Shown: piece by piece, positions 1 through 64,000 of the stretch | Layout of the letters: every line of letters starts with the position of its first letter | Numbering within the stretch: the stretch's first letter is position 1 | Virus record (IMG/VR): IMGVR_UViG_2811995030_000001 | Span: 72,535-136,534 of that record | From: a virus | Lineage: Duplodnaviria; Caudoviricetes | DNA: 64,000 nucleotides | Direction: 5' to 3' (one strand) | Notes under the pieces: generated by a model | Database searches by the model: none | What the model saw: only the letters and a program-made list of their open reading frames with translations | Told to the model about the DNA's origin: nothing | Program-made: the position numbers and the translations under genes

Positions 1-285
1 TTGAAGGAAATCGAGATACAAAAAGCAGGACTTAATAAATTAAGCGCTGAAATACAGGAAAGTATGGATAAGTTTAAGGTTGAGATTAAAGAAAATATGA
101 GTAATTTTAGGACGGAAACTAATAAAGGTATGAATAATTCACAAAATAGTATGAGTGAGGAGTTTCAACAACTTAATATTAAAGTTGATAAGCTACAAAC
201 TGATATGTTAACAGAAATGAAAAAGATCAATGACAAGATTGCTGAGCAGAATAGTTTATTGAGTATTAAATTATTTGGTAAATAG
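1..285 (+). CDS. coiled-coil hypothetical protein, probably 5'-truncated by the window
   Basis: ORF open from base 1, helical heptad-like composition. Confidence 0.6.
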   Translation: MKEIEIQKAGLNKLSAEIQESMDKFKVEIKENMSNFRTETNKGMNNSQNSMSEEFQQLNIKVDKLQTDMLTEMKKINDKIAEQNSLLSIKLFGK

Positions 286-300
286 GGGAGGAAGATTAAT

Positions 301-741
301 ATGGGATTCGATATTTATTTTGAAGAGAAGCTCTTACATGTTACTCATGAGTTCATGGATTTTATTAGTTGTGGCGATAATGAATGTTATTTCGGAAGGA
401 ATAGAGAGAATTATGATGAAGAGGGATTCGCAATCTCAGGTGATAGCCATCTAGAAAACTCAACGGATTTATTGGGACTTGTAAAGGAAGCTAAAAAACA
501 TGGGTTAGAAGTTCAGCTTATTGAAGATAAATCATTTGATTGGAGAACCGCTCTGTACATAAAGAAATCTGTAGAACAAATAGAGCAAAAATATCGGATA
601 GTCTACAAGAATTTAAAGTTGAATAAAATGTACGATATAAAATGTGTTGATAAAGTATATGAGACAATAAAGAAAATGGAAGACAAAGGTGAAGTGCAGA
701 TTATAGTTGACGAGCGAAAGGAGTTAGGAGTCAGTCAATAG
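301..741 (+). CDS. hypothetical phage protein
   Basis: GGGGAGG SD, 146-aa ORF. Confidence 0.75.
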   Translation: MGFDIYFEEKLLHVTHEFMDFISCGDNECYFGRNRENYDEEGFAISGDSHLENSTDLLGLVKEAKKHGLEVQLIEDKSFDWRTALYIKKSVEQIEQKYRIVYKNLKLNKMYDIKCVDKVYETIKKMEDKGEVQIIVDERKELGVSQ

Positions 742-784
742 ATTATAGAAAATGTCAGGTTTCTATAAGATTAGGAGGGAATTA

Positions 785-945
785 ATGAACTATAAAGAAT
801 TACAAATTATCAAGCATTCACTACAAAAGTATATTAAAAGACCAGAAACAACAGAGAAAGAGGTTACAGAAGAAAAAGGTTACTGAATAAAGTTAAAGTT
901 ATAGAGGAAGTTAATAGAATGAAAGAAGCATATGACATTAAATAA
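785..945 (+). pseudogene. frameshifted small phage protein
   Basis: AGGAGG SD plus ATG; the frame stops after EEKGY, but the -1 frame continues RLLNKVKVIEEVNRMKEAYDIK* across the GAAGAAAAAGG run. Confidence 0.5.
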
Positions 946-1088
946 GATAGGGAGCTGTTTAAAATGGATAAATACGAATTAAGATATTTTTGCTCAAGAT
1001 GCAAAGTAGAATATGACGATGTTGAAGAAGCTATTGATTGTTGTATAGAAGTTGTAAAATTAAAACAATATTACGAGGAGGAAGAGTG

Positions 1089-1268
1089 ATGGGGAAAGAA
1101 TATATTTTAATTTTTGATAACAAAGAAAAAGAATATGTAGAAGATTATAATATAGGGACTAAGCATGTCACAGTAGGTTTTAGAAAATACAATGCATTAA
1201 AATTTGTTGATCGTTCTGTTGCAGAATATGTAGCTGAAGTAATGGGCTGCAAGGTGGAGGCTATTTAG
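1089..1268 (+). CDS. hypothetical phage protein
   Basis: GGAGG SD upstream of ATG 1089 (shorter than the ORF-track call). Confidence 0.65.
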   Translation: MGKEYILIFDNKEKEYVEDYNIGTKHVTVGFRKYNALKFVDRSVAEYVAEVMGCKVEAI

Positions 1269-1318
1269 ATAAATTGTCAAATTTATTTAAAAGTTTATCA
1301 AGGAAAGGAGATTGTTTA

Positions 1319-1975
1319 TTGGAAGGTAAACAATGCAAGAGTTGTTTAGAATATAAAAAACTTGAATATTTTTATGCTCAAAAAAGAAAGAGTAAAAAGA
1401 AAGGCGAGTACATGTATTATCCTCCAGAATGTAGGGAATGTACCAAAGATAGGTTTACAAGGTGGAGAAAAGAAAACGTCATATATTACAGAGCCTATAT
1501 TAGACAGAGACATAAACGACAGGAAAACAAAGACTCAACTAGGAGAAGTAATGAAGAAAGAAGAAGAAATGGGAAGTATAAAGAATGGCAGCAAAACAAT
1601 AGAGAAAAAATGAAAGAATATCATGAAAACAGAGCAATGAACAAAACTCATAATATAACAAAAGATGAATGGAGAGTATGTAAAGAATATTTTGATTATA
1701 AGTGTGCCTATTGCAATATAACTGAAAATGAAGCCAAAGAGAAACAGGGAAATTATTTCCACAGAGAGCATGTGGATCACGAAGGAGCTAATGACCTATC
1801 TAATTGTGTACCAAGTTGCAAGTCTTGCAATTCGAGTAAGTATACATCTGATTTTGAACATTGGTTTAAAGAGCTGAGTGGTCTGTATACAGATGAGAAG
1901 TATAATAAAATTATTAGTTGGCTTCAAAAAGATTATAAGATGCATGTAGAAGGAGTAAAGGAGGATTATTCATGA
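1319..1975 (+). CDS. HNH endonuclease (free-standing, homing-type)
   Basis: N-terminal CxxC...CxxC; C-terminal CAYC...HREHVD...NDLSNCVPSCKSCNSSK. Likely TTG start at 1319 after AAAGGAG. Confidence 0.85.
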   Translation: MEGKQCKSCLEYKKLEYFYAQKRKSKKKGEYMYYPPECRECTKDRFTRWRKENVIYYRAYIRQRHKRQENKDSTRRSNEERRRNGKYKEWQQNNREKMKEYHENRAMNKTHNITKDEWRVCKEYFDYKCAYCNITENEAKEKQGNYFHREHVDHEGANDLSNCVPSCKSCNSSKYTSDFEHWFKELSGLYTDEKYNKIISWLQKDYKMHVEGVKEDYS

Positions 1976-2120
1976 TTAAACAAAGAGAAATCAGTTGTGG
2001 GAACTGTGGGAATAAATATGATGATTGTATGGTGCTTACTTTAAGCTGTCCTGTGTGTTGTAGTAGCAAAAATCAGAACCCAAGATAAGCTTAAAACTAA
2101 ATGAGTTAGGATGTGTACTT

Positions 2121-2318
2121 ATGGATAAGAAACGCATAATCAAACTAATGGACATTGAGCAAAGAGTGAATAAAGATAAGGAGCTAAAGGATAAGATTGT
2201 TGAAAAGTTTGAAAATAATCTTTCTACACGCAAATTAAATAAAGGTCGAGTACGTCCTAAAGATTCAAAAGAGGATGAAATTTTAAAGTCTTTTAAACGT
2301 AAAGATGGAGAGATATAA
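2121..2318 (+). CDS. hypothetical basic protein
   Basis: ORF with AGGATG SD. Confidence 0.55.
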   Translation: MDKKRIIKLMDIEQRVNKDKELKDKIVEKFENNLSTRKLNKGRVRPKDSKEDEILKSFKRKDGEI

Positions 2319-2743
2319 GGAGGAGGTTAAATATGCAAACAATTGAAAAAGTTGTTTTTGATGACGGATATATAATTATAAAATATACTGATGAAACTTA
2401 TGCGGAAGTATATAATTACGAAGGAGTGATGCCTGTAGTGAAAACTCAGTTTTGGGAAAAATCAGACCAGAAAAAGTGGCACAAATTAAATTTTTGTATT
2501 GATTAAGTATGAGCTGAGTAGTTCAGTGAAATGTCATTTACTTAAAATGGAGGTTAGATATGACTTGTGTACATAAGGAAATCATAATGGTTAATGCGAT
2601 AGGAAGGAAGCTTGAGAGTGGCGGTCATGAAGTAGACTTTGTCATTAGGTGTCATATATGTGATGAGGAATTATTTCGTATGGGAGAGTATAGAAAGATA
2701 ATACATAACTATTCAAAGCATTAAATTATAAAGGAGGCTTGCT

Positions 2744-2959
2744 ATGCTAAAGAAAGGCGATAAAGTAGTAATGCATACTTGTATGGAAGCTGAAATACAT
2801 GACGGTAAGATTTGGACTTGTAGAACAGATGAATATATTCAAGGTGAAGGAGTTTATGAGCAACGATTAGTATTCTTAGATGGGTTTGGAAGTAGCTTTC
2901 TAGTTAAGTATTTACAAAGAGTTAATTTAGAAGGGGAGAATACATATGCAAACAGTTGA
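2744..2959 (+). CDS. hypothetical phage protein
   Basis: AAGGAGG SD; overlaps the next ORF. Confidence 0.75.
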   Translation: MLKKGDKVVMHTCMEAEIHDGKIWTCRTDEYIQGEGVYEQRLVFLDGFGSSFLVKYLQRVNLEGENTYANS

Positions 2960-3221
2960 GTTAAGTTTAAATGACGTTTCTAAGCAGCAGTTAGAAGAAA
3001 TGAAGCATGCTCTAGGTATGAGTTACAAAAGTAAACCATATCGCAATTACTTTCATGTAAATGAGCCTGATGATGATTGGGAGGACTTAGTGAATAAAGG
3101 ATTTGCTAAAAGAGGTACAGGAATCAACAAAGGGACATCAACTGTATATTGGTTAACTTATGCAGCCACTAAATTAGTTTATGGAAAGAGGATTTCTGAG
3201 AAGTATTATAATGAGCTTTAA
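2946..3221 (+). CDS. hypothetical phage protein
   Basis: AGGGGAG SD; overlaps the upstream ORF. Confidence 0.75.
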   Translation: MQTVELSLNDVSKQQLEEMKHALGMSYKSKPYRNYFHVNEPDDDWEDLVNKGFAKRGTGINKGTSTVYWLTYAATKLVYGKRISEKYYNEL

Positions 3222-3244
3222 TTAAATAATATATAAAAAGGAGA

Positions 3245-3454
3245 ATGATACATATGAAGCAGATTAGAAGCTATGAAGTGAAGGAGTTCACCTACAATAG
3301 TAAGACCTATAGAAATTATCATGTCGCTGATATGGAGCGAGAAGGATGGATTGAGAGCGGTCAAATGAAACGCTTAAAACCTAACGTAAGTATTACGGAT
3401 GCAACTAAAGATGACTATGAGTGGTATGCACATTTTCAAAGAGAAACTACATGA
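3245..3454 (+). CDS. hypothetical phage protein
   Basis: AAGGAG SD, 69-aa ORF. Confidence 0.65.
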   Translation: MIHMKQIRSYEVKEFTYNSKTYRNYHVADMEREGWIESGQMKRLKPNVSITDATKDDYEWYAHFQRETT

Positions 3455-3492
3455 AATCTACTTTTCACATAGAAATAAGGGAGGAAAATGAA

Positions 3493-3702
3493 ATGTTGAA
3501 ATTAAAAAATACGATGATAGAATTTGATTATGTTAATTGGAGAGGTGAAAAGTCTAGAAGAACAGCTATGGTAGAAAATGTATGGTATGGCTCTAATGAA
3601 TATCACAAAGAAGATCAATGGTTACTAGAAGCGACTGATAGAGATAAGCAAGAAATAAGGTTGTTTGCTATGAAAGATATGAGTAATATTAAGTATTGGT
3701 AA
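3493..3702 (+). CDS. stand-alone WYL-domain-like protein
   Basis: IEFDYVNWRGEKSRR...QWLLEATDRDKQEIRLFAM matches the WYL pattern (Y.N..G..S.R...W.L.A.D......R.F); GGGAGG SD. Confidence 0.65.
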   Translation: MLKLKNTMIEFDYVNWRGEKSRRTAMVENVWYGSNEYHKEDQWLLEATDRDKQEIRLFAMKDMSNIKYW

Positions 3703-3769
3703 GCTGTAAATTGCAATAAAATATCCATTTCCTATAGAAAAATAAATTAGAGAATAATTGAAAAAGTGC

Positions 3770-3798
3770 TTGCAATATCAGATACAAGAGATTATAAT
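3770..3798 (+). promoter_or_regulatory. sigmaA-type promoter
   Basis: TTGCAA-17-TATAAT, followed by an AAAATAAAATACAT motif. Confidence 0.7.
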
Positions 3799-3825
3799 TA
3801 AGTTAAATCAAACAAAATAAAATAC

Positions 3826-4092
3826 ATGAAAGGAGATAATCTTTTGTATCTTATTGAGTGGAAAGTTGATGGAAAGGTAAAAACATATGTTGCTGAAGGT
3901 TTCATTGAACGTAACGCAAAATTAAACGAACTAGAAGAACATAATCTAAACTATATAGTACATAATGACAGCAAAGAATACAATCCTGAAACCTGTAATA
4001 AGTGTAAAAGGAATATCGACTTAACAGAAGCAGCTTATTATAAAGGAAACTGTAAAGACTGTTATAAAGAAAGCTTATTGGCCGAAGTGTGA
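3826..4092 (+). CDS. hypothetical protein with C-terminal CxxC...CxxC
   Basis: ORF downstream of the promoter; likely TTG start at 3844. Confidence 0.65.
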   Translation: MKGDNLLYLIEWKVDGKVKTYVAEGFIERNAKLNELEEHNLNYIVHNDSKEYNPETCNKCKRNIDLTEAAYYKGNCKDCYKESLLAEV

Positions 4093-4261
4093 GGAAGTGA
4101 TCTAGATGGATAAGAAAAAGAAATACGACAAAGTTAAATGTAGACAATGTGGAAGGGAAATTGAATTGAAGGAACATATCAATAGATGTAAATGCGGTGC
4201 AATAACTAAATTACTAAAGTATTGATAAAAAATTGATTTTAAATAGAGGAGGAGAAGTAGA

Positions 4262-4534
4262 ATGAATGTAAAAAGAGAAGGGTTTGCCCTAGTTACTTTA
4301 GAAGGTGAGTATTTAACGTTTGAACAAGTCGCAGAAAGAGATATAGAAGTGTACGCTGTAGAGAACGCAGATGAGGCTGACCTATTCAACACAGAAATGG
4401 AAGCTAATGAAATTGCATTAGATATTCTTAAAGAAAGGTCACAGTGGAATTACCTTTTAGAATCCACTAATAATCCTGTTTCAATTGTGAAGGTAATCAA
4501 GGAATTAAAAATAGAAAAGACAAAAGAACTTTAG
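4262..4534 (+). CDS. hypothetical acidic protein
   Basis: GAGGAGG SD; flanked by TAAAA-N6-TTTTA repeats at 4226 and 4536. Confidence 0.75.
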   Translation: MNVKREGFALVTLEGEYLTFEQVAERDIEVYAVENADEADLFNTEMEANEIALDILKERSQWNYLLESTNNPVSIVKVIKELKIEKTKEL

Positions 4535-4722
4535 GTAAAAAGTTAATTTTAAATGAAATAAATTACTCTTAGGTGGTGTGTGTATGGGGGCTGTGACATA
4601 AAGTTAATAAATTATTCATATTAGAAAGTAATTTATTAACTCAACTAACCCAATTTTTGTTAATATGTCTTTAGGACTATTATAATAGTTCTATCACATA
4701 TTTACGGAAAGAGTGGGAAGAA

Positions 4723-5394
4723 GTGGAGCGAGAAAAGTTGTCTGAGGAAATAAGTATTGCGTACACAGATCATCTAAGTGTGATTATTGAAATTGAGGAG
4801 AAAGGAATTAAGAAGGAATTTGAGCTAACTAATTCGCAAATGAGTTTGCTTGTAGCTGCTTTTATTAAGAGAAGACAAAGCACTGAATGGACAGAGAATT
4901 TAGAAAAGGAAGTTATTGAAGAGATTGTTAGTTATCTAGACAAACAAATGACTTTTGCAGAAATATTAGAAAGGACTGCTTATAAATTCAATGTACCAAA
5001 AATTATAATTAAGAAAAGATGGGTGGGAGAAGGTGAGTATCCTTGCTTAAAGGATAAGTATGATATAGCTGTTGAGGAGTACAGAAGAAAGAATGAAAGA
5101 AAATGGACTGAAGAGGATTTAGATTATATGCAACACTCTATAGAAGAATATCTGGAGTATGGAGGCACATCCATAGCAAAGAAACTCAAAGACTTGGCTG
5201 ATGAGTTTGGTGTGAAGTTAGGAGAAATAGAAAAAATATGGCATGGATTTCAAGGTGCTCCAAGTATAAGGGATCGTATGAGTTTTAATCCATATAGAGC
5301 AGAAAGACAAAATAAAGCAGGTGACAGAAGAGGTGAAAGGGTTAATCCAATTGATAATTTCTTTAAAAAGTACCATAGTTATGAAGGAACTTAG
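4723..5394 (+). CDS. hypothetical protein with possible Myb/RsfA-like HTH repeats
   Basis: Two W-T-E-x segments, each followed by helices ending in W (EWTENLE...KRW; KWTEEDL...KIW). Confidence 0.5.
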   Translation: MEREKLSEEISIAYTDHLSVIIEIEEKGIKKEFELTNSQMSLLVAAFIKRRQSTEWTENLEKEVIEEIVSYLDKQMTFAEILERTAYKFNVPKIIIKKRWVGEGEYPCLKDKYDIAVEEYRRKNERKWTEEDLDYMQHSIEEYLEYGGTSIAKKLKDLADEFGVKLGEIEKIWHGFQGAPSIRDRMSFNPYRAERQNKAGDRRGERVNPIDNFFKKYHSYEGT

Positions 5395-5440
5395 GTTTAT
5401 ATAATCTATTAAATTACTAACTATAAAAGGGGAGAATTTC

Positions 5441-6442
5441 ATGAAGAAATTAGGAGTATTTGCCGTAGCATCAGCTTTATGTTTCACTTTAACAGCTTGT
5501 GGAGATTCAGGAGAAACTAAAAATAGTGGTAATGAATCACAAGAAGAAAAAGCAAATGAGAAAAAAGATGTAAAGACGATTAAGGAAGAAGCAAAAACAT
5601 ATACTTATGATGAGCTTAAGGATAAAAAAGCTAAAAAAGGAGCTTCTGTTAAAATTGAAGGTAAAGTTATTACATCAGATGAAGTAGAGGATGACGATGC
5701 AGTCACTAAGTCAACTTATTTCAATGTTCAACCTAAAGAAGCAGAGGAAGATAGTTCAGATGTATTTGTAGTTAGAAATGATTCAAAAGATAAGTTTAAG
5801 ATTGATGATAACGCTACGATTTATGGTACTTATGTAGGCCTTGATGAATTCTCAGATGAGCCAACTGTTGAAGCTGTATCTGTAGAGAATGAAGCTTCTG
5901 CAATGAAGAAAGATGGATGGGAAGAGACTGACGCAGGTTTTATGAAGCCTGTAGGGTACGGATATAATGATGAAGTTGGCATAGATGGAACAGACGCACC
6001 TATAAAACCTGTGCAGTTTGGCTCTATGCAACTATATATCAAGAATATGAGTGTATATGACCTTCGACCAAATGAAGATAGTCTATATGAATTTGATAAC
6101 CAAGAGCAAGTAAGAGTAGTTTTAGTTGATATGAAAGTTAAAAATACAGCCGATCAGGATATTACATTCTATCCAGATCAAGCGATTTTGACTACAGATA
6201 CAGGGGAACAAGTGGAATCCGATTTATTAGGCGATGATTTAGGCGGTGACTTCTTAGGGAAAGTTGAAAAAGAAGGTATGGCAATGTGGGTGCTTAAAGA
6301 TCATGAAAAAGAATTGAAGAATATTAAAATGATTATCTCTCCACCTTATGGAATGGATAGTATAGAAGATATTGGTCAAGAAAAACGCTTGGACTTTGAA
6401 ATTTTAAATCCAAAAGATGCAAAAGAAAGGGATGCTAAATAA
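5441..6442 (+). CDS. lipoprotein (OB-fold-like plus DUF4352-like Ig domain)
   Basis: Signal peptide with lipobox LTAC; acidic; C-terminal VDMKVKNTADQDITFYPDQAILTTDTGEQ pattern. Confidence 0.75.
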   Translation: MKKLGVFAVASALCFTLTACGDSGETKNSGNESQEEKANEKKDVKTIKEEAKTYTYDELKDKKAKKGASVKIEGKVITSDEVEDDDAVTKSTYFNVQPKEAEEDSSDVFVVRNDSKDKFKIDDNATIYGTYVGLDEFSDEPTVEAVSVENEASAMKKDGWEETDAGFMKPVGYGYNDEVGIDGTDAPIKPVQFGSMQLYIKNMSVYDLRPNEDSLYEFDNQEQVRVVLVDMKVKNTADQDITFYPDQAILTTDTGEQVESDLLGDDLGGDFLGKVEKEGMAMWVLKDHEKELKNIKMIISPPYGMDSIEDIGQEKRLDFEILNPKDAKERDAK

Positions 6443-6789
6443 TGAAACGTACAACTGAATTTACATTGGGATTAATTGGTGGAATTTTTGGAATCTTGTT
6501 TGCCTTCGCTGCTCTCTTTATGGGTGTAATTGATTCAGCATTAAACGCAAGTGGCACTAGTTCTCTTACTGGTCTTGGATGGGGAGCAGTAATCATGTCT
6601 ATCATAGGAATTATTGGATCAGTTATTGTAAAAAGTAAAGCAAAACTAGGTGGAGCGCTTATGTTGATCGCTGCGATTGGTGGATTCATCTGCATTTCAA
6701 TGTTCTATATTATATCAGGTGTTTTATTACTAATTGCTGGTATTATGGGATTAGTGAGAAAAGATAAAAGTAAATCAATGTCTGCATAA
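6442..6789 (+). CDS. small multi-TM membrane protein (DUF4064-like)
   Basis: MKRTTEFTLGLIGGIFG start, 3-4 hydrophobic helices, TAATG coupling to the lipoprotein. Confidence 0.75.
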   Translation: MKRTTEFTLGLIGGIFGILFAFAALFMGVIDSALNASGTSSLTGLGWGAVIMSIIGIIGSVIVKSKAKLGGALMLIAAIGGFICISMFYIISGVLLLIAGIMGLVRKDKSKSMSA

Positions 6790-6803
6790 GAAATACTAAT
6801 AAG

Positions 6804-6828
6804 GAAGCTCACTCAAAAGGTGGGCTTC
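6804..6828 (+). terminator. stem-loop after the lipoprotein operon
   Basis: GAAGCTCAC-N7-GTGGGCTTC. Confidence 0.55.
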
Positions 6829-6909
6829 TAAATACATAATGCAAGTATTTTATATAAAGTGTTAATAAATAAAATAGCGTGTATACTAACACTAAAGGAG
6901 TGGATAAGA

Positions 6910-7095
6910 ATGGCTATTTCAAGAGAGCGTTTAGATGAAATTTTAGATCGCCTTTCAGAAGATAAACTTAAATTAGTTGAAAAATATGCTGAAACACTGA
7001 TTAAAGAGGATGAGTTTGATAAAGATTTTGAGGAAGCTTTTGAGTATGGTATTAAGAAATACGACAAAGCTCTCAAAAGACTGGTGGATAAATAA
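6910..7095 (+). CDS. putative antitoxin of the Doc toxin
   Basis: Small acidic ORF coupled (TAATG) to doc; C-terminal YDKALKRL typical of Doc-associated antitoxins. Confidence 0.7.
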   Translation: MAISRERLDEILDRLSEDKLKLVEKYAETLIKEDEFDKDFEEAFEYGIKKYDKALKRLVDK

Positions 7096-7499
7096 TGATT
7101 AAATATCTTACAGTCAGTCAAGTAATTAAAATTAATGAGCGTATGATTCTTATGTACAACGATAAGGAACAAATAGGAGTTAAAGACTTATCTCTACTAG
7201 AGTCAGCAGTAAACAGGCCTAAACAATCAATCTTTCTTGAGGATGCTTATAAATCTATATTTGAGAAGGCTGTAGCTTTATTTGAATCCATTGCTAAAAA
7301 TCACGCCTTCCACAACGGTAATAAAAGAACAGCTCTTATGTGCTTAGTTGTATTTTTAAAGATGAATGAAGTAGAGTTTATTATGGACGACAATGAAGCT
7401 GATGATTTTGTTGTTGATGTAGTAAATAAGAAATTAGATTTCTATGAAATTGTAAAGGTAGTTAAAGAGAATTGTATGGTTGATGGTCAAAGATTATAA
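7095..7499 (+). CDS. doc: death-on-curing (Doc/Fic) family toxin
   Basis: LLESAVNRP and HAFHNGNKRTA (Doc motif HxFxxGNKR). Confidence 0.9.
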   Translation: MIKYLTVSQVIKINERMILMYNDKEQIGVKDLSLLESAVNRPKQSIFLEDAYKSIFEKAVALFESIAKNHAFHNGNKRTALMCLVVFLKMNEVEFIMDDNEADDFVVDVVNKKLDFYEIVKVVKENCMVDGQRL

Positions 7500-7533
7500 A
7501 ATAAACCTTGTCTTAGAAATGAGGCTGTTAAAT

Positions 7534-7701
7534 ATGGTACGTGACTTTAAAATAGGTGACAAAATAATAAGAAAACGTGACGGAAAGTTATTTACTTATA
7601 TAGGCACAGATGATTCAGACGATGATAACTATGGTCATGTTAAAGAAATGTTAGTTCCTGTTTATTTACCTGATTTTGAAAAAGTAGAAGATAAACAATA
7701 A
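7534..7701 (+). CDS. hypothetical protein
   Basis: GAGG SD before ATG 7534. Confidence 0.55.
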   Translation: MVRDFKIGDKIIRKRDGKLFTYIGTDDSDDDNYGHVKEMLVPVYLPDFEKVEDKQ

Positions 7702-7714
7702 GGAGAGTTATTAA

Positions 7715-8011
7715 ATGACACAAAATAATCAGTCAGACGAATTTAAAGAGTATATTGGAAGAGAGTATCAAAAAATAAGTCAAAAGTATAATCAAATAAA
7801 AAGAGATTTATTAGAATATATGGGTTATGATGATGCTTTTCTTACGACTAAGGCAGGTTATAGGAAGCAAACTAAAAATCAGTTAATTGAAACTGTATTT
7901 CAACAACGTGCCATGATACGTAGATTATTAGAAGAGTTAGATGAGGATAAGAGAGCAAAGTTAGTAAATGAATTAGATGAGTTTTATATGGAGAGAGATA
8001 ATTCTAAGTAA
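7715..8011 (+). CDS. hypothetical protein
   Basis: AAGGAG SD. Confidence 0.7.
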   Translation: MTQNNQSDEFKEYIGREYQKISQKYNQIKRDLLEYMGYDDAFLTTKAGYRKQTKNQLIETVFQQRAMIRRLLEELDEDKRAKLVNELDEFYMERDNSK

Positions 8012-8035
8012 GATAATGCATGAAGGAGAATTATT

Positions 8036-8395
8036 ATGATTGAAAAAGATATTGATGTCCTAGTAGGCGAAAGATTAGCGTATCTCAGGAATAAAAAAGG
8101 CTATACCATGAGAAAGGTTGCAGAGGCTCTTAGTATTGATCCTAGCTATATTAGCCGTATAGAAAAAGGGCATATTCCATCTATCAAAATTTTGCAGTCA
8201 TTTGCAGAATTGTATGAGGTTAAACTGTCAGACTTATTGGAGAGTGGAGACGGTGTTTCTTCAATCAAAATAGAAGTAGAATATGAATGGTTTGAATTTG
8301 TAGAGACGATGAAATAAAGAGATATGAGTCCTGAACAGATTATTAAATACTTAGATACTGTCGAGGGGATAAAAAGAGACTTGAAAAATCTATAA
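8036..8395 (+). pseudogene. XRE-family HTH regulator with an internal stop near the C-terminus
   Basis: GERLAYLRNKKGYTMRKVAEALSIDPSYISRIEKG HTH; TAA at 8315-8317, then the same frame continues RDMSPEQIIKYLDTVEGIKRDLKNL* to 8395. Confidence 0.6.
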
Positions 8396-8429
8396 GAAAT
8401 AATGTTTTTAACTAGAAAGGGGTAGATAT

Positions 8430-8744
8430 ATGGGAAGAGCAATAGTAACAAATTATAAGGATAAGTGGGCTTTGTATTCATCCATTGTTGAGGATAGTAT
8501 TGTAGAATTTAAAACAGAAGACGAACTAAAGGCTTACATGGCTAGGGAAATGGTTTACGAGGGAAAATTGAAAGCGATTGAGTTATTGATGGATTTCCCT
8601 CACAGATTAGTAGTCAATGATTCTGTTCAAGTATGCCCAATGAAGCTTCAATATCATAATTGGTACACAAGACTTTTAGCAACCACTACTGATGAAGAGT
8701 ATTTTAGGTGTATTGACAGTAAATTGAATGAACTAATGAATTAA
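8430..8744 (+). CDS. hypothetical protein
   Basis: AAAGGGG SD. Confidence 0.7.
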   Translation: MGRAIVTNYKDKWALYSSIVEDSIVEFKTEDELKAYMAREMVYEGKLKAIELLMDFPHRLVVNDSVQVCPMKLQYHNWYTRLLATTTDEEYFRCIDSKLNELMN

Positions 8745-8786
8745 ATAAAGCTAAACAGCCTTATATAGAAAGGGGAGTATTTAATT

Positions 8787-9119
8787 ATGATTATAGATTC
8801 ACCGTTGTTTAAGGATTTTCCTAAAGTTGCTTTAACTGCTGATAATTATGGCTTTACATATGAGGATATTTCATACTTGATGGATATAGTTAGGCTTGAT
8901 CCATATTGCCAACAACGCTATAGAGGTGAAGGCTCTATTGAAATTGCATTAAAGACTATCATATTTCGTTTAGACCTTAAAAAAGAAGCGTTTTATAATT
9001 TTGTATCGACTTTGCAAGCAAAAGACTATGAGGACATGGAACATTTGTCATTCTTAGTGGGGAAATATCATCTTGCTGAATTTGTAGCAATAGTAAATGC
9101 TTTAGGCAATGTAAAATGA
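8787..9119 (+). CDS. hypothetical protein
   Basis: AAGGGGAG SD. Confidence 0.7.
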   Translation: MIIDSPLFKDFPKVALTADNYGFTYEDISYLMDIVRLDPYCQQRYRGEGSIEIALKTIIFRLDLKKEAFYNFVSTLQAKDYEDMEHLSFLVGKYHLAEFVAIVNALGNVK

Positions 9120-9153
9120 GTCTTTTACACGATAATCAAGGGGGAAATATGTT

Positions 9154-9984
9154 GTGAAGAGTATCTTAAAGTGGATTCCTATAGTGGGAATCTTATTTTT
9201 TGTTGTGGGTTGCTCAGGAAAAGAAGTTCCAAAAGGGTTTAGTGAAGAAAGTTATGATGAATTTGTAAGTATATATGAAGATTTTCAGAAGGCGAAAGAT
9301 AAAGAAAAGGAATATCCAACAGATAAATTGGAGTTTATAGATGAATATGCTAAGAAAGAGAAAGATGGAGAGTTGACTAAAAAAGAAGCTATGACATTTG
9401 GAAATTTAGGGATGTTGGTATTGATCTATAATGTTCCTTTTACAGATGAAGGTTATGAGGAAAATTTAAGGAAGGTGAATGGTATAGAAGGTGTTTATGC
9501 TTCGCAAACTGTAGAAGACTATGAGAAAGAAGTCACCAATCTCTTAGGAATTGAGAATGAATCTTCAAATTCAGATAAAGGTGAGAAGAAGGAAGAGCCT
9601 GTTGAAGAGGAAGTAGCTGAAGATAATGGAGAAACAATTGCGAAAAAAGAACTGTATGCTGTTGCTTCAAATTTCCTTGAAAATTTACTTGGAGCGCCTG
9701 ATCGTATAATTCCAGCAGACTATACTAATTCAGTAGTTCAGAAAAGAGAAGACGGCTTATATTATATTTCCTCTTCATACACTGTAACAGGAACTGGAGC
9801 GCAACCTAATACGTATTATGAATATGAAATGCTTGTAGATGAACAAGGGAACTTTAAAGACGCTTATATGCCTAACACAATAGGGAGATATAACCGTCCT
9901 ATTGTTTATGATAAATTAAAAGCTGCTGGTATGATGACAGAGGAGCTAGAGGCTAAGTCCTATACAATACCAATGGTGCAGTAA
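9154..9984 (+). CDS. lipoprotein
   Basis: Signal peptide with lipobox VVGC; acidic. Confidence 0.75.
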   Translation: MKSILKWIPIVGILFFVVGCSGKEVPKGFSEESYDEFVSIYEDFQKAKDKEKEYPTDKLEFIDEYAKKEKDGELTKKEAMTFGNLGMLVLIYNVPFTDEGYEENLRKVNGIEGVYASQTVEDYEKEVTNLLGIENESSNSDKGEKKEEPVEEEVAEDNGETIAKKELYAVASNFLENLLGAPDRIIPADYTNSVVQKREDGLYYISSSYTVTGTGAQPNTYYEYEMLVDEQGNFKDAYMPNTIGRYNRPIVYDKLKAAGMMTEELEAKSYTIPMVQ

Positions 9985-10012
9985 TAAACTGAATAAGATA
10001 CAAATTTTAACT

Positions 10013-10042
10013 AGAGATTGCTAATTCAGCAGTCTCTTTTTT
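10013..10042 (+). terminator. rho-independent terminator
   Basis: AGAGATTGCT-AATTC-AGCAGTCTCT followed by a T-run. Confidence 0.75.
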
Positions 10043-10196
10043 ATCGGTGAAAATAGTCTCTCAAACTTTTTTGCTAAAAATCTGAAAAATTTATAAAAAA
10101 GTACTATACAATGTACTATACATTTGGTAATATAAATCTCGTGGGGAAAATACTTCCTTAACAAAAAAACTCGATAACCGAAAGGGGAAATGATTT

Positions 10197-10973
10197 ATGG
10201 AATTTAAGTCTGCAATCTTAACAAAGGTATTAGTTGGTGGAGGAATTTCGCTTGGAGCTTTAGGATTACTTTGGACTGGAACTCCTTACCTTGATGGAGC
10301 TAAACAATTCATCGACAAAAATGTAGTGGATATTGGTGATTACGAAGAGAACGAAAATAAATTAGTGGCTTTAATTAACAGCCTAAAGAAAGATGCTGAT
10401 GCACAAGTTGCTAAAGCTAATGGAATTATCTCTGAGAAGAATGGTTCTATCGCAGGACTTGAAGGGGATAAGGCGGAATTAGCAAAAGAAATCTCTACTC
10501 TTAATCTAGAAAATGCTTCACTTAAAGAAACTTTAGAAAGCACTAAAGCAGAATTAGAAAAAGCAAATGCTGATATTGCTGGTAAAGAAGGAGAACTTAC
10601 AGCTCTACAAGCTGAGCTAGATTCTAAGATTGCTGATTTAGATAAAGCTACAGCACAAATTGCTGAATTGACAGCTCAGAATGAAGACCTTAAAGCACAA
10701 GTTGCTAAACTTACAGCAGAAAACGCTGATCTTAAAGATACAATCACTTGGGGAGCTGGTAAAGCAAAACAGGTTGATGAGAATGTAGCTAAAGTTGAAG
10801 GCGAAATCAAGAAGGCTAACACAGAGGCTGAAGCTTTAGGAGAAGCTACAGAAGCTGCTGAAGCTCAAGTTGAAGGCAAAGAGCCTATGACAGACGAGGA
10901 AATCGATGCAATTGATACTAATGTAACAGAAGTAGTTGATGGCCAACAGCCAGCAGAACAACCTGCTCAATAA
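10197..10973 (+). CDS. membrane-anchored/secreted long coiled-coil protein
   Basis: N-terminal hydrophobic segment, then a long heptad-repeat region (LTAQNEDLKAQVAKLTAENADLK). Confidence 0.8.
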   Translation: MEFKSAILTKVLVGGGISLGALGLLWTGTPYLDGAKQFIDKNVVDIGDYEENENKLVALINSLKKDADAQVAKANGIISEKNGSIAGLEGDKAELAKEISTLNLENASLKETLESTKAELEKANADIAGKEGELTALQAELDSKIADLDKATAQIAELTAQNEDLKAQVAKLTAENADLKDTITWGAGKAKQVDENVAKVEGEIKKANTEAEALGEATEAAEAQVEGKEPMTDEEIDAIDTNVTEVVDGQQPAEQPAQ

Positions 10974-11002
10974 TTAAAGGAAAACAGGTAGCTACCAACC
11001 AC

Positions 11003-11227
11003 CTATTTATCCTTATCAGATAAAGCTTCAATAACAGCATCTTTCACAAGTCGCTTTAGTCGGTTGTCTTGTGAGGATGCTGTTTTTACATTTCTAATAA
11101 CTATTTCCTGCGTTAAGGAGTCGTAGAATACGTCTACTTCATTCTCTACTCCCATCTCTTTAAGAGCTTTCTTAGGCAGGTAAACAGCTTTAGAATTGCC
11201 AATATCCATTAGTTTCTTACTAGCCAT
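11003..11227 (-). CDS. AbrB/MazE/SpoVT-family DNA-binding protein
   Basis: KKLMDIGNSKAVYLPKKALKEMG motif; GGAGGAGG SD on the minus strand. Confidence 0.8.
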   Translation of the reverse strand: MASKKLMDIGNSKAVYLPKKALKEMGVENEVDVFYDSLTQEIVIRNVKTASSQDNRLKRLVKDAVIEALSDKDK

Positions 11228-11315
11228 TGATCTTCCTCCTCCATTAAAGTATTCTACATTAAACAGGCCTTTATGAGCAAATTAAAAAAATATATCAAAT
11301 AAAATAAATTACATG

Positions 11316-11344
11316 TTGACTTAATTGTTTGTAGGGTGTAATAT
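11316..11344 (+). promoter_or_regulatory. sigmaA-type promoter
   Basis: TTGACT-17-TAATAT, preceded by an AAAATAAATTACAT motif. Confidence 0.65.
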
Positions 11345-11579
11345 GTAATTAAGAACAAAACAACTAGACAAAACACCTACAAATTACATGAGGTGATAAT
11401 ATGAAAGCGTGGATTGAAGAGTTATTTGAGAATGATCTAAGCTTTAAAGAAGTTCTAGTTTACACTGTATTTGGTGGATTAATTGTTTTTGGAATGTTTT
11501 ATGGAGCAGCACTTTTAAACTTTTTACATTAATACATAATATGAATCTAGGAAAAAATTTATTAGAAGGAGGAGTTTAC

Positions 11580-11753
11580 ATGTCAAGAGTATCTGAAAAG
11601 CAAAAAATTGCAATAGGTGGAGCTATTCCATTCAATGGAGACTTCAGAGAACGAATGAAAGTAGTCAAAGAATTGGAACGGAAATATAGTAAAGTAAGAG
11701 TTACATATGATGGCAGTATGGTATTTTGGGACGGAATGCAAGAAGTATATTAA
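11580..11753 (+). CDS. hypothetical protein
   Basis: AGGAGG SD before ATG 11580. Confidence 0.65.
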   Translation: MSRVSEKQKIAIGGAIPFNGDFRERMKVVKELERKYSKVRVTYDGSMVFWDGMQEVY

Positions 11754-11817
11754 CGAAATAAAATACATAACAATAATTACATGAAATAATAAAATAAAAT
11801 ATAATGAGGTGTTTAAA

Positions 11818-12198
11818 ATGTGTGGGGCAACAAAAGTATTATTAACAATTGAAGATACTCTAAAGAAAGCCAATTCAGAAATCAGAAGATTAACTGATGA
11901 ATTATCTAAATGTGATCGTGAGTTTTCTAAATTCTATCATGAATTAGAACAAAAAACATTCAACGCTGTAGAAGGTTATTACATAGCTAAGAATTTTCAA
12001 AACTTATCAAGACGTAGAAGAATTATTAAACAAGAACTTGAAGCATACAAGGTTATGCAAAGAGAAACGAAGAAATTAGATTTAAGTAGAATTAAAGGAG
12101 CTAAGCATGCTCTAAGAAACACAAGAATGAGACAAAGTAAATACATAGCTGATTGGAATATTGAAGACTTAAATAACGATGACTTTAAGGTGTATTGA
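11818..12198 (+). CDS. hypothetical phage protein (helical, basic)
   Basis: GAGGTG SD before ATG 11818. Confidence 0.75.
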   Translation: MCGATKVLLTIEDTLKKANSEIRRLTDELSKCDREFSKFYHELEQKTFNAVEGYYIAKNFQNLSRRRRIIKQELEAYKVMQRETKKLDLSRIKGAKHALRNTRMRQSKYIADWNIEDLNNDDFKVY

Positions 12199-12488
12199 TG
12201 ATTTGGTTCATTATAGCACTATTTGGAACGTTAGTTGGGTTTGTTGGATTAGGGTTATACCTAACAATTGAAGATGAAAAGGAGTACAGAAATGCGACTG
12301 AAACGAAAAAAGAAGCGTAAAGACTCCAGTTGGATTGAATGGGTTTTTGAACTACTTGAACCGTTATGGTTATTGTTTCAGTGGGTCATCAAATTAATAC
12401 ATAGATATATTTAAACTAAAATTGGAATTTTATATAGAAATAGGGTTTCAAGAATGGCGTTAAATCAACGTTTCTAGGAGGTGCGAAA

Positions 12489-12707
12489 ATGTTCTTTAGA
12501 AAGAAGATAAAGAAAGAAAGCAAAGAGTCATTTTGTCTACATGAATGGCAGCTAGTTGACTACTATACTGATACTTTTAATACAGGTGTAGCTGTAGAAG
12601 TAGATGATTATTATAAATTAGGCTGCCCTAAATGCAAAACATACAAATCTGTAGAGGAATATGAGTTATTTAGAATGAGAGATTTAGGATTGATTAAAGA
12701 CAACTAA
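12489..12707 (+). CDS. hypothetical zinc-ribbon-like protein
   Basis: AGGAGGTG SD; CxH...CPKC. Confidence 0.7.
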   Translation: MFFRKKIKKESKESFCLHEWQLVDYYTDTFNTGVAVEVDDYYKLGCPKCKTYKSVEEYELFRMRDLGLIKDN

Positions 12708-12818
12708 GGAAGTGTACATAATGGAGATTAAAGAAATTTTATTCGTGTTCGGTGGAGGCTTATTTTTAGGGCTACACTACGGCTATATGTTAGGACGTTA
12801 TAGAATGGGGAGATGTGA

Positions 12819-13061
12819 ATGAAGCGAGAAACTCTCAACCAAATTAAGAAATTACAAAACAAGAAAGCAAAGGCACAACAAAAATTAGCAAGCCTTGGAA
12901 TAAAGAAAGAAATGTTAGATAAGGGATATGAAGTTGGAAGGTTTGTATCAAGGAAGAGCCAAAATTCACGACTAACAGAACAAATAAATGGATTAAATAG
13001 AGAGATAAAATACTACGATGTCAAAATTGGTTTGTTGATTAAGGAGGTTTGTAAGAAATGA
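12819..13061 (+). CDS. hypothetical basic coiled-coil protein
   Basis: ORF with SD; ATGA overlap with the next gene. Confidence 0.65.
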   Translation: MKRETLNQIKKLQNKKAKAQQKLASLGIKKEMLDKGYEVGRFVSRKSQNSRLTEQINGLNREIKYYDVKIGLLIKEVCKK

Positions 13062-13438
13062 GTATACCACAAAAAATTGCAATGCAAGGGGTTAAGGTAG
13101 TTGAGGAGTATTTGAGTTATATGAATCGAATAGAAACAGCACAGAAACAATGTAAGGACTGTGCGTTAAAGATAAAAGAAATAGAGAAGAGAATTAGAAA
13201 GCTAGTAGAGGAAAAATATCATTGGTCATACTCTCATTATGAGAGGGATAAGCCAAATTTATTACTTGTTTCTTATGAACTGGAGGAGCTGGTTAAAGAT
13301 CATGTTTCCACGACACTTTCTTTCACTGAAGCAGATAATCTCCAACTATCCTTGAGAGAAGAGATGTATTACAAACGATGGCTTTCAGATTGGGAAATTG
13401 AACGAAGAGAACGTATAGGTTCAAAGAAATCACGTTAA
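13058..13438 (+). CDS. hypothetical protein
   Basis: AAGGAGG SD; ATGA overlap. Confidence 0.7.
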   Translation: MSIPQKIAMQGVKVVEEYLSYMNRIETAQKQCKDCALKIKEIEKRIRKLVEEKYHWSYSHYERDKPNLLLVSYELEELVKDHVSTTLSFTEADNLQLSLREEMYYKRWLSDWEIERRERIGSKKSR

Positions 13439-13478
13439 AACAGAAATCTTATCGTAATTTAAAATTAGGAGGAAGCCT

Positions 13479-13931
13479 ATGAAAAGTAGATATAAAAAAC
13501 ACTTAAAGCGTATAGCAGCCAGAACGCCTATAGTTACCTTTTCTCAAAATGAAACAGCAAACAAAGGAGAAGTTATTGATAAGGCTATTCTAGACAATTA
13601 TTTTGATAAATTTACAGGATATATTGCTGAACAATGGCAGTTAGAAGAAATGCGATATGAAGATATTAAGAAAGGTTTCTATTCAGATGTATTACTCTTT
13701 ATGAACAATTATTTAACTTGTGGTAATAATGATTATATTTATTTGTTGATACCTACTAGTAAGAATAAATATAAAGTTATTGAAAAAGAGCATGTTCCTA
13801 CATGGCAACGTATTTATTGGGAGAAAGAAGACCCTAATGATGATAGAAGTTGGTGTTATTTTGATGAAGACACTTATGATCTTTGGGAGTATATGATAAA
13901 TCAGCTTGATAAACATGTAGAGGCTTTCTAA
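13479..13931 (+). CDS. hypothetical protein
   Basis: AGGAGG SD; bounded by repeats at 13436 and 13941. Confidence 0.75.
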   Translation: MKSRYKKHLKRIAARTPIVTFSQNETANKGEVIDKAILDNYFDKFTGYIAEQWQLEEMRYEDIKKGFYSDVLLFMNNYLTCGNNDYIYLLIPTSKNKYKVIEKEHVPTWQRIYWEKEDPNDDRSWCYFDEDTYDLWEYMINQLDKHVEAF

Positions 13932-13976
13932 GATTTAGGATAAAAGATAGCTTATATCTAGAATTAAATATTTTTC

Positions 13977-14097
13977 TTGCAATTAGTTTGAAAATATGCG
14001 ATAACTAAATTAAATAAATTACATAACTGGATTAAATGAATATTTCTCTTGTAAAAAAATTAAAAATAAGATATAATCAAATTAAATAAAATACATA
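13977..14097 (+). promoter_or_regulatory. tandem duplicated promoter/operator modules upstream of tnpB copy 1
   Basis: TTGCAA-17-GATAAC-TAAATTAAATAAATTACATA and TTGTAA-17-TATAAT-CAAATTAAATAAAATACATA. Confidence 0.65.
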
Positions 14098-14173
14098 TTA
14101 AAAATAAATTCCTTTTAGTACAGTATGGAAAGTGTGTATAAAATCAAAATTAGACATTGGGAGGTGAATATTT

Positions 14174-15619
14174 ATGTCGAATTATATCCTTACACTAAAA
14201 CTAAGAACTGAAAAGTATCAGGAAGATATATTAAATAAACGTCTAGAGGTTGGAAGGCGTATATACAACAGCATACTAGGCGACCTACTTAAACGTTATA
14301 ATACCCTTAAGCAAAGCAAAGGGTATAGATTAGCTTTAAAAATGCAAAAAGGTAAAGAACGCAATAAAAAACTTAATGATCTGAATAAAGAATATGGTTT
14401 GACTGAATATTTACTTCATACACACATTAAACCGATGCAAAAGAAATTTAAGAAAAACATAGATAGCTCCACAGCGCAGAAAATTGCTACTAGATGTTTT
14501 AGCGCTTTTCAGAAATTGATGCTTCACGAGGCAGACAAATTGAATTTTAAAAAATGTGGAGAGCTAAACAGTCTAGAGGGAAAATCCAATAAAACAGGAA
14601 TTAGGTTTAAAAATAACCAATTAGTTTGGAATAAATTAATAATTCCTGTAATTATAAAGAAGAATGATATATATGCTCATACTGCATTACAAGATAATAT
14701 TAAATATTGTCGTGTTGTACGTAAATTAATTGGGGGAAAGTATAAGTTTTATATTCAACTTATACTAGAAGGAATCCCTCCTAAGAAACATAACAACGAA
14801 ACTGGTGAAGTTAGGCATGTTAGAAATGAAGGATCAGTTGGAATTGATATTGGCACACAGACGATTGCTATCTCCTCTCAAAAAGAAGTTAAACTATTAG
14901 AGCTTGCGCCAGAAGTGAGTATTATAGAGAAAGAGAAACGTATATTACAGCGTAAGTTGAATAGACAACGCAGGGCAAACAATCCTCATAAGTACAATGA
15001 AAATGGGCTGATTAAGAGAGGAAATACAGGTAAGTGGATATATAGTAAAAACTATATTAAAACAAAAAATAAATTAGCTGAGTTACAAAGGAAGATTGCT
15101 GCTAAGCGTAAGCAGTCTCATGAGAAATTAGCTAATTACATCCTAACGCTTGGCGATAACATTAAAGTTGAGCAGATGAACTATCAGGGATTACAGAAGA
15201 GAGCAAAAGAAACAACTGTCAATGAGAAGACAGGTCGATTCAATAAAAAGAAAAGGTTTGGGAAGAGTTTAGAAAATAAAGCACCAGCAATGTTTCTAAT
15301 AATACTAGATAATAAATTAAAATTTGATAATAAAGAGCTAAGAAAAATTAACACAACCTCATTTAAAGCAAGTCAATATAATCATTTTACTGATGAGTAT
15401 GTTAAAAAGAAGTTGTCTGAACGTTGGAATAAATTTGAATGTAGTAAGATTCAGAGAGACTTATACAGTGCATATCTGATTATGAACAGTAGATGGAACT
15501 TAAAAGAAGCTGATAGAGATTTATGCTTTGATAATTGGAACAGGTTTAAGGAGCTACATGACTTAGAGATTGAACGATTAAGAAATGAAGATAGAACGAT
15601 AGCGAGTATGGGAATCTAG
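14174..15619 (+). CDS. tnpB: TnpB-family RNA-guided endonuclease (copy 1)
   Basis: RuvC-I VGIDIG, RuvC-II IKVEQM, RuvC-III QRDLYSA; basic 481-aa protein; GGGAGGTG SD. Confidence 0.88.
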   Translation: MSNYILTLKLRTEKYQEDILNKRLEVGRRIYNSILGDLLKRYNTLKQSKGYRLALKMQKGKERNKKLNDLNKEYGLTEYLLHTHIKPMQKKFKKNIDSSTAQKIATRCFSAFQKLMLHEADKLNFKKCGELNSLEGKSNKTGIRFKNNQLVWNKLIIPVIIKKNDIYAHTALQDNIKYCRVVRKLIGGKYKFYIQLILEGIPPKKHNNETGEVRHVRNEGSVGIDIGTQTIAISSQKEVKLLELAPEVSIIEKEKRILQRKLNRQRRANNPHKYNENGLIKRGNTGKWIYSKNYIKTKNKLAELQRKIAAKRKQSHEKLANYILTLGDNIKVEQMNYQGLQKRAKETTVNEKTGRFNKKKRFGKSLENKAPAMFLIILDNKLKFDNKELRKINTTSFKASQYNHFTDEYVKKKLSERWNKFECSKIQRDLYSAYLIMNSRWNLKEADRDLCFDNWNRFKELHDLEIERLRNEDRTIASMGI

Positions 15620-15629
15620 GCTATAATAA

Positions 15630-15819
15630 GGTTTTGACACGAGCCTATAGGACGTTAATTTCAACATTGGTTGAATTGTCCATGAAAGTCTTATTGAAAT
15701 GAATGAGTCTTTACATGTTGTAGCTATTCTTGAAATAGTGAGAGTGTAGAGGAAATTCAATAGTAAATAAGAACCTCGCAATAATTGTGAGAGTGTCAGA
15801 TAACTGGGAGGAATAGGTA
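15630..15819 (+). ncRNA. putative omegaRNA (scaffold 15630-15799 plus guide from about 15800)
   Basis: Lies just downstream of tnpB; shares GGTTTTGA..CGAGCCTA.AGGA.G.TAAT...TGTCCATGAAAGTCT...GAACCT...CAG with copy 2; terminal hairpin CTCGCAA-TAA-TTGTGAG. Confidence 0.75.
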
Positions 15820-15845
15820 CAGAATTATTAAAAGGAGGAATAGAT

Positions 15846-16154
15846 ATGGAATTGTTAAGATTCAGCAAAAAGGCGTTTAGATATTATTCATTTGAAATCA
15901 AGGGTAATGAAGGAGTTTCTTACTTAGAGGCCAGAAAGAAAATGACACGCAATATGTTGCTTGCATATAAGTCTACGGCTGAAGGCTATGAAGGTGATTT
16001 ATATAAATATGGTTGTCTATGGTTTTTAGTTAAGAATAATAGAATAGTATGGATGAGAAATAAATCATATTTTCCTCTTGGATGGAAGAAGGATCATGAG
16101 AGATATGAGCAGCTTAATGAAGAGTTGGGAATTAAAACCTTAGTACATACATAA
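15846..16154 (+). CDS. hypothetical phage protein
   Basis: AAAGGAGG SD. Confidence 0.75.
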   Translation: MELLRFSKKAFRYYSFEIKGNEGVSYLEARKKMTRNMLLAYKSTAEGYEGDLYKYGCLWFLVKNNRIVWMRNKSYFPLGWKKDHERYEQLNEELGIKTLVHT

Positions 16155-16198
16155 TAAAAATAAAATACAAAACAGGTGATTAAAAGGAGTGTGAGCAG

Positions 16199-16474
16199 AT
16201 GTATGGTATAAAATACAATCAAAGAGATATTCAAGAGAGATTGAGCTATGAAATTAACTATAAAAAAACTTTAGAGGATAAGATTGCTCTAATGCAAAAA
16301 GATAGGCTTAGAGTACAAAATGACGAAACTAAGACAATCATTGATGGAGCGATTAAGGATATTGAGAATCGTATGAGTAAATCTGTAAAATACATAGAGC
16401 TTTATAGCAACTTGATTGAGGAATTTATCATAGGAAAAAGGAAGATTGCTAGCTATTACGATATTTTTAAGTAA
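16199..16474 (+). CDS. hypothetical protein
   Basis: AAAGGAGTG SD. Confidence 0.7.
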   Translation: MYGIKYNQRDIQERLSYEINYKKTLEDKIALMQKDRLRVQNDETKTIIDGAIKDIENRMSKSVKYIELYSNLIEEFIIGKRKIASYYDIFK

Positions 16475-16512
16475 ATCATTCAACTTACTTTAAATTCTGA
16501 AGGAGAAAAAAT

Positions 16513-16752
16513 ATGAAAGCTTTTGAGGTACATTATCAAACACCAAGGAAGTCTACGATGGTGATTATTTTATCTAAAACAGAAGAAGGTATTGAAAATA
16601 ATTTAATTGATAGAGATGCTGAATATAAAAAATATAAGGGGAAAGTTGCAACTTGTAAAATCAACTCTCATAAGGAAATTCCTTTATCTAATGTTTTAGT
16701 TAGTCACCTATCTGTTGTTGATTTAATGAAGCTTTTAAAGGAGGAGAAATAA
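16513..16752 (+). CDS. hypothetical protein
   Basis: AAGGAG SD. Confidence 0.7.
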   Translation: MKAFEVHYQTPRKSTMVIILSKTEEGIENNLIDRDAEYKKYKGKVATCKINSHKEIPLSNVLVSHLSVVDLMKLLKEEK

Positions 16753-16877
16753 ATGGAAAAGAGAATTGAATTTAAAAATGGTAGTGTAATTGAGGCTCAT
16801 GATACTAAAGAAAGCATCAGAGGTAAACGCAGCAACTTTATTGAGTGGAAAGAAAAAGAAAATAAAGAGGTGAATAA

Positions 16878-17216
16878 ATGAAAAATAATTCTTTAGAATT
16901 GAATATTATCAACGATTACACGTTTGATATTGTGCCCAATGAAAAAGGAGAAATGCTCATTTACTTCAAAGTTGAAGATAAAGAATGTATTCTTCCTGTA
17001 TCTCAATTGGACTTAAAGAATATGGTATGGTGCTCAGAGCAGGCATTAGATGAACCAAGTGGTTTTACTTTGTATGAGTCAGATATAGAAGAAATGGTAT
17101 CAGCTCCAGCAAGTAAGATTCCTGATTTGAAATTGGTACATGATGTAGACTTAACAGAGGAAGAAAGGATTGAGAAAGCTAGGCGCATTCTAGCCTCTCG
17201 AAAGGGAGGAATGTGA
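16878..17216 (+). CDS. hypothetical protein
   Basis: GAGGTG SD. Confidence 0.7.
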   Translation: MKNNSLELNIINDYTFDIVPNEKGEMLIYFKVEDKECILPVSQLDLKNMVWCSEQALDEPSGFTLYESDIEEMVSAPASKIPDLKLVHDVDLTEEERIEKARRILASRKGGM

Positions 17217-17219
17217 TGA

Positions 17220-17663
17220 ATGACAGTAGCAGTTACAACAGATCAACGAGATATGCTAATAAACAAAATTAAATTATACATAAAATGGCCTATAAGCATA
17301 TTTAACAGCTTTGATACAGATGAGCTACATAACTTATATACATACATAAATGAAGGCTACACAGTGCATAAAGCAAAGGTTAGAGGTAATACAAGATCAA
17401 TTACATTAAGGCTTCCTAAAGCAGTCACAGAAGAATTAGGGCTTACATATGGTGACAGGTTTAATCTAAAAGGTAATACTAGTCGAATGGTAATTTTAGA
17501 ACCATACATATCAGGTAAATTGAAACTAGGTACAAGTAACACAATCAACTTTCCAGCATTGTTAGCAGCTAAACAATTACTAAAACCAGCAGATGACACT
17601 TTGATTGTAGTTAAGGATGGTCGAATATTCCTTAAGTCATTTACTTATATGCAAAGGTATTAA
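17220..17663 (+). CDS. protein with AbrB/SpoVT-like DNA-binding repeats
   Basis: SITLRLPKAVTEELGLTYGD and TINFPALL...DTLIVVKDGRIFLK resemble swapped-hairpin repeats. Confidence 0.6.
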   Translation: MTVAVTTDQRDMLINKIKLYIKWPISIFNSFDTDELHNLYTYINEGYTVHKAKVRGNTRSITLRLPKAVTEELGLTYGDRFNLKGNTSRMVILEPYISGKLKLGTSNTINFPALLAAKQLLKPADDTLIVVKDGRIFLKSFTYMQRY

Positions 17664-17690
17664 GTAAATCAATTAGAGAGGTGATGAAAA

Positions 17691-18143
17691 TTGAATATTA
17701 TTTATGATGATTATGAAGGAGATCAATTAAGTTTAATCTTAGCATTTAATGAACCTCAAGAGTTATTTATAGGCCACTTAGAAACGCCCATGACATCAGA
17801 TTCATTAGTTAAATGCCTAGAGTGGGAGAAGGGAATAACACATAATCTAATTTGCTTAAGTGATGATTTAGAGCCACAGTCAATTAAACATTCAATGATT
17901 AATGAAGTTGTACCAGTTAAATCAATACTAGAAGAAGTTGAGAAGGAATTAGAATATAAAATCAAATACAATTACTGGTTAAATGAAGTTAAATCTTATA
18001 GTTTTCATGAAGTCTTACATACGTTGTTGGGGATTTCCTTACTTAAAGATAAAAGAATGCAGCTATTTACAGCAAAAGAAGTTGTTAGGGAACACTTTAG
18101 AAAGGTAATAGATACTGAAGTAAATAAAAAATGTGCTAAATGA
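17691..18143 (+). CDS. hypothetical protein
   Basis: GAGGTGA SD, TTG start. Confidence 0.7.
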   Translation: MNIIYDDYEGDQLSLILAFNEPQELFIGHLETPMTSDSLVKCLEWEKGITHNLICLSDDLEPQSIKHSMINEVVPVKSILEEVEKELEYKIKYNYWLNEVKSYSFHEVLHTLLGISLLKDKRMQLFTAKEVVREHFRKVIDTEVNKKCAK

Positions 18144-18322
18144 TAAAGGAGGAATACATAATGAAGGTTGATTATGGGATTGAGGTGTTAAGGCAGGCAA
18201 AAAGTAGCGCAGAATACATATTAAGAACTCATTGTTATGATAGTGAATCAGAGAAGGAATTAATGATCCAGTTAGAACAGCTTGAAGCAAGTATTAAAAA
18301 ATTAGGAGGAGATGAAAAATGA
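18140..18322 (+). CDS. hypothetical protein
   Basis: Small ORF; an internal AAGGAGG SD suggests the start is at 18161. Confidence 0.55.
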   Translation: MIKEEYIMKVDYGIEVLRQAKSSAEYILRTHCYDSESEKELMIQLEQLEASIKKLGGDEK

Positions 18323-18665
18323 GCCAGCACAATATTTTATTTAGTATCACTGAGGACAGTAGAGATGGCGTTAACTTTCAAGTAAAGGGAAATGAAGTCA
18401 AATTTATTCTTGAACATAAAGAAGATGTTTTAGCAGTGATGGAGAGATTACAAAAAGCTTTGATTAATGAAACTTATCCTTTCACACGATTCAAATAAAG
18501 AAAAATAAAATATTTATTACATAGAATATAGATTTTACATAATTATTAATACAACATGTAGATATAAATTAGTTTTAATCCTCTATATATAGTTGTTATT
18601 TGGTTAAAACTGCACAAATTTCAAAAAAGTTCATCCTAGATGAGCTTATTTGTGTTTTTTCCTGT

Positions 18666-18694
18666 TGCATTATCTATAATCACATGGTATATTA
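18666..18694 (+). promoter_or_regulatory. sigmaA-type promoter upstream of the repression operon
   Basis: TTGCAT-17-TATATT with extended TG; AAAATAAATTACAT downstream. Confidence 0.6.
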
Positions 18695-18821
18695 TATATA
18701 ACTTAAACAAATAAAATAAATTACATTACATAGTTTAAAAATAAGTAATAAAGAGTATAATATAAGTGAGCAGGTAAATTAGTGACTAACCAAATTAATA
18801 ACAATTAAGGGGAGAGTTAAT

Positions 18822-18992
18822 ATGAATAAGAAAATTGTAAACTTTGGTGAATTTAAAGCAATTAAAGAATATAATGTGGCTAATGTAGCTGGTGAAATTT
18901 ATGGAATGACAACTGAGCAGGATCAATACATAGTAGAAAAAGACTTCGCAAAGGAATATGCTAAAGCATACATGAAGTTACTTAGTAAATAA
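18822..18992 (+). CDS. small protein (56 aa) leading the repression operon
   Basis: AAGGGGAG SD; MNKKIVNFGEFKAIKEYNV...; below the ORF-track size cutoff. Confidence 0.65.
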   Translation: MNKKIVNFGEFKAIKEYNVANVAGEIYGMTTEQDQYIVEKDFAKEYAKAYMKLLSK

Positions 18993-19027
18993 AAGTAACT
19001 AAAATCAATTATAAGGGAGAGGTTAAA

Positions 19028-20077
19028 ATGGAAGCTAAAGTATTAGCATTCGATAATGGTAAATCAGATAATTATAAAGTATATGAGATCATTGAAAAAT
19101 TTTTAGACTTCTATAAATATAATGATTTTGGTAAAGCTAATAATACAGCTAGAAATTATAAGAGTCATATTAATCACTTCTTCGATTACCTAAAGAAAGA
19201 TATTAGATTCTTAACTGTTGAAGATATTCAAATTACTGTTGATGATGTTGAAAGATATATGAAATATATGAAGAATTCTAAAGATAATACAGCTTCAACA
19301 ATTAAAACTAAAGTAGGAACTATTAATAAATTATATGAAGAATTCTATAAGAAGGACTTAGTTAAGGATTTAAAAGCATTTGATACTAAGTTATTTAAAA
19401 AATTAAATACTACTTCGCAGGAAATTGATGCATTCACAGCTAATGAAATAGAAGCAATGGTTAAAGTTGCAGGGGAAGATAGAGAGAAGCCACTTGAAAA
19501 ACAATGTTTATTAAAATTAGCAGCTACTATTGGTTTTCGTATAGGTGACTTATTAAATTTAACTTGGAGTGATTTTGCAGTATATGATGAATATGTATTA
19601 GTTAAGGCCAGACAACCAAAGAGAGGTAATGCTTATGCTAATAAAATTTCACATGAATTATATGAAGAGATATTAGAAATTAAATCTGAAAACGCTTCTA
19701 AAGATAATAAAGTATTTAATTTTGTCTCTAAGACTGTAGAGAGAATGATGACTAGATATACTGAGAAAATTGGTATTCAAGATGAAAGATCATTAAGCTT
19801 CCATAGTATTCGTAAGTTTGCTATTACAAATTTCTATTCAATTACTAAAGATTTCTACGCAACTCAACTATTTGCTAATCATAAAGAGCCTTCTACAACG
19901 AAAAAGTATATTAAATATGTAGATGATTATGGTGTAATTGGCCTATTCAATTCTAATAAAGAAGACACAAATGAGTTAAATGATATTTCAGAAGCTGAAT
20001 TAAGAGCAGTTATTAAGTCATTAACTGAAAGTCAGAAATTAGATTTACTTAGAAAACATAAAGAGTTATTTGGTTAG
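19028..20077 (+). CDS. tyrosine recombinase, SPbeta YopP/SroD-like
   Basis: Catalytic set visible: GFRIGDLL (R), SFHSIRK (HxxR), ANH, KKY; syntenic with yopQ/yopR-like genes. Confidence 0.85.
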   Translation: MEAKVLAFDNGKSDNYKVYEIIEKFLDFYKYNDFGKANNTARNYKSHINHFFDYLKKDIRFLTVEDIQITVDDVERYMKYMKNSKDNTASTIKTKVGTINKLYEEFYKKDLVKDLKAFDTKLFKKLNTTSQEIDAFTANEIEAMVKVAGEDREKPLEKQCLLKLAATIGFRIGDLLNLTWSDFAVYDEYVLVKARQPKRGNAYANKISHELYEEILEIKSENASKDNKVFNFVSKTVERMMTRYTEKIGIQDERSLSFHSIRKFAITNFYSITKDFYATQLFANHKEPSTTKKYIKYVDDYGVIGLFNSNKEDTNELNDISEAELRAVIKSLTESQKLDLLRKHKELFG

Positions 20078-20082
20078 GGATT

Positions 20083-20171
20083 ATGGAGAATTTATATCTT
20101 TTATCGTGTATTTTTATCCCATGCTTCTCATATATGGTAAAAAGTACACGCTAAAAAGGTATAAAACTCAT
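20083..20171. repeat. long imperfect inverted repeat between the recombinase and DGQHR genes
   Basis: TTTATATCTTTTATCGTGTATTTTTATCCC vs GGTAAAAAGTACACGCTAAAAAGGTATAAA. Confidence 0.7.
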
Positions 20172-20276
20172 TAAAAAGGTTTACTTACAAAGGAATAAAT
20201 TATAAAATTGAGAATGAATCTTATTAAAAGTAATTTATTATCCTTTTTCGATATTGTTTAGATTCACTATGAGAGG

Positions 20277-21659
20277 ATGAAAAGTATGAAATTGGGAAGA
20301 GATTTTGAGGAAGTGTGTGAGGTTGTTACAGAAGCAATTCAAATGTATAAGAGAAACAGAAGAAGATATCCTTTAGTTCAAGTAATTGCTGAAGACCTTA
20401 CAAAGTACAGTGTGAACCCTAGTTACATTAGAGATATATTTAACAATCCAGAAGAAAAGCTAAGAGAAGTAGATAGAAAATTAGTTATTTTATTTATGGA
20501 AGCATTTTACAGACATGAACAAATTCAAGGCGTAGAACCAAGTTTATACTTTACAGAACCAGAGATTAAAGAGGCTAAATTGTACGATGGCATGGAAGGT
20601 AGAAATGTTGATCTAGGCTTACCTTACACATTTAATCGTGCATTGCCAGCAGGAGTAGACGCTTATTTAGCTACTGTTACTCCAAGTGATATTAAGAATT
20701 TAATGGATGGTCAGGATTTACATTATGATTTTGAAACTCAACGTGAAGCTGATTTCATTAAGACTCACGAGGGGGTTCGTGCTGTTCCTAAGATTAACTC
20801 AAATAATATCGCTGAAATGGCAGATTTAATGGTTAAGGGAGAATTAATGCCAAGTACATTAGTTTGGAATGCTGCGGTAGGAACTTCAGATACAGGTGAC
20901 GAATTAGTATACGATGTTAAATCTACATCTTTAACTATCCAAAGAGGAACAATTGTTAATAATTTAGACGGTTATCATCGTTGCAAAGCTACAGTAAGAG
21001 CGTTTGAGATTGATCCTGAGTTTGATAAGAAACATAGCTTTGTATTCTCTGTATTAGTTGTAAACTATTCAACTAAACAAGCTCAAAAGTATTTAGCTCA
21101 ACACGCTAAAGCTATGCCTATGTCAGTAACTCATGTTGAAATGTTGGATGCTGTACGTAGGGGTGACGACATAATTAAACAATTGAGGAATGAATCTGAC
21201 TTAGCAGGTCGTATTTCTACTAAAGAAAATGCTATGGTGTCAGTAGATCAATTAACAACTTATAAAGTATTAGTGGAAGCAATTGAAAAAGATTTCAAAT
21301 TAGATAGTAAAATGAAGACAATTAAAGCTGGAGATTATTTAGTTAAATTCTTTACTTATTTATTAGGTGAATTTGAAGATGAGTTTACGAATAAATATCA
21401 AGAGACTAGAGAATATTCTTTTATAAATCATAGTTCGATGTTCGCTGGATACATTAGATTAGCAAGTAAAATGTATTATGAAGAAATTTCATTAGACAAC
21501 TTAGAGAAAATAATTAATAGTATAGATTTTAGTAAAGACTCGGACAACTTTAAAGAATTAAATAATGAAAAGAATCCAGAATCAGCTAAAGCACAACAAA
21601 TATGCAGAGACTTTTTTGACAAATTAGATATAGAGAAATCGATAGGGGCGATTAAGTGA
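20277..21659 (+). CDS. DGQHR/DndB-like DNA-binding protein, SPbeta YopQ/SroE-like
   Basis: NLDGYHRCKA (DGQHR motif), 460 aa, between two integrase-like genes. Confidence 0.8.
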   Translation: MKSMKLGRDFEEVCEVVTEAIQMYKRNRRRYPLVQVIAEDLTKYSVNPSYIRDIFNNPEEKLREVDRKLVILFMEAFYRHEQIQGVEPSLYFTEPEIKEAKLYDGMEGRNVDLGLPYTFNRALPAGVDAYLATVTPSDIKNLMDGQDLHYDFETQREADFIKTHEGVRAVPKINSNNIAEMADLMVKGELMPSTLVWNAAVGTSDTGDELVYDVKSTSLTIQRGTIVNNLDGYHRCKATVRAFEIDPEFDKKHSFVFSVLVVNYSTKQAQKYLAQHAKAMPMSVTHVEMLDAVRRGDDIIKQLRNESDLAGRISTKENAMVSVDQLTTYKVLVEAIEKDFKLDSKMKTIKAGDYLVKFFTYLLGEFEDEFTNKYQETREYSFINHSSMFAGYIRLASKMYYEEISLDNLEKIINSIDFSKDSDNFKELNNEKNPESAKAQQICRDFFDKLDIEKSIGAIK

Positions 21660-22684
21660 TGACTGGTTTTTATAATGAGGGATTAAAACTAGCTTATATG
21701 CATCGTGAGGGTGCGCCAGAAAGTACAGAAGATATATATAAATCGGTATTCAGACGTTCTAAAGTAGAAGAGGAGCGTTTACAAAGAGACTTAAAGGATT
21801 TCACTAGGGATGATTTTCGTAATTTATTTCATTATTTAGAGCCATCAACCATACCTGCTGTAAGAACATTGGCAAGTTTTATATCTAACTATGTAGAATG
21901 GACAATTGAAAACGGACATAGAACCAGTAGAGATAATCCGCTGAAGCCATTAGGAGACAGTTTTATTGAGGCCGTAGTGTCTGGACATAAATTATATATA
22001 AATGAAGAAGAATTATTAGAAATTGAAGCTGATCCAAGAATTAGTTTTGCTAATAAAGTAATCCTTAGATTAATATGGGAAGGTGTTTTAGGTAAGGCTA
22101 ATTCTGAATTATTGAATTTACACAAAGATGATATAGATTTTGATAAACGAATGTTGACTTTACGTGATGATGATAAAGATATAGGTGAGAGAACTATACA
22201 AGTTAGTGAAAGATGTATTGAAATAATCAAAGCAGCATTGAATGAAGATAATTATACAATTACAACGCCTAGAGGCAATAGAGATTTTGAATTGATAAAT
22301 ACAGGATATGTTATAAAGAAAACTACATTTGGTAAAGCATCTGCTGATACATCTGGTAAAGCAACTAAACAGGTAACAATGAGTCGATTAAAAGATGTGG
22401 CATATGGTCTAGAAATGAAATTCCTAACACCTACAAATGTAAGAAGATCAGGAATGATAAATATGGCTAAGAATTTATTTTTACGTGATGGAGAATTATC
22501 ACCTGAACAATTTAGAGAAATATCTAAGCAATTTGGAATTAAGAAAATCAACAGAAGCTCAAATCCAAATGAAGTTAATATGGATTATAATTATTATTAT
22601 ACAGTAAAGGTGTTTACAACAAGAGACAACATTCTAAAGTTATATGGAATAGACATCGAGAAAGAACCTTCTACTCAACAGTAA
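21656..22684 (+). CDS. integrase-fold master repressor, SPbeta YopR/MrpR/SroF-like
   Basis: Tyrosine-recombinase-like segments (LRLIWEGV...ELLNL..DDID; LTPTNVRRSGMI) lacking the catalytic R and HxxR His; synteny. Confidence 0.8.
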   Translation: MMTGFYNEGLKLAYMHREGAPESTEDIYKSVFRRSKVEEERLQRDLKDFTRDDFRNLFHYLEPSTIPAVRTLASFISNYVEWTIENGHRTSRDNPLKPLGDSFIEAVVSGHKLYINEEELLEIEADPRISFANKVILRLIWEGVLGKANSELLNLHKDDIDFDKRMLTLRDDDKDIGERTIQVSERCIEIIKAALNEDNYTITTPRGNRDFELINTGYVIKKTTFGKASADTSGKATKQVTMSRLKDVAYGLEMKFLTPTNVRRSGMINMAKNLFLRDGELSPEQFREISKQFGIKKINRSSNPNEVNMDYNYYYTVKVFTTRDNILKLYGIDIEKEPSTQQ

Positions 22685-22690
22685 GCCAAA

Positions 22691-22720
22691 TAGCCCTCTT
22701 TAATATGGGAGGGCTAAAAA
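22691..22720 (+). terminator. stem-loop terminator after the repression operon
   Basis: TAGCCCTCTT-TAATAT-GGGAGGGCTA. Confidence 0.6.
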
Positions 22721-22754
22721 TTTAATTTGTAAACAAAAATAAATTACAATTTTG

Positions 22755-22783
22755 TTGTAATTATTTGAAACTTAGAATATAAT
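22755..22783 (+). promoter_or_regulatory. sigmaA-type promoter with no downstream ORF
   Basis: TTGTAA-17-TATAAT, preceded by AAAAATAAATTACAA. Confidence 0.55.
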
Positions 22784-23038
22784 GAAATAAAGTAACTAAG
22801 TTACAAGAAGTGAAATGCTAGGAAACTAGGATAAAATTGTACATAATGTGAATAAATTTTCAAAATTAGGTCTTGTGCGTGTTTTTCGACAAAAATAGAC
22901 ATGGCTACATTTAGTAAAATATAGTAAGATAGATAGAGAGCAAGATAGTCCATTCTAACTAAGAACTACTCTCAATAGAGTAGTTGATGGTGAGCCGAAA
23001 GAATCCAAGTTATGGATTGCTAACGACTCGTAAACTTA

Positions 23039-23245
23039 CTATTCCCAACTATAGAGATCGTCAATCTGACAATCTAGCGCAAGAGAAATAGATTTAGCAG
23101 TAACAAGGCTCATCGACTTTCGGTTGTTTGAATAATCCGATATTCGCTGTTCGGACATGCCTGTTCGCTCTGCTAACCAACGAGCTGTTTTCTTGCGCTC
23201 CTTAAGCAAAATAGTAAGCCTACAGCGTCCTAGTTTGATGTTCAT
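23039..23245 (-). CDS. XRE/Cro HTH regulator, SPbeta YopS-like
   Basis: GRCRLTILL...LAERTGMSEQRISDYSNNRKSMSL..AKSISLALDC.IDDLY; GAGGTGA SD. Confidence 0.85.
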   Translation of the reverse strand: MNIKLGRCRLTILLKERKKTARWLAERTGMSEQRISDYSNNRKSMSLVTAKSISLALDCQIDDLYSWE

Positions 23246-23398
23246 AGACGGCTCACCTCTTGCTCAATACAACTGTTGAATAACAGTCACCCATCTATAT
23301 TAGCAAAATGTACCGCATATGGAAAGTTTTTTGTGAGAGAGTTAAAGTTTAGGTATTTTAGTAGTTTATTGAAGAAAAATCGGGTATAATGTAAAATG

Positions 23399-23412
23399 AG
23401 AACTACTGTTCT
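23399..23412. promoter_or_regulatory. putative LexA(DinR) SOS box
   Basis: AGAAC-TACT-GTTCT (Firmicute GAAC-N4-GTTC), 8 nt downstream of TATAAT at 23385. Confidence 0.6.
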
Positions 23413-23444
23413 ATTTTGCTTCACTAAGAGGAGGAAGGCATCAA

Positions 23445-23759
23445 ATGGAAAAAAAGTTATACAGTGTAGGTGGGAGAATTACTATAGATTTTAGAATGAT
23501 GGCTGAAACAATGACAGAAGAGCAAGCTAAAAAAGCAATTGAAAATCTTTTACTTATGGTGGAAGAAACTACATTAAGCACCAAGGCAGCAAACGAAGAG
23601 AGCTATAAGTTTGAGGTTTCTAATATAGAAGCAGAAGTGGAGTATGTAGAAGAAGAGCATTGGGTTGATGAAAGTCTTGAGGATTGTGACTACGTTAAAA
23701 CATGTATTAATGGTACATGTATCGAAGGCACGTGTTCTTGTGATGAAAATAAAAAATGA
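23445..23759 (+). CDS. acidic hypothetical protein with Cys-rich tail
   Basis: GAGGAGG SD; downstream of the SOS box. Confidence 0.7.
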   Translation: MEKKLYSVGGRITIDFRMMAETMTEEQAKKAIENLLLMVEETTLSTKAANEESYKFEVSNIEAEVEYVEEEHWVDESLEDCDYVKTCINGTCIEGTCSCDENKK

Positions 23760-23787
23760 TCGCTACTCTGACAAAGTAAGCGATCAT
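23756..23787. terminator. stem-loop, possibly bidirectional
   Basis: ATGATCGCT...AGCGATCAT preceded by an A-run. Confidence 0.55.
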
Positions 23788-24031
23788 AAAGATTTTATTG
23801 GTTATTCAAAAATTGAAATGAAATTTATTCCTAATTAAATAATAACATGAAATTACGTTGCATAGCAATTACAAAAGTGTTACAGTTTATTGTATTTTCG
23901 TGTACAGCAGTGTAAACCTGTGTAATACACCAGAGACTCTTCATAAATACTTGTTGAGTCTCTCTTTATATAGATAAGTCTATAGAGTAGAAGTTTTAAA
24001 AAAAATAAATAAAATAAATTATAAAAAAGTG

Positions 24032-24060
24032 TTGCAATGGAAAAAGATGCATGCTATATT
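24032..24060 (+). promoter_or_regulatory. sigmaA-type promoter
   Basis: TTGCAA-17-TATATT with extended TG; AAAATAAA(A/T)TA motifs on both sides. Confidence 0.65.
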
Positions 24061-24493
24061 TGAATCAAGAAGAAGTTAACAAAAATAAAATACATTTGAG
24101 AGGTGAATGGAATGGTGTTTGATGAGGTAGTTGTTCAGCACATTAAAAGAAGCCTTAAAAAGTTAGATCAAGAAGATTTACTTACACTTTCAGCTCAGAT
24201 TGATAGCATGGTTGAAAAGAAAGAGAAAAATAGAAAGTATATGGAATCATACATAGAGGCCAGCTTAAAGGTAGGAGAATAAAATGTTAATAGTTGAGAA
24301 ATTACATAAAGTCATAGAAGAGGCGCAGACGGCCTTAGAGTTAATTGAAAGTGGGAAGGTTAGAGACAGCATTAAACACTTAGATGAAGTGAAAGATAGC
24401 AACTTTGCAGCTACTCATCTAGCTTGGATCATGGTTAAGGATGAGGAATAATTAAAGTCAAAAGATTATTTTACATAGAAGAGGTGAAAGGCG

Positions 24494-24682
24494 ATTAATG
24501 ATAAAGATGGAGTTTTAGTTGGAATATGGAGAGAAGTTTTAAATATATTGGACGCTCACTACAAGGAATATCAAACACCAATGTCACTAGAGGATTTAAT
24601 AAAAGCTTCAGGTGCTAAACAGGAGGAAACTAAACAAGAAATAGAAGGTGCTTATAATCTTTGGGTAGGAACGACACTTTAA
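24494..24682 (+). CDS. 62-aa hypothetical protein with ATT start
   Basis: GAGGTG SD 7 nt upstream of ATT; in-frame stop just upstream; no canonical start near the 5' end. Confidence 0.55.
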   Translation: MNDKDGVLVGIWREVLNILDAHYKEYQTPMSLEDLIKASGAKQEETKQEIEGAYNLWVGTTL

Positions 24683-24695
24683 GGAGGAATTAAAT

Positions 24696-25271
24696 ATGCA
24701 AGCATGGGAAGTATATAAGAACTTACAAGAAGGTAAACAAATGAGATTGAGAGGATGGGGAGATGGGGCATATATTGAGTTAAATGAAGATCTTGTAACA
24801 TTTACAGACGAATCAGGTGTGACAGGTAATATTGATGCTTATCTAATTAATAGTGATGATTGGGAATTTTACCACATTCCACGATTTGCTGTAGGAGATT
24901 TAATTACAGATGGTAGAGGTCGAATTATAGAAGTTTCAAAAGTCCACAAAATGAATGACGGCAGCTACTTATACACTATTGCAAGCGACATACAGAAAGG
25001 CTGGAAGTATCCATTCGATGAATGGAGAAAAGCAACGAAAGAAGAGATTGAACAAGAAAAGGAAAAGCGTAAATGGGCTAAATGGGGTCGTGAAATAAAT
25101 GAATTTAAAGAGACGGATATTGTTCTATTTAGACCTAAGCGCGAAGTATATGAAGTTGTAGACATCAAAGAGAATGGAATTGAAATTGCGCAGGGTTACA
25201 ATTCTTTAATGATAGTGTCTTGTAAGGACTTGAAAATGATAGCGCCAAGAGAAAATCGGGTAGATTTGTAA
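24696..25271 (+). CDS. protein with N-terminal DUF2829/Tad2-like domain
   Basis: EVYKNLQEGKQMRLRGWGDGAYI...INSDDWEFY resembles the Tad2/DUF2829 pattern. Confidence 0.55.
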   Translation: MQAWEVYKNLQEGKQMRLRGWGDGAYIELNEDLVTFTDESGVTGNIDAYLINSDDWEFYHIPRFAVGDLITDGRGRIIEVSKVHKMNDGSYLYTIASDIQKGWKYPFDEWRKATKEEIEQEKEKRKWAKWGREINEFKETDIVLFRPKREVYEVVDIKENGIEIAQGYNSLMIVSCKDLKMIAPRENRVDL

Positions 25272-25318
25272 TATCGGTAAATGCATTCTTTTACATAGAA
25301 TTAAAAGGGGGAGAAATT

Positions 25319-25648
25319 ATGAAAGTGCTAACTAAGTATCCTGTAGTAAGTCAGAACGGTAATCAGTATAGAATAGATGCATGGGAAGATAAGTGGGGAA
25401 CAGCTCATATTGAAGTGTTTGTATATTTAGGTAAGAGTAAAATATTCAAAAGAGATAAATTTAAAAGTGTGTACGGTGGAGATGAATATGGAACTGCATA
25501 TGATGCTCCACGTTGGAAATATAATTATGTGGCTATGGCAAAAGATCAAGTGATAAGCTATGAGAATTACTTGAAAAATATTGAAAGAAAAGCAACAGAG
25601 AGAAATGATGGAGTAAAGGAATTTAGTAAATGGGATGGTAAGTGTTAA
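25319..25648 (+). CDS. hypothetical phage protein
   Basis: AGGGGGAG SD. Confidence 0.75.
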   Translation: MKVLTKYPVVSQNGNQYRIDAWEDKWGTAHIEVFVYLGKSKIFKRDKFKSVYGGDEYGTAYDAPRWKYNYVAMAKDQVISYENYLKNIERKATERNDGVKEFSKWDGKC

Positions 25649-25674
25649 ATAAATTATATATTGGAGTGATTTAA

Positions 25675-25929
25675 ATGCGCACAGATAATAAAGCTCTACT
25701 TGCGTTAGCTGATAAATTAATTGGAATTATGGAAGATTGTAATGATGAAAATACTTTTAAAAGATTGAATGATTTAATTGAAGAGTCACTAAAACAAGTA
25801 GAGGATGCAGTGTTGGCTGATACTTATGGTGATGTATTGATTGCTAGTGAAACAGGTAAAACGAAAATGTATGAAGTACAAAGCACTGAGGAGATTTTTA
25901 AATTAGTAAATAAATTGGAGGAGTGTTAA
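25675..25929 (+). CDS. hypothetical protein
   Basis: GGAGTGA SD. Confidence 0.7.
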   Translation: MRTDNKALLALADKLIGIMEDCNDENTFKRLNDLIEESLKQVEDAVLADTYGDVLIASETGKTKMYEVQSTEEIFKLVNKLEEC

Positions 25930-26190
25930 GTGAAAATGCTCATTACAGAAGAAATGATTGACGGCTTTAATGATGTTATGGTTGATCTTAAAAGTCCTGT
26001 ACGTTTAAAGATGTCGGAAACAATCAGAAGTGTTCATATCATTCTTAATAATGACGACTTTATTGAAAGCTATATTATTAATCTCAATAAAAAGTTTTAT
26101 AGCTTATTGGAAGACTTCTTTAAGAATAACTGCGGATTAACTAAGATTGAATATAATAATACAGGTTCGGTGTTTTGGAGTTATGGATAA
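25930..26190 (+). CDS. hypothetical protein
   Basis: GGAGG SD; abuts the previous stop. Confidence 0.7.
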   Translation: MKMLITEEMIDGFNDVMVDLKSPVRLKMSETIRSVHIILNNDDFIESYIINLNKKFYSLLEDFFKNNCGLTKIEYNNTGSVFWSYG

Positions 26191-26202
26191 GGAGGCTATG
26201 AA

Positions 26203-26388
26203 ATGGATGGAGAAAAAGTAATTAAAGCTTTTCTTACCCTCAATGGATTCAAGTCTGTTTCTCTAAAAGATAAAGTGTTATGGATTCTATTTTATGTACC
26301 TTTTCTACTTGTGATTACATGGATACTTGTTGGTCAAGGATTATACATGCTGCTTAAGTGGATGAAAGGTAAGTTTGTATCTAAATAA
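26203..26388 (+). CDS. small membrane protein
   Basis: AAGGAGG SD; one long hydrophobic segment. Confidence 0.7.
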   Translation: MDGEKVIKAFLTLNGFKSVSLKDKVLWILFYVPFLLVITWILVGQGLYMLLKWMKGKFVSK

Positions 26389-26468
26389 GATTATGGAATG
26401 AATAATGCTGTAAAATATACCTTTTATAGAGAATAAATAATAAATAAAGTTAAAAATGAGGTGAATAT

Positions 26469-26915
26469 TTGAAGGATATTAAATATAAAGCATGGGATAA
26501 CGTGGAAAATAAGATGTATTATGTTGGCGAAGAGGACGATATTCTCTTCACTCTTAATGACGGATACATAGAAGCTGAGAAAATTATTGGATATAAAGAT
26601 GAATATCCATTAGAAGCTGAAACTGAGAAGCTTGAGCATCTTCAGTACTTACAATACACAAACTTAGATGACACCAACGGAAATAAAATATATGAAAAGG
26701 ATTTAGCTTATTATACTCTTCGCAGCAAAGGTAAAACTTTATTAACTGTTGTAGTTTACGATAGTCGAAAAGGTCATTATCTATACTGTCCAGTAGACTT
26801 ATATAAGATTAATGCAGGTCATGGAAGCTATACTGGATTCGATCATCATTTAGGTGGAATTATTGAAGTAGTGGGTAGTTTATATGAGAAATCTGAGTTA
26901 TTGGAGGTAGAATAA
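26469..26915 (+). CDS. YopX family protein
   Basis: IKYKAWD...LQYTNLDDTNGNKIYEKD...IEVVGSLYE. Confidence 0.85.
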   Translation: MKDIKYKAWDNVENKMYYVGEEDDILFTLNDGYIEAEKIIGYKDEYPLEAETEKLEHLQYLQYTNLDDTNGNKIYEKDLAYYTLRSKGKTLLTVVVYDSRKGHYLYCPVDLYKINAGHGSYTGFDHHLGGIIEVVGSLYEKSELLEVE

Positions 26916-27340
26916 TGCATAAATTTAAACTCCCTATTGGAGATTGGTCAGATGACGGACATGGAAAATGTGATTATTATACTGTAATTTCTAATAAATC
27001 TGTAGAGGAAGTTAGAGATATTCATTTTCAAATTAAAGAAAAAACAGGTTTTGATATACATAAGATTTGCAATAAATATGAAGAGGACACTGTTGACCTT
27101 GAGGAGCTAGAAGAGCTTGAGGAATTAGGATTTAGAATATCAGAAGAAAATATTAATAGAGAAGAAGGTATTGTTTCGATTTATTCTAGTGACTTAGCTG
27201 ACTTGTGGATGTTCCTACTTATGAAAATTGATAATGACTTAGTGTTGAAACTTGAAGAGCCTATTCCGATGTTATCTTTCTTCGGATTTGATGAAAAGAA
27301 ACGACATATTGATTTTGTAGGATACGGATGTTTTCAATAA
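26915..27340 (+). CDS. hypothetical phage protein
   Basis: GGAGG SD; TAATG coupling. Confidence 0.75.
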   Translation: MHKFKLPIGDWSDDGHGKCDYYTVISNKSVEEVRDIHFQIKEKTGFDIHKICNKYEEDTVDLEELEELEELGFRISEENINREEGIVSIYSSDLADLWMFLLMKIDNDLVLKLEEPIPMLSFFGFDEKKRHIDFVGYGCFQ

Positions 27341-27383
27341 TCTGTATATAACTAATCTTTCTTACAGAAATGGAGGAGTATAA

Positions 27384-27653
27384 ATGAAAACACCAGAACA
27401 GCTTATTCAAGAGGATAAGGTTGCTTTCTACGGAAGTTTTATCTCGTCAATGGTGTATATAAATGAGGCTGTTACGGAGGCAATTGAAGAGATGGTGGCC
27501 GTTGGATACGTCAGTGTAGAATCGGAGTCTATGGTGCAGAGAATTGAAGCTTTCGCTGATCTTTTAGGATATGAGTTAGAGGTTATGCCCGATGCTGATA
27601 GTGATGATTACTGGTATGATGTAGAAGTTGTTAATTGGCAGGTTAAATCATGA
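27384..27653 (+). CDS. acidic hypothetical protein
   Basis: GGAGG SD. Confidence 0.7.
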   Translation: MKTPEQLIQEDKVAFYGSFISSMVYINEAVTEAIEEMVAVGYVSVESESMVQRIEAFADLLGYELEVMPDADSDDYWYDVEVVNWQVKS

Positions 27654-27810
27654 GTAAATTGAGTATTCAGAAGCCGTTAACCGATGAGCAAATACATAAT
27701 ATGCAGCAAGAAGAAAAGAAAAAGGAAGAAAATAGAGGTTGAATAATTACATAAAAGTTGCATTTTACAGGAAAATAAATAATATAAAATACATAAAAGG
27801 TGGAATATAT

Positions 27811-28620
27811 TTGACAAAACAATTATTAGGAACTTTAGAGCTTGACCGTGTTTATCAAATGAATTGTTTAAATGGGATGAAGTTGATTTCTGATAACAGT
27901 GTAGATTTAACGGTTACGTCTCCACCCTATGATAATTTACGTAAGTATAATGGTTATTCGTTTGATTTTGAATCTGTTGCTAATGAACTTTATAGAATTA
28001 CTAGAAATGGGGGAATTGTGGTATGGGTTGTAAATGACTCTACTGTAAAAGGAAGTGAATCAGGTACAAGTTTTAAGCAGGCATTGTTCTTTAAAGAAGT
28101 GGGCTTTAACCTCCATGACACAATGATTTACGCTAAAACAAACCCCATGCCCCTTACGCATAGTAGGTATGAACAACAGTTTGAATATATGTTTGTATTA
28201 GCTAAAGGAAAGCCGAATACATTTAACCCACTACTTAAAGAAAATAAAGATTTTGGGAAAATAAAAGGTGGAACATTTAGACACACGGGAGAAGAAACAC
28301 AAGCAAAGCATAAGAAAAAAGAAACAAAAAAAGAAGGATACCGTAATAACATATGGTTTTATTCAGTTGGCAGAGGAGGTACAACAAACGATAAATTCGC
28401 TTTCAAGCATCCTGCCATGTTCCCTGAAAGATTAGCTGAAGATCATATTCTTAGTTGGAGTAATGAAGAAGACGTTGTGTTTGATCCATTTATGGGAAGT
28501 GGTACAACTGCGAAAATGGCATTGCTCAACAATAGAAGATATATTGGATTTGAAATATCAGAAGAATACATAGAAATTGCTAATAAACGGTTAGATAACA
28601 TAGAATTACAGATTACATAA
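27811..28620 (+). CDS. beta-class amino (N4-C/N6-A) DNA methyltransferase
   Basis: TSPPY catalytic motif before HPAMFP and DPFMGSGTT; likely TTG start at 27811. Confidence 0.9.
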   Translation: MTKQLLGTLELDRVYQMNCLNGMKLISDNSVDLTVTSPPYDNLRKYNGYSFDFESVANELYRITRNGGIVVWVVNDSTVKGSESGTSFKQALFFKEVGFNLHDTMIYAKTNPMPLTHSRYEQQFEYMFVLAKGKPNTFNPLLKENKDFGKIKGGTFRHTGEETQAKHKKKETKKEGYRNNIWFYSVGRGGTTNDKFAFKHPAMFPERLAEDHILSWSNEEDVVFDPFMGSGTTAKMALLNNRRYIGFEISEEYIEIANKRLDNIELQIT

Positions 28621-28674
28621 AAGAAACATTTTACAGTACATAAAAAAGGAGAGGCTTAGAAATAAGCCCCTTAC

Positions 28675-28965
28675 TTAACCTCTTGTTGATTTAAGATAAT
28701 CATTAAAGCTACGTTGAGCAATAAGGAGCTTGTTTTCTGCATACTTTTGAGGATTGTTGTTTTCTATAAATCCTTTAGATTTCTCTTCTCTAATAACGCC
28801 AGCTAACATATTGGCTACTCTACATAAGTGGTCAACGGTATCAAGTAAAAGTCTATCATTGTCACGATGATCTGGATCAAATGCTTCATATTGAATATTA
28901 TGCAATACATCTTGAATATTTTTCAATGAATCAATGGCAAATTTATCAACTGTTTTCTTTTCCAT
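28675..28965 (-). CDS. hypothetical helical protein (antisense moron)
   Basis: GAGGTGA SD before ATG 28965; hairpin at 28647-28672 downstream. Confidence 0.7.
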   Translation of the reverse strand: MEKKTVDKFAIDSLKNIQDVLHNIQYEAFDPDHRDNDRLLLDTVDHLCRVANMLAGVIREEKSKGFIENNNPQKYAENKLLIAQRSFNDYLKSTRG

Positions 28966-29040
28966 TATTATCACCTCAGATTTATACATATGCGTTAGGC
29001 AGGAAGTTAGAACAAATAAAATATAATAGGAGTGTTGTGA

Positions 29041-29319
29041 GTGCCGAGAATAATTGAAACTAATCTTAGTATGGTTAGAGATTTTATAAAGGATCATCAA
29101 TCTAGAATCGTAGAGATTGATAGTTGGAATGAATATATACAAAAGATTAAAGAAAATCATCTCGATCTGGAAAATAAAAGCAGGGACGGAACAATATTAC
29201 CTATACCTATAGGAAGAAGAGCTTTTTGTTTAACTTTTGACGACTTTCATCTAAGTTTTATTAGCTACAATTCTAGAAACCAGATGACTAAAACATTATC
29301 CTACTTAATCAGAGAATAA
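29041..29319 (+). CDS. hypothetical protein
   Basis: AGGAGTG SD, GTG start. Confidence 0.6.
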   Translation: MPRIIETNLSMVRDFIKDHQSRIVEIDSWNEYIQKIKENHLDLENKSRDGTILPIPIGRRAFCLTFDDFHLSFISYNSRNQMTKTLSYLIRE

Positions 29320-29354
29320 TATGAGGCAATATTCTATAGAGAAGGAGCTGTTGA

Positions 29355-29747
29355 ATGAATAAGAAATGGTCTTTTATAATTGACAGAGAAGATTGGGGCA
29401 ATGGTTTATTTAGTACAAAAGAAGATGCAATTATAGCAGGGCATAATCTCAATAACTACACTGATAAAATAGAAAATCATGAAGAGATTACTCATTTTCT
29501 TGTTGGGCAAATTACAGAACCAGAAATTAATTTTCATGTTGAAGCAGTCTTAAAAACAGTAGATGAAAATTACTTTGATGAATATGGAGAAGATGTAGAC
29601 GGGTGGTATGAAGGAATCAGTGAGGAAGATGAGGAGATATTACAGAAGATGATGATGAAAACTTTTAAGGAATGGATAGAGAAAACAGATAATAAACCAC
29701 GCTTTCGTATAGTTGAAAATATTGAGGTTATATTTTTGAAAAAATAA
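29355..29747 (+). CDS. acidic hypothetical phage protein
   Basis: AAGGAG SD. Confidence 0.75.
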   Translation: MNKKWSFIIDREDWGNGLFSTKEDAIIAGHNLNNYTDKIENHEEITHFLVGQITEPEINFHVEAVLKTVDENYFDEYGEDVDGWYEGISEEDEEILQKMMMKTFKEWIEKTDNKPRFRIVENIEVIFLKK

Positions 29748-29768
29748 ATTAAAATGAGGGATGTCTAT

Positions 29769-29999
29769 ATGAAAAATACAATAGAAAAAGGTACTCATAT
29801 TAAAGTTAAACATATCCAATCAGGAGCAAGTCTAGAATATAGAGTGGTAATGGAGGTTGATGGTGAGACAAATTACTTTAGGCTCATAAATATAAGGTCG
29901 CTTCAAATTATGTCAAACTTTAAAACACTTAACCCTAATGAAGCATTGAATTATATCAAGAGTATGCTTAAGTGCAAAATTATTGAGGTTTCAAATTAA
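29769..29999 (+). CDS. hypothetical protein
   Basis: GAGGG SD before ATG 29769. Confidence 0.65.
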   Translation: MKNTIEKGTHIKVKHIQSGASLEYRVVMEVDGETNYFRLINIRSLQIMSNFKTLNPNEALNYIKSMLKCKIIEVSN

Positions 30000-30042
30000 T
30001 ACGAAAGCAATATTTTACTTTGTAAAATAAGGAGGAAATAAT

Positions 30043-30297
30043 GTGGAGAATAAATTAAAAGAAGTAAAAGAATTTCTGTTACAAGGAAAAGGCTATGATG
30101 TAAGCGATGTTGTAAATGATGCAACAGTAGAAACTTTTGATGAATTGTTTGAAGACTGGGATTTCTTCTCAGAAGACATTGATTTGAATTGGGGAGAAGA
30201 CAGCCTTACAAACTTAGATAAATTCTCTAAAGTTTTTTGTCAGAAAGTTATTAAACAAGTTTGTAGCATTATTGATTCCTTTGAGGAAAAGGAGTGA
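30043..30297 (+). CDS. highly acidic small protein
   Basis: AAGGAGG SD; D/E- and aromatic-rich core. Confidence 0.7.
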   Translation: MENKLKEVKEFLLQGKGYDVSDVVNDATVETFDELFEDWDFFSEDIDLNWGEDSLTNLDKFSKVFCQKVIKQVCSIIDSFEEKE

Positions 30298-30307
30298 TTG
30301 AATAGTA

Positions 30308-30586
30308 ATGAAAATCAGCATTAGGGCGCTAGATGGAGACATAAGTCAATATAAAGAGTTACTAGAAAAGAGCTTTGATTATGAAAGGCACTATAATGTC
30401 TATCATACAAAGTGGATTATGAGAACAGAGTATAAGCTTGATGAATTAAAGGATGTTGAAATTAACACAGTTAAAGAGCTATTTGATGCTTTTAAGGAGT
30501 TTGAAGGATATGCTTATGACGGCTGTCAGTTAGCAGTCAATATAGATGCGAATATTATTTATATATTCAATAGAAGTGTTGAATAA
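30308..30586 (+). CDS. hypothetical protein
   Basis: AAGGAGTGA SD. Confidence 0.65.
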   Translation: MKISIRALDGDISQYKELLEKSFDYERHYNVYHTKWIMRTEYKLDELKDVEINTVKELFDAFKEFEGYAYDGCQLAVNIDANIIYIFNRSVE

Positions 30587-30611
30587 ACTATTTTAAACAG
30601 GAGGTAATCAA

Positions 30612-30821
30612 ATGTTAGAAGAACGAAAAGATTTAAATTTTATGATTGGGAAAACAGTGGAGAAAGTATTTTCTAGAAAGAATTACGAGTTTATGACTAT
30701 TCAATTTACAGATGGTACTTTTGTGAATATTTACAATGTTGCAGATAAAGAAAGAGAACCTGAATGCATCAGCGCAAAAGTAGATTATGTTTTGACTGAA
30801 TCTCGTAAGAGTAATGGATAA
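30612..30821 (+). CDS. hypothetical protein
   Basis: AGGAGGT SD. Confidence 0.7.
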   Translation: MLEERKDLNFMIGKTVEKVFSRKNYEFMTIQFTDGTFVNIYNVADKEREPECISAKVDYVLTESRKSNG

Positions 30822-30867
30822 AATTAGCTTTTTATATTAAATAAAATCAATTATAGGAGTGATTATT

Positions 30868-31254
30868 ATGGGTATTAGAGACGTTGGAAGTATGGAGATG
30901 TTCCTTATAGATAATCAAACAGGAGAAACGACAAAGGTAGAAACATTAAATTGCAAAGTCGATGTAGCATCTGTAGGTGTTGAGAATAAAAATAGCCAAT
31001 TGATTAAAGATGGAGACTCCTTCTCGTTTCATAGTTCAGGAGGATGGAGTATGGGTTTACAGAATGTTGAGTTGGATGACAGTTGGGATAACTTAGTTAG
31101 AACGCATCCAAGATTTGATGCCACAGTATCAAGTATTCAATTACCAAAAGGTAAAACTAAAGTACCTAAGAAAAAACGTATTCAGAAGAAATGGAAAAAG
31201 CGTTATGGCAGAGAGGTTACATATAAAAATTGTGTATGGGGAGGAGATATATGA
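30868..31254 (+). CDS. hypothetical protein with basic C-terminal motif
   Basis: AGGAGTGA SD; KKKRIQKKWKKRYG. Confidence 0.7.
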   Translation: MGIRDVGSMEMFLIDNQTGETTKVETLNCKVDVASVGVENKNSQLIKDGDSFSFHSSGGWSMGLQNVELDDSWDNLVRTHPRFDATVSSIQLPKGKTKVPKKKRIQKKWKKRYGREVTYKNCVWGGDI

Positions 31255-31691
31255 AATATAAGGCTAGATTCCTATGCGACAAATATGAGGTGAAATATGC
31301 TATAAATCCTTATATGAAAGTATTTTATATAAAAGATGGAGAATGGAATTTAGCAAGATGTCATCATGGTGAAAGTTATCCTGTGGGATATAAAGCAACT
31401 CGTGTAATGGAGTATGAGAGATTTATGGGAGAAGAAGTATTTCATGAGGAAGAGCTTAAAAGCATTTTTGAAGTTGGTGATGTGGTTAAGTGTGGAGAAG
31501 ATGTTGTAGAAATACTTAAAGTAGTGAAGAATCTAGACGGTTCAATAGATTATTTCACAAATAAAGAGGAATCAAAGTACATAAATACACGAGAAACTTA
31601 TTTTAATGAAGTGTCTAGCAAAAGTGAGGAGAGTAATCAAAATACTTTCAGTATCATGAAATGGATCAAAGATAAGCTAAACAAATTATGA
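31251..31691 (+). CDS. hypothetical protein
   Basis: GGAGG SD; ATGA overlap. Confidence 0.7.
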   Translation: MKYKARFLCDKYEVKYAINPYMKVFYIKDGEWNLARCHHGESYPVGYKATRVMEYERFMGEEVFHEEELKSIFEVGDVVKCGEDVVEILKVVKNLDGSIDYFTNKEESKYINTRETYFNEVSSKSEESNQNTFSIMKWIKDKLNKL

Positions 31692-31702
31692 GGAGTGGTA
31701 AT

Positions 31703-31963
31703 ATGAAACTTAAAGTCAAAGAAAACAAAGAAGGAAAACTACCTGTTTTTGAATGTGGAGATATTATTACAATGGGAACTACATCATATATTATAATTTC
31801 CACTAAAGATGGTTTTATTGCGAAAAATCTAGATAATGGACTAGGCGGAGCCACAGGTTATCACAAAACTTTAGAAGAGCTTATAAATTCAATTAATAAA
31901 TATGAACACAAACATTACAGCAAGGATTCATATGAACTTGTTTTGCAACAAAAAGAAAACTAA
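31703..31963 (+). CDS. hypothetical protein
   Basis: GAGGAG SD before ATG 31703. Confidence 0.65.
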   Translation: MKLKVKENKEGKLPVFECGDIITMGTTSYIIISTKDGFIAKNLDNGLGGATGYHKTLEELINSINKYEHKHYSKDSYELVLQQKEN

Positions 31964-31998
31964 ATAAAATATTACATTTACATAGAGGAGAGGATAAT

Positions 31999-32208
31999 AT
32001 GGAGAAAAGTTTTCTAGATTTCTATTTAGTTGTAGGGACATATGAGAAAGATGGTCAGGATCATGAGTATAAACAAAGCGTTCATTTGGAATATGAGAAA
32101 GCATACACACAGTTTATGGCTAATAATATGTCTGGTGTGGGAACAGGTCAAATTAAATGGAGAATAGATAGATATAAAGGAGAATGTAGAGAAACAGTAA
32201 ATGATTAA
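31999..32208 (+). CDS. hypothetical protein
   Basis: GGAGAGG SD. Confidence 0.65.
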   Translation: MEKSFLDFYLVVGTYEKDGQDHEYKQSVHLEYEKAYTQFMANNMSGVGTGQIKWRIDRYKGECRETVND

Positions 32209-32447
32209 ATCTATAAAAAATTTCCCTTTTAAATAGATAAGGAGCGTGAAAGTATGATTAAGGAAGAAATGTGGAGAGACTACGAAGAGTTAAATGAGTT
32301 AAGTAATGAGTTTCATAGTAAGGTTTATGAGTATATTAATGTATATGGACTAGACGACAAAACTAAACAAATTTTAATCGGAAAGAAAATGTGGCTAGAG
32401 ATGATTTTAGAGAAGAATTAATTTAAAGTTTCTTATGGAGGGATTGA

Positions 32448-32804
32448 ATGGAAAAAATACAGTCACACGAAATTAAAGATATTTGGCGAGTACAAGATGG
32501 ATTATTGGTAGAGATATATAAATATGATTCTCTGGGTTATCACATACATAGTGACAAAATCAAAGCGAAAATTATAAGGGGCTGTAAAGGACTAAAAGAA
32601 TTGAAAGAGGATTATACAGATAGTTGGGAAAAGAAAACGTATCCTAAAGGAACACTTTTATATCATGGTCAACCTGTTAGAGCTATTTCTGATAGAAATA
32701 AATTTAAAGCTGAAATAAAATCAAGTGGTGGCTCTGTATTGGGGAGTATTACAGAGATTAATAAGGTGCTAGAAGATATTGAACATATATTAAATCAATA
32801 TTGA
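32448..32804 (+). CDS. hypothetical protein
   Basis: GGAGG SD. Confidence 0.7.
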   Translation: MEKIQSHEIKDIWRVQDGLLVEIYKYDSLGYHIHSDKIKAKIIRGCKGLKELKEDYTDSWEKKTYPKGTLLYHGQPVRAISDRNKFKAEIKSSGGSVLGSITEINKVLEDIEHILNQY

Positions 32805-32840
32805 TAAAATTCTCAGTTTACTTAGAAAAGGAGTGGTTAA

Positions 32841-33071
32841 ATGGTGAAAATATTTAAGGTAGGTATGTACATTATGGATGTAAATGAGGATATTGATGAT
32901 ATTAATGGAGTTAGACGTTTATTAGGGCAGATTAGTGAACGGTTCGACGTTGATTTTAAGACTGCCACTATAAAGGAATCTGAAGAGTTTGAGTGGGATG
33001 ATGATCTTAAGATTAATAGAGTAGATGCAACGATAGCAGATTATGAAGAGTATTTTAAAAAAGAGGAGTGA
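32841..33071 (+). CDS. acidic hypothetical protein
   Basis: AAAGGAG SD. Confidence 0.7.
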   Translation: MVKIFKVGMYIMDVNEDIDDINGVRRLLGQISERFDVDFKTATIKESEEFEWDDDLKINRVDATIADYEEYFKKEE

Positions 33072-33246
33072 TTAAATGGAGAAAGAATTGAAAGAACTAA
33101 AAGAACTTGCAGCATTAGCTTATATGAATTGGCTTAAAAGTGAGGATGTTGTTGGCTCAATGATTAAACTAAGAAAAGAGCTGGTGAGACAAGGAGTAGA
33201 TGTGAGCGCTGTTTATGAGGAGTATTGTATGAAGGAGAAAAATTAA

Positions 33247-33444
33247 ATGGTTGACTTTCCTAGTGCTAGAATTAGATTCGATGAGATAAGGGATAAAGGA
33301 ACATACATAATGTTTGTAAACGGTAAACGGTATGGATCAGGAGACTTAGTACGTATAAGGGAATTGATTTCAAACTATATTTTAATTCATCAAATACATA
33401 ATAAAGAAGACGTTAGTTTTAGAATTGTGAGAGGAGAGAAGTAA
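33247..33444 (+). CDS. hypothetical protein
   Basis: AAGGAG SD. Confidence 0.65.
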   Translation: MVDFPSARIRFDEIRDKGTYIMFVNGKRYGSGDLVRIRELISNYILIHQIHNKEDVSFRIVRGEK

Positions 33445-33657
33445 ATGGAGACTCCTAAATATAACGTAGGTGAGAAGTTTTACTATCTTGAGCATGCTTC
33501 AGGTGTAATTTGCGTAACTGTAATTGGAGTAGCTCCAGAGCCTGATTCAGACAACAAGATTATCTATTTTACTAAGCATGAGTATGAATTTGAAGGCAAG
33601 AAATATATTGATTTTGTAACTGAAGAGGAAAGTTTTCTTAATGACTGTAGAAAATGA
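33445..33657 (+). CDS. hypothetical protein
   Basis: GAGGAG SD. Confidence 0.65.
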   Translation: METPKYNVGEKFYYLEHASGVICVTVIGVAPEPDSDNKIIYFTKHEYEFEGKKYIDFVTEEESFLNDCRK

Positions 33658-33918
33658 ATATACTAAGGGAGAGATTTAAATGAAGATAGCTAATATTGCA
33701 CAGATTATTCTTGTAACTTATTTACTGATCGCAACTTTAAGTGAAGGTTTGCCTGTAGTTAATGTTTTAGCAGTTACATTCATGCTTTCTGCACCACTAC
33801 TTATTGCTAATCTTGAATTTTCATATAGAACTCGTAACAAGAAATAATTCTGCACGAAACAAGAGATTTACACAGATTTAAATAATACATAATAAATCAA
33901 ATAAAATACAAATACGAG

Positions 33919-34092
33919 GTGATTATTATAATTGGATACATAAGATATGTCTATAATTTAACATGGAGTAATTGGTATTGGAAGGTTTGGCTGGGGTCAG
34001 ATATTGACTTATTTGATAACTGTAGTTGGAAAGTATATAAGAGCACTCTTACAGAATCTACATCTCCTAAATCAGGACAATCTAAACAATAA
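33919..34092 (+). CDS. small Trp-rich protein; intact paralog of the tnpB2 guide-region remnant
   Basis: Translates IIIIGYIRYVYNLTWSNWYWKVWLGSDIDLFDNCSWKVYKSTL...; GAGGTGA SD suggests an ATT start at 33931; homologous to 36101-36244. Confidence 0.7.
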   Translation: MIIIIGYIRYVYNLTWSNWYWKVWLGSDIDLFDNCSWKVYKSTLTESTSPKSGQSKQ

Positions 34093-34125
34093 AGAAGGGG
34101 AGGTGGGTGCATCAAGGAAAATGGA

Positions 34126-34329
34126 CTACTCTCTTTGATTCCACCCAAGCAATTCGTTAGGTGTACATTCTAATGCTGTACAAATACGTTCCATAATCTC
34201 AAATTTAATAGAAGCTGTTTTTCTGTCAGCTAGATTACACAAGTTTGGATACGTAATTCTTACTTCTTTAGCTAACCAGTAACGTGTTCTATCTTTTTCT
34301 TTAAGTAAATCATCGATCATTATTTTCAT
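34126..34329 (-). CDS. Cro/C1-type HTH regulator (HTH_26-like), divergent from tnpB2
   Basis: TRYWLAKEVRITYPNLCNLA..KTASIKFEIMERICTALECTPNELL; GAGGTGA SD. Confidence 0.85.
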   Translation of the reverse strand: MKIMIDDLLKEKDRTRYWLAKEVRITYPNLCNLADRKTASIKFEIMERICTALECTPNELLGWNQRE

Positions 34330-34463
34330 ATTTTATCACCTCTCTATATATTATAAGTAATATACAAATCTTTTTCAATATATACTGTTGATAATACATA
34401 CTGTCTACTGTAATATAAGTGTATGGAGATGAATACAAGTGAATCAGATCGGTGGTGAGAAGA

Positions 34464-35924
34464 ATGGGTGAAGTTAAGAAATCAACATTTATTTTACAGT
34501 TGCCATTACATACTACAAATTCAGATGTTGCTGCATTAAATAAATATTTTGAACTATCCCGTAAGTTATATAATGTTTTACTTAATGAATCATTGAAGAG
34601 ATTAAATCTAATGAGACAGTCCAAACAATATCAATTAATTAAGAAGCTAGATAAGAAAGAGCAAACTAAAGCATACAGGAAAGCTAGAGAAGATTTTAGA
34701 TTTACAAAATATGATTTAATTAAGTTCTCCACTCCCTTAAGAATAAATGAATTTAAACAGGTTGATTCTAGCACAGTTCAAAAACTTGCTCAACGCGCCT
34801 TTTTATCAGTAGAGAGAATGTTTTATGGGAAGGCTAAGCGAGTTAATTTTAAGTGTAAGGGCGAAATGGATTCAGTTGAAGGATCAAGTAATAGACAAGG
34901 AATTAAATATCGTGATGGGTATCTACAATGGAACAAACTAAATATCAAGGTGAAGATTAAAGAATGTGATTATTATGCACATGAGGCATTAACAAATAAG
35001 ATTAAATATTGTCGTATTGTTAGAAAGTTAATTAGAGGTAAAATTAGATTCTTTATACACTTAGTCCTAGAAGGAATCCCGCCTAGAAAAATTGATAATA
35101 AAACAGGGATGTTTAAAGGTAGACACGGGGAGGGAAAGGTAGGAATTGATATTGGCACACAAACTATTGCCATTGTAAGTAAGAATGAGACAAAATTATT
35201 AGAATTGGCACCAGAAGTTAACAGCATTCATAAACAAATGAGAGTTATTCAACGCAAGATGAACAGAAGTAAATGCATGATGAATCCACATAAATTCAAC
35301 GAAGACGGAACAATTAAAAGGAGAAATGGAGAAAAATGGATATGGAGTAAGAACTACTTAAAATTACGTTATCAATTAGCTGAGTTGCAACGTAAACAAG
35401 CTGATATTAGAAAACAGTCACACTATCGACTAGCCAATTGGATTATAAGTCTAGGTGACAGATTCTATGTCGAACAAATGAACTATAAAGGACTACAGAA
35501 AAGAACAAAGGAAACAATAATTAATGAAAAAACAGGTAGATACAATAAGAAGAAACGATTTGGAAAATCCTTAGCAAATAAAGCGCCCGCAATGATACTG
35601 ACGTTGCTAAAGCAGAAGTTAGGGTATTGGGAATTGGAATTAAACAAGATTGATACATTTAATTTTAAAGCAAGCCAATATAATCACTTTACAGATGACT
35701 ACACAAAGAAAAGTTTATCAGCTAGATGGAATGAATTTGAATGTGGAAAAATACAGCGTGATCTTTATTCTGCTTATTTAATTATGAATAGTAGAGATGA
35801 TTTAAAAAATACTGATAGAGCATTATGTATAAGTAGTTGGAATAATTTTAAACAGTTACATGATATTGAAGTTGAACGATTAAAAAACTGTGGAAATAAA
35901 TTAATTGGTAGTATGGGTTTATAA
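34464..35924 (+). CDS. tnpB: TnpB-family RNA-guided endonuclease (copy 2)
   Basis: RuvC-I VGIDIG, RuvC-II FYVEQM, RuvC-III QRDLYSA; long blocks identical to copy 1. Confidence 0.88.
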   Translation: MGEVKKSTFILQLPLHTTNSDVAALNKYFELSRKLYNVLLNESLKRLNLMRQSKQYQLIKKLDKKEQTKAYRKAREDFRFTKYDLIKFSTPLRINEFKQVDSSTVQKLAQRAFLSVERMFYGKAKRVNFKCKGEMDSVEGSSNRQGIKYRDGYLQWNKLNIKVKIKECDYYAHEALTNKIKYCRIVRKLIRGKIRFFIHLVLEGIPPRKIDNKTGMFKGRHGEGKVGIDIGTQTIAIVSKNETKLLELAPEVNSIHKQMRVIQRKMNRSKCMMNPHKFNEDGTIKRRNGEKWIWSKNYLKLRYQLAELQRKQADIRKQSHYRLANWIISLGDRFYVEQMNYKGLQKRTKETIINEKTGRYNKKKRFGKSLANKAPAMILTLLKQKLGYWELELNKIDTFNFKASQYNHFTDDYTKKSLSARWNEFECGKIQRDLYSAYLIMNSRDDLKNTDRALCISSWNNFKQLHDIEVERLKNCGNKLIGSMGL

Positions 35925-35935
35925 TTTAAATTAAT

Positions 35936-36120
35936 GGTTTTGAATCGAGCCTACAGGATGCTAATGGATTCAATGGAGTCCTTGTCCATGAAAGTCTCAG
36001 GATACTATCTTCAATAGCTATGATGTGTACCGAAAGGGAGAGCATAGATACGAATTTAGAGAATGAGAACCTGCCATGTGAGTATGGAGAACGTGTGCAG
36101 AGATTCAGAAGGTACGTTTA
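35936..36120 (+). ncRNA. putative omegaRNA (scaffold 35936-36100 plus guide from 36101)
   Basis: Conserved blocks shared with 15630-15799; ends GTGTGCAG. Confidence 0.75.
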
Positions 36121-36244
36121 TAGATTAGCGAGTTTCAATTTACACTATAAGACTTGGATGGGATCAGATATTGGATTGTTCGATAACTGTAGCTGGAAGG
36201 CTTATAAGCGCTCATTAGAGGAGGAGAAGCGTCATGAACTATGA
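36101..36244 (+). pseudogene. start-less second allele of the 33919-34092 gene, beginning at the omegaRNA scaffold end
   Basis: RFRRYVYRLASFNLHYKTWMGSDIGLFDNCSWKAYKRSL aligns without gaps to the upstream ORF (23 of 39 residues identical by hand count). Confidence 0.7.
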
Positions 36245-36449
36245 TAACCTCATAATCGGTAAGCGTTGCGAGGTGTATGCGGATTTTCTTGTTAAGGTAA
36301 GAAAAAGAAGAATGACTAAGCAAGGTACTATAAGAGGATTCTACGTAAATGAGCATTGGCATCCATATACATATAGAGCTTTTCATATTGAATTTGATGA
36401 TGGAACTAAAGATACTTTTAAAGCGCAGGATGTAAAGATTACTGGTTAA
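36234..36449 (+). CDS. hypothetical protein
   Basis: GAGGAGG SD. Confidence 0.7.
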   Translation: MNYDNLIIGKRCEVYADFLVKVRKRRMTKQGTIRGFYVNEHWHPYTYRAFHIEFDDGTKDTFKAQDVKITG

Positions 36450-36730
36450 TACATATTTGTGGAAAATGATGATTTTAGAGAGAATATTAAAGGAGGAGTA
36501 GCCCATGTGGTGGATTATTGGATACATATTATCGTTGATATATGCTTATTTTGGAGTCAGAACGATGCTTATTGCAGAGAAACAAGATGCATGAATTGGA
36601 CATATCGTCTTCATACTGATTCCATTTCTTAATATCGTATGGGGAACAATGGCATTTATAGTTGCTGTGTGGGAAAAGTATGAAGGAACGAAAATTCTTA
36701 ATAAATTCTTTAGGCTGAAAAGGTGAGTAT

Positions 36731-36919
36731 ATGAAGGGATTAGATGAGCATTACAAGTTTACTATGGATTGGTTATTACAAGATGGCCGCAGGTATGGTC
36801 GTATAATATGTAATGATAAGAAGGAGCTTAAACAAGGACAGGAGTATTATACACAACGTATGAAAGAAGATGGTGTGTATGATGATCTATACCATTATAT
36901 TGAATGGAAAATAAAATAA
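36731..36919 (+). CDS. hypothetical protein
   Basis: AAGGTGA SD. Confidence 0.65.
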   Translation: MKGLDEHYKFTMDWLLQDGRRYGRIICNDKKELKQGQEYYTQRMKEDGVYDDLYHYIEWKIK

Positions 36920-36949
36920 TAAATTAACAAAAATAAATTACAAAAAGTA

Positions 36950-36978
36950 TTGACGGTTAAAATTCAGCATGATATATT
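36950..36978 (+). promoter_or_regulatory. sigmaA-type promoter
   Basis: TTGACG-17-TATATT with extended TG; AAAATAAATTACA upstream. Confidence 0.7.
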
Positions 36979-37042
36979 AGATACAGAGATAAGGAACAGC
37001 AAGAAAAAACAACGAAGTAAATAAAATAAGATACATAAGGGT

Positions 37043-37267
37043 GTGATAGTGATAGGAGATAAAAAGTTTATTGAAGCTGTTACTGAAGAATTAATGGATA
37101 CATATAGATTTACTTATCAAGAAGCAACAAAGATGATTAATGAGTATTCAGTGATAAAAGATTTATTAAAAAGTGATCCAGAATTTGTTTATCATTACCA
37201 TCCACTATATTGGGCAAATCACACATTTGAATCTTACTCATCTTGTAAGAATAAAAGTTTAGATTAA
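37043..37267 (+). CDS. hypothetical protein
   Basis: ORF directly after the promoter. Confidence 0.6.
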   Translation: MIVIGDKKFIEAVTEELMDTYRFTYQEATKMINEYSVIKDLLKSDPEFVYHYHPLYWANHTFESYSSCKNKSLD

Positions 37268-37542
37268 ATAATAATAAAGAGGTGATAAATTGAAAAAGCT
37301 CTTTAAGCGTAAACAATGTAAGCAATGTGGAGAGCAACTAAGATTATTTGATAAAACTAACTTCTGTGATTATAACTGTTATAAAATATATGAAAGAAAT
37401 AAAAAGGAATATGAAGAAGTAAAGAGAAGACTTAGTAAAACATGATTATATAAAATACTTATTTTACGTAAATTTCAACTTAGAAAAACGGAGTAAATGG
37501 AAGAAAAACAGAGAATAAGAGAGCTTTATTTTACACGATTGT

Positions 37543-37672
37543 GTAACTAGGGTTTGTACTTCCTAGGGAGGGATTAGTTACCCCTTCAAACCACATCCTA
37601 TCTATGAGTTAGGCCTTGATGGTCGGGCAATAAAGAATAGTAGTAGTGACACTATTCTCCGCCTAGGAGGTA
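37543..37672. ncRNA. candidate structured RNA of unknown class
   Basis: GC-richer intergenic segment with several complementary blocks (see findings). Confidence 0.4.
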
Positions 37673-37709
37673 TAAGAAAAAAATATATCAAATAAAATAA
37701 AATACATTG

Positions 37710-37738
37710 TTGACAAATTAAAAGAATGATAGTAACAT
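37710..37738 (+). promoter_or_regulatory. sigmaA-type promoter upstream of the replication region
   Basis: TTGACA-17-TAACAT; upstream AAATATATCAAATAAAATAAAATACAT nearly identical to 11288-11314. Confidence 0.65.
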
Positions 37739-37750
37739 TAAGACATAGCT

Positions 37751-38125
37751 TTGAAGGAGGTGAGAAGCATCTTATCAGATCGAGCTAAAGCAAGAGAAAG
37801 TCAAATACATAATGAGTTAGGTCAGTTGAAAGAACATTTAAAAAGAGAAGATTTAACACCTGAAGCAAAAATAATGATTAATGAAAGACAACAAGAATTA
37901 CTTGGTGAGTTAAATAGGTTAATGTTTTCTCCAACAAGAAGTGATCGAATTAAAGAGTTAGAAGATACATTTGATAAAAATGAAGCAAGACTAACTGAAA
38001 TTGATAAGCAGCTTAGTGAAGAAAAACCTTTCACAGATAAGTTTACCAAACTTCATGAAGAAAAGCACAACTTATTAAGACAGCAGAAGTGGATTCCAGT
38101 CAGCATTGAATCATTAATAAAATAA
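37751..38125 (+). CDS. coiled-coil hypothetical protein
   Basis: ORF; the SD position favours an ATC start at 37769. Confidence 0.7.
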   Translation: MKEVRSILSDRAKARESQIHNELGQLKEHLKREDLTPEAKIMINERQQELLGELNRLMFSPTRSDRIKELEDTFDKNEARLTEIDKQLSEEKPFTDKFTKLHEEKHNLLRQQKWIPVSIESLIK

Positions 38126-38152
38126 AATATATTATAAAAGGAGATTGATAAT

Positions 38153-38932
38153 ATGGGTTTAGTAAAAGAATGGGCAGGAAAATATGCAGAGGAAATTAAT
38201 TATGTAGCAAATAAACATGGAGTTGATCCTTTACTGGTAGCATCAATTATTAAAGCAGAAAGTAATTTTAGTGAAAAAGCTGAAAGTTACGCAGGGTCAA
38301 AAGGTTTAATGCAAATTTATCCTTCTACTTTTAGAAAATACATAGGAGATGGAGACGTATTTGATATTCGAGATAACATCGAGTGTGGAGTAAGGTATCT
38401 AAAGGATATTGTTAGCAAAGTCGGTTCAGATATTTTTAAAGTAGCAATGGCAGCGAATGTAGGTGCAAACTCTGTTGTTGAGAATAGAGACATTTTAAAC
38501 TCAACAGAAACTAAAGCTTATGTTAAAAGAGTTGTTGATAGTTATCAAAAATATATTTTCGATGAGGTAGAACATAAAAGAGACAGTGGGATTGCAGATG
38601 GTTGGGTTGCTATCTCCGCATCTGAAAAGGTGAAAGTAAAAGCCGGAAATGTTACAGGAGTAATGAAAGTTGAAGATGTTAAAGGAAGGTCTATTTTAAA
38701 CTTCTATGAAACTGGAGGCATTGATAGTCTTACAGTAAATGAGTTTCAAACAGCAAAAAATAGCGAAGAAGCGAAGGGAATCTTTATTACAAATTCGAAT
38801 AATAGCCTTGTCTTCTCAATGGATAAGAAAGGAAATATTGTTATCAATGCTGATAGATTAGCAACAAAAGAAGAGAATGTGGAAATCGCTAACTATATTG
38901 TAGAAAAATTAAAACAAGATAAAAAGGATTAA
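38153..38932 (+). CDS. lytic transglycosylase (SLT domain) with unrelated C-terminal domain
   Basis: GVDPLLVASIIKAESNF...GSKGLMQIYPST...DNIECGVRYL...ETKAYVKRV. Confidence 0.85.
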   Translation: MGLVKEWAGKYAEEINYVANKHGVDPLLVASIIKAESNFSEKAESYAGSKGLMQIYPSTFRKYIGDGDVFDIRDNIECGVRYLKDIVSKVGSDIFKVAMAANVGANSVVENRDILNSTETKAYVKRVVDSYQKYIFDEVEHKRDSGIADGWVAISASEKVKVKAGNVTGVMKVEDVKGRSILNFYETGGIDSLTVNEFQTAKNSEEAKGIFITNSNNSLVFSMDKKGNIVINADRLATKEENVEIANYIVEKLKQDKKD

Positions 38933-39073
38933 TTAACCACTAATTTGATTAAATATACATAAATAACTTTAAGGAGGTGATAGGTTGTCAAAGTGGAAGA
39001 CAGGCATTCCATAAAGCCCATTGTTATGCGGTTTATAAAGTGAAAAACTATAAAATAAATTGGAGTGATATAA

Positions 39074-39337
39074 ATGCAAAAAGTTGAAATTCAAGTAGAA
39101 GAATCCGTCCGTTATGAAGACACGATTCAGGTTATCCAGCCTACAGATATGTCAGATGAACAATTTGATAAGATTTTAAACCAAGCAGAGAAGGAAAATA
39201 GACGTTTTGAAGGTGGAGCAAAGGATTTAGCTTCTATTCTTGAAAGATTGGGTATTAAAGTTGTGTCGCAGACATTTAACTTCCCTGAGAGTCCACGAAG
39301 ATCAGAATTAGAAATTATTGATGTTAGAGACGTATAA
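39074..39337 (+). CDS. hypothetical protein
   Basis: GGAGTGA SD. Confidence 0.7.
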   Translation: MQKVEIQVEESVRYEDTIQVIQPTDMSDEQFDKILNQAEKENRRFEGGAKDLASILERLGIKVVSQTFNFPESPRRSELEIIDVRDV

Positions 39338-39430
39338 TAAATAGTTCTGTATCAAATTTAGGTTTTATCTAGAGTAATAGATTATTAATAAAAAAATAAA
39401 ATTATACATATAACTGGAGGAATTTATAAT

Positions 39431-40537
39431 ATGACAAACAACAAACCACAAACATTCGGTACTTTTGAAGCTAAAGGAACTATCACAGTTGATCCTAACA
39501 CTTTCCAAATTGATTTAAAAGGTAAAAATAACCCTCAATGGAATTATTCACGCCTTAATATGAAAATGGAAGATAACGAAGGAAATAGCTTCTACCTGAA
39601 TGCTCAAGATGGCTTTAGCTTAACAGATGGAAGAATTATCTATGCAAACCTCAAAGACGGTGAAGCAAATGAGCAGCTTCAAGTGGCTTTCGGTGATAGA
39701 AATAACCCAGAAATTCTAAAACATGTAGCTGACCGTTCGTTTATCAAGGTAGCATTAAGAAAAGTTAAAAATGAAGAAGGTAAAATGGTTTGGGATTATG
39801 TAAACTTTTTAACGGCATATGATGTAATGAATTATCTTAAAGATAGATTAAAAACAGGCATGAAGTTGTATGTACGTGGTCGTGTAAAGCACAGTATCTT
39901 TAATGATAAATTACAAAGAGAGTATGAAATTCAGCGTATCTTCCTATTACCTGCGGAGGAAGAGTCAGATTCAGGATTTAAATTTACTCAATCAGTACTA
40001 ATCTCATCTAACTCACTAGACTTAGAAAAATGGGAAACTGAAGGAATTGCTACTGTTAACACAAAACTTCACTATAAGAAAAAAGGCGTCTCAGAGTATC
40101 TTGATTTAGAATTGAAAATTAGAGCTACTGAAGAGAATAAAGGTACATATCAAAAAATTATTGATAAATATCTAACAGTCGAAGAGGATAAAATTCGTCA
40201 GATTACTGTGGATGGGAAGTATAAAATCGGGTACACGCAACGTCAAGTAACAAAAGAAGATTTGCCAGCAGAAGCATTAGAGTTAATTGAAGATGGATTC
40301 TACACACTTGAGGAAGTATTGAAAATGAATACTAACAATGGAGAACGAGTAGATGAAATGCAATTAACACGACCTACGTTGTTAAAGGATCGTGACACTG
40401 GTAAGCCAAAATTAATCATTGATGATGAAGCGTTTAAGCCTGAAGATTTAATTATGGTAGATGTAGAGCCAGAACCAGAAGTGGTAGTAAGCAACGATGA
40501 TGATGAAGATTTATCTTTCCTTGATGATTTAGATTGA
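39431..40537 (+). CDS. putative single-stranded DNA-binding protein
   Basis: First gene of the replication module; beta-rich (LYVRGRV); acidic tail DDDEDLSFLDDLD. Confidence 0.6.
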   Translation: MTNNKPQTFGTFEAKGTITVDPNTFQIDLKGKNNPQWNYSRLNMKMEDNEGNSFYLNAQDGFSLTDGRIIYANLKDGEANEQLQVAFGDRNNPEILKHVADRSFIKVALRKVKNEEGKMVWDYVNFLTAYDVMNYLKDRLKTGMKLYVRGRVKHSIFNDKLQREYEIQRIFLLPAEEESDSGFKFTQSVLISSNSLDLEKWETEGIATVNTKLHYKKKGVSEYLDLELKIRATEENKGTYQKIIDKYLTVEEDKIRQITVDGKYKIGYTQRQVTKEDLPAEALELIEDGFYTLEEVLKMNTNNGERVDEMQLTRPTLLKDRDTGKPKLIIDDEAFKPEDLIMVDVEPEPEVVVSNDDDEDLSFLDDLD

Positions 40538-40628
40538 TATATCATAGACAATCAAATAACTAATTACATATAAGCAGTAAAATTATAATTAAAAAAAATA
40601 AATTACATACATTTGGAGGAATTTATAT

Positions 40629-41603
40629 ATGACAATTTCATTTCGTAAACCAGCAGCTCGTAAACAAGGACTTAAAATTTTAGCTTATGGAGAAAATGGT
40701 GCAGGCAAATCACTTTTCACACTTTCATTCCCTAACAATGCAATCGTTGACTCTGAATCTAAGATTGGAGTATATGAGAATGATCCTGAATATAAAGATA
40801 ATATCGTAGGGGTGGCCGATACTGCTAATTACTACGATGTAATTAAACTATCAGAACAAGTAGTAAAGAATCCTACCCAATTTAACACATATACTATTGA
40901 TTCTTATACAAATATATATAATGGAATGCAAGTATCAGCTATGGAAAGTGAAGAAGAGCGTGCTCGTAAGAAGAAAGGTAATGTGGATGACGCAACAGTA
41001 TCTCAGCGTGGATGGGGAAAAGTTAAATTAAATACAATCCGATTTGACAGCTATATTGCTCAAGCTTCAGCCAAAGGAATTACAGTTATCGCTGTAGCTC
41101 ACAAGGATGACGTTATGCAAGATGCTAACGGTAAGGCGATTAAAGTAGGAGAGAAGCCTTCTCTACGTAAAAATGCTGAACATACTTTCGATGTAATTAT
41201 TCGATTCTATAAAGAGAAAGATATGGTTACTCAAGAATGGAAATTCTTTGCTGAGGTTGAGAAAGATACAACTAAAACGTATAAGCTTGGTACAAAGTTA
41301 GAGAACGTTACATATGAAGCATTTAAAGGTTATATCGAACGTAGTTCTAAAGCAGAAGGTATTGAAACTAACTATGACAAAGTTATTGAGTCAACAGTAA
41401 GCTCTATGCAAGAAGAATCAGCGAACCATGATGAACTAGTTGTTGAATTCAAAGCTCTATACAAAGAATTAAGCGCTAAAGATGAAGCTTTAAAAGGTGA
41501 AGTAGCTAAGATTCTAAAATCTAAAGGCGCAGAGAAATATAATGATCCATCACTTGCTACAAATTTAAAAGAGGCAATTGAAGAAATCAAAAAGTTAAAA
41601 TAA
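40629..41603 (+). CDS. AAA ATPase (Sak4/YorG-like)
   Basis: Walker A GENGAGKS; IVDSE; YTIDS. Confidence 0.8.
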   Translation: MTISFRKPAARKQGLKILAYGENGAGKSLFTLSFPNNAIVDSESKIGVYENDPEYKDNIVGVADTANYYDVIKLSEQVVKNPTQFNTYTIDSYTNIYNGMQVSAMESEEERARKKKGNVDDATVSQRGWGKVKLNTIRFDSYIAQASAKGITVIAVAHKDDVMQDANGKAIKVGEKPSLRKNAEHTFDVIIRFYKEKDMVTQEWKFFAEVEKDTTKTYKLGTKLENVTYEAFKGYIERSSKAEGIETNYDKVIESTVSSMQEESANHDELVVEFKALYKELSAKDEALKGEVAKILKSKGAEKYNDPSLATNLKEAIEEIKKLK

Positions 41604-41621
41604 TTGGTTTCAGATATATAA

Positions 41622-41650
41622 GGGTGGCAGGATACAAACTCCTGTCACCT
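41622..41650 (+). terminator. stem-loop
   Basis: GGTGGCAGGA-TACAAAC-TCCTGTCACC. Confidence 0.5.
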
Positions 41651-41672
41651 ATTCTAAAAAAGGAGTGAGCGT

Positions 41673-42299
41673 GTGACAAATCAAACGGCTACTTGTTATC
41701 ACTGCAAAGAAAAAGTAATGAAGTTAGAAGCTGTAAAGGAAGATATAACTAAGCCTGAAGCAAAAAGAAAATCATTTAGATACATACATAAAAATTGCTA
41801 TGAGAAGTATCAGGAAAGCCAAAAGGAAACAGAAGAAAAAATGAAAGATTGGAAAGATTGGGATGAACTTTACCAATATGTAAAGTATGAAATTTTCCAT
41901 TATGAAAAGAAAATGTCTCTAAGTAGGCAAGTTGTTGGTAGGCTGCAAGGCCTTAGATCAGGGAATTATGGATTTAAAAGAAATCAAAAGGTGTTGTTGA
42001 GTGATGAAGGTTATCCATATAAGGTAATATTATTAACTTTCAAAATTAAGAAGGTAGATATTATTAATGCTATTTCAGATAGGAGTAAATTCAAAAGTAA
42101 AGAGGATGGATGGAATTACGCAATGGCAATAGTCTCAAATAATATTAATAATGTGTATTTGAGATTGAGAGAGAGAGAAGAGAGCAATAGACGAGTTGAA
42201 GAAGTTAAACTTGAGAATCATGATGTACATACAGAGTTCAAAAACAAAACTAAAATACATAAAAATAAAGTCGCTAACAAATTAAGCCACTTGTTTTAG
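41673..42299 (+). CDS. YorH-like replication protein (possible helicase loader)
   Basis: CYHC...HKNC N-terminus; WDELYQYVK..IF; directly upstream of the helicase. Confidence 0.6.
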   Translation: MTNQTATCYHCKEKVMKLEAVKEDITKPEAKRKSFRYIHKNCYEKYQESQKETEEKMKDWKDWDELYQYVKYEIFHYEKKMSLSRQVVGRLQGLRSGNYGFKRNQKVLLSDEGYPYKVILLTFKIKKVDIINAISDRSKFKSKEDGWNYAMAIVSNNINNVYLRLREREESNRRVEEVKLENHDVHTEFKNKTKIHKNKVANKLSHLF

Positions 42300-42313
42300 A
42301 GAGGGGTTGTTGA

Positions 42314-43813
42314 ATGGAACAGGTTCTTGATAAGAAAGAAGTAATGAAAGCAAAGATTAAAGAAATTATGAAGCCAGTTGAAGCTAACGTTGTTGGATGT
42401 ATGTGGTCAAAAACAGAACTATATTATGACTATGCAGATTTAACAAGAAAGACGTTTAAAAATCCAATTTGGAGCTTCTATTATACAGTTGGCCTTAAAG
42501 TAGTAAATAAGAACATTACAGTTTTAGATGAAGTAGCTGTAGAAGTATACATAAAAGATAATCCACAACTCATGGAGAACTATGAGAAGTATGGAAAATT
42601 CGATATTATTGATAATTTAAAATCATATATCACAGTAGATAATATTGAGGCATACATAAATGATTTAAAGAAGTGGTCAGCTTTATATGACATTGTAGAT
42701 AACCTTACTATTGATGAGTCAGTTATTACAGATGCTCACGACATGGATATTAACGATTTATATGACTACTTTAATGCTCAAATGAACAGTATTTTTATCA
42801 ATGCAGATGATGGAGTTGAGTCACACAAATTAGAAGATGATTTAGATGACATTATTGAGGAGGCTAATAAAGGTTTAAATGTGGGAATGCCTATCCCAAG
42901 TGATATTTTAAGTGAAGAAATAGGAGGAGTAATGCAAGGTCAGATTATCCTTGTAGGAGGCCTAAGTGGTACAGGTAAGACAGGTTTTACGATTCAAATG
43001 ATGCTTTCCTCGCTATTTGAAAATGAAGAAGCAGGAGGAATAATGCTAAATGAGCAGGATCATGTTAAATGGAAACAGGAATTGCTGACATGGATTATTA
43101 ATAATAAGTTAATTCATTTAGAGAAGTTTAAAAACTGTAAGCCATTCAACAAGAAGAGATGGAGACAAGGAAACTTTACTGATGAAGAACATCAACTATT
43201 AAAAGCAGCTTCTAAATATCTAAAGAATAAGATGAAAAACAACCAAATCGTTCTTATTCACTTTAAATCATATTCACGAAAACAAGCAGAAAGGGTAATT
43301 AGAAAGTATGCCTCATTAGGAGTTAAAAACTTTGTTCTTGATACATTTAAAATTTCTTCTGACAGAGACAACACTGATTCATTTTGGTTATCAATGCAAG
43401 AGGATATGCGTAAATTTGATGACCTAATTAAACCGTCCAACTTAGACGTTTCATTATGGGTAACACTTCAATTACAGAAAGGCAGTGCATTAAAACGATA
43501 CTTAACAGGTGATTCAATTGGTATGGCAAAGAACGTAATTGACGTTGCTTCTGTTGGATTATTAATGAGAAGGTTACGTAATGATGAATACAGTGATGGA
43601 AAGTATCCTGTGAAGGTGTGGAAGCCACTAACAAAAGAAAGCATGCAATCAGGAAAAGAAATAAAGCTAGATAGAAATAGGAAATACGTTGTTATCTTTA
43701 TAGAAAAGAACCGTAATGGGGAGGCACAATCTTATCAAATTGTAGCAGAGCAAGACTTAGGAAGATTAGTTTATAAAGAGATAGGGATATGTGATATTCC
43801 ATTTGACTCTTAA
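42314..43813 (+). CDS. DnaB-like replicative helicase (YorI-like)
   Basis: Walker A GLSGTGKT; LNEQ; VLDTFK; TLQL; KNRNG. Confidence 0.88.
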   Translation: MEQVLDKKEVMKAKIKEIMKPVEANVVGCMWSKTELYYDYADLTRKTFKNPIWSFYYTVGLKVVNKNITVLDEVAVEVYIKDNPQLMENYEKYGKFDIIDNLKSYITVDNIEAYINDLKKWSALYDIVDNLTIDESVITDAHDMDINDLYDYFNAQMNSIFINADDGVESHKLEDDLDDIIEEANKGLNVGMPIPSDILSEEIGGVMQGQIILVGGLSGTGKTGFTIQMMLSSLFENEEAGGIMLNEQDHVKWKQELLTWIINNKLIHLEKFKNCKPFNKKRWRQGNFTDEEHQLLKAASKYLKNKMKNNQIVLIHFKSYSRKQAERVIRKYASLGVKNFVLDTFKISSDRDNTDSFWLSMQEDMRKFDDLIKPSNLDVSLWVTLQLQKGSALKRYLTGDSIGMAKNVIDVASVGLLMRRLRNDEYSDGKYPVKVWKPLTKESMQSGKEIKLDRNRKYVVIFIEKNRNGEAQSYQIVAEQDLGRLVYKEIGICDIPFDS

Positions 43814-43824
43814 GAGGTGTTTAG

Positions 43825-44847
43825 ATGGATGCTAGAGAGTTAGAAAAATACATAATTGAAAATGATTTATTACAACAACTATTAGAAAAGGTGGGATGTC
43901 ATTCATTTGTACCGTATGCTAATGAGATAAGATGTGCTTTACCTGATGAGAATGACAACAGTAAAGTTTCCATCTTCCCAGATAACTTATCAATACGAGT
44001 ATTTACGAAAGGAGAAACAATATACGGAAGAATTTACGATTTAGTGATGTACATATATGATATTCCTTTTACAAATGCATATAAGAAATGCTTAGCGCTA
44101 TTAGGATTATCTGGAGGAATAATTACTAAGAAGACGGATCATTTAGCTTTCTTTAAAGGAATCAAAACCAAGCGTAAGAGAACAACATCTGATAATGAGC
44201 AAGTTTATTATGATATATCTGTTCTCGATAAATACTCTAAGATTCCTCACATTGATTTAATACATAAGGATAGTATCATTGGTCAAGATGTAATTGACAA
44301 ATATCACGTTAGATTTGATGAACAAAGTGAAAGAATTATATTTCCTCATTTTAAATATGATGACAAAAATAAAATAGTTGGAGTAGTGGGGAGAACAGTT
44401 AACAAAGCATGGGAAGAGCTTAATATCCCCAAATACTTCCCTATAGATGGGATGAGGTATGAAAAGAGTTCCAATCTATACGGATTGAGTCATAATATGG
44501 AAAGTGTACAACAGACAGGACAAATCGTTGTATTTGAAGCAGAAAAGAGTGTTATTAAGTTAGATATGTTTGGTTATCCAATTGGAGTATCTGTAGGATG
44601 TCATGAAGTATCTAATGAGCAGCTAAAAATACTATTATCTTTAAATTGTGAAGTGGTAATAGCCTTTGATAAGGGCATTGAAAAGAGTCATGTTCTAGAG
44701 ACATGTGGTAGAATAAATAAGTTTCAAAAGGTAAGTTACATAGAAGATAAATGGGATTTATTAAAGAAAGGTGATAGTCCAGTAGATAAAGGGTATAAGA
44801 AGTGGAACTTTCTATTAAAACACAGAACTTTTGTAAAGGGTGATTAA
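43825..44847 (+). CDS. DNA primase (YorJ-like, TOPRIM)
   Basis: RIIFPH...GVVGR; LYGL; VFEAEKS; IAFD. Confidence 0.85.
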   Translation: MDARELEKYIIENDLLQQLLEKVGCHSFVPYANEIRCALPDENDNSKVSIFPDNLSIRVFTKGETIYGRIYDLVMYIYDIPFTNAYKKCLALLGLSGGIITKKTDHLAFFKGIKTKRKRTTSDNEQVYYDISVLDKYSKIPHIDLIHKDSIIGQDVIDKYHVRFDEQSERIIFPHFKYDDKNKIVGVVGRTVNKAWEELNIPKYFPIDGMRYEKSSNLYGLSHNMESVQQTGQIVVFEAEKSVIKLDMFGYPIGVSVGCHEVSNEQLKILLSLNCEVVIAFDKGIEKSHVLETCGRINKFQKVSYIEDKWDLLKKGDSPVDKGYKKWNFLLKHRTFVKGD

Positions 44848-45957
44848 GTGGGAGCTAGAGATAAATTAGTGATTCCTAAGAAATTTATTAAAAAATATGG
44901 TGAAAAATTTCCTCTTTGGAGTTATAGTAAGATTAACACCTTAGATAATTGCAAGCATGAATACTATCTTTCCAGAGTTAAGAAGCTAAAGAGTGAGGAT
45001 AATATCTATACAGTATCAGGAACATGTGCTCATGATATTATTCAAGACTATTACGAAAATAAAATAAAATACAATCAAATGGCTGATCTATTTGAAACAA
45101 AGTTCTTTGATATTGAAATATCGGATTTTAGATTTAGTAGTGATGAGCAGAAAAACACATCAATGAGAAACAAATATAAAAGTTGTGTTAAAGATTTCTT
45201 TCTTACACACAAGCCAATTGAAACTAAAGTATTAACAGAAAAATTAATTTGGGTAGATGTAGACGGCCATGTGTTTATGGGATATGTAGATGCAATCATT
45301 AAAGATCAAGACGGCAATTATAATATTATTGATTGGAAAACAAGTACAATTTATAAGGGAGCTAAGATTAAATTACATGGTAAACAGCTATTATTATACG
45401 CTTTGGGTCTTCATCAGATGGGTGTTCCTTTGGATAAGATTAAAGTTGCATGGAATTTCCTAAAGTATGTCAACGTTACATATAAGCAAAAGAATGGTAA
45501 GTATAAAACAACAAGCTCAGAGAGACATAAATGGGTAGCAGCAATCAAAACACCTTTAAAGAAGGACATCAAGAGTGTGTATAATATGGAAGATTGGGAG
45601 GCTGATATTAAACTTGAAGAGTTAATTTCTGCAAATTCATTGGATGGACTAGATGAAGAAATACAAAACAAATATAAATTAGATGATTGTTATGTGTATG
45701 CTGAAGTATCGGAGGAATTGGTTAATGAATTAAAACGTGATCTTGTAGCAGGAATTGAAGAGATTAATGAGAGAGGTGACGAGGAAGACAAGTGGAATCG
45801 TGAGCCTATCCAGCCTAAAGATGAGTTTTATTGTAATGTCTTATGTGGAGTAAAAAGACATTGTAAATTCTATAAAGCTTATCAGGAAAAGAATAAGAAG
45901 TATCAATCAGAAGAAGATAAACTACTTGAAGAAATAGACAACATTTTATCCTTATAG
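44848..45957 (+). CDS. PD-(D/E)XK nuclease with Fe-S-type cysteines (AddB/Cas4-like)
   Basis: SYSKI...C..EY; GTCAH; GYVD...IIDWKT; QLLLY; C-terminal CxxxC...C. Confidence 0.85.
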   Translation: MGARDKLVIPKKFIKKYGEKFPLWSYSKINTLDNCKHEYYLSRVKKLKSEDNIYTVSGTCAHDIIQDYYENKIKYNQMADLFETKFFDIEISDFRFSSDEQKNTSMRNKYKSCVKDFFLTHKPIETKVLTEKLIWVDVDGHVFMGYVDAIIKDQDGNYNIIDWKTSTIYKGAKIKLHGKQLLLYALGLHQMGVPLDKIKVAWNFLKYVNVTYKQKNGKYKTTSSERHKWVAAIKTPLKKDIKSVYNMEDWEADIKLEELISANSLDGLDEEIQNKYKLDDCYVYAEVSEELVNELKRDLVAGIEEINERGDEEDKWNREPIQPKDEFYCNVLCGVKRHCKFYKAYQEKNKKYQSEEDKLLEEIDNILSL

Positions 45958-45973
45958 GAGGTGAGGAATTGAG

Positions 45974-48900
45974 ATGGGAAACTATACACTGTTTCATTTA
46001 CACTCAATGCTCAGCAACGCAACTACAATAGATAGTGCTTCTCATTATGAAGAATATATAAAACTTGCTAAGAAGCATAATATGAAAGCTTTAGCATTTT
46101 CCGAACATGGTGGCGTGTTTGAATGGATAAAGAAAAAGCAGGCTATGAATAAGGAAGGCATTAAGTATATACATGGTCAAGAATTTTATCTGACCACCAC
46201 TTTAGAAGAAAAACTAAAAGAAACTTACCATATTGGGTTATATGCAAAGAATTGGGAAGGGGTAAAAGAGCTTAATAAATTGTCTTCTATTGCTTACAAG
46301 AAGTCTACCAATCATTATTACTACAAGCCAAGAATATCCCTAGAGGAATTGTTTCAAACGAGTAAGAATATTATCGTAACAACAGCATGTCTTGGTTCAA
46401 TTCTTTGGCAACGAAGAAATGAGTTAGGTATTATAAATAAGTTTATGGATTGGGCTGTTAATAATAAAGATAGAGTGTTCTTAGAAATTCAATATCATAA
46501 CGATGTTGAGCAGATTGAATATAATCAGCTTTTACATAAGTGGTCACAGAGATACGGATTAAGGTTGATTGCAGGAACAGATACACATTCTTCTTCGGAG
46601 TATAAGGCTGAGTGTCGATCAATTCTTCAAAAGGCTAAAAATATGAGTTATGGCCATGAAGATGCATATGATCTAACATTTAAAACATATGAAGAGTTAA
46701 TTGATAAATTTAAAGAGCAAGACTCATTGCCAGAAGAGGTTTATATGGAGGCAATCGAAAATACAAATGTATTTGCGGATATGATTGAAGACTTCGAGCT
46801 GGATACTTCATTTAAATATCCTAAGATATACGAGAACGATGAGGAGGAGTTTAAAAGCACTCTTGCTAAAAAATACAAGCAGAAAGTTCAAGATGGGATC
46901 ATAGATGATTCTAAAGGTGAGTATAAGAAGGGGATTGCTGAGGAGCTAAGAGCGTTTAAAAAGTTGGGTATGCTTAGCTTTATGACCTTCATGTCTGAAT
47001 TAACAACATGGTGTTGGGATAATAACATTCCTATCGGTTATAATCGTGGCTCTGTAGGTGGAAGTGTTATTGCTTATATTATGGATATTATAGACTTAGA
47101 TCCTGTGAAATGGAACACTGTATTTTCAAGGTTTTGTAATGAAGATCGTGTTAGTTTAGGAGATATAGATATTGATTTTGATCCGAATGATAGAGGTAAG
47201 GTTTTTGAATATATCATCAATAGATTCGAGAATAAACAAACGGCCTATATAATCACATTTAACACAGTTGCAGATAAGGGAACTATTGATGAGATTGGAA
47301 GAGCTTTAAAAATACCTCTTAGTGAGGTTAGCGTGATTAAGAAAGATTATGATAGTGATCCAGACAAGGCGAGAGAAACGTACCCTCATGTTTTCAAATA
47401 TTTCGATGGAATCAAGGGGACTATTACATCTAAAGGGATGCATCCAGCGGGAATTGTAGCCTCGCCTATTACGCTAGATGATTCTATTGGGTTTATATAT
47501 GACGAAGATAAGCCTATAGTACAGTGTGGTATGAAAGCTATTGACAGCTTGAATTATGTTAAATTCGATATATTAGGTTTAAAAAATATCGGTGTAATTA
47601 AGAAAACATTTGAGTATTTAAATAAGCGATATATGAAGTCTCATGAAATAGATTGGAATGACTCTGATGTATGGAGAGACATGATTAACTCGCCAGTAGC
47701 AATATTTCAATTTGAAGGTAATTATGCGTTTGAAATGCTTCAAAGATTCAAACCACAAGCTATAAATGACATGTCAATTGTTAATGCAGCACTTAGACCT
47801 TCGGGAGCGTCATATCGTGATAAATTAATGGCAAAGGAGTTCCATAATAACCCTTCAGAACAAATCGATGAGCTGTTAAAGGATAATATGGGTTATCTAA
47901 TCTTCCAAGAGGATACTATTAAATTCTTAACAGATATATGTGGATTTAGTGGTGCAGAAGCCGATAACGTTAGGCGTGCCATTGGTAAGAAGGATATGGA
48001 GAAATTACAAGAGGCACTACCTTTAATACTAGATGGGTATTGCTCAAAGTCTGATAAGTCAAGGGATATTGCTGAACAAGAAGCTAAAGAGTTCATACAG
48101 ATTATATCTGACTCAAGTGATTATCAATTTGGATATAATCATTCTACTGGATACAGCATGGTTGGATATACATGCGCTATGCTTAGATATTACTATCCTT
48201 TAGAGTTTACTACTTCATTTTTAAACCAAGCAGCAAACGATGATGACATTAAGAATGGTGCTGAGTTGGCTAAGATGAAAGGAATTAAAATACTTCCTCC
48301 TAAATACGGATTTTCAAAAGGGGAATATTTCTTTGACAGAGAGGATAATGCGATATATAAAGGAATTGGATCAATTAAATTTCTTAATGAAGATGTTGGT
48401 AATAAGCTGTATGAATTATCTAAAACTAAAAAGCATGATACATTTAGCGATTTATTATACGATATTCAGCATAATTCTATTGCAAACTTTAAGCAGATAA
48501 AGATTCTTGCCACATTAAACTTCTTCTCTGAGTTTGGAGGAAACCAAAAGCTTCTTAATATCATTGATAAATATGAGGCTAGACTTAAAAATAGAGACCT
48601 TAAAGAAGGAACAAAGGTTAAAAGGCTTGAAGAAATTAATACATATGAGAAGGAAATTAATAATGATAAGGTTGGAATTAAAGAGCAAATAAGAGCAGAG
48701 ATTGATTATTATGGCTACGAGGTAACTATAATCGAGAAGTCCCCAGAAAGTGTTTATATAGTCACTGGAATTGACACTAAATATGCCCCCAAAATAAGAT
48801 TGTACAACTTGCATTCTGGAGAGGTGTTAAATTTAAAATGCTCTAAAGCAGAAATGAAAAAGAATATGTTTGGTCAATATTCGATCATTCAAGTTAAGCA

Positions 48901-48997
48901 AACTGTTAATAAGAAAAAGAAAAGACCTGTAAATGGTAAGTGGGTAGAGATTGATGAAATGGAGCAACATTTAACTTTATGGAATGTCTTAAGATAA
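45974..48997 (+). CDS. dnaE: DNA polymerase III alpha subunit (phage DnaE, YorL-like)
   Basis: PHP HLHS...EHG; RGSVGGS; DIDID; HPAG; KFDILGL; IFQE; FGYNHS. Confidence 0.93.
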   Translation: MGNYTLFHLHSMLSNATTIDSASHYEEYIKLAKKHNMKALAFSEHGGVFEWIKKKQAMNKEGIKYIHGQEFYLTTTLEEKLKETYHIGLYAKNWEGVKELNKLSSIAYKKSTNHYYYKPRISLEELFQTSKNIIVTTACLGSILWQRRNELGIINKFMDWAVNNKDRVFLEIQYHNDVEQIEYNQLLHKWSQRYGLRLIAGTDTHSSSEYKAECRSILQKAKNMSYGHEDAYDLTFKTYEELIDKFKEQDSLPEEVYMEAIENTNVFADMIEDFELDTSFKYPKIYENDEEEFKSTLAKKYKQKVQDGIIDDSKGEYKKGIAEELRAFKKLGMLSFMTFMSELTTWCWDNNIPIGYNRGSVGGSVIAYIMDIIDLDPVKWNTVFSRFCNEDRVSLGDIDIDFDPNDRGKVFEYIINRFENKQTAYIITFNTVADKGTIDEIGRALKIPLSEVSVIKKDYDSDPDKARETYPHVFKYFDGIKGTITSKGMHPAGIVASPITLDDSIGFIYDEDKPIVQCGMKAIDSLNYVKFDILGLKNIGVIKKTFEYLNKRYMKSHEIDWNDSDVWRDMINSPVAIFQFEGNYAFEMLQRFKPQAINDMSIVNAALRPSGASYRDKLMAKEFHNNPSEQIDELLKDNMGYLIFQEDTIKFLTDICGFSGAEADNVRRAIGKKDMEKLQEALPLILDGYCSKSDKSRDIAEQEAKEFIQIISDSSDYQFGYNHSTGYSMVGYTCAMLRYYYPLEFTTSFLNQAANDDDIKNGAELAKMKGIKILPPKYGFSKGEYFFDREDNAIYKGIGSIKFLNEDVGNKLYELSKTKKHDTFSDLLYDIQHNSIANFKQIKILATLNFFSEFGGNQKLLNIIDKYEARLKNRDLKEGTKVKRLEEINTYEKEINNDKVGIKEQIRAEIDYYGYEVTIIEKSPESVYIVTGIDTKYAPKIRLYNLHSGEVLNLKCSKAEMKKNMFGQYSIIQVKQTVNKKKKRPVNGKWVEIDEMEQHLTLWNVLR

Positions 48998-49045
48998 ATA
49001 AATAATACATAGGAGTGATTCATTATCGGTTTAACTTATAAACAA

Positions 49046-49819
49046 TTGGCGAAGAGAGTAACATTAATTGGAGCAGCTATTGCAGTACCTTTTACATATA
49101 GTTCTTATACCAATGCACAAATGGAGAAGAAAGTAGATAATTCAAATAAGAAGTATGAGAAGAAGATTAAGAAGCAACAGGAAGAAATCAAGGCATTGAA
49201 GGAAGTTAATAAGGATCAAGAGGTTAAAATTGAGACTAACACTCAAAGTGTGAGTGATACAAGTAAGAAAATTGATGAAACTGAGGTGTCTCTTAGGCGA
49301 CAGATTGCAGAAGTTGAAGCAGAAATAGAAAAGAAAAATAAATTACAGCAAGATATTAAAGAAAAGAAGGCTGAAGAGGTTAAGCAACCAGTTAAACAGC
49401 AAGAAACTAAGCCTCAGAGTAAGCCTGCAACACAAGTTAATAAAGTGGAAGATACTAAGGAGGAGAAGGTTGAAACTAAGGATACAGGGAGTTTAAAGAC
49501 ATTTGATGCTGAGGTTACATATTATACGGCCAATGCAGAAAGCACAGGAAAGTCTGTTGGTGATGTTGCTTATGGAATTACAGCAAGTGGAGCACAAGTA
49601 AGATCGGGTATGGTTGCTATGGATAATAGTATCTATCCATTCGGAACAAAGGTACGTATTAATGGAACAGTATATACTAATTGTGATACTGGAGGCGCTA
49701 TTAAGGGAAACAGAATAGACATTTATGTTCCTACTGTATCTCAAGCACAGCAATTAGGAAGACAGACAGTCAAAGCTGAAGTGGTTGAATGGGGAAATGG
49801 TAAGTGTGTAGCTAACTAA
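49046..49819 (+). CDS. secreted coiled-coil plus 3D-domain peptidoglycan hydrolase-like protein (YorM-like)
   Basis: Signal-like N-terminus; TYY...GITASG...VAMD...FGTKV...DTGGAIKGNRIDIY. Confidence 0.85.
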   Translation: MAKRVTLIGAAIAVPFTYSSYTNAQMEKKVDNSNKKYEKKIKKQQEEIKALKEVNKDQEVKIETNTQSVSDTSKKIDETEVSLRRQIAEVEAEIEKKNKLQQDIKEKKAEEVKQPVKQQETKPQSKPATQVNKVEDTKEEKVETKDTGSLKTFDAEVTYYTANAESTGKSVGDVAYGITASGAQVRSGMVAMDNSIYPFGTKVRINGTVYTNCDTGGAIKGNRIDIYVPTVSQAQQLGRQTVKAEVVEWGNGKCVAN

Positions 49820-49931
49820 GTAAAAGAATAATTTTACATTAAAAGTAGCTTTGAAAAATGGAGAAAACGAGAGAAAAATGGAGAATGAGAGAGTTTAAAA
49901 ATAACAAAATACATAAAAGGTGGATGATGAT

Positions 49932-50393
49932 ATGAATACATTTAAAACTGGTGATGAAATTTTATTTGAATATGGGGAACAAACGTTACAAGGGAGACTT
50001 GTAAACACATATCCAGATCATTGTATAGTTGAAACAGAAAAGGGTAGCTACACCATTGGTTGGAATCATGTGGTGGATAAAGCACCTGTTACAAGTACAT
50101 TTGAGCAAATGGGGCAAGAGTTAGGTGCATTTGTAGATAAGAAACAGGCAGCATATGGAGATTCTGTATCTAAAGCTTCTAAACTAATGAAAGTATTCTT
50201 AGAGGAGTATGAAAATGGAGACGGTACATATACAATTCCAGAGGAGTTATTAGATCATATTCTTCTACAAGTACGTATTATTGATAAGCAGAATCGTATT
50301 TTTAGCAATCCTAAAGGTGACTTAATGGATGAAACGCCTTACGCTGACTTAGCTGGTTATGGTCTATTAGGTAAAAGAAATAGTGGAAAATAA
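49932..50393 (+). CDS. DUF1599/Nmad1-like (nucleotide-modification-associated) protein
   Basis: KKQAAYGDS...RIIDKQNRI...ETPYADLAGYGLL pattern. Confidence 0.6.
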   Translation: MNTFKTGDEILFEYGEQTLQGRLVNTYPDHCIVETEKGSYTIGWNHVVDKAPVTSTFEQMGQELGAFVDKKQAAYGDSVSKASKLMKVFLEEYENGDGTYTIPEELLDHILLQVRIIDKQNRIFSNPKGDLMDETPYADLAGYGLLGKRNSGK

Positions 50394-50422
50394 AAAATAT
50401 ATTAAATAAAATAAAATACATA

Positions 50423-50451
50423 TAGACAAAGAAAACAAGTCATGGTATATT
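50423..50451 (+). promoter_or_regulatory. sigmaA-type promoter
   Basis: TAGACA-17-TATATT with extended TG; AAAATAAAATACATA abutting the -35. Confidence 0.65.
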
Positions 50452-50632
50452 AGATTTATCAAAAGGAAATGAGGTGAATAAAGAGGGTGGAAATAATCTT
50501 AAACGGCAAAACTCCGTTGATTATAAAAGATGAGGAGGGAAACATTCTTTACGAGTTTAAGGTAGAAAGTAAGATCAAGGATATGAGAAAGAAAACAAAA
50601 TAAATTACATAAATCAAGAGGAGTGATTAATA

Positions 50633-50830
50633 ATGAGTATGGAATATTCGTTACTTACACTAAAGAATCAAAAGAGGAATGTACAAGAAAGATTAAAGGA
50701 AATAAGTGAAGGTCAATATGATAAATTTGATGGTAAATCAGTCAAGAAACTTGAAACAGAATTAGAACATAAGCTTAGAGACTTAGAGTTTGCTATCGAA
50801 TACATAGAAGATTACAATGTTGAATTTTAA
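50633..50830 (+). CDS. hypothetical coiled-coil protein
   Basis: GAGGAGTGA SD. Confidence 0.65.
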   Translation: MSMEYSLLTLKNQKRNVQERLKEISEGQYDKFDGKSVKKLETELEHKLRDLEFAIEYIEDYNVEF

Positions 50831-50943
50831 GCTTTAGGCTTAACTAAAAAGTCTAGCCTTGAAAAACGTTGATATATAAGGGTTTTTGAAAGTATAAATC
50901 AATGTAAAATCCATATTTTATAGAAATATAAAGGAGGTTGTTT

Positions 50944-51234
50944 ATGGGAGATTTTGCAGATGATGCATATGAAGCTGCAATGCAAGAAATGTACTTATTC
51001 TCCAAAGCTTTAGATGAAGAAATGGAGAATACTCCTAATCAAGAAGTAGTTAATAGAATGATTACTTATTTCAAAGAAAACTCAGTCGATGTGCAGAATA
51101 AATTGGAGCTATTGTGCAAGGAAATCTTAATAACAACTAAACGAACAAAACGTTTAACTCCTAAACAAAAATCATGCTTGCTTAAATTATTGCTTCAGAG
51201 AGAAGATCATTCAGATGATTACTACTATTATTAA
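50944..51234 (+). CDS. hypothetical protein
   Basis: AAGGAGG SD before ATG 50944. Confidence 0.7.
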   Translation: MGDFADDAYEAAMQEMYLFSKALDEEMENTPNQEVVNRMITYFKENSVDVQNKLELLCKEILITTKRTKRLTPKQKSCLLKLLLQREDHSDDYYYY

Positions 51235-51357
51235 AAAAATAAGGAGGTGATTCAATGAATCCAAACAGCTTTCCAATGGCCGATATTCAAGTAATTAAAT
51301 CTGAAGAAGATAAATAATACATAATAAACTAAATAAAAACAATGAGGAGGAATTTAA

Positions 51358-51654
51358 ATGAGTTATCAAGAGGTAGAAGTAGCAGAGGTTAAGGGTTTAA
51401 ATGACGTGAAGGTGTTTCAACTTTGTGAGTGTGACGCTGTAGCAGCTTATTCCTTAGAGGAAGCAAGAGAGTGGTATAAAAACTTAACAGGATTAGAAGA
51501 CGATGAGCTTTATAAATTAAGCGAAGTATCAGAAGTATCTTTAGATATGAAGGTTAGAAAAGGCGAAGAAGTAGAAGGAATGATTACTGTAGGCCAGATT
51601 ATCCAAGATTATTGGAATGGTGAACCTTTCATTGCGGTAACTAATTTATATTAA
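51358..51654 (+). CDS. acidic hypothetical phage protein
   Basis: GAGGAGG SD. Confidence 0.75.
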   Translation: MSYQEVEVAEVKGLNDVKVFQLCECDAVAAYSLEEAREWYKNLTGLEDDELYKLSEVSEVSLDMKVRKGEEVEGMITVGQIIQDYWNGEPFIAVTNLY

Positions 51655-51679
51655 TAATACATAAAACAGGAGAGATGAA

Positions 51680-52006
51680 ATGCAACCGTATTTTTACAAC
51701 GCAGAATGTATAGGTGTGACGGACGGTGACACCTGTACGGTCAAAATTGATGTTGGATTTGGATTCAGCACAATACAAAAATTAAGGTTTCTAGGAGTTA
51801 ATACACCAGAAAGACATGTAGAAGGCTATGAAGAGGCTACACAATTTACTGAAGATAAAATTTTAAATAAAGAGATTATCATTAACACACATAAGAAAGA
51901 TGCTTTTGGCAGATGGTTAGCAGATATTTATTATAAAGAAGATGATGCTTATAGATCATTAAATGAGGATTTATTAACAAATGAGTTAGCTGTAGTTTAT
52001 AAATAA
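51680..52006 (+). CDS. thermonuclease (SNase) family protein without signal peptide
   Basis: DGDT; RFLGVNTPE; DAFGRWLA; LNEDLL. Confidence 0.85.
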   Translation: MQPYFYNAECIGVTDGDTCTVKIDVGFGFSTIQKLRFLGVNTPERHVEGYEEATQFTEDKILNKEIIINTHKKDAFGRWLADIYYKEDDAYRSLNEDLLTNELAVVYK

Positions 52007-52030
52007 AATACATAAGTGGGAGCGTGTTAT

Positions 52031-52321
52031 ATGAAAAGTATTTTAGGCGTATTGTTAATTCTTGGTGGAGTTGTTTTAGGAGCATATGTTGGAGTTTGGG
52101 TATGCTTAGTTGGTGGAATTGTTGGATTAGTTTCAGCAGTAAATATGTTGATTGATAAAGAAGGATTGGATGGAATGTTGGTTGCTTTCAGCATTTTGAA
52201 GATTATGTTTGCAGGATTCTTCGGATACATTAGTGTAGTTGTTGGATTCTTCTCAGGAGCAGCTCTATTAGCCTCAGATTCACCTAAAAAGAGAAACAGA
52301 AAGAAAAAGAAAACTACATAA
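52031..52321 (+). CDS. small membrane protein
   Basis: Gly-rich hydrophobic helices, basic tail; GGGAG SD. Confidence 0.7.
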   Translation: MKSILGVLLILGGVVLGAYVGVWVCLVGGIVGLVSAVNMLIDKEGLDGMLVAFSILKIMFAGFFGYISVVVGFFSGAALLASDSPKKRNRKKKKTT

Positions 52322-52362
52322 AACTTATCTTTTAAGTTAACCTATTTTAAGGGGGTGAGCAG

Positions 52363-53196
52363 ATGGGTGAGGAATTAGATTTGAGAGGACATATTAACAG
52401 TGTTATAAACAACCAAATCCATGATAAAAGCAACGTAGCGCTTCTTTTTAGTGGAGGTACAGATTCTCTAACTTGCCTATTCTCTCTTCTGGAGAGTGGT
52501 ATCAGACCTACATTATATTCATTTCATCTGGAGGGAGTTATCCATAAGGATATTGAAATTAGTAAGCAGGTTGCAGAGTTCTATAATCTGAAGCACAAAA
52601 TTATAGTGATAAAAAAGGATGTTGAACAATTACAAAAAGACGTTAGATATTTAATTTCTCAATTTGAGATATTTCGTAAAACTAATGTCCAGTGTACCTA
52701 TCCATTTCTACATGTACTTCCTAAAGTTCAAGAGAGTTTTGTAATGACAGGTTTATGTGCTGATGATTTGTACGGAACAGCTAAAAGTGTTGCAATTAAA
52801 GGAGCGAAAAGCAAAGAAACGTTTGATACAATCAGGAATAAAACTCTAAGCAACTTAAATTCATCTGCCTACAGATCTATTAAACAATTAGTTGAAGATG
52901 TTTTTCAAAAGAAATTTATTGTTCCCTATAGAGAAGAGAGTGTTATAAGTTACTTTATGAACTTTTCATGGGAAGAGCTAAATAGACCTAAGCAAAAACA
53001 AATCGCAGTAAAGGCTTATGCTGATTACTTTGATAAGCAAAAAATTTATAGAAGAAATACAAACTTACAAGTGGGATCAAAAATTAGAGAATGGCATGAT
53101 GAATTATTGAAAACTGAACTTAATGTTAACAATAGAAAGAGAGTAGATGAAATCTATAAAGATATAAGAAGGGAGTTAAACAATGGGGATTTATAA
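52363..53196 (+). CDS. asparagine-synthetase C-terminal-domain-like ATP-dependent amide ligase (no glutaminase domain)
   Basis: PP-loop LLFSGGTDS; VMTGLCADDLYG (cf. AsnB SGEGADELFG); VPY; R....LQ.GS. Confidence 0.8.
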   Translation: MGEELDLRGHINSVINNQIHDKSNVALLFSGGTDSLTCLFSLLESGIRPTLYSFHLEGVIHKDIEISKQVAEFYNLKHKIIVIKKDVEQLQKDVRYLISQFEIFRKTNVQCTYPFLHVLPKVQESFVMTGLCADDLYGTAKSVAIKGAKSKETFDTIRNKTLSNLNSSAYRSIKQLVEDVFQKKFIVPYREESVISYFMNFSWEELNRPKQKQIAVKAYADYFDKQKIYRRNTNLQVGSKIREWHDELLKTELNVNNRKRVDEIYKDIRRELNNGDL

Positions 53197-53875
53197 AGAA
53201 TGCGATTGGAAATTTGATAAGGAAGTTGTTCCTATATTTGAGAGCCATGTGCGTAAATCAGTCCCGATGTATGAAGAAATACATAGTCTTATCAATGATA
53301 TTTCAGGTTGGTTTATTGAAGATGATACAAATGTTTATGACATTGGAACATCTACAGGGGAGACTCTAACCAACCTATTGAATTCATATCCAAATAAAAA
53401 AGCTAAATACTTTGGCATAGATAGTTCTTTAGAAATGATTGAAAAAGCTAAAGAAAAATTAAAGTATAATAATGTACAGTTTATTCACGATGACGTAACA
53501 GAAGGCTTTACTTTTGATAACGCCAGTTTAACAGTCTCAATGCTTACTATGATGTTCATATCTGAAAAGAAGCGACAAAATTTAGTAGATAAAATATATA
53601 AGGGGCTAAATAAAGGAGGTGCATTCATTCTAGTTGAAAAAGTAATCGGGAGTAATGCAAGATTTAATGAGATTTGGATAGAGCTGTATCATCAATTAAA
53701 GCTAAAAAACGATATTGATGAAAAGGATGTGTTCGCTAAATCTCGTGCCATTAGAGGAGTTTTAAAACCTTACACTGTTCAAGAGAATATACATATGCTA
53801 GAAAGCGCAGGATTTACGAAAATTGATACATTTTTTAAATGGAATAACTTCGTAGGAATCCTTTGTGTTAAGTAA
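53183..53875 (+). CDS. cmoA: CmoA-like carboxy-S-adenosylmethionine synthase / class I MTase fold
   Basis: Colinear with E. coli CmoA as recalled: DW.FD..V...F.....SVP.Y; VYD.G.S.G; ID.S..MIE; NAS; DKIY.GLN.GGA..L.EK; AGF...F...NF. Confidence 0.8.
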   Translation: MGIYKECDWKFDKEVVPIFESHVRKSVPMYEEIHSLINDISGWFIEDDTNVYDIGTSTGETLTNLLNSYPNKKAKYFGIDSSLEMIEKAKEKLKYNNVQFIHDDVTEGFTFDNASLTVSMLTMMFISEKKRQNLVDKIYKGLNKGGAFILVEKVIGSNARFNEIWIELYHQLKLKNDIDEKDVFAKSRAIRGVLKPYTVQENIHMLESAGFTKIDTFFKWNNFVGILCVK

Positions 53876-53923
53876 AATAAAATAAAATACATAATTGAAT
53901 AATTTGAGATTTGGAGTGAATTT

Positions 53924-55126
53924 ATGAAATATATAGATTTATTTGCAGGTATAGGTGGATTTCGTTATGGATTAGATGATGCAGGATATGAATGTGTTTT
54001 TACATCAGAAATAGATACAGTTCCAAGTGAAATGTATAAGCTTCTTCATAATGAACAAGAAATACATGGAGACATAACTAAGATAAACGCAGAAGATATA
54101 CCTGATCATGATTTGTTGGTGGGAGGGTTTCCATGTCAAGGTTTCTCAACAAATGGTACTAGATTAGGCTTCAAGTACAAGACAGGAAATTTATTCTTTG
54201 AAGCTCTACGTGTTGCCAAGGAAAAGAAACCTAAATATGTATTAATGGAAAACGTTACCGGTCTTCTTAATCATGACAAGGGTAAAACGATTTCTATTAT
54301 GATGAAAAGTCTTTCTGATGCAGGCTATTCTGTAGACTTTCATATTCTAACTTCTACAGATTTTGGGCTTCCTCAAAAACGGAGTAGAGTGTTTATAGTA
54401 GGAGTTCTTAACTACGAAACAGAGGATTGGAAAGAGACTGAAATCAAACAGGTTAATAGAGCGAAGGAAATTGTGAAAAATAATTTCCCTGATGTTAAAA
54501 GTTTTAATTTCCCTTATCCCGTAGGAACCAAGCATTGTAATTCTTTAGAGAGTGTACTAGATGAAGACATTGATGGTAATCAAATTGAGTATTTGGAGTT
54601 TGGTGATTTTCTAAAGTATTTAGGAGATGGTGTATATAGGATTAAAGATGGCACAAATAAGGGATATACGGATTTTAAGCCTATTCCAAATGAAACAACC
54701 ATAGATTATACTTTCACAACAAGTAAAACTAGAAGGGGGAGGATAAAACACGGAGCTACAAAAACACTTGATCAGTCTGTAGATGTGGCTTTATTTGATG
54801 GAAATGGATTTAGAAGAATTGGTGCTAAAGAGGTTTTTAGATTGCAAGGGTTTCCTGACTCAGCTTATAATCTTTTAAAAGAAAAGGGGTTTAAAGAAAA
54901 TCAATTATATAGACGACCTTCAAGAAGTGTGAGTATACCTATTATAAAAAACTTGGGAGAAAGTCTACATAAGTTTCATGAAGAATTAAATACTGTTACC
55001 AAATGTAGTAATTGTAAGCATTGGGCTGAAATAGATGAAGGAATTGGAGTATGTGAAAATGAAGAAACTGTAGAGTTACATACAATGAAAGACGATGGTT
55101 GTACCATCCAAAATACATATATTTAA
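53924..55126 (+). CDS. C5 cytosine DNA methyltransferase family; predicted carboxymethyltransferase
   Basis: Motif I DLFAGIGG, IV GFPCQ, VI ENV, VIII QKRSR, IX RLQGFPD; motif X reads YRRPSRSV instead of YKQ.GNSV. Confidence 0.85.
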   Translation: MKYIDLFAGIGGFRYGLDDAGYECVFTSEIDTVPSEMYKLLHNEQEIHGDITKINAEDIPDHDLLVGGFPCQGFSTNGTRLGFKYKTGNLFFEALRVAKEKKPKYVLMENVTGLLNHDKGKTISIMMKSLSDAGYSVDFHILTSTDFGLPQKRSRVFIVGVLNYETEDWKETEIKQVNRAKEIVKNNFPDVKSFNFPYPVGTKHCNSLESVLDEDIDGNQIEYLEFGDFLKYLGDGVYRIKDGTNKGYTDFKPIPNETTIDYTFTTSKTRRGRIKHGATKTLDQSVDVALFDGNGFRRIGAKEVFRLQGFPDSAYNLLKEKGFKENQLYRRPSRSVSIPIIKNLGESLHKFHEELNTVTKCSNCKHWAEIDEGIGVCENEETVELHTMKDDGCTIQNTYI

Positions 55127-55419
55127 GTTTATAAAAATAAAATACATAAGAGGTGTTTCTATATGACAAACAGATTTGTATCAATTAATAAGGTTGGTAA
55201 AGGACAATGGAGCGCACATATGAAGGCCAGTAATACGTATCAAGCTAAGAGCATCCTTGCAGATACATATAACATGGAAGCTACAAATTTTGTACATAGA
55301 ACGCACGTGACAGGTAAAAGAATGGTTTTTGGTCAACGTTAAACTAATATACGTAGCCTATATGTAGCAATATAAAGGAAAGGGAGAGGATTTATAATAT
55401 AAAATAAGGAGTGGTTCAA

Positions 55420-55764
55420 ATGTTCGTTAATATTAATACGAAATTTACTAAAGGTGAAACTGTAAGTATCCCATCACGTAAGGATGAAGAAGGTCTTATT
55501 ACGGCTGTTAAGGTTGAATGTGATGTCAATGAATACAATAACAACTCAGTAGTTAAATACCTCATTAAAACAAATAGCAGAATTTACAGTGATTGGTTTA
55601 CTGAGGATCAGCTAGAAAAAACTATCAGTGCTAGTACAGATGATATACATAAGGACTTTAAGAAAGGTGTTAATGAGTTTCTTCTTGATGCAGCTTTATT
55701 AGAAGCACATAGAACACAGGATTTTACATACGTAAAAGAGCTATATAAAGAAATGAATAGCTAG
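55420..55764 (+). CDS. hypothetical protein
   Basis: AAGGAG SD before ATG 55420. Confidence 0.7.
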   Translation: MFVNINTKFTKGETVSIPSRKDEEGLITAVKVECDVNEYNNNSVVKYLIKTNSRIYSDWFTEDQLEKTISASTDDIHKDFKKGVNEFLLDAALLEAHRTQDFTYVKELYKEMNS

Positions 55765-55775
55765 GTGAATACATA

Positions 55776-56081
55776 ATGAATGATGATTTAAACGTATTGG
55801 ATTACATAGAACAGAAAGCATTTCAATTAGAGGACGTAGAACGCTGTAGGGATATTGAACATATTTATCTACGTCCTATTGTTTTAACTAATAAGGGATA
55901 TACCAATTACCAGTATCCTATTAATAAGCTAGATAAAGTGGAAGAAGTGTCTGATCTATCTACATTGCCTCAAGATAAGCAGCTAGGCCTATTAGTGGGA
56001 TATTCCCTAAAGAAATTCGGTAAGCGTGTTGCAGAGGAAGTGGAGTTTATTCTGAAATATAAGGAGACTAAAAATATATGA
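55776..56081 (+). CDS. hypothetical protein
   Basis: AGGTGA SD. Confidence 0.7.
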   Translation: MNDDLNVLDYIEQKAFQLEDVERCRDIEHIYLRPIVLTNKGYTNYQYPINKLDKVEEVSDLSTLPQDKQLGLLVGYSLKKFGKRVAEEVEFILKYKETKNI

Positions 56082-56290
56082 ATAGAGAAGCAATGGAGTT
56101 ATTTAAAGACCGTTTAAAAGAAGAAGTTGGAGGTAAGATTTCTTATATCTATGACAGAGCGCATGAATTAAGTTCTGCAATTGAAGAGAATATGGCCTTA
56201 AGTGATGAGGCTTCAACCTATTATACAAAGACTTTAAGTGACATTATGAATGTATTATCTGAGGCAGAAAAAGAAATCTTACATTCTTAG
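56078..56290 (+). CDS. hypothetical protein
   Basis: AAGGAG SD; ATGA overlap. Confidence 0.65.
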   Translation: MNREAMELFKDRLKEEVGGKISYIYDRAHELSSAIEENMALSDEASTYYTKTLSDIMNVLSEAEKEILHS

Positions 56291-56310
56291 AAAATAAATG
56301 AAAAATAATG

Positions 56311-56339
56311 TTGACATTAACAAAAATAAATTATATCAT
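56311..56339 (+). promoter_or_regulatory. sigmaA-type promoter upstream of the nrd region
   Basis: TTGACA-17-TATCAT with an AAAATAAATTA motif in the spacer. Confidence 0.7.
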
Positions 56340-56435
56340 AGAGTTACAAGCTACCGAGGACAACTTGAAAGGATGTGGTTATCAAATAGAGATTAGTAGA
56401 TACAATGTCCCAACTGTTTAGAAAATGATAAGGGG

Positions 56436-56648
56436 ATGATACGAATGAGTGAAGCGTTCGAGTATGAAGTACATAATGAAAAACCGAAATTAAGTGAAGA
56501 AGAGTCAAGATCAATTTGGGAGGCTTATGCATCAGAATATATGATGGGCAGTGGAGAGATGGATGACTTAATGTTAAACACAAGTGAAGAAGCTGCTTAT
56601 GCTGAGTATGATGCAAATAACACAACAGATAGAATCATCAAAGATTAA
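56436..56648 (+). CDS. highly acidic small protein
   Basis: AAGGGG SD; start probably at 56445. Confidence 0.65.
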   Translation: MIRMSEAFEYEVHNEKPKLSEEESRSIWEAYASEYMMGSGEMDDLMLNTSEEAAYAEYDANNTTDRIIKD

Positions 56649-56712
56649 TTACATAATAACACAGTTAAAACGAAAATAAAATACAAATAATTTAAACTAA
56701 AAGGAGTGTTTT

Positions 56713-57090
56713 ATGCTAATTATTTATGACTCAAGAACAGGAAATGTTGAGAGATTCATAAACAAACTAGAATTGAGTCATGTTCAGAAGATTAAAGAGG
56801 AATTAAAAGTAAATGAAGATTTCATCCTGATAACTTACACTACAGGGTTTGGGCAAGTACCAGAAACAACAACAACATTCTTAAATAACAACAGTGAGCA
56901 TTTAAAAGCCGTTGCAGTCAGTGGAAATAGGAACTGGGGCATGTCATACGGCAAGGCTGGAGACACTATATCACAGCAATATGAAGTGCCCTTACTTCTA
57001 AAGTTTGAGCTATCAGGGACTAAAAAAGACATTAACACAATTACTCAGGAGGTTTTGCGATTTGACAGAAATGCTACCGAAATGGATTAA
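56713..57090 (+). CDS. nrdI: class Ib RNR flavodoxin NrdI
   Basis: IYDSRTGNVERF; ITYTTGFGQVP; SGNRNWG; LLKFELSG. Confidence 0.95.
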   Translation: MLIIYDSRTGNVERFINKLELSHVQKIKEELKVNEDFILITYTTGFGQVPETTTTFLNNNSEHLKAVAVSGNRNWGMSYGKAGDTISQQYEVPLLLKFELSGTKKDINTITQEVLRFDRNATEMD

Positions 57091-60000
57091 ACTTAATAAT
57101 GAAATTATGATTAAGAAAGATGGAAAGTTTCAGTTTGAGAAAGATAAAGAAGCTGTAAAGAGCTACTTCGTAGACTATGTAAATCAAAACACAGTATTCT
57201 TTCATGACTTGAAAGAGAAGCTAGATTACCTGATTGAAAATGATTACTATGAAGAAGAATTTTTAAAACAATATACTTTTGAACAAGTAAAAGAAGTATT
57301 TAAAATGGCTTACAAGAAAAAGTTTAGATTCCCTTCATACATGAGCGCATTTAAGTTTTACAACGATTATGCACTTAAAACAAACGATAAGAAGAAAATT
57401 CTAGAGCGTTATGAGGATCGTCTAGCAATCATGGCTTTATATTTGTCAGATGGAAACTTTGAGAAGGCTAAGAAGATGGTTAAAATGTTCATTAATCAAG
57501 AGTATCAGCCAGCTACACCCACAACTTTAAACAGTGGACGTAAGCGAAGAGGCGAACTGGTAAGTTGTTTCTTGTTAGAGGTTAATGACTCACTTAATGA
57601 CATTTCGAGAGCTTTAGAAATCTCTATGCAACTATCTAAAGTAGGTGGAGGAGTTAGTTTAAACTTATCAAAAATTAGAGCAAGAGGAGAGTCAATTAAA
57701 GAGGTTGAAGGAGTTACAAAAGGTGTCGTGGGAGTTATGAAGCTTCTAGATCACGCCTTTAGATATGCTGACCAACAAGGACAACGACAAGGAAGTGGAG
57801 CTGCTTATCTTCATATTAACCACGCAGATATTAATGATTTCCTTGATACAAGAAAGATTTCAGCAGATGAAGATGTTCGGGTTAAAACATTATCCATTGG
57901 GGTAGTTATTCCAAATAAATTTATTGAATTAGCCAGAGAAAATAAAGATGTCTATCTATTCTATCCTTACACAGTATATAAAGAATATGGGCAACACATG
58001 GATGACATGGATATGGATGAGATGTATGACAAACTCGTTGCCAATCCTAATGTACGCAAAGATAAAACTAACGCACGTAAACTACTAGAAAAGTTAGCAG
58101 TCTTACGCAGTGAATCAGGTTACCCTTATATCATGTTTGAGAATAATGTTAATGATGTACATACATTAAATAATATTGCGAAAGTTAAATATTCTAACTT
58201 GTGTGTTACAGGAGATACTAAATTACTAACTGATGAAGGACAAATTACAGCAAAAGAACTTTATGAGTCTCAGAAGGAATTAACTGTTGTAATTGATAAA
58301 CGAACAAAAGAATTAAGTGTTTCTGATAAAGGTACTGAAAATGCTAAAGCTATCCCGATGCAATTAACTAAAACTGGAGCAAACGTTTATGAGATCAAAA
58401 CGAAACAGGGCTTCTCAATTAAATCTACAGATTGGCATAAGTATTATGTGAAAGATGGAGATGAGATTAAAAAGCTTCCATTAAATGAACTTAAGATTGG
58501 AGATAGACTATTAGTTCAGTCAGGAGAAGGTAACTATGGAAAGACTCATGAGCCTGATTTAGCTTATCTTATGGGAGTTATTGCAGGAGATGGAACATTC
58601 ACAGATAAACAAGTTAAGGTTTATCTCTATGATAATAAGAAGTCGCTTAAGGATAAGGTAACTCAAAAAGTTCATGATGTAATTAAGACACATAAAATCA
58701 ATAGAGTCTACAAACACAATACATCGTTTACACCTGAATTTCATTTGGCTAATCCTGAAAAGCAAGATATGTTATATATGAGCACAACTGTACTGCATGA
58801 CATTCTACATAAGTTTGGGATGAATAAAGAAAACAAAACACGAGTACCAAAATTCATATTTGAAGCAGATAAACAAACACAATGTGCATATTTATCAGGG
58901 CTGTTTCAAATGGACGGTACTGTAAATGCAAATCATAAAGCGAGAGCGTTAACTATTGAATTAGGATCAATTGATTTAGAAGGTCTTCAAGACATTCAAA
59001 AGCTACTTATAAATATGGGGATTTATTCAACAATTTATAGTAACTATAAACGTTCTACAGAACTCCTTCCTGATGGGAATGGTGGACACAAACTTTATAA
59101 TGTAAAGCCTGCTCATAAACTGTCTATTCAAGATAGAAAATCAAGAGAAGAATTTGTAAGAGTGATAGAGTTGAAAGAGTATGACATGTATAAATTTAAC
59201 TCGCTAACAGAAACTTTACAGCCTAAATCTAGAAATCCTAAACATGATTTTACTGCTGAGATTGAATCTATTGAGCATTGTGGAGTAGAGGATGTGTATG
59301 ATACAACTCAAGAAGATTATCACTCACTTATCTTTAATGGAATTGTAACAGGAAATTGTAGTGAAATCCTTCAGTCATCTATTGTATCTAACTACACAGA
59401 CTACGGAGAAGTTGATAACTTGGGACTTGATATTTCTTGTAACCTTGGATCGTTAAATATTGTTAATGTTATGAGCAATAAGTCAATTAAAGAGTCAGTG
59501 AAGTTAGCAGTAGATGCTTTGACTAGTGTAGTAAGGAAAACAAGTATTGCTAATGCTCCTGCTGTAAGAAAAGCAAATGATAAAATGAGGTCAATTGGCT
59601 TGGGAGCAATGAATTTACACGGTTACTTAGTGAAAAACGGATTGATGTATGAAAGTGCAGAGGCTAGAGACTTCGCTAACACATTCTTCATGATGATGAA
59701 TTACTACTCACTTGAGCGTTCAATGGAGTTAGCGAAAGAAACAGGTGAAAAGTTTTACGGATTTGAAGGCTCTACATATGCTACAGGGGAATATTTTGAT
59801 AAATACATAAGTAAAGATTTTACTCCTGAATTTGAAAAGATTGCTAAATTGTTTGATGGTCAACCTATTCCTACTAAAGAGGACTGGATTAGACTCAAAG
59901 AACAAGTACAAAAATATGGTCTTTACAATAGTTATCGCTTAGCAATTCCACCTACAGGTTCAATTTCATACGTACAATCAAGCACAGCAGCCGTAATGCC

Positions 60001-60316
60001 TATCATGGAACGTATTGAAGAGCGTACATACGGAAATTCAAAAACATTCTATCCTATGCCTTTCTTATCTGATAAGAATTGGTTCTACTATAAAGAAGCT
60101 TATGACATGGATATGTTTAAAGTAATAGATATGATTGCTACTATTCAGCAACATGTGGATCAAGGTATCTCATTTACACTATTCCTTAAAGACACGATGA
60201 CAACTAGGGATGTTAATAAGATTGACTTATACGCTCATCACAAAGGAATTAAGACTTTATACTACGCTAGAACAAAAGACACTACTCAAGAAGATTGCTT
60301 ATCTTGCCAAGTTTAA
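57062..60316 (+). CDS. nrdE: class Ib ribonucleotide reductase alpha subunit (intein-containing)
   Basis: WIKLNNE; ERYEDR; QPATPT; GELVSCFLL; SNL|C..N|CSEI; PTGSISY; C-terminal CLSCQV. TTG start after AGGAGG. Confidence 0.96.
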   Translation: MTEMLPKWIKLNNEIMIKKDGKFQFEKDKEAVKSYFVDYVNQNTVFFHDLKEKLDYLIENDYYEEEFLKQYTFEQVKEVFKMAYKKKFRFPSYMSAFKFYNDYALKTNDKKKILERYEDRLAIMALYLSDGNFEKAKKMVKMFINQEYQPATPTTLNSGRKRRGELVSCFLLEVNDSLNDISRALEISMQLSKVGGGVSLNLSKIRARGESIKEVEGVTKGVVGVMKLLDHAFRYADQQGQRQGSGAAYLHINHADINDFLDTRKISADEDVRVKTLSIGVVIPNKFIELARENKDVYLFYPYTVYKEYGQHMDDMDMDEMYDKLVANPNVRKDKTNARKLLEKLAVLRSESGYPYIMFENNVNDVHTLNNIAKVKYSNLCVTGDTKLLTDEGQITAKELYESQKELTVVIDKRTKELSVSDKGTENAKAIPMQLTKTGANVYEIKTKQGFSIKSTDWHKYYVKDGDEIKKLPLNELKIGDRLLVQSGEGNYGKTHEPDLAYLMGVIAGDGTFTDKQVKVYLYDNKKSLKDKVTQKVHDVIKTHKINRVYKHNTSFTPEFHLANPEKQDMLYMSTTVLHDILHKFGMNKENKTRVPKFIFEADKQTQCAYLSGLFQMDGTVNANHKARALTIELGSIDLEGLQDIQKLLINMGIYSTIYSNYKRSTELLPDGNGGHKLYNVKPAHKLSIQDRKSREEFVRVIELKEYDMYKFNSLTETLQPKSRNPKHDFTAEIESIEHCGVEDVYDTTQEDYHSLIFNGIVTGNCSEILQSSIVSNYTDYGEVDNLGLDISCNLGSLNIVNVMSNKSIKESVKLAVDALTSVVRKTSIANAPAVRKANDKMRSIGLGAMNLHGYLVKNGLMYESAEARDFANTFFMMMNYYSLERSMELAKETGEKFYGFEGSTYATGEYFDKYISKDFTPEFEKIAKLFDGQPIPTKEDWIRLKEQVQKYGLYNSYRLAIPPTGSISYVQSSTAAVMPIMERIEERTYGNSKTFYPMPFLSDKNWFYYKEAYDMDMFKVIDMIATIQQHVDQGISFTLFLKDTMTTRDVNKIDLYAHHKGIKTLYYARTKDTTQEDCLSCQV
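58202..59356 (+). mobile_element. intein with LAGLIDADG homing endonuclease in nrdE (385 codons)
   Basis: Starts CVTGDT, ends GIVTGN before extein Cys; YLMGVIAGDG and YLSGLFQMDG motifs. Confidence 0.93.
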
Positions 60317-60337
60317 ATTAAAAGGAGACGATGAATA

Positions 60338-61312
60338 TTGATGAAAACTTATGATGCAGCTAACTGGGCGGAACACGATGATAACTTTACACAAATGTTC
60401 TACGATCAAAATGTAAAACAATTCTGGCTTCCAGAAGAAATTAGTTTAAACTCTGACTTGCTTCACTGGGAAGTTTTAAGTCAACCAAAAAGAGAATTAT
60501 ATAAAAAGGTGTTGGGGGGATTAACTCTCCTTGACACCTACCAAGGAAATATCGGAATGCCTGTTATTTCTAGATACACAACAGGACACCTTAGAAAAGC
60601 TTTGCTTAATTTCATGGGAATGATGGAGAATGCGGTACATGCTAAATCATACTCAAACATTTTCCTAACCTTTGCTTCTAAAGAAGAAATTAACAGTATT
60701 TTTGAATGGATTAAACAAAATAAATTCCTTCAATATAAAGCTAACGTAATCATTGATATTTATGAGAGTGTAAAAGAAAATGATGAAATCTCTCGCTATA
60801 AAGCATTAGTAGCATCAGTATTCTTAGAAAGTTTCTTATTCTACAGTGGTTTCTACTATCCTCTATATCTATATGGGCAAGGTAAGCTTATGCAGAGTGG
60901 GGAGATTATCAATCTTATAATTCGTGATGAGGCGATCCATGGAGTGTATGTAGGATTGTTAGCACAAGAAATTTATAATAAGCAACCTAAAGAGATTCAA
61001 GAAGAGCTTAAGAAATATACTGAAGAATTGTTACTGAAACTATATGAAAATGAAATGCTTTATACTGAAGACTTATACGATGAACTAGAACTAACTCACG
61101 ATGTTAAGAAGTTTGTTCGCTACAATGCAAATAAAGCTATGATGAACTTAGCATTCGAGCCTTACTTTGAGGAAGAAGAAGTTAACCCTATTGTTCTAAA
61201 CGGTCTAAGTACAAAAACTAAATCACATGATTTCTTCTCAATGAAAGGGAACGGATATAAGAAAGCGACAGTAGAACCGCTTAGAGATGAAGACTTTTAC
61301 TTTGAAGATTAA
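60338..61312 (+). CDS. nrdF: class Ib ribonucleotide reductase beta subunit
   Basis: QFWLPEEI; GLTLLDT; [10 protein letters not shown]; [10 protein letters not shown]; IRDEAIHG; HDFFS. Confidence 0.96.
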
Positions 61313-61359
61313 TTATAAATAACAAATAATACTTAAAACACAATTTGGAGGAATTCAAT

Positions 61360-61608
61360 ATGTCAAAACAACTAATTAAATTATATCAACCAGCTTGTAA
61401 CCCTTGCACTATGGTATCTAACTTTCTAAATGATCAAGGAATTGAGCACAACTCTATTGATGTAACAGAAAATCCAGACGTAGCAGCTCAATATGGGATT
61501 ATGAGTACACCAGTTACCATTTTATTAGATGAAGGAGTAGAAATTCAGCGAAGCAATGGATTTAACCCACCAGAATTAGAAGAAATGGTCGAAAAGTTAA
61601 AATCATAG
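61360..61608 (+). CDS. NrdH-like redoxin / thioredoxin
   Basis: CNPC active site, MSTPV cis-Pro; follows nrdF. Confidence 0.88.
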   Translation: MSKQLIKLYQPACNPCTMVSNFLNDQGIEHNSIDVTENPDVAAQYGIMSTPVTILLDEGVEIQRSNGFNPPELEEMVEKLKS

Positions 61609-61718
61609 TCTCAGAAACCGCATGAATAAAGGGTTTATAGAGCTAATATTTAATGTAAAACTATCCTTTTACACAGACAGTAAAAAATAAATAAAATACA
61701 TAAAATGGAGTGAATTAT

Positions 61719-62351
61719 ATGGGGAAAATGGATGAAATGATTTTAGTAAGTAAACGTACAGTATTATTTGGTGAGAATGATGAGTTGGCTTTTCAAGGAG
61801 TTAACTCATCTCCTGACACTGTTCAACATGTAACTAAGCAACTATCTAATAACATTGAAGTAATGCGTAGAGGAGATGCTGAAGAGAATACAACTTATAA
61901 GCAACCTATCCCTTACGTTGTAATTAAAAAAGGTAATCAAGTGTTTGGTTATGAACGGCTATCAGGGGGCGGAGAAACTCGCTTACATTCTCAATGGTCA
62001 CTAGGTTATGGTGGTCACATGAACAAAACAGAGAGCGATAAATTTGAAGATACATTAATGACTAATCTTTATCGTGAATTAGAAGAGGAGTTAGACATCA
62101 AGTTTACAGGAGCTGAATTAAAACCAATTGGATTAATTAATGATGATTTAAATCCAGTAGGCGAAGTTCACTTAGGCTTACTTTATACGTATGAGCTAGA
62201 CTCTGAAGCAACAATTGAAGTTAGAGAAAAGGATCAAATTAGAGGATTCTGGTTAGATATTAATGAGCTAAAGAATGAAGAGACTTATACAAAACTTGAA
62301 GCATGGTCACAATTTGTAGCTGATTTATTAGGAGGTGATAAACCTGATTAA
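61719..62351 (+). CDS. NUDIX-family hydrolase
   Basis: KQPIPY; E.RLH...SLG.GGH; RELEEEL; VHLG. Confidence 0.85.
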   Translation: MGKMDEMILVSKRTVLFGENDELAFQGVNSSPDTVQHVTKQLSNNIEVMRRGDAEENTTYKQPIPYVVIKKGNQVFGYERLSGGGETRLHSQWSLGYGGHMNKTESDKFEDTLMTNLYRELEEELDIKFTGAELKPIGLINDDLNPVGEVHLGLLYTYELDSEATIEVREKDQIRGFWLDINELKNEETYTKLEAWSQFVADLLGGDKPD

Positions 62352-62856
62352 TTTCTTTATTAATAACCCCTCAGTAATTGTAGCTACCTTAAGTTTGATA
62401 GGGGTTATAGTGACAACGACAATTACTATTGGAAGTAATAATAAAAACCGCAAACTTACTAGAGAAGTTGAAAGACTTAAAATATATGAGAAACAGAGCC
62501 TTGATAAAAGAGCTAGTCACATAGATGAACTTTGGGAGTATTTTATGGATATAAATAGTTTAAATATCCCCCTACATAAATTACACAAGACTTCGAAAAA
62601 ATACAAAAGAATAAATGAAAAGTATTTAAGAGTTATTTTTCAACTGTTTCTATATGGATCAGATACAGCAATTAATAAGTTTATAGAGTTTAGAAGAAAA
62701 TCAGCAAATGGTATTCAGAATAAAAAAGAGTTTCTAGAGACATTCGCTGTATTTATACAAGAATACAGAAAGGATTTAGGATTACCAGAAACTAAAGTAA
62801 CACATGAACACTTTTTAGATTTGATGCTTAATGATAAAGAAAAATATTGGGGTTAA
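62335..62856 (+). CDS. N-terminal TM helical protein
   Basis: One hydrophobic helix, then a helical domain; SD suggests a CTG start at 62344. Confidence 0.7.
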   Translation: MINLINFFINNPSVIVATLSLIGVIVTTTITIGSNNKNRKLTREVERLKIYEKQSLDKRASHIDELWEYFMDINSLNIPLHKLHKTSKKYKRINEKYLRVIFQLFLYGSDTAINKFIEFRRKSANGIQNKKEFLETFAVFIQEYRKDLGLPETKVTHEHFLDLMLNDKEKYWG

Positions 62857-62893
62857 ATTATGATTTTACTTTAACAATAAAAGGAGAGATCAG

Positions 62894-63502
62894 ATGAGCA
62901 AACTATGGGATATTGAAGGAATCGAGACTCACATAAACAGTTTTAAGAAAGGAGTTGTTTCTTACAGTAAGATTGGAGAGCCACGATGGAAATCACGTAT
63001 TTTTGGAGTGGAGATTTCCTTTATGGAATATTTAAAAGGAAAAAGGATTAGTAACGAACTAAAGATTAAGAGGGATGAGTTAATCAAACAACTTGAAAGA
63101 GAAAATGAACTTATCAAAAGTAAAAACGAGAGAGATAAAATAATGGAAGAAGCAATCTCTAGAGTGAGCAAATCATTTCAAAGTGTTAAGAATAAGAAAA
63201 GACCAGATTATAAATCTATTCACACTCCTACAGTTAAAAATAATTATAATAACGACTTATTACATACGGCATATCTTTATGAAAGTTTAGATGATACTAG
63301 CATTAACAATAAAAATGATTGTAGCTCATCACATAAGGAATCAAATAGTCATCATTCATATGACAATGATTATTCTAGCAGCTCATCTTATTCATCAGAT
63401 TCTAGCTCAAGTTACAGCTCTTCTAGTCATGATTATTCGTCCTCATCTTCTTCAAGCTACGATTCATCTAGTAGTAGCTATTCAGGAGGTTCGGATTTCT
63501 AA
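62894..63502 (+). CDS. hypothetical protein with Ser-rich low-complexity tail
   Basis: AAGGAG SD; SSSSSYSSDSSSS tail. Confidence 0.75.
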   Translation: MSKLWDIEGIETHINSFKKGVVSYSKIGEPRWKSRIFGVEISFMEYLKGKRISNELKIKRDELIKQLERENELIKSKNERDKIMEEAISRVSKSFQSVKNKKRPDYKSIHTPTVKNNYNNDLLHTAYLYESLDDTSINNKNDCSSSHKESNSHHSYDNDYSSSSSYSSDSSSSYSSSSHDYSSSSSSSYDSSSSSYSGGSDF

Positions 63503-63526
63503 GTTAAATCAATCTTTTATCGAGAG

Positions 63527-64000
63527 GTGATTACCATAAAGAAATCTATGTTAATTGAATGTATGAACTTATTACATGAAGATTATCATATTGATCCTAA
63601 GAAAATAAAAGTATTCAATAATCGTTATTTATTCGTTATATATGGATTACTAAAAGAATTTGATATAGGCTATATCAAGGACGCTTTTTACAGTAGAACA
63701 AAAGGTACATATCGCACAGGTGATGACAACATTCTTATTTTTACTTATGATTTAAATGGAAAAAGACATGCATTAAACACTATAGCAACTTTTTATCATG
63801 AGCTACGGCATTATTATCAGCACAATTATAAGACAAATAAGTTTAACTTAAATTCTGCTACTCTTCATATGAGTGAGAATGGTTACAACACACAACCGCA
63901 TGAGCGTGATGCAAATAGATTTGCAAGCAGAATGATGAATAAACACCGTAAGAAATTAAGTGAGCTGACAGATACTTTTAATTGGAATACTACTTTATAA
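63527..64000 (+). CDS. HExxH zinc metallopeptidase-like protein
   Basis: FYHELRHYYQH...HERDANRFA. Confidence 0.75.
   Translation: MITIKKSMLIECMNLLHEDYHIDPKKIKVFNNRYLFVIYGLLKEFDIGYIKDAFYSRTKGTYRTGDDNILIFTYDLNGKRHALNTIATFYHELRHYYQHNYKTNKFNLNSATLHMSENGYNTQPHERDANRFASRMMNKHRKKLSELTDTFNWNTTL

Follow-up and report, generated by a model that had tools for sequence, protein, structure and literature searches.

A predicted carboxy-SAM-dependent, CmoX-like cytosine methyltransferase homolog in a cmoY-cmoA-cmoX cluster of a large provirus

Introduction

The CmoA-CmoX-CmoY system of the Synechococcus phage S-B43 was described in December 2025 by Yang et al. (Nat Commun 2025; PMC12783734). According to that report, CmoA makes carboxy-SAM (Cx-SAM), and CmoX, a homolog of the C5 cytosine methyltransferases (C5-MTases), makes 5-carboxymethylcytosine (5cxmC) at GC sites. 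CmoY, in the presence of ATP, ligates glycine to the carboxylate of 5cxmC. In the 1.9 Å structure of the S-B43 enzyme, SpCmoX (8YF3), R350 replaces N304 of M.HhaI and contacts the carboxymethyl group of Cx-SAM. The assays reported there found that wild-type SpCmoX uses Cx-SAM only and refuses SAM, and that R350N is inactive with both cofactors. The paper presents 5,615 candidate CmoX sequences, chosen by the SPPC motif (S95-P96-P97-C98) and R350. Its Discussion also raises the possibility that CmoA depletes SAM.

Laboratory variants in which a basic residue replaces the Asn of motif X are the other close precedent. M.MpeI N374K is such a variant, and a salt bridge to the Cx-SAM carboxylate has been proposed for it (PMC12015181; PMC12783734). 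As these sources describe them, the engineered Lys variants M.MedI-N377K and M.MpeI-N374K keep their ability to methylate with SAM; a basic residue is therefore, by itself, no proof of exclusive Cx-SAM use. A literature search for Cx-SAM, phage and DNA modification returned no relevant paper beyond PMC12783734.

The locus described here lies in a stretch of viral DNA of 64,000 nucleotides, called the window, which spans positions 72,535 to 136,534 of the IMG/VR provirus record IMGVR_UViG_2811995030_000001. An earlier note, made from the letters of this DNA, had taken a C5-MTase homolog in the window for a natural Cx-SAM-dependent carboxymethyltransferase. It reasoned from an Arg in motif X and from the salt bridge in M.MpeI N374K, and this premise is borne out by PMC12015181 and by the Discussion of PMC12783734. 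For the cyanophage S-B43 the mechanism has already been published, and the window mainly confirms what had been read from sequence.

The methyltransferase homolog and its motifs

The methyltransferase homolog (400 aa) is encoded on the plus strand at 53924..55126, and a ribosome-binding site, GGAG, precedes the ORF. It matches Pfam PF00145 (E 6.8e-76, residues 1-349) and TIGR00675 (E 7.3e-80), and its AlphaFold2 (AF2) model has a mean pLDDT of 84.5. Its predicted activity is that of a Cx-SAM-dependent DNA cytosine C5-carboxymethyltransferase, CmoX-like in action.

The catalytic motifs FxGxG, PC, ENV and QxRxR are intact, as had been claimed for them. All are on the plus strand: motif I, the cofactor-binding loop (F7-A-G9-I-G11; 53942..53956), motif IV with the catalytic Cys (P70-C71; 54131..54136), motif VI (E109-N110-V111; 54248..54256), and motif VIII (Q151-K-R153-S-R155; 54374..54388). 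In an alignment with eight diverse relatives, residues F7, G9, G11, C71, E109, N110, V111, Q151, R153, and R155 are invariant. The context of motif IV is GGFPCQGFS and not SPPC, so the SPPC feature of the published CmoX candidate set is absent from the window enzyme.

Motif X (54902..54943, plus strand) reads Q-L-Y-R-R-P-S-R-S-V-S-I-P-I, where the canonical sequence is Q-L-Y-K-Q-A-G-N-A/S-V. The canonical Q-x-G-N is absent, and R-P-S-R stands in its place. In-frame translation of the ORF yields the Y-R-R-P-S-R-S-V of the earlier note and places R334 at the plus-strand AGA codon 54923..54925. R334 is the equivalent of M.HhaI N304 and SpCmoX R350, and is predicted to contact the Cx-SAM carboxylate. 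A second Arg, R331 (54914..54916, plus strand), takes the place of the canonical motif X Gln. It aligns with SpCmoX R347, which is invariant in the SpCmoX family alignment.

The C-terminal tail of approximately 44 aa (54992..55123, plus strand) contains four Cys residues (C361, C364, C377, and C393) and is found in only 5 of the 27 clade members. It has weak matches only (PF18524, E 0.0053; NF033716, E 6.8e-4), and residues 359-400 have a pLDDT below 50. The target-recognition region (residues 162-296) was searched against PDB sequences, and only spurious guanylate-binding-protein matches were returned (E 0.014 or weaker); GCGC specificity is therefore not to be assumed.

Placement of R334 on the motif X Asn

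Three sequence alignments, made by different methods, agree and confirm that R334 occupies the motif X Asn position, where it had been placed by eye. In a phmmer search of PDB sequences, M.HhaI is the best match (E 1e-46 over N-terminal residues 1-161), and a second domain, weak alone, pairs yrrpsrsv with ykqfgnsv of M.HhaI (271-312 stretch). In a MAFFT alignment with SpCmoX and Asn-type relatives, R334 falls under the last Arg of Q-T-E-R-V-G-R-M-V in SpCmoX, which is R350 by counting back from the C-terminus of the 372-residue protein. The hhalign comparison of the window family profile (27 sequences) with the SpCmoX family profile (15 sequences) has a probability of 99.7 and an E value of 1e-26, and pairs R334 with R350 and R331 with R347.

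The AF2 model is confident around motif X (pLDDT 93-94). A Foldseek search of the PDB with this model, which gives whole-chain scores and not a residue-by-residue comparison, places M.HhaI first (E 3e-26, TM 0.77) and SpCmoX (8YF3) at rank 41 (E 4.3e-15). Because R334 aligns with R350, the determinant identified by the experiments reported in PMC12783734, the prediction of a natural carboxymethyltransferase is supported.

Conservation of the Arg-type lineage

Homologs of the methyltransferase were collected from 5.8 billion proteins. Among the 120 homologs, 28 have Arg at the R334 site and the other 92 have Asn; the 26 most similar are all of the Arg type. All 28 Arg-type proteins read R-P-S/A-R-S/G in motif X. 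Within the window's clade, none of the 27 sequences departs from R331, P332, or R334, at identities down to 51%. When 1.84 billion cluster representatives were searched with a profile, the best 150 comprised three of the Arg type, 140 of the Asn type and seven too truncated to read. On these alignments the Arg is no chance substitution, and the lineage that carries it is real, conserved, and rare. Motif IV reads G-F-P-C in the window enzyme and I-T-C in some clade members. By its sequence, the window enzyme belongs to a small HhaI-like lineage with GFPCQ in motif IV and R-P-S/A-R-S in motif X.

Linkage of the Arg to cmoA

The earlier note had proposed that a basic residue at this site should co-vary with a neighboring cmoA. 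For this, 183 related loci (80 viral contigs, 23 genome contigs, and 80 metagenome contigs) were translated in six frames, and the ORFs were scanned with CmoA, CmoY, and methyltransferase profiles. The co-variation is observed directly in these loci. Ten methyltransferase ORFs are of the Arg type. Those in loci L006, L086, L109, L111, and L113 belong to the window's clade, those in L046, L054, L068, and L075 have E-R-C-G-R in motif X and P-C-A in motif IV, and one in L110 reads E-R-A-G-R. A cmoA gene overlaps or lies within 239 bases of 8 of the 10, which is 8 of 8 with a readable flank, since L111 and L113 start at a contig edge and lack the flank on the cmoA side (upstream in relatives). L110 also contains a window-clade fragment that lies 4 bases after cmoA and breaks off before motif X, and the window-like linkage to cmoA is kept in L006, L086, L109, and L110. 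By comparison, cmoA was found in the same locus as 0 of the 178 Asn-type ORFs; 120 of these, in 109 loci, have flanks of 1.5 kb or more in both directions. The 178 consist of 177 assigned by script and one, in L170, assigned by eye. A further 17 ORFs are unreadable fragments, the L110 fragment among them, and an Arg match in L071 is a pattern artefact.

Several metagenome contigs are near-copies of each other, so these locus counts are not independent events. In an independent-pairs test of Arg against cmoA on the tree, 3 of 3 pairs agree (sign test p = 0.25); with only three such pairs, the association rests mainly on raw counts with common ancestry.

The closest named relative of the window enzyme, at 67% identity, is found in the Lederbergia citrisecunda genome, where the sole real CmoA match adjoins an R-type methyltransferase. 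CmoB was not found in this genome (best 43 bits against a cut-off of 275). With a lone CmoA beside the R-type enzyme and no CmoB, the methyltransferase is the only evident consumer of Cx-SAM in L. citrisecunda.

Cytosine methyltransferases in cmoA-bearing phages

The linkage was also viewed from the side of cmoA. CmoA matches occur in 83 phage records, and 5 of the 9 records examined have an R-type C5-MTase. In S-B43, S-CRM01, PaBG, and TurkishDelight, an enzyme with SPPC and E-R-x-G-R adjoins cmoA. In Erwinia phage pEa_SNUABM_30, an enzyme of this SPPC/E-R-x-G-R type lies 17 kb from cmoA and has an intein at the catalytic Cys. PF00145 had no match in two other cmoA-bearing records, a 32-kb unverified fragment and Alcaligenes phage Afa-NA1. 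In two Staphylococcus phages, the methyltransferase that adjoins cmoA has Gly-Gly at the site, so a methyltransferase can be linked to cmoA without having the Arg. Arg is the usual state beside cmoA, but it is not the only one.

Relation to SpCmoX

SpCmoX shares 25% identity with the window enzyme, whereas P0036, which is of the Asn type, shares 45%. A maximum-likelihood tree of 65 sequences and 343 columns (IQ-TREE, LG+C20, quick search) places the window enzyme among the Asn-type HhaI-like enzymes. Three clades (window, E-R-C-G-R, and SpCmoX) each reach an SH-aLRT of 100, and each is nested among different Asn-type enzymes. A single clade of all 24 Arg-type rows was rejected (AU p = 0.00155) at a cost of 108.8 log-likelihood units; the motif X columns were kept in the alignment and bias it towards a single clade, so this rejection is conservative. 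Forcing the window and E-R-C-G-R clades together was marginally rejected (p = 0.031). The tree comes from a quick search in which the SpCmoX branch is long (1.86) and the Asn-type neighbors of SpCmoX are thinly sampled. A homolog search seeded with SpCmoX returned close cyanophage relatives only, all at least 61% identical.

The tree does not join the window enzyme to SpCmoX by descent within one Arg-type clade, which suggests a convergent origin. The simplest reading of these sequences would be that R-x-x-R was gained independently at least twice, and probably three times. Because the window enzyme lacks SPPC and does not share this descent, it is described here as CmoX-like in action and not as a member of the SpCmoX family.

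Neighboring genes and the provirus

Two genes precede the methyltransferase on the plus strand. The cmoY-like gene (52363..53196) encodes a putative ATP-dependent amide ligase of 277 aa. The cmoA homolog (53183..53875) encodes a putative carboxy-SAM synthase of 230 aa. The first two ORFs overlap by 14 bases, and 48 bases separate the end of cmoA from the methyltransferase. These three co-directional genes (52363-55126) support the presence of a complete cmoY-cmoA-cmoX cluster in the window, with functions assigned from homology.

The CmoA homolog matches TIGR00740 over positions 9-239 of 239 (E 1.3e-47), with 162.5 bits, which is under the curated NCBIfam cut-off of 193.3. It also matches E. 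coli CmoA (4GEK) over its full length (E 1.4e-32) and phrog_4752 (E 1.1e-66). Its identity is 31% to the assayed SpCmoA and 48-49% to the Staphylococcus phage CmoA. An Arg that may be catalytic in E. coli CmoA has no aligned Arg in the window CmoA, nor in the assayed SpCmoA; this comparison of catalytic residues was set aside as unreliable.

The cmoY-like ligase matches PF00733 (E 1.2e-9, residues 11-168) and positions 237-385 of the 517 in TIGR01536, which is the C-terminal synthetase part only. It consists of an asparagine-synthetase-type synthetase domain with the PP-loop FSGGTDS and has no glutaminase domain. It is 33% identical over its full length to SpCmoY of phage S-B43, with S-G-G-x-D-S conserved, and matches phrog_26038 (E 1.4e-34).

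The cluster is part of a module for replication and nucleotide metabolism: DNA polymerase III alpha is encoded upstream of it, and NrdI, an NrdE with an intein, and NrdF are encoded downstream. The whole provirus record (136,534 bases) contains one CmoA match and one C5-MTase match, and a search of the record for CmoB gave no match. The closest relatives of this DNA polymerase are in large phages of Clostridioides and Bacillus (40-47% identity). Judged by nearest relatives, the host is probably a member of the Bacillota.

A megablast search of the cluster against 50,697 phage records gave no match. A single-protein search of viral contigs confirmed no relative, and a profile search of the same kind of contigs did find relatives. 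A scan of 51200-55500 for promoters and terminators gave 9 promoter-like sites, fewer than in shuffled sequence (21.4 on average), and a single terminator-like site, which is on the minus strand.

Proposed mechanism and alternatives

The sequence features, alignments, and gene linkage described above are observations. The catalytic activities, the cofactor preference, and the final base are predicted by homology to assayed enzymes. From this evidence, we consider it highly probable that cmoY-cmoA-cmoX of the window is a DNA hypermodification cluster of the 136.5-kb provirus, in which CmoA would make Cx-SAM, the methyltransferase homolog would install 5-carboxymethylcytosine, and the CmoY-like ligase would amidate it. 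CmoA would use SAM, with prephenate as co-substrate, to generate Cx-SAM. C5-MTases all attack cytosine C6 through a catalytic Cys, and C71 would have this role in the methyltransferase homolog. The carboxymethyl group of Cx-SAM would then be moved to cytosine C5, resulting in 5-carboxymethylcytosine. R334, in the place of the motif X Asn, would hold the carboxylate of the cofactor, and R331 probably helps. The ligase would adenylate the carboxylate and then join it to an amine as an amide; in S-B43 this amine is glycine.

The enzyme could instead be an ordinary SAM-dependent 5-methylcytosine methyltransferase. R334 would then be a quirk of the lineage, and CmoA would serve tRNA modification or drain host SAM, the latter being in line with the SAM depletion raised in the Discussion of PMC12783734. 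Such an enzyme would be expected to look as this one does in fold and sequence, which are closest to M.HhaI, and in having all methyl-transfer motifs intact; the Lys variants are also described as retaining SAM activity. However, a quirk of lineage fits poorly with a site that is otherwise always Asn, in 92 of 92 homologs outside the clade and in 140 of the 143 readable representatives among the best 150, and with an Arg that appears, among related loci with a readable flank, only where cmoA is adjacent. CmoB was also not found in the provirus or in the Lederbergia genome. Wild-type SpCmoX has the same Arg and refuses SAM in the published assays. We regard an ordinary methyltransferase as improbable. 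A similarly small chance is given to a cofactor other than Cx-SAM as the product of the CmoA homolog, or to the use of both SAM and Cx-SAM, either of which would result in a mixed or different C5 adduct. In favor of this are the score of the CmoA homolog, which is under the equivalog cut-off, its identity of only 31% to SpCmoA, a motif X context (R-P-S-R-S) that differs from that of SpCmoX (E-R-V-G-R), and the reported use of both cofactors by the Lys variants. Against it, the CmoA homolog aligns over its full length with both E. coli CmoA and the family profile, and 5cxmC would supply the carboxylate that the CmoY-like ligase needs as a handle. Finally, a catalytically inactive remnant or a regulatory DNA-binding protein is very improbable. 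Nothing specific favors it other than the Cys-rich C-terminal tail without known function; all catalytic residues are conserved in 27 relatives, down to 51% identity, and the model is confident around motif X.

Returning to the Cx-SAM-dependent cluster, a broader proposal can be made tentatively, at somewhat less than an even chance. Cx-SAM-dependent DNA carboxymethyltransferases may have arisen at least twice, and probably at least three times, from Asn-type C5-MTases. Each time, the motif X Gln and Asn would both have changed to Arg (R-x-x-R) and become fixed beside cmoA. The HhaI-like lineage of the window, in Bacillota prophages, would be one such independent invention, and the amine that its ligase attaches may be different from glycine. 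Staphylococcus phages, with their Gly-type enzymes, would have reached yet another solution, one that does without the Arg. If this is true, a non-glycine amine on the cytosine of the window's provirus would be a hypermodification not yet described.

What is added here is that the system also occurs in large prophages whose hosts are probably Bacillota, and that the lineage concerned is rare (3 of the best 150 representatives). Because this lineage is without SPPC and shares no clade with SpCmoX, the R-x-x-R of motif X looks like a convergent, portable marker of Cx-SAM use. Such a marker could aid the annotation of methyltransferases and the engineering of carboxymethyltransferases with new specificities. 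The cmoA-linked Gly-type enzymes make the Arg rule incomplete. With the mechanism already known, the apparently convergent origin, the setting in Bacillota prophages, and the exceptions that lack the Arg extend it only incrementally.

Comparison with known systems

The window shares with S-B43 the same three gene families, which are adjacent and co-directional, and a ligase that is a synthetase-only protein of the Asn-synthase type. The gene order is Y-A-X in the window and A-Y-X in S-B43, and the host is probably a Bacillota member instead of a cyanobacterium. Like SpCmoX, the methyltransferase homolog has Arg for the motif X Asn (R334 for R350) and a second Arg for the Gln (R331 for R347). 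Unlike SpCmoX, it has GFPCQ instead of SPPC in motif IV and R-P-S/A-R-S instead of E-R-x-G-R in motif X, and it carries the 4-Cys C-terminal tail.

M.MpeI N374K and M.MedI N377K are CG-specific laboratory mutants with a Lys at the site, whereas in the window enzyme the Arg is natural and accompanied by another one, and the enzyme, unlike them, is linked to a putative Cx-SAM synthase of its own. M.HhaI (PDB 1MHT, 2Z6Q, and others), a canonical SAM-dependent C5-MTase, has motifs I to VIII in common with the window enzyme, but its motif X has Q-F-G-N where the window enzyme has R-P-S-R. The closest CmoA relatives in the phage collection belong to Staphylococcus phages vB-SscS-F1 and SPbeta-like (MW589261, KT429160), whose replication and nucleotide-metabolism module (dnaE, cmoA, a methyltransferase gene, nrdI, and nrdE) resembles that of the window. 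Their methyltransferases are 30-31% identical to the window enzyme and form a separate long-branch clade, with Gly-Gly (Y-D-V-V-G-G-V-I) where the window enzyme has Ser-Arg.

Gene order and surroundings of the cmo cluster

The cluster in the window is ordered cmoY-cmoA-cmoX (52363-55126). Relatives of the same clade do not all share this arrangement: in a comparison of the window with loci L006 and L086, the order is cmoA-cmoX-cmoY in L006 and in the Lederbergia prophage. In the P0022-type relatives L109, L111, and L113, the available sequence shows no cmoY 3' of the methyltransferase, and some clade members may therefore stop at 5-carboxymethylcytosine (5cxmC) as the final product. Directly 5' of cmoY in the window are two small genes (51680-52321). 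One encodes a 108-aa protein resembling staphylococcal nuclease (PF00565, E 1.5e-9; phrog_452 endonuclease, E 4.2e-30). The product of the other is hydrophobic, is 101 aa long, and ends in a tail rich in Lys/Arg; no family match was found for it.

On the metagenome contig L110 (2807-5279), a single cmoA is flanked on each side by a different Arg-type methyltransferase, the enzymes that carry Arg at the motif X Asn site. The upstream enzyme is of the E-R-A-G-R type, and the downstream enzyme, cut by the contig end, is of the type found in the window's clade.

Variation among Arg-type methyltransferases

The window methyltransferase has a C-terminal tail of ~44 aa (54992-55123) that contains four cysteines, C361, C364, C377, and C393. 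Besides the window, this four-Cys tail is common only to the homologs P0001, P0002, P0003, and P0007. It weakly matches a Pfam family resembling iron-sulfur proteins (E 0.0053) and the 4-hydroxyphenylacetate decarboxylase small subunit (E 6.8e-4), and the region has pLDDT < 50 in the AF2 model. The tail may be a metal-binding module.

Motif IV also varies. In seven Arg-type enzymes of the window's clade in alignment A4 (P0017-P0021, P0026, and P0033) it reads G-G-I-T-C-Q-G-F-S, where T-C replaces the near-universal P-C dipeptide.

Two Arg-type methyltransferases are split by an intein at or beside the catalytic Cys: an SpCmoX-type enzyme in Erwinia phage pEa_SNUABM_30 (L200; 723-aa ORF, with cmoA 17 kb away) and the window-clade protein P0025 (684 aa), whose record lists Hint/intein Pfam domains. 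Separately, the 1103-aa NrdE ribonucleotide reductase ORF of the window (57005-60316), located between NrdI (56713-57090) and NrdF (60338-61312), appears by eye to contain an intein-like insert that includes a homing-endonuclease-like segment.

cmoA outside the Arg-type pairing

Alcaligenes phage Afa-NA1 (L193, PV550095) encodes a cmoA homolog, yet PF00145 matches nothing in the whole 78-kb record of this phage. About 2.5 kb 3' of cmoA is a gene annotated as a DNA adenine methylase. This pairing may be of interest because, according to PMC12783734, no candidate adenine N6 carboxymethyltransferase linked to CmoA was identified.

In two Staphylococcus phages, the C5-MTase is of another type. That of vB-SscS-F1 (L002:7497-8501) is immediately 3' of cmoA and of cmoY, and that of an SPbeta-like phage (L003:6696-7691) is immediately 3' of cmoA. 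Motif X of both reads T-Y-D-V-V-G-G-V-I, so that Gly takes the place of Asn/Arg and Val that of Gln/Arg. Both methyltransferases are linked to cmoA and lack the Arg that binds the carboxylate, and both would escape the published filter based on R350 of SpCmoX, the carboxymethyltransferase of Synechococcus phage S-B43.
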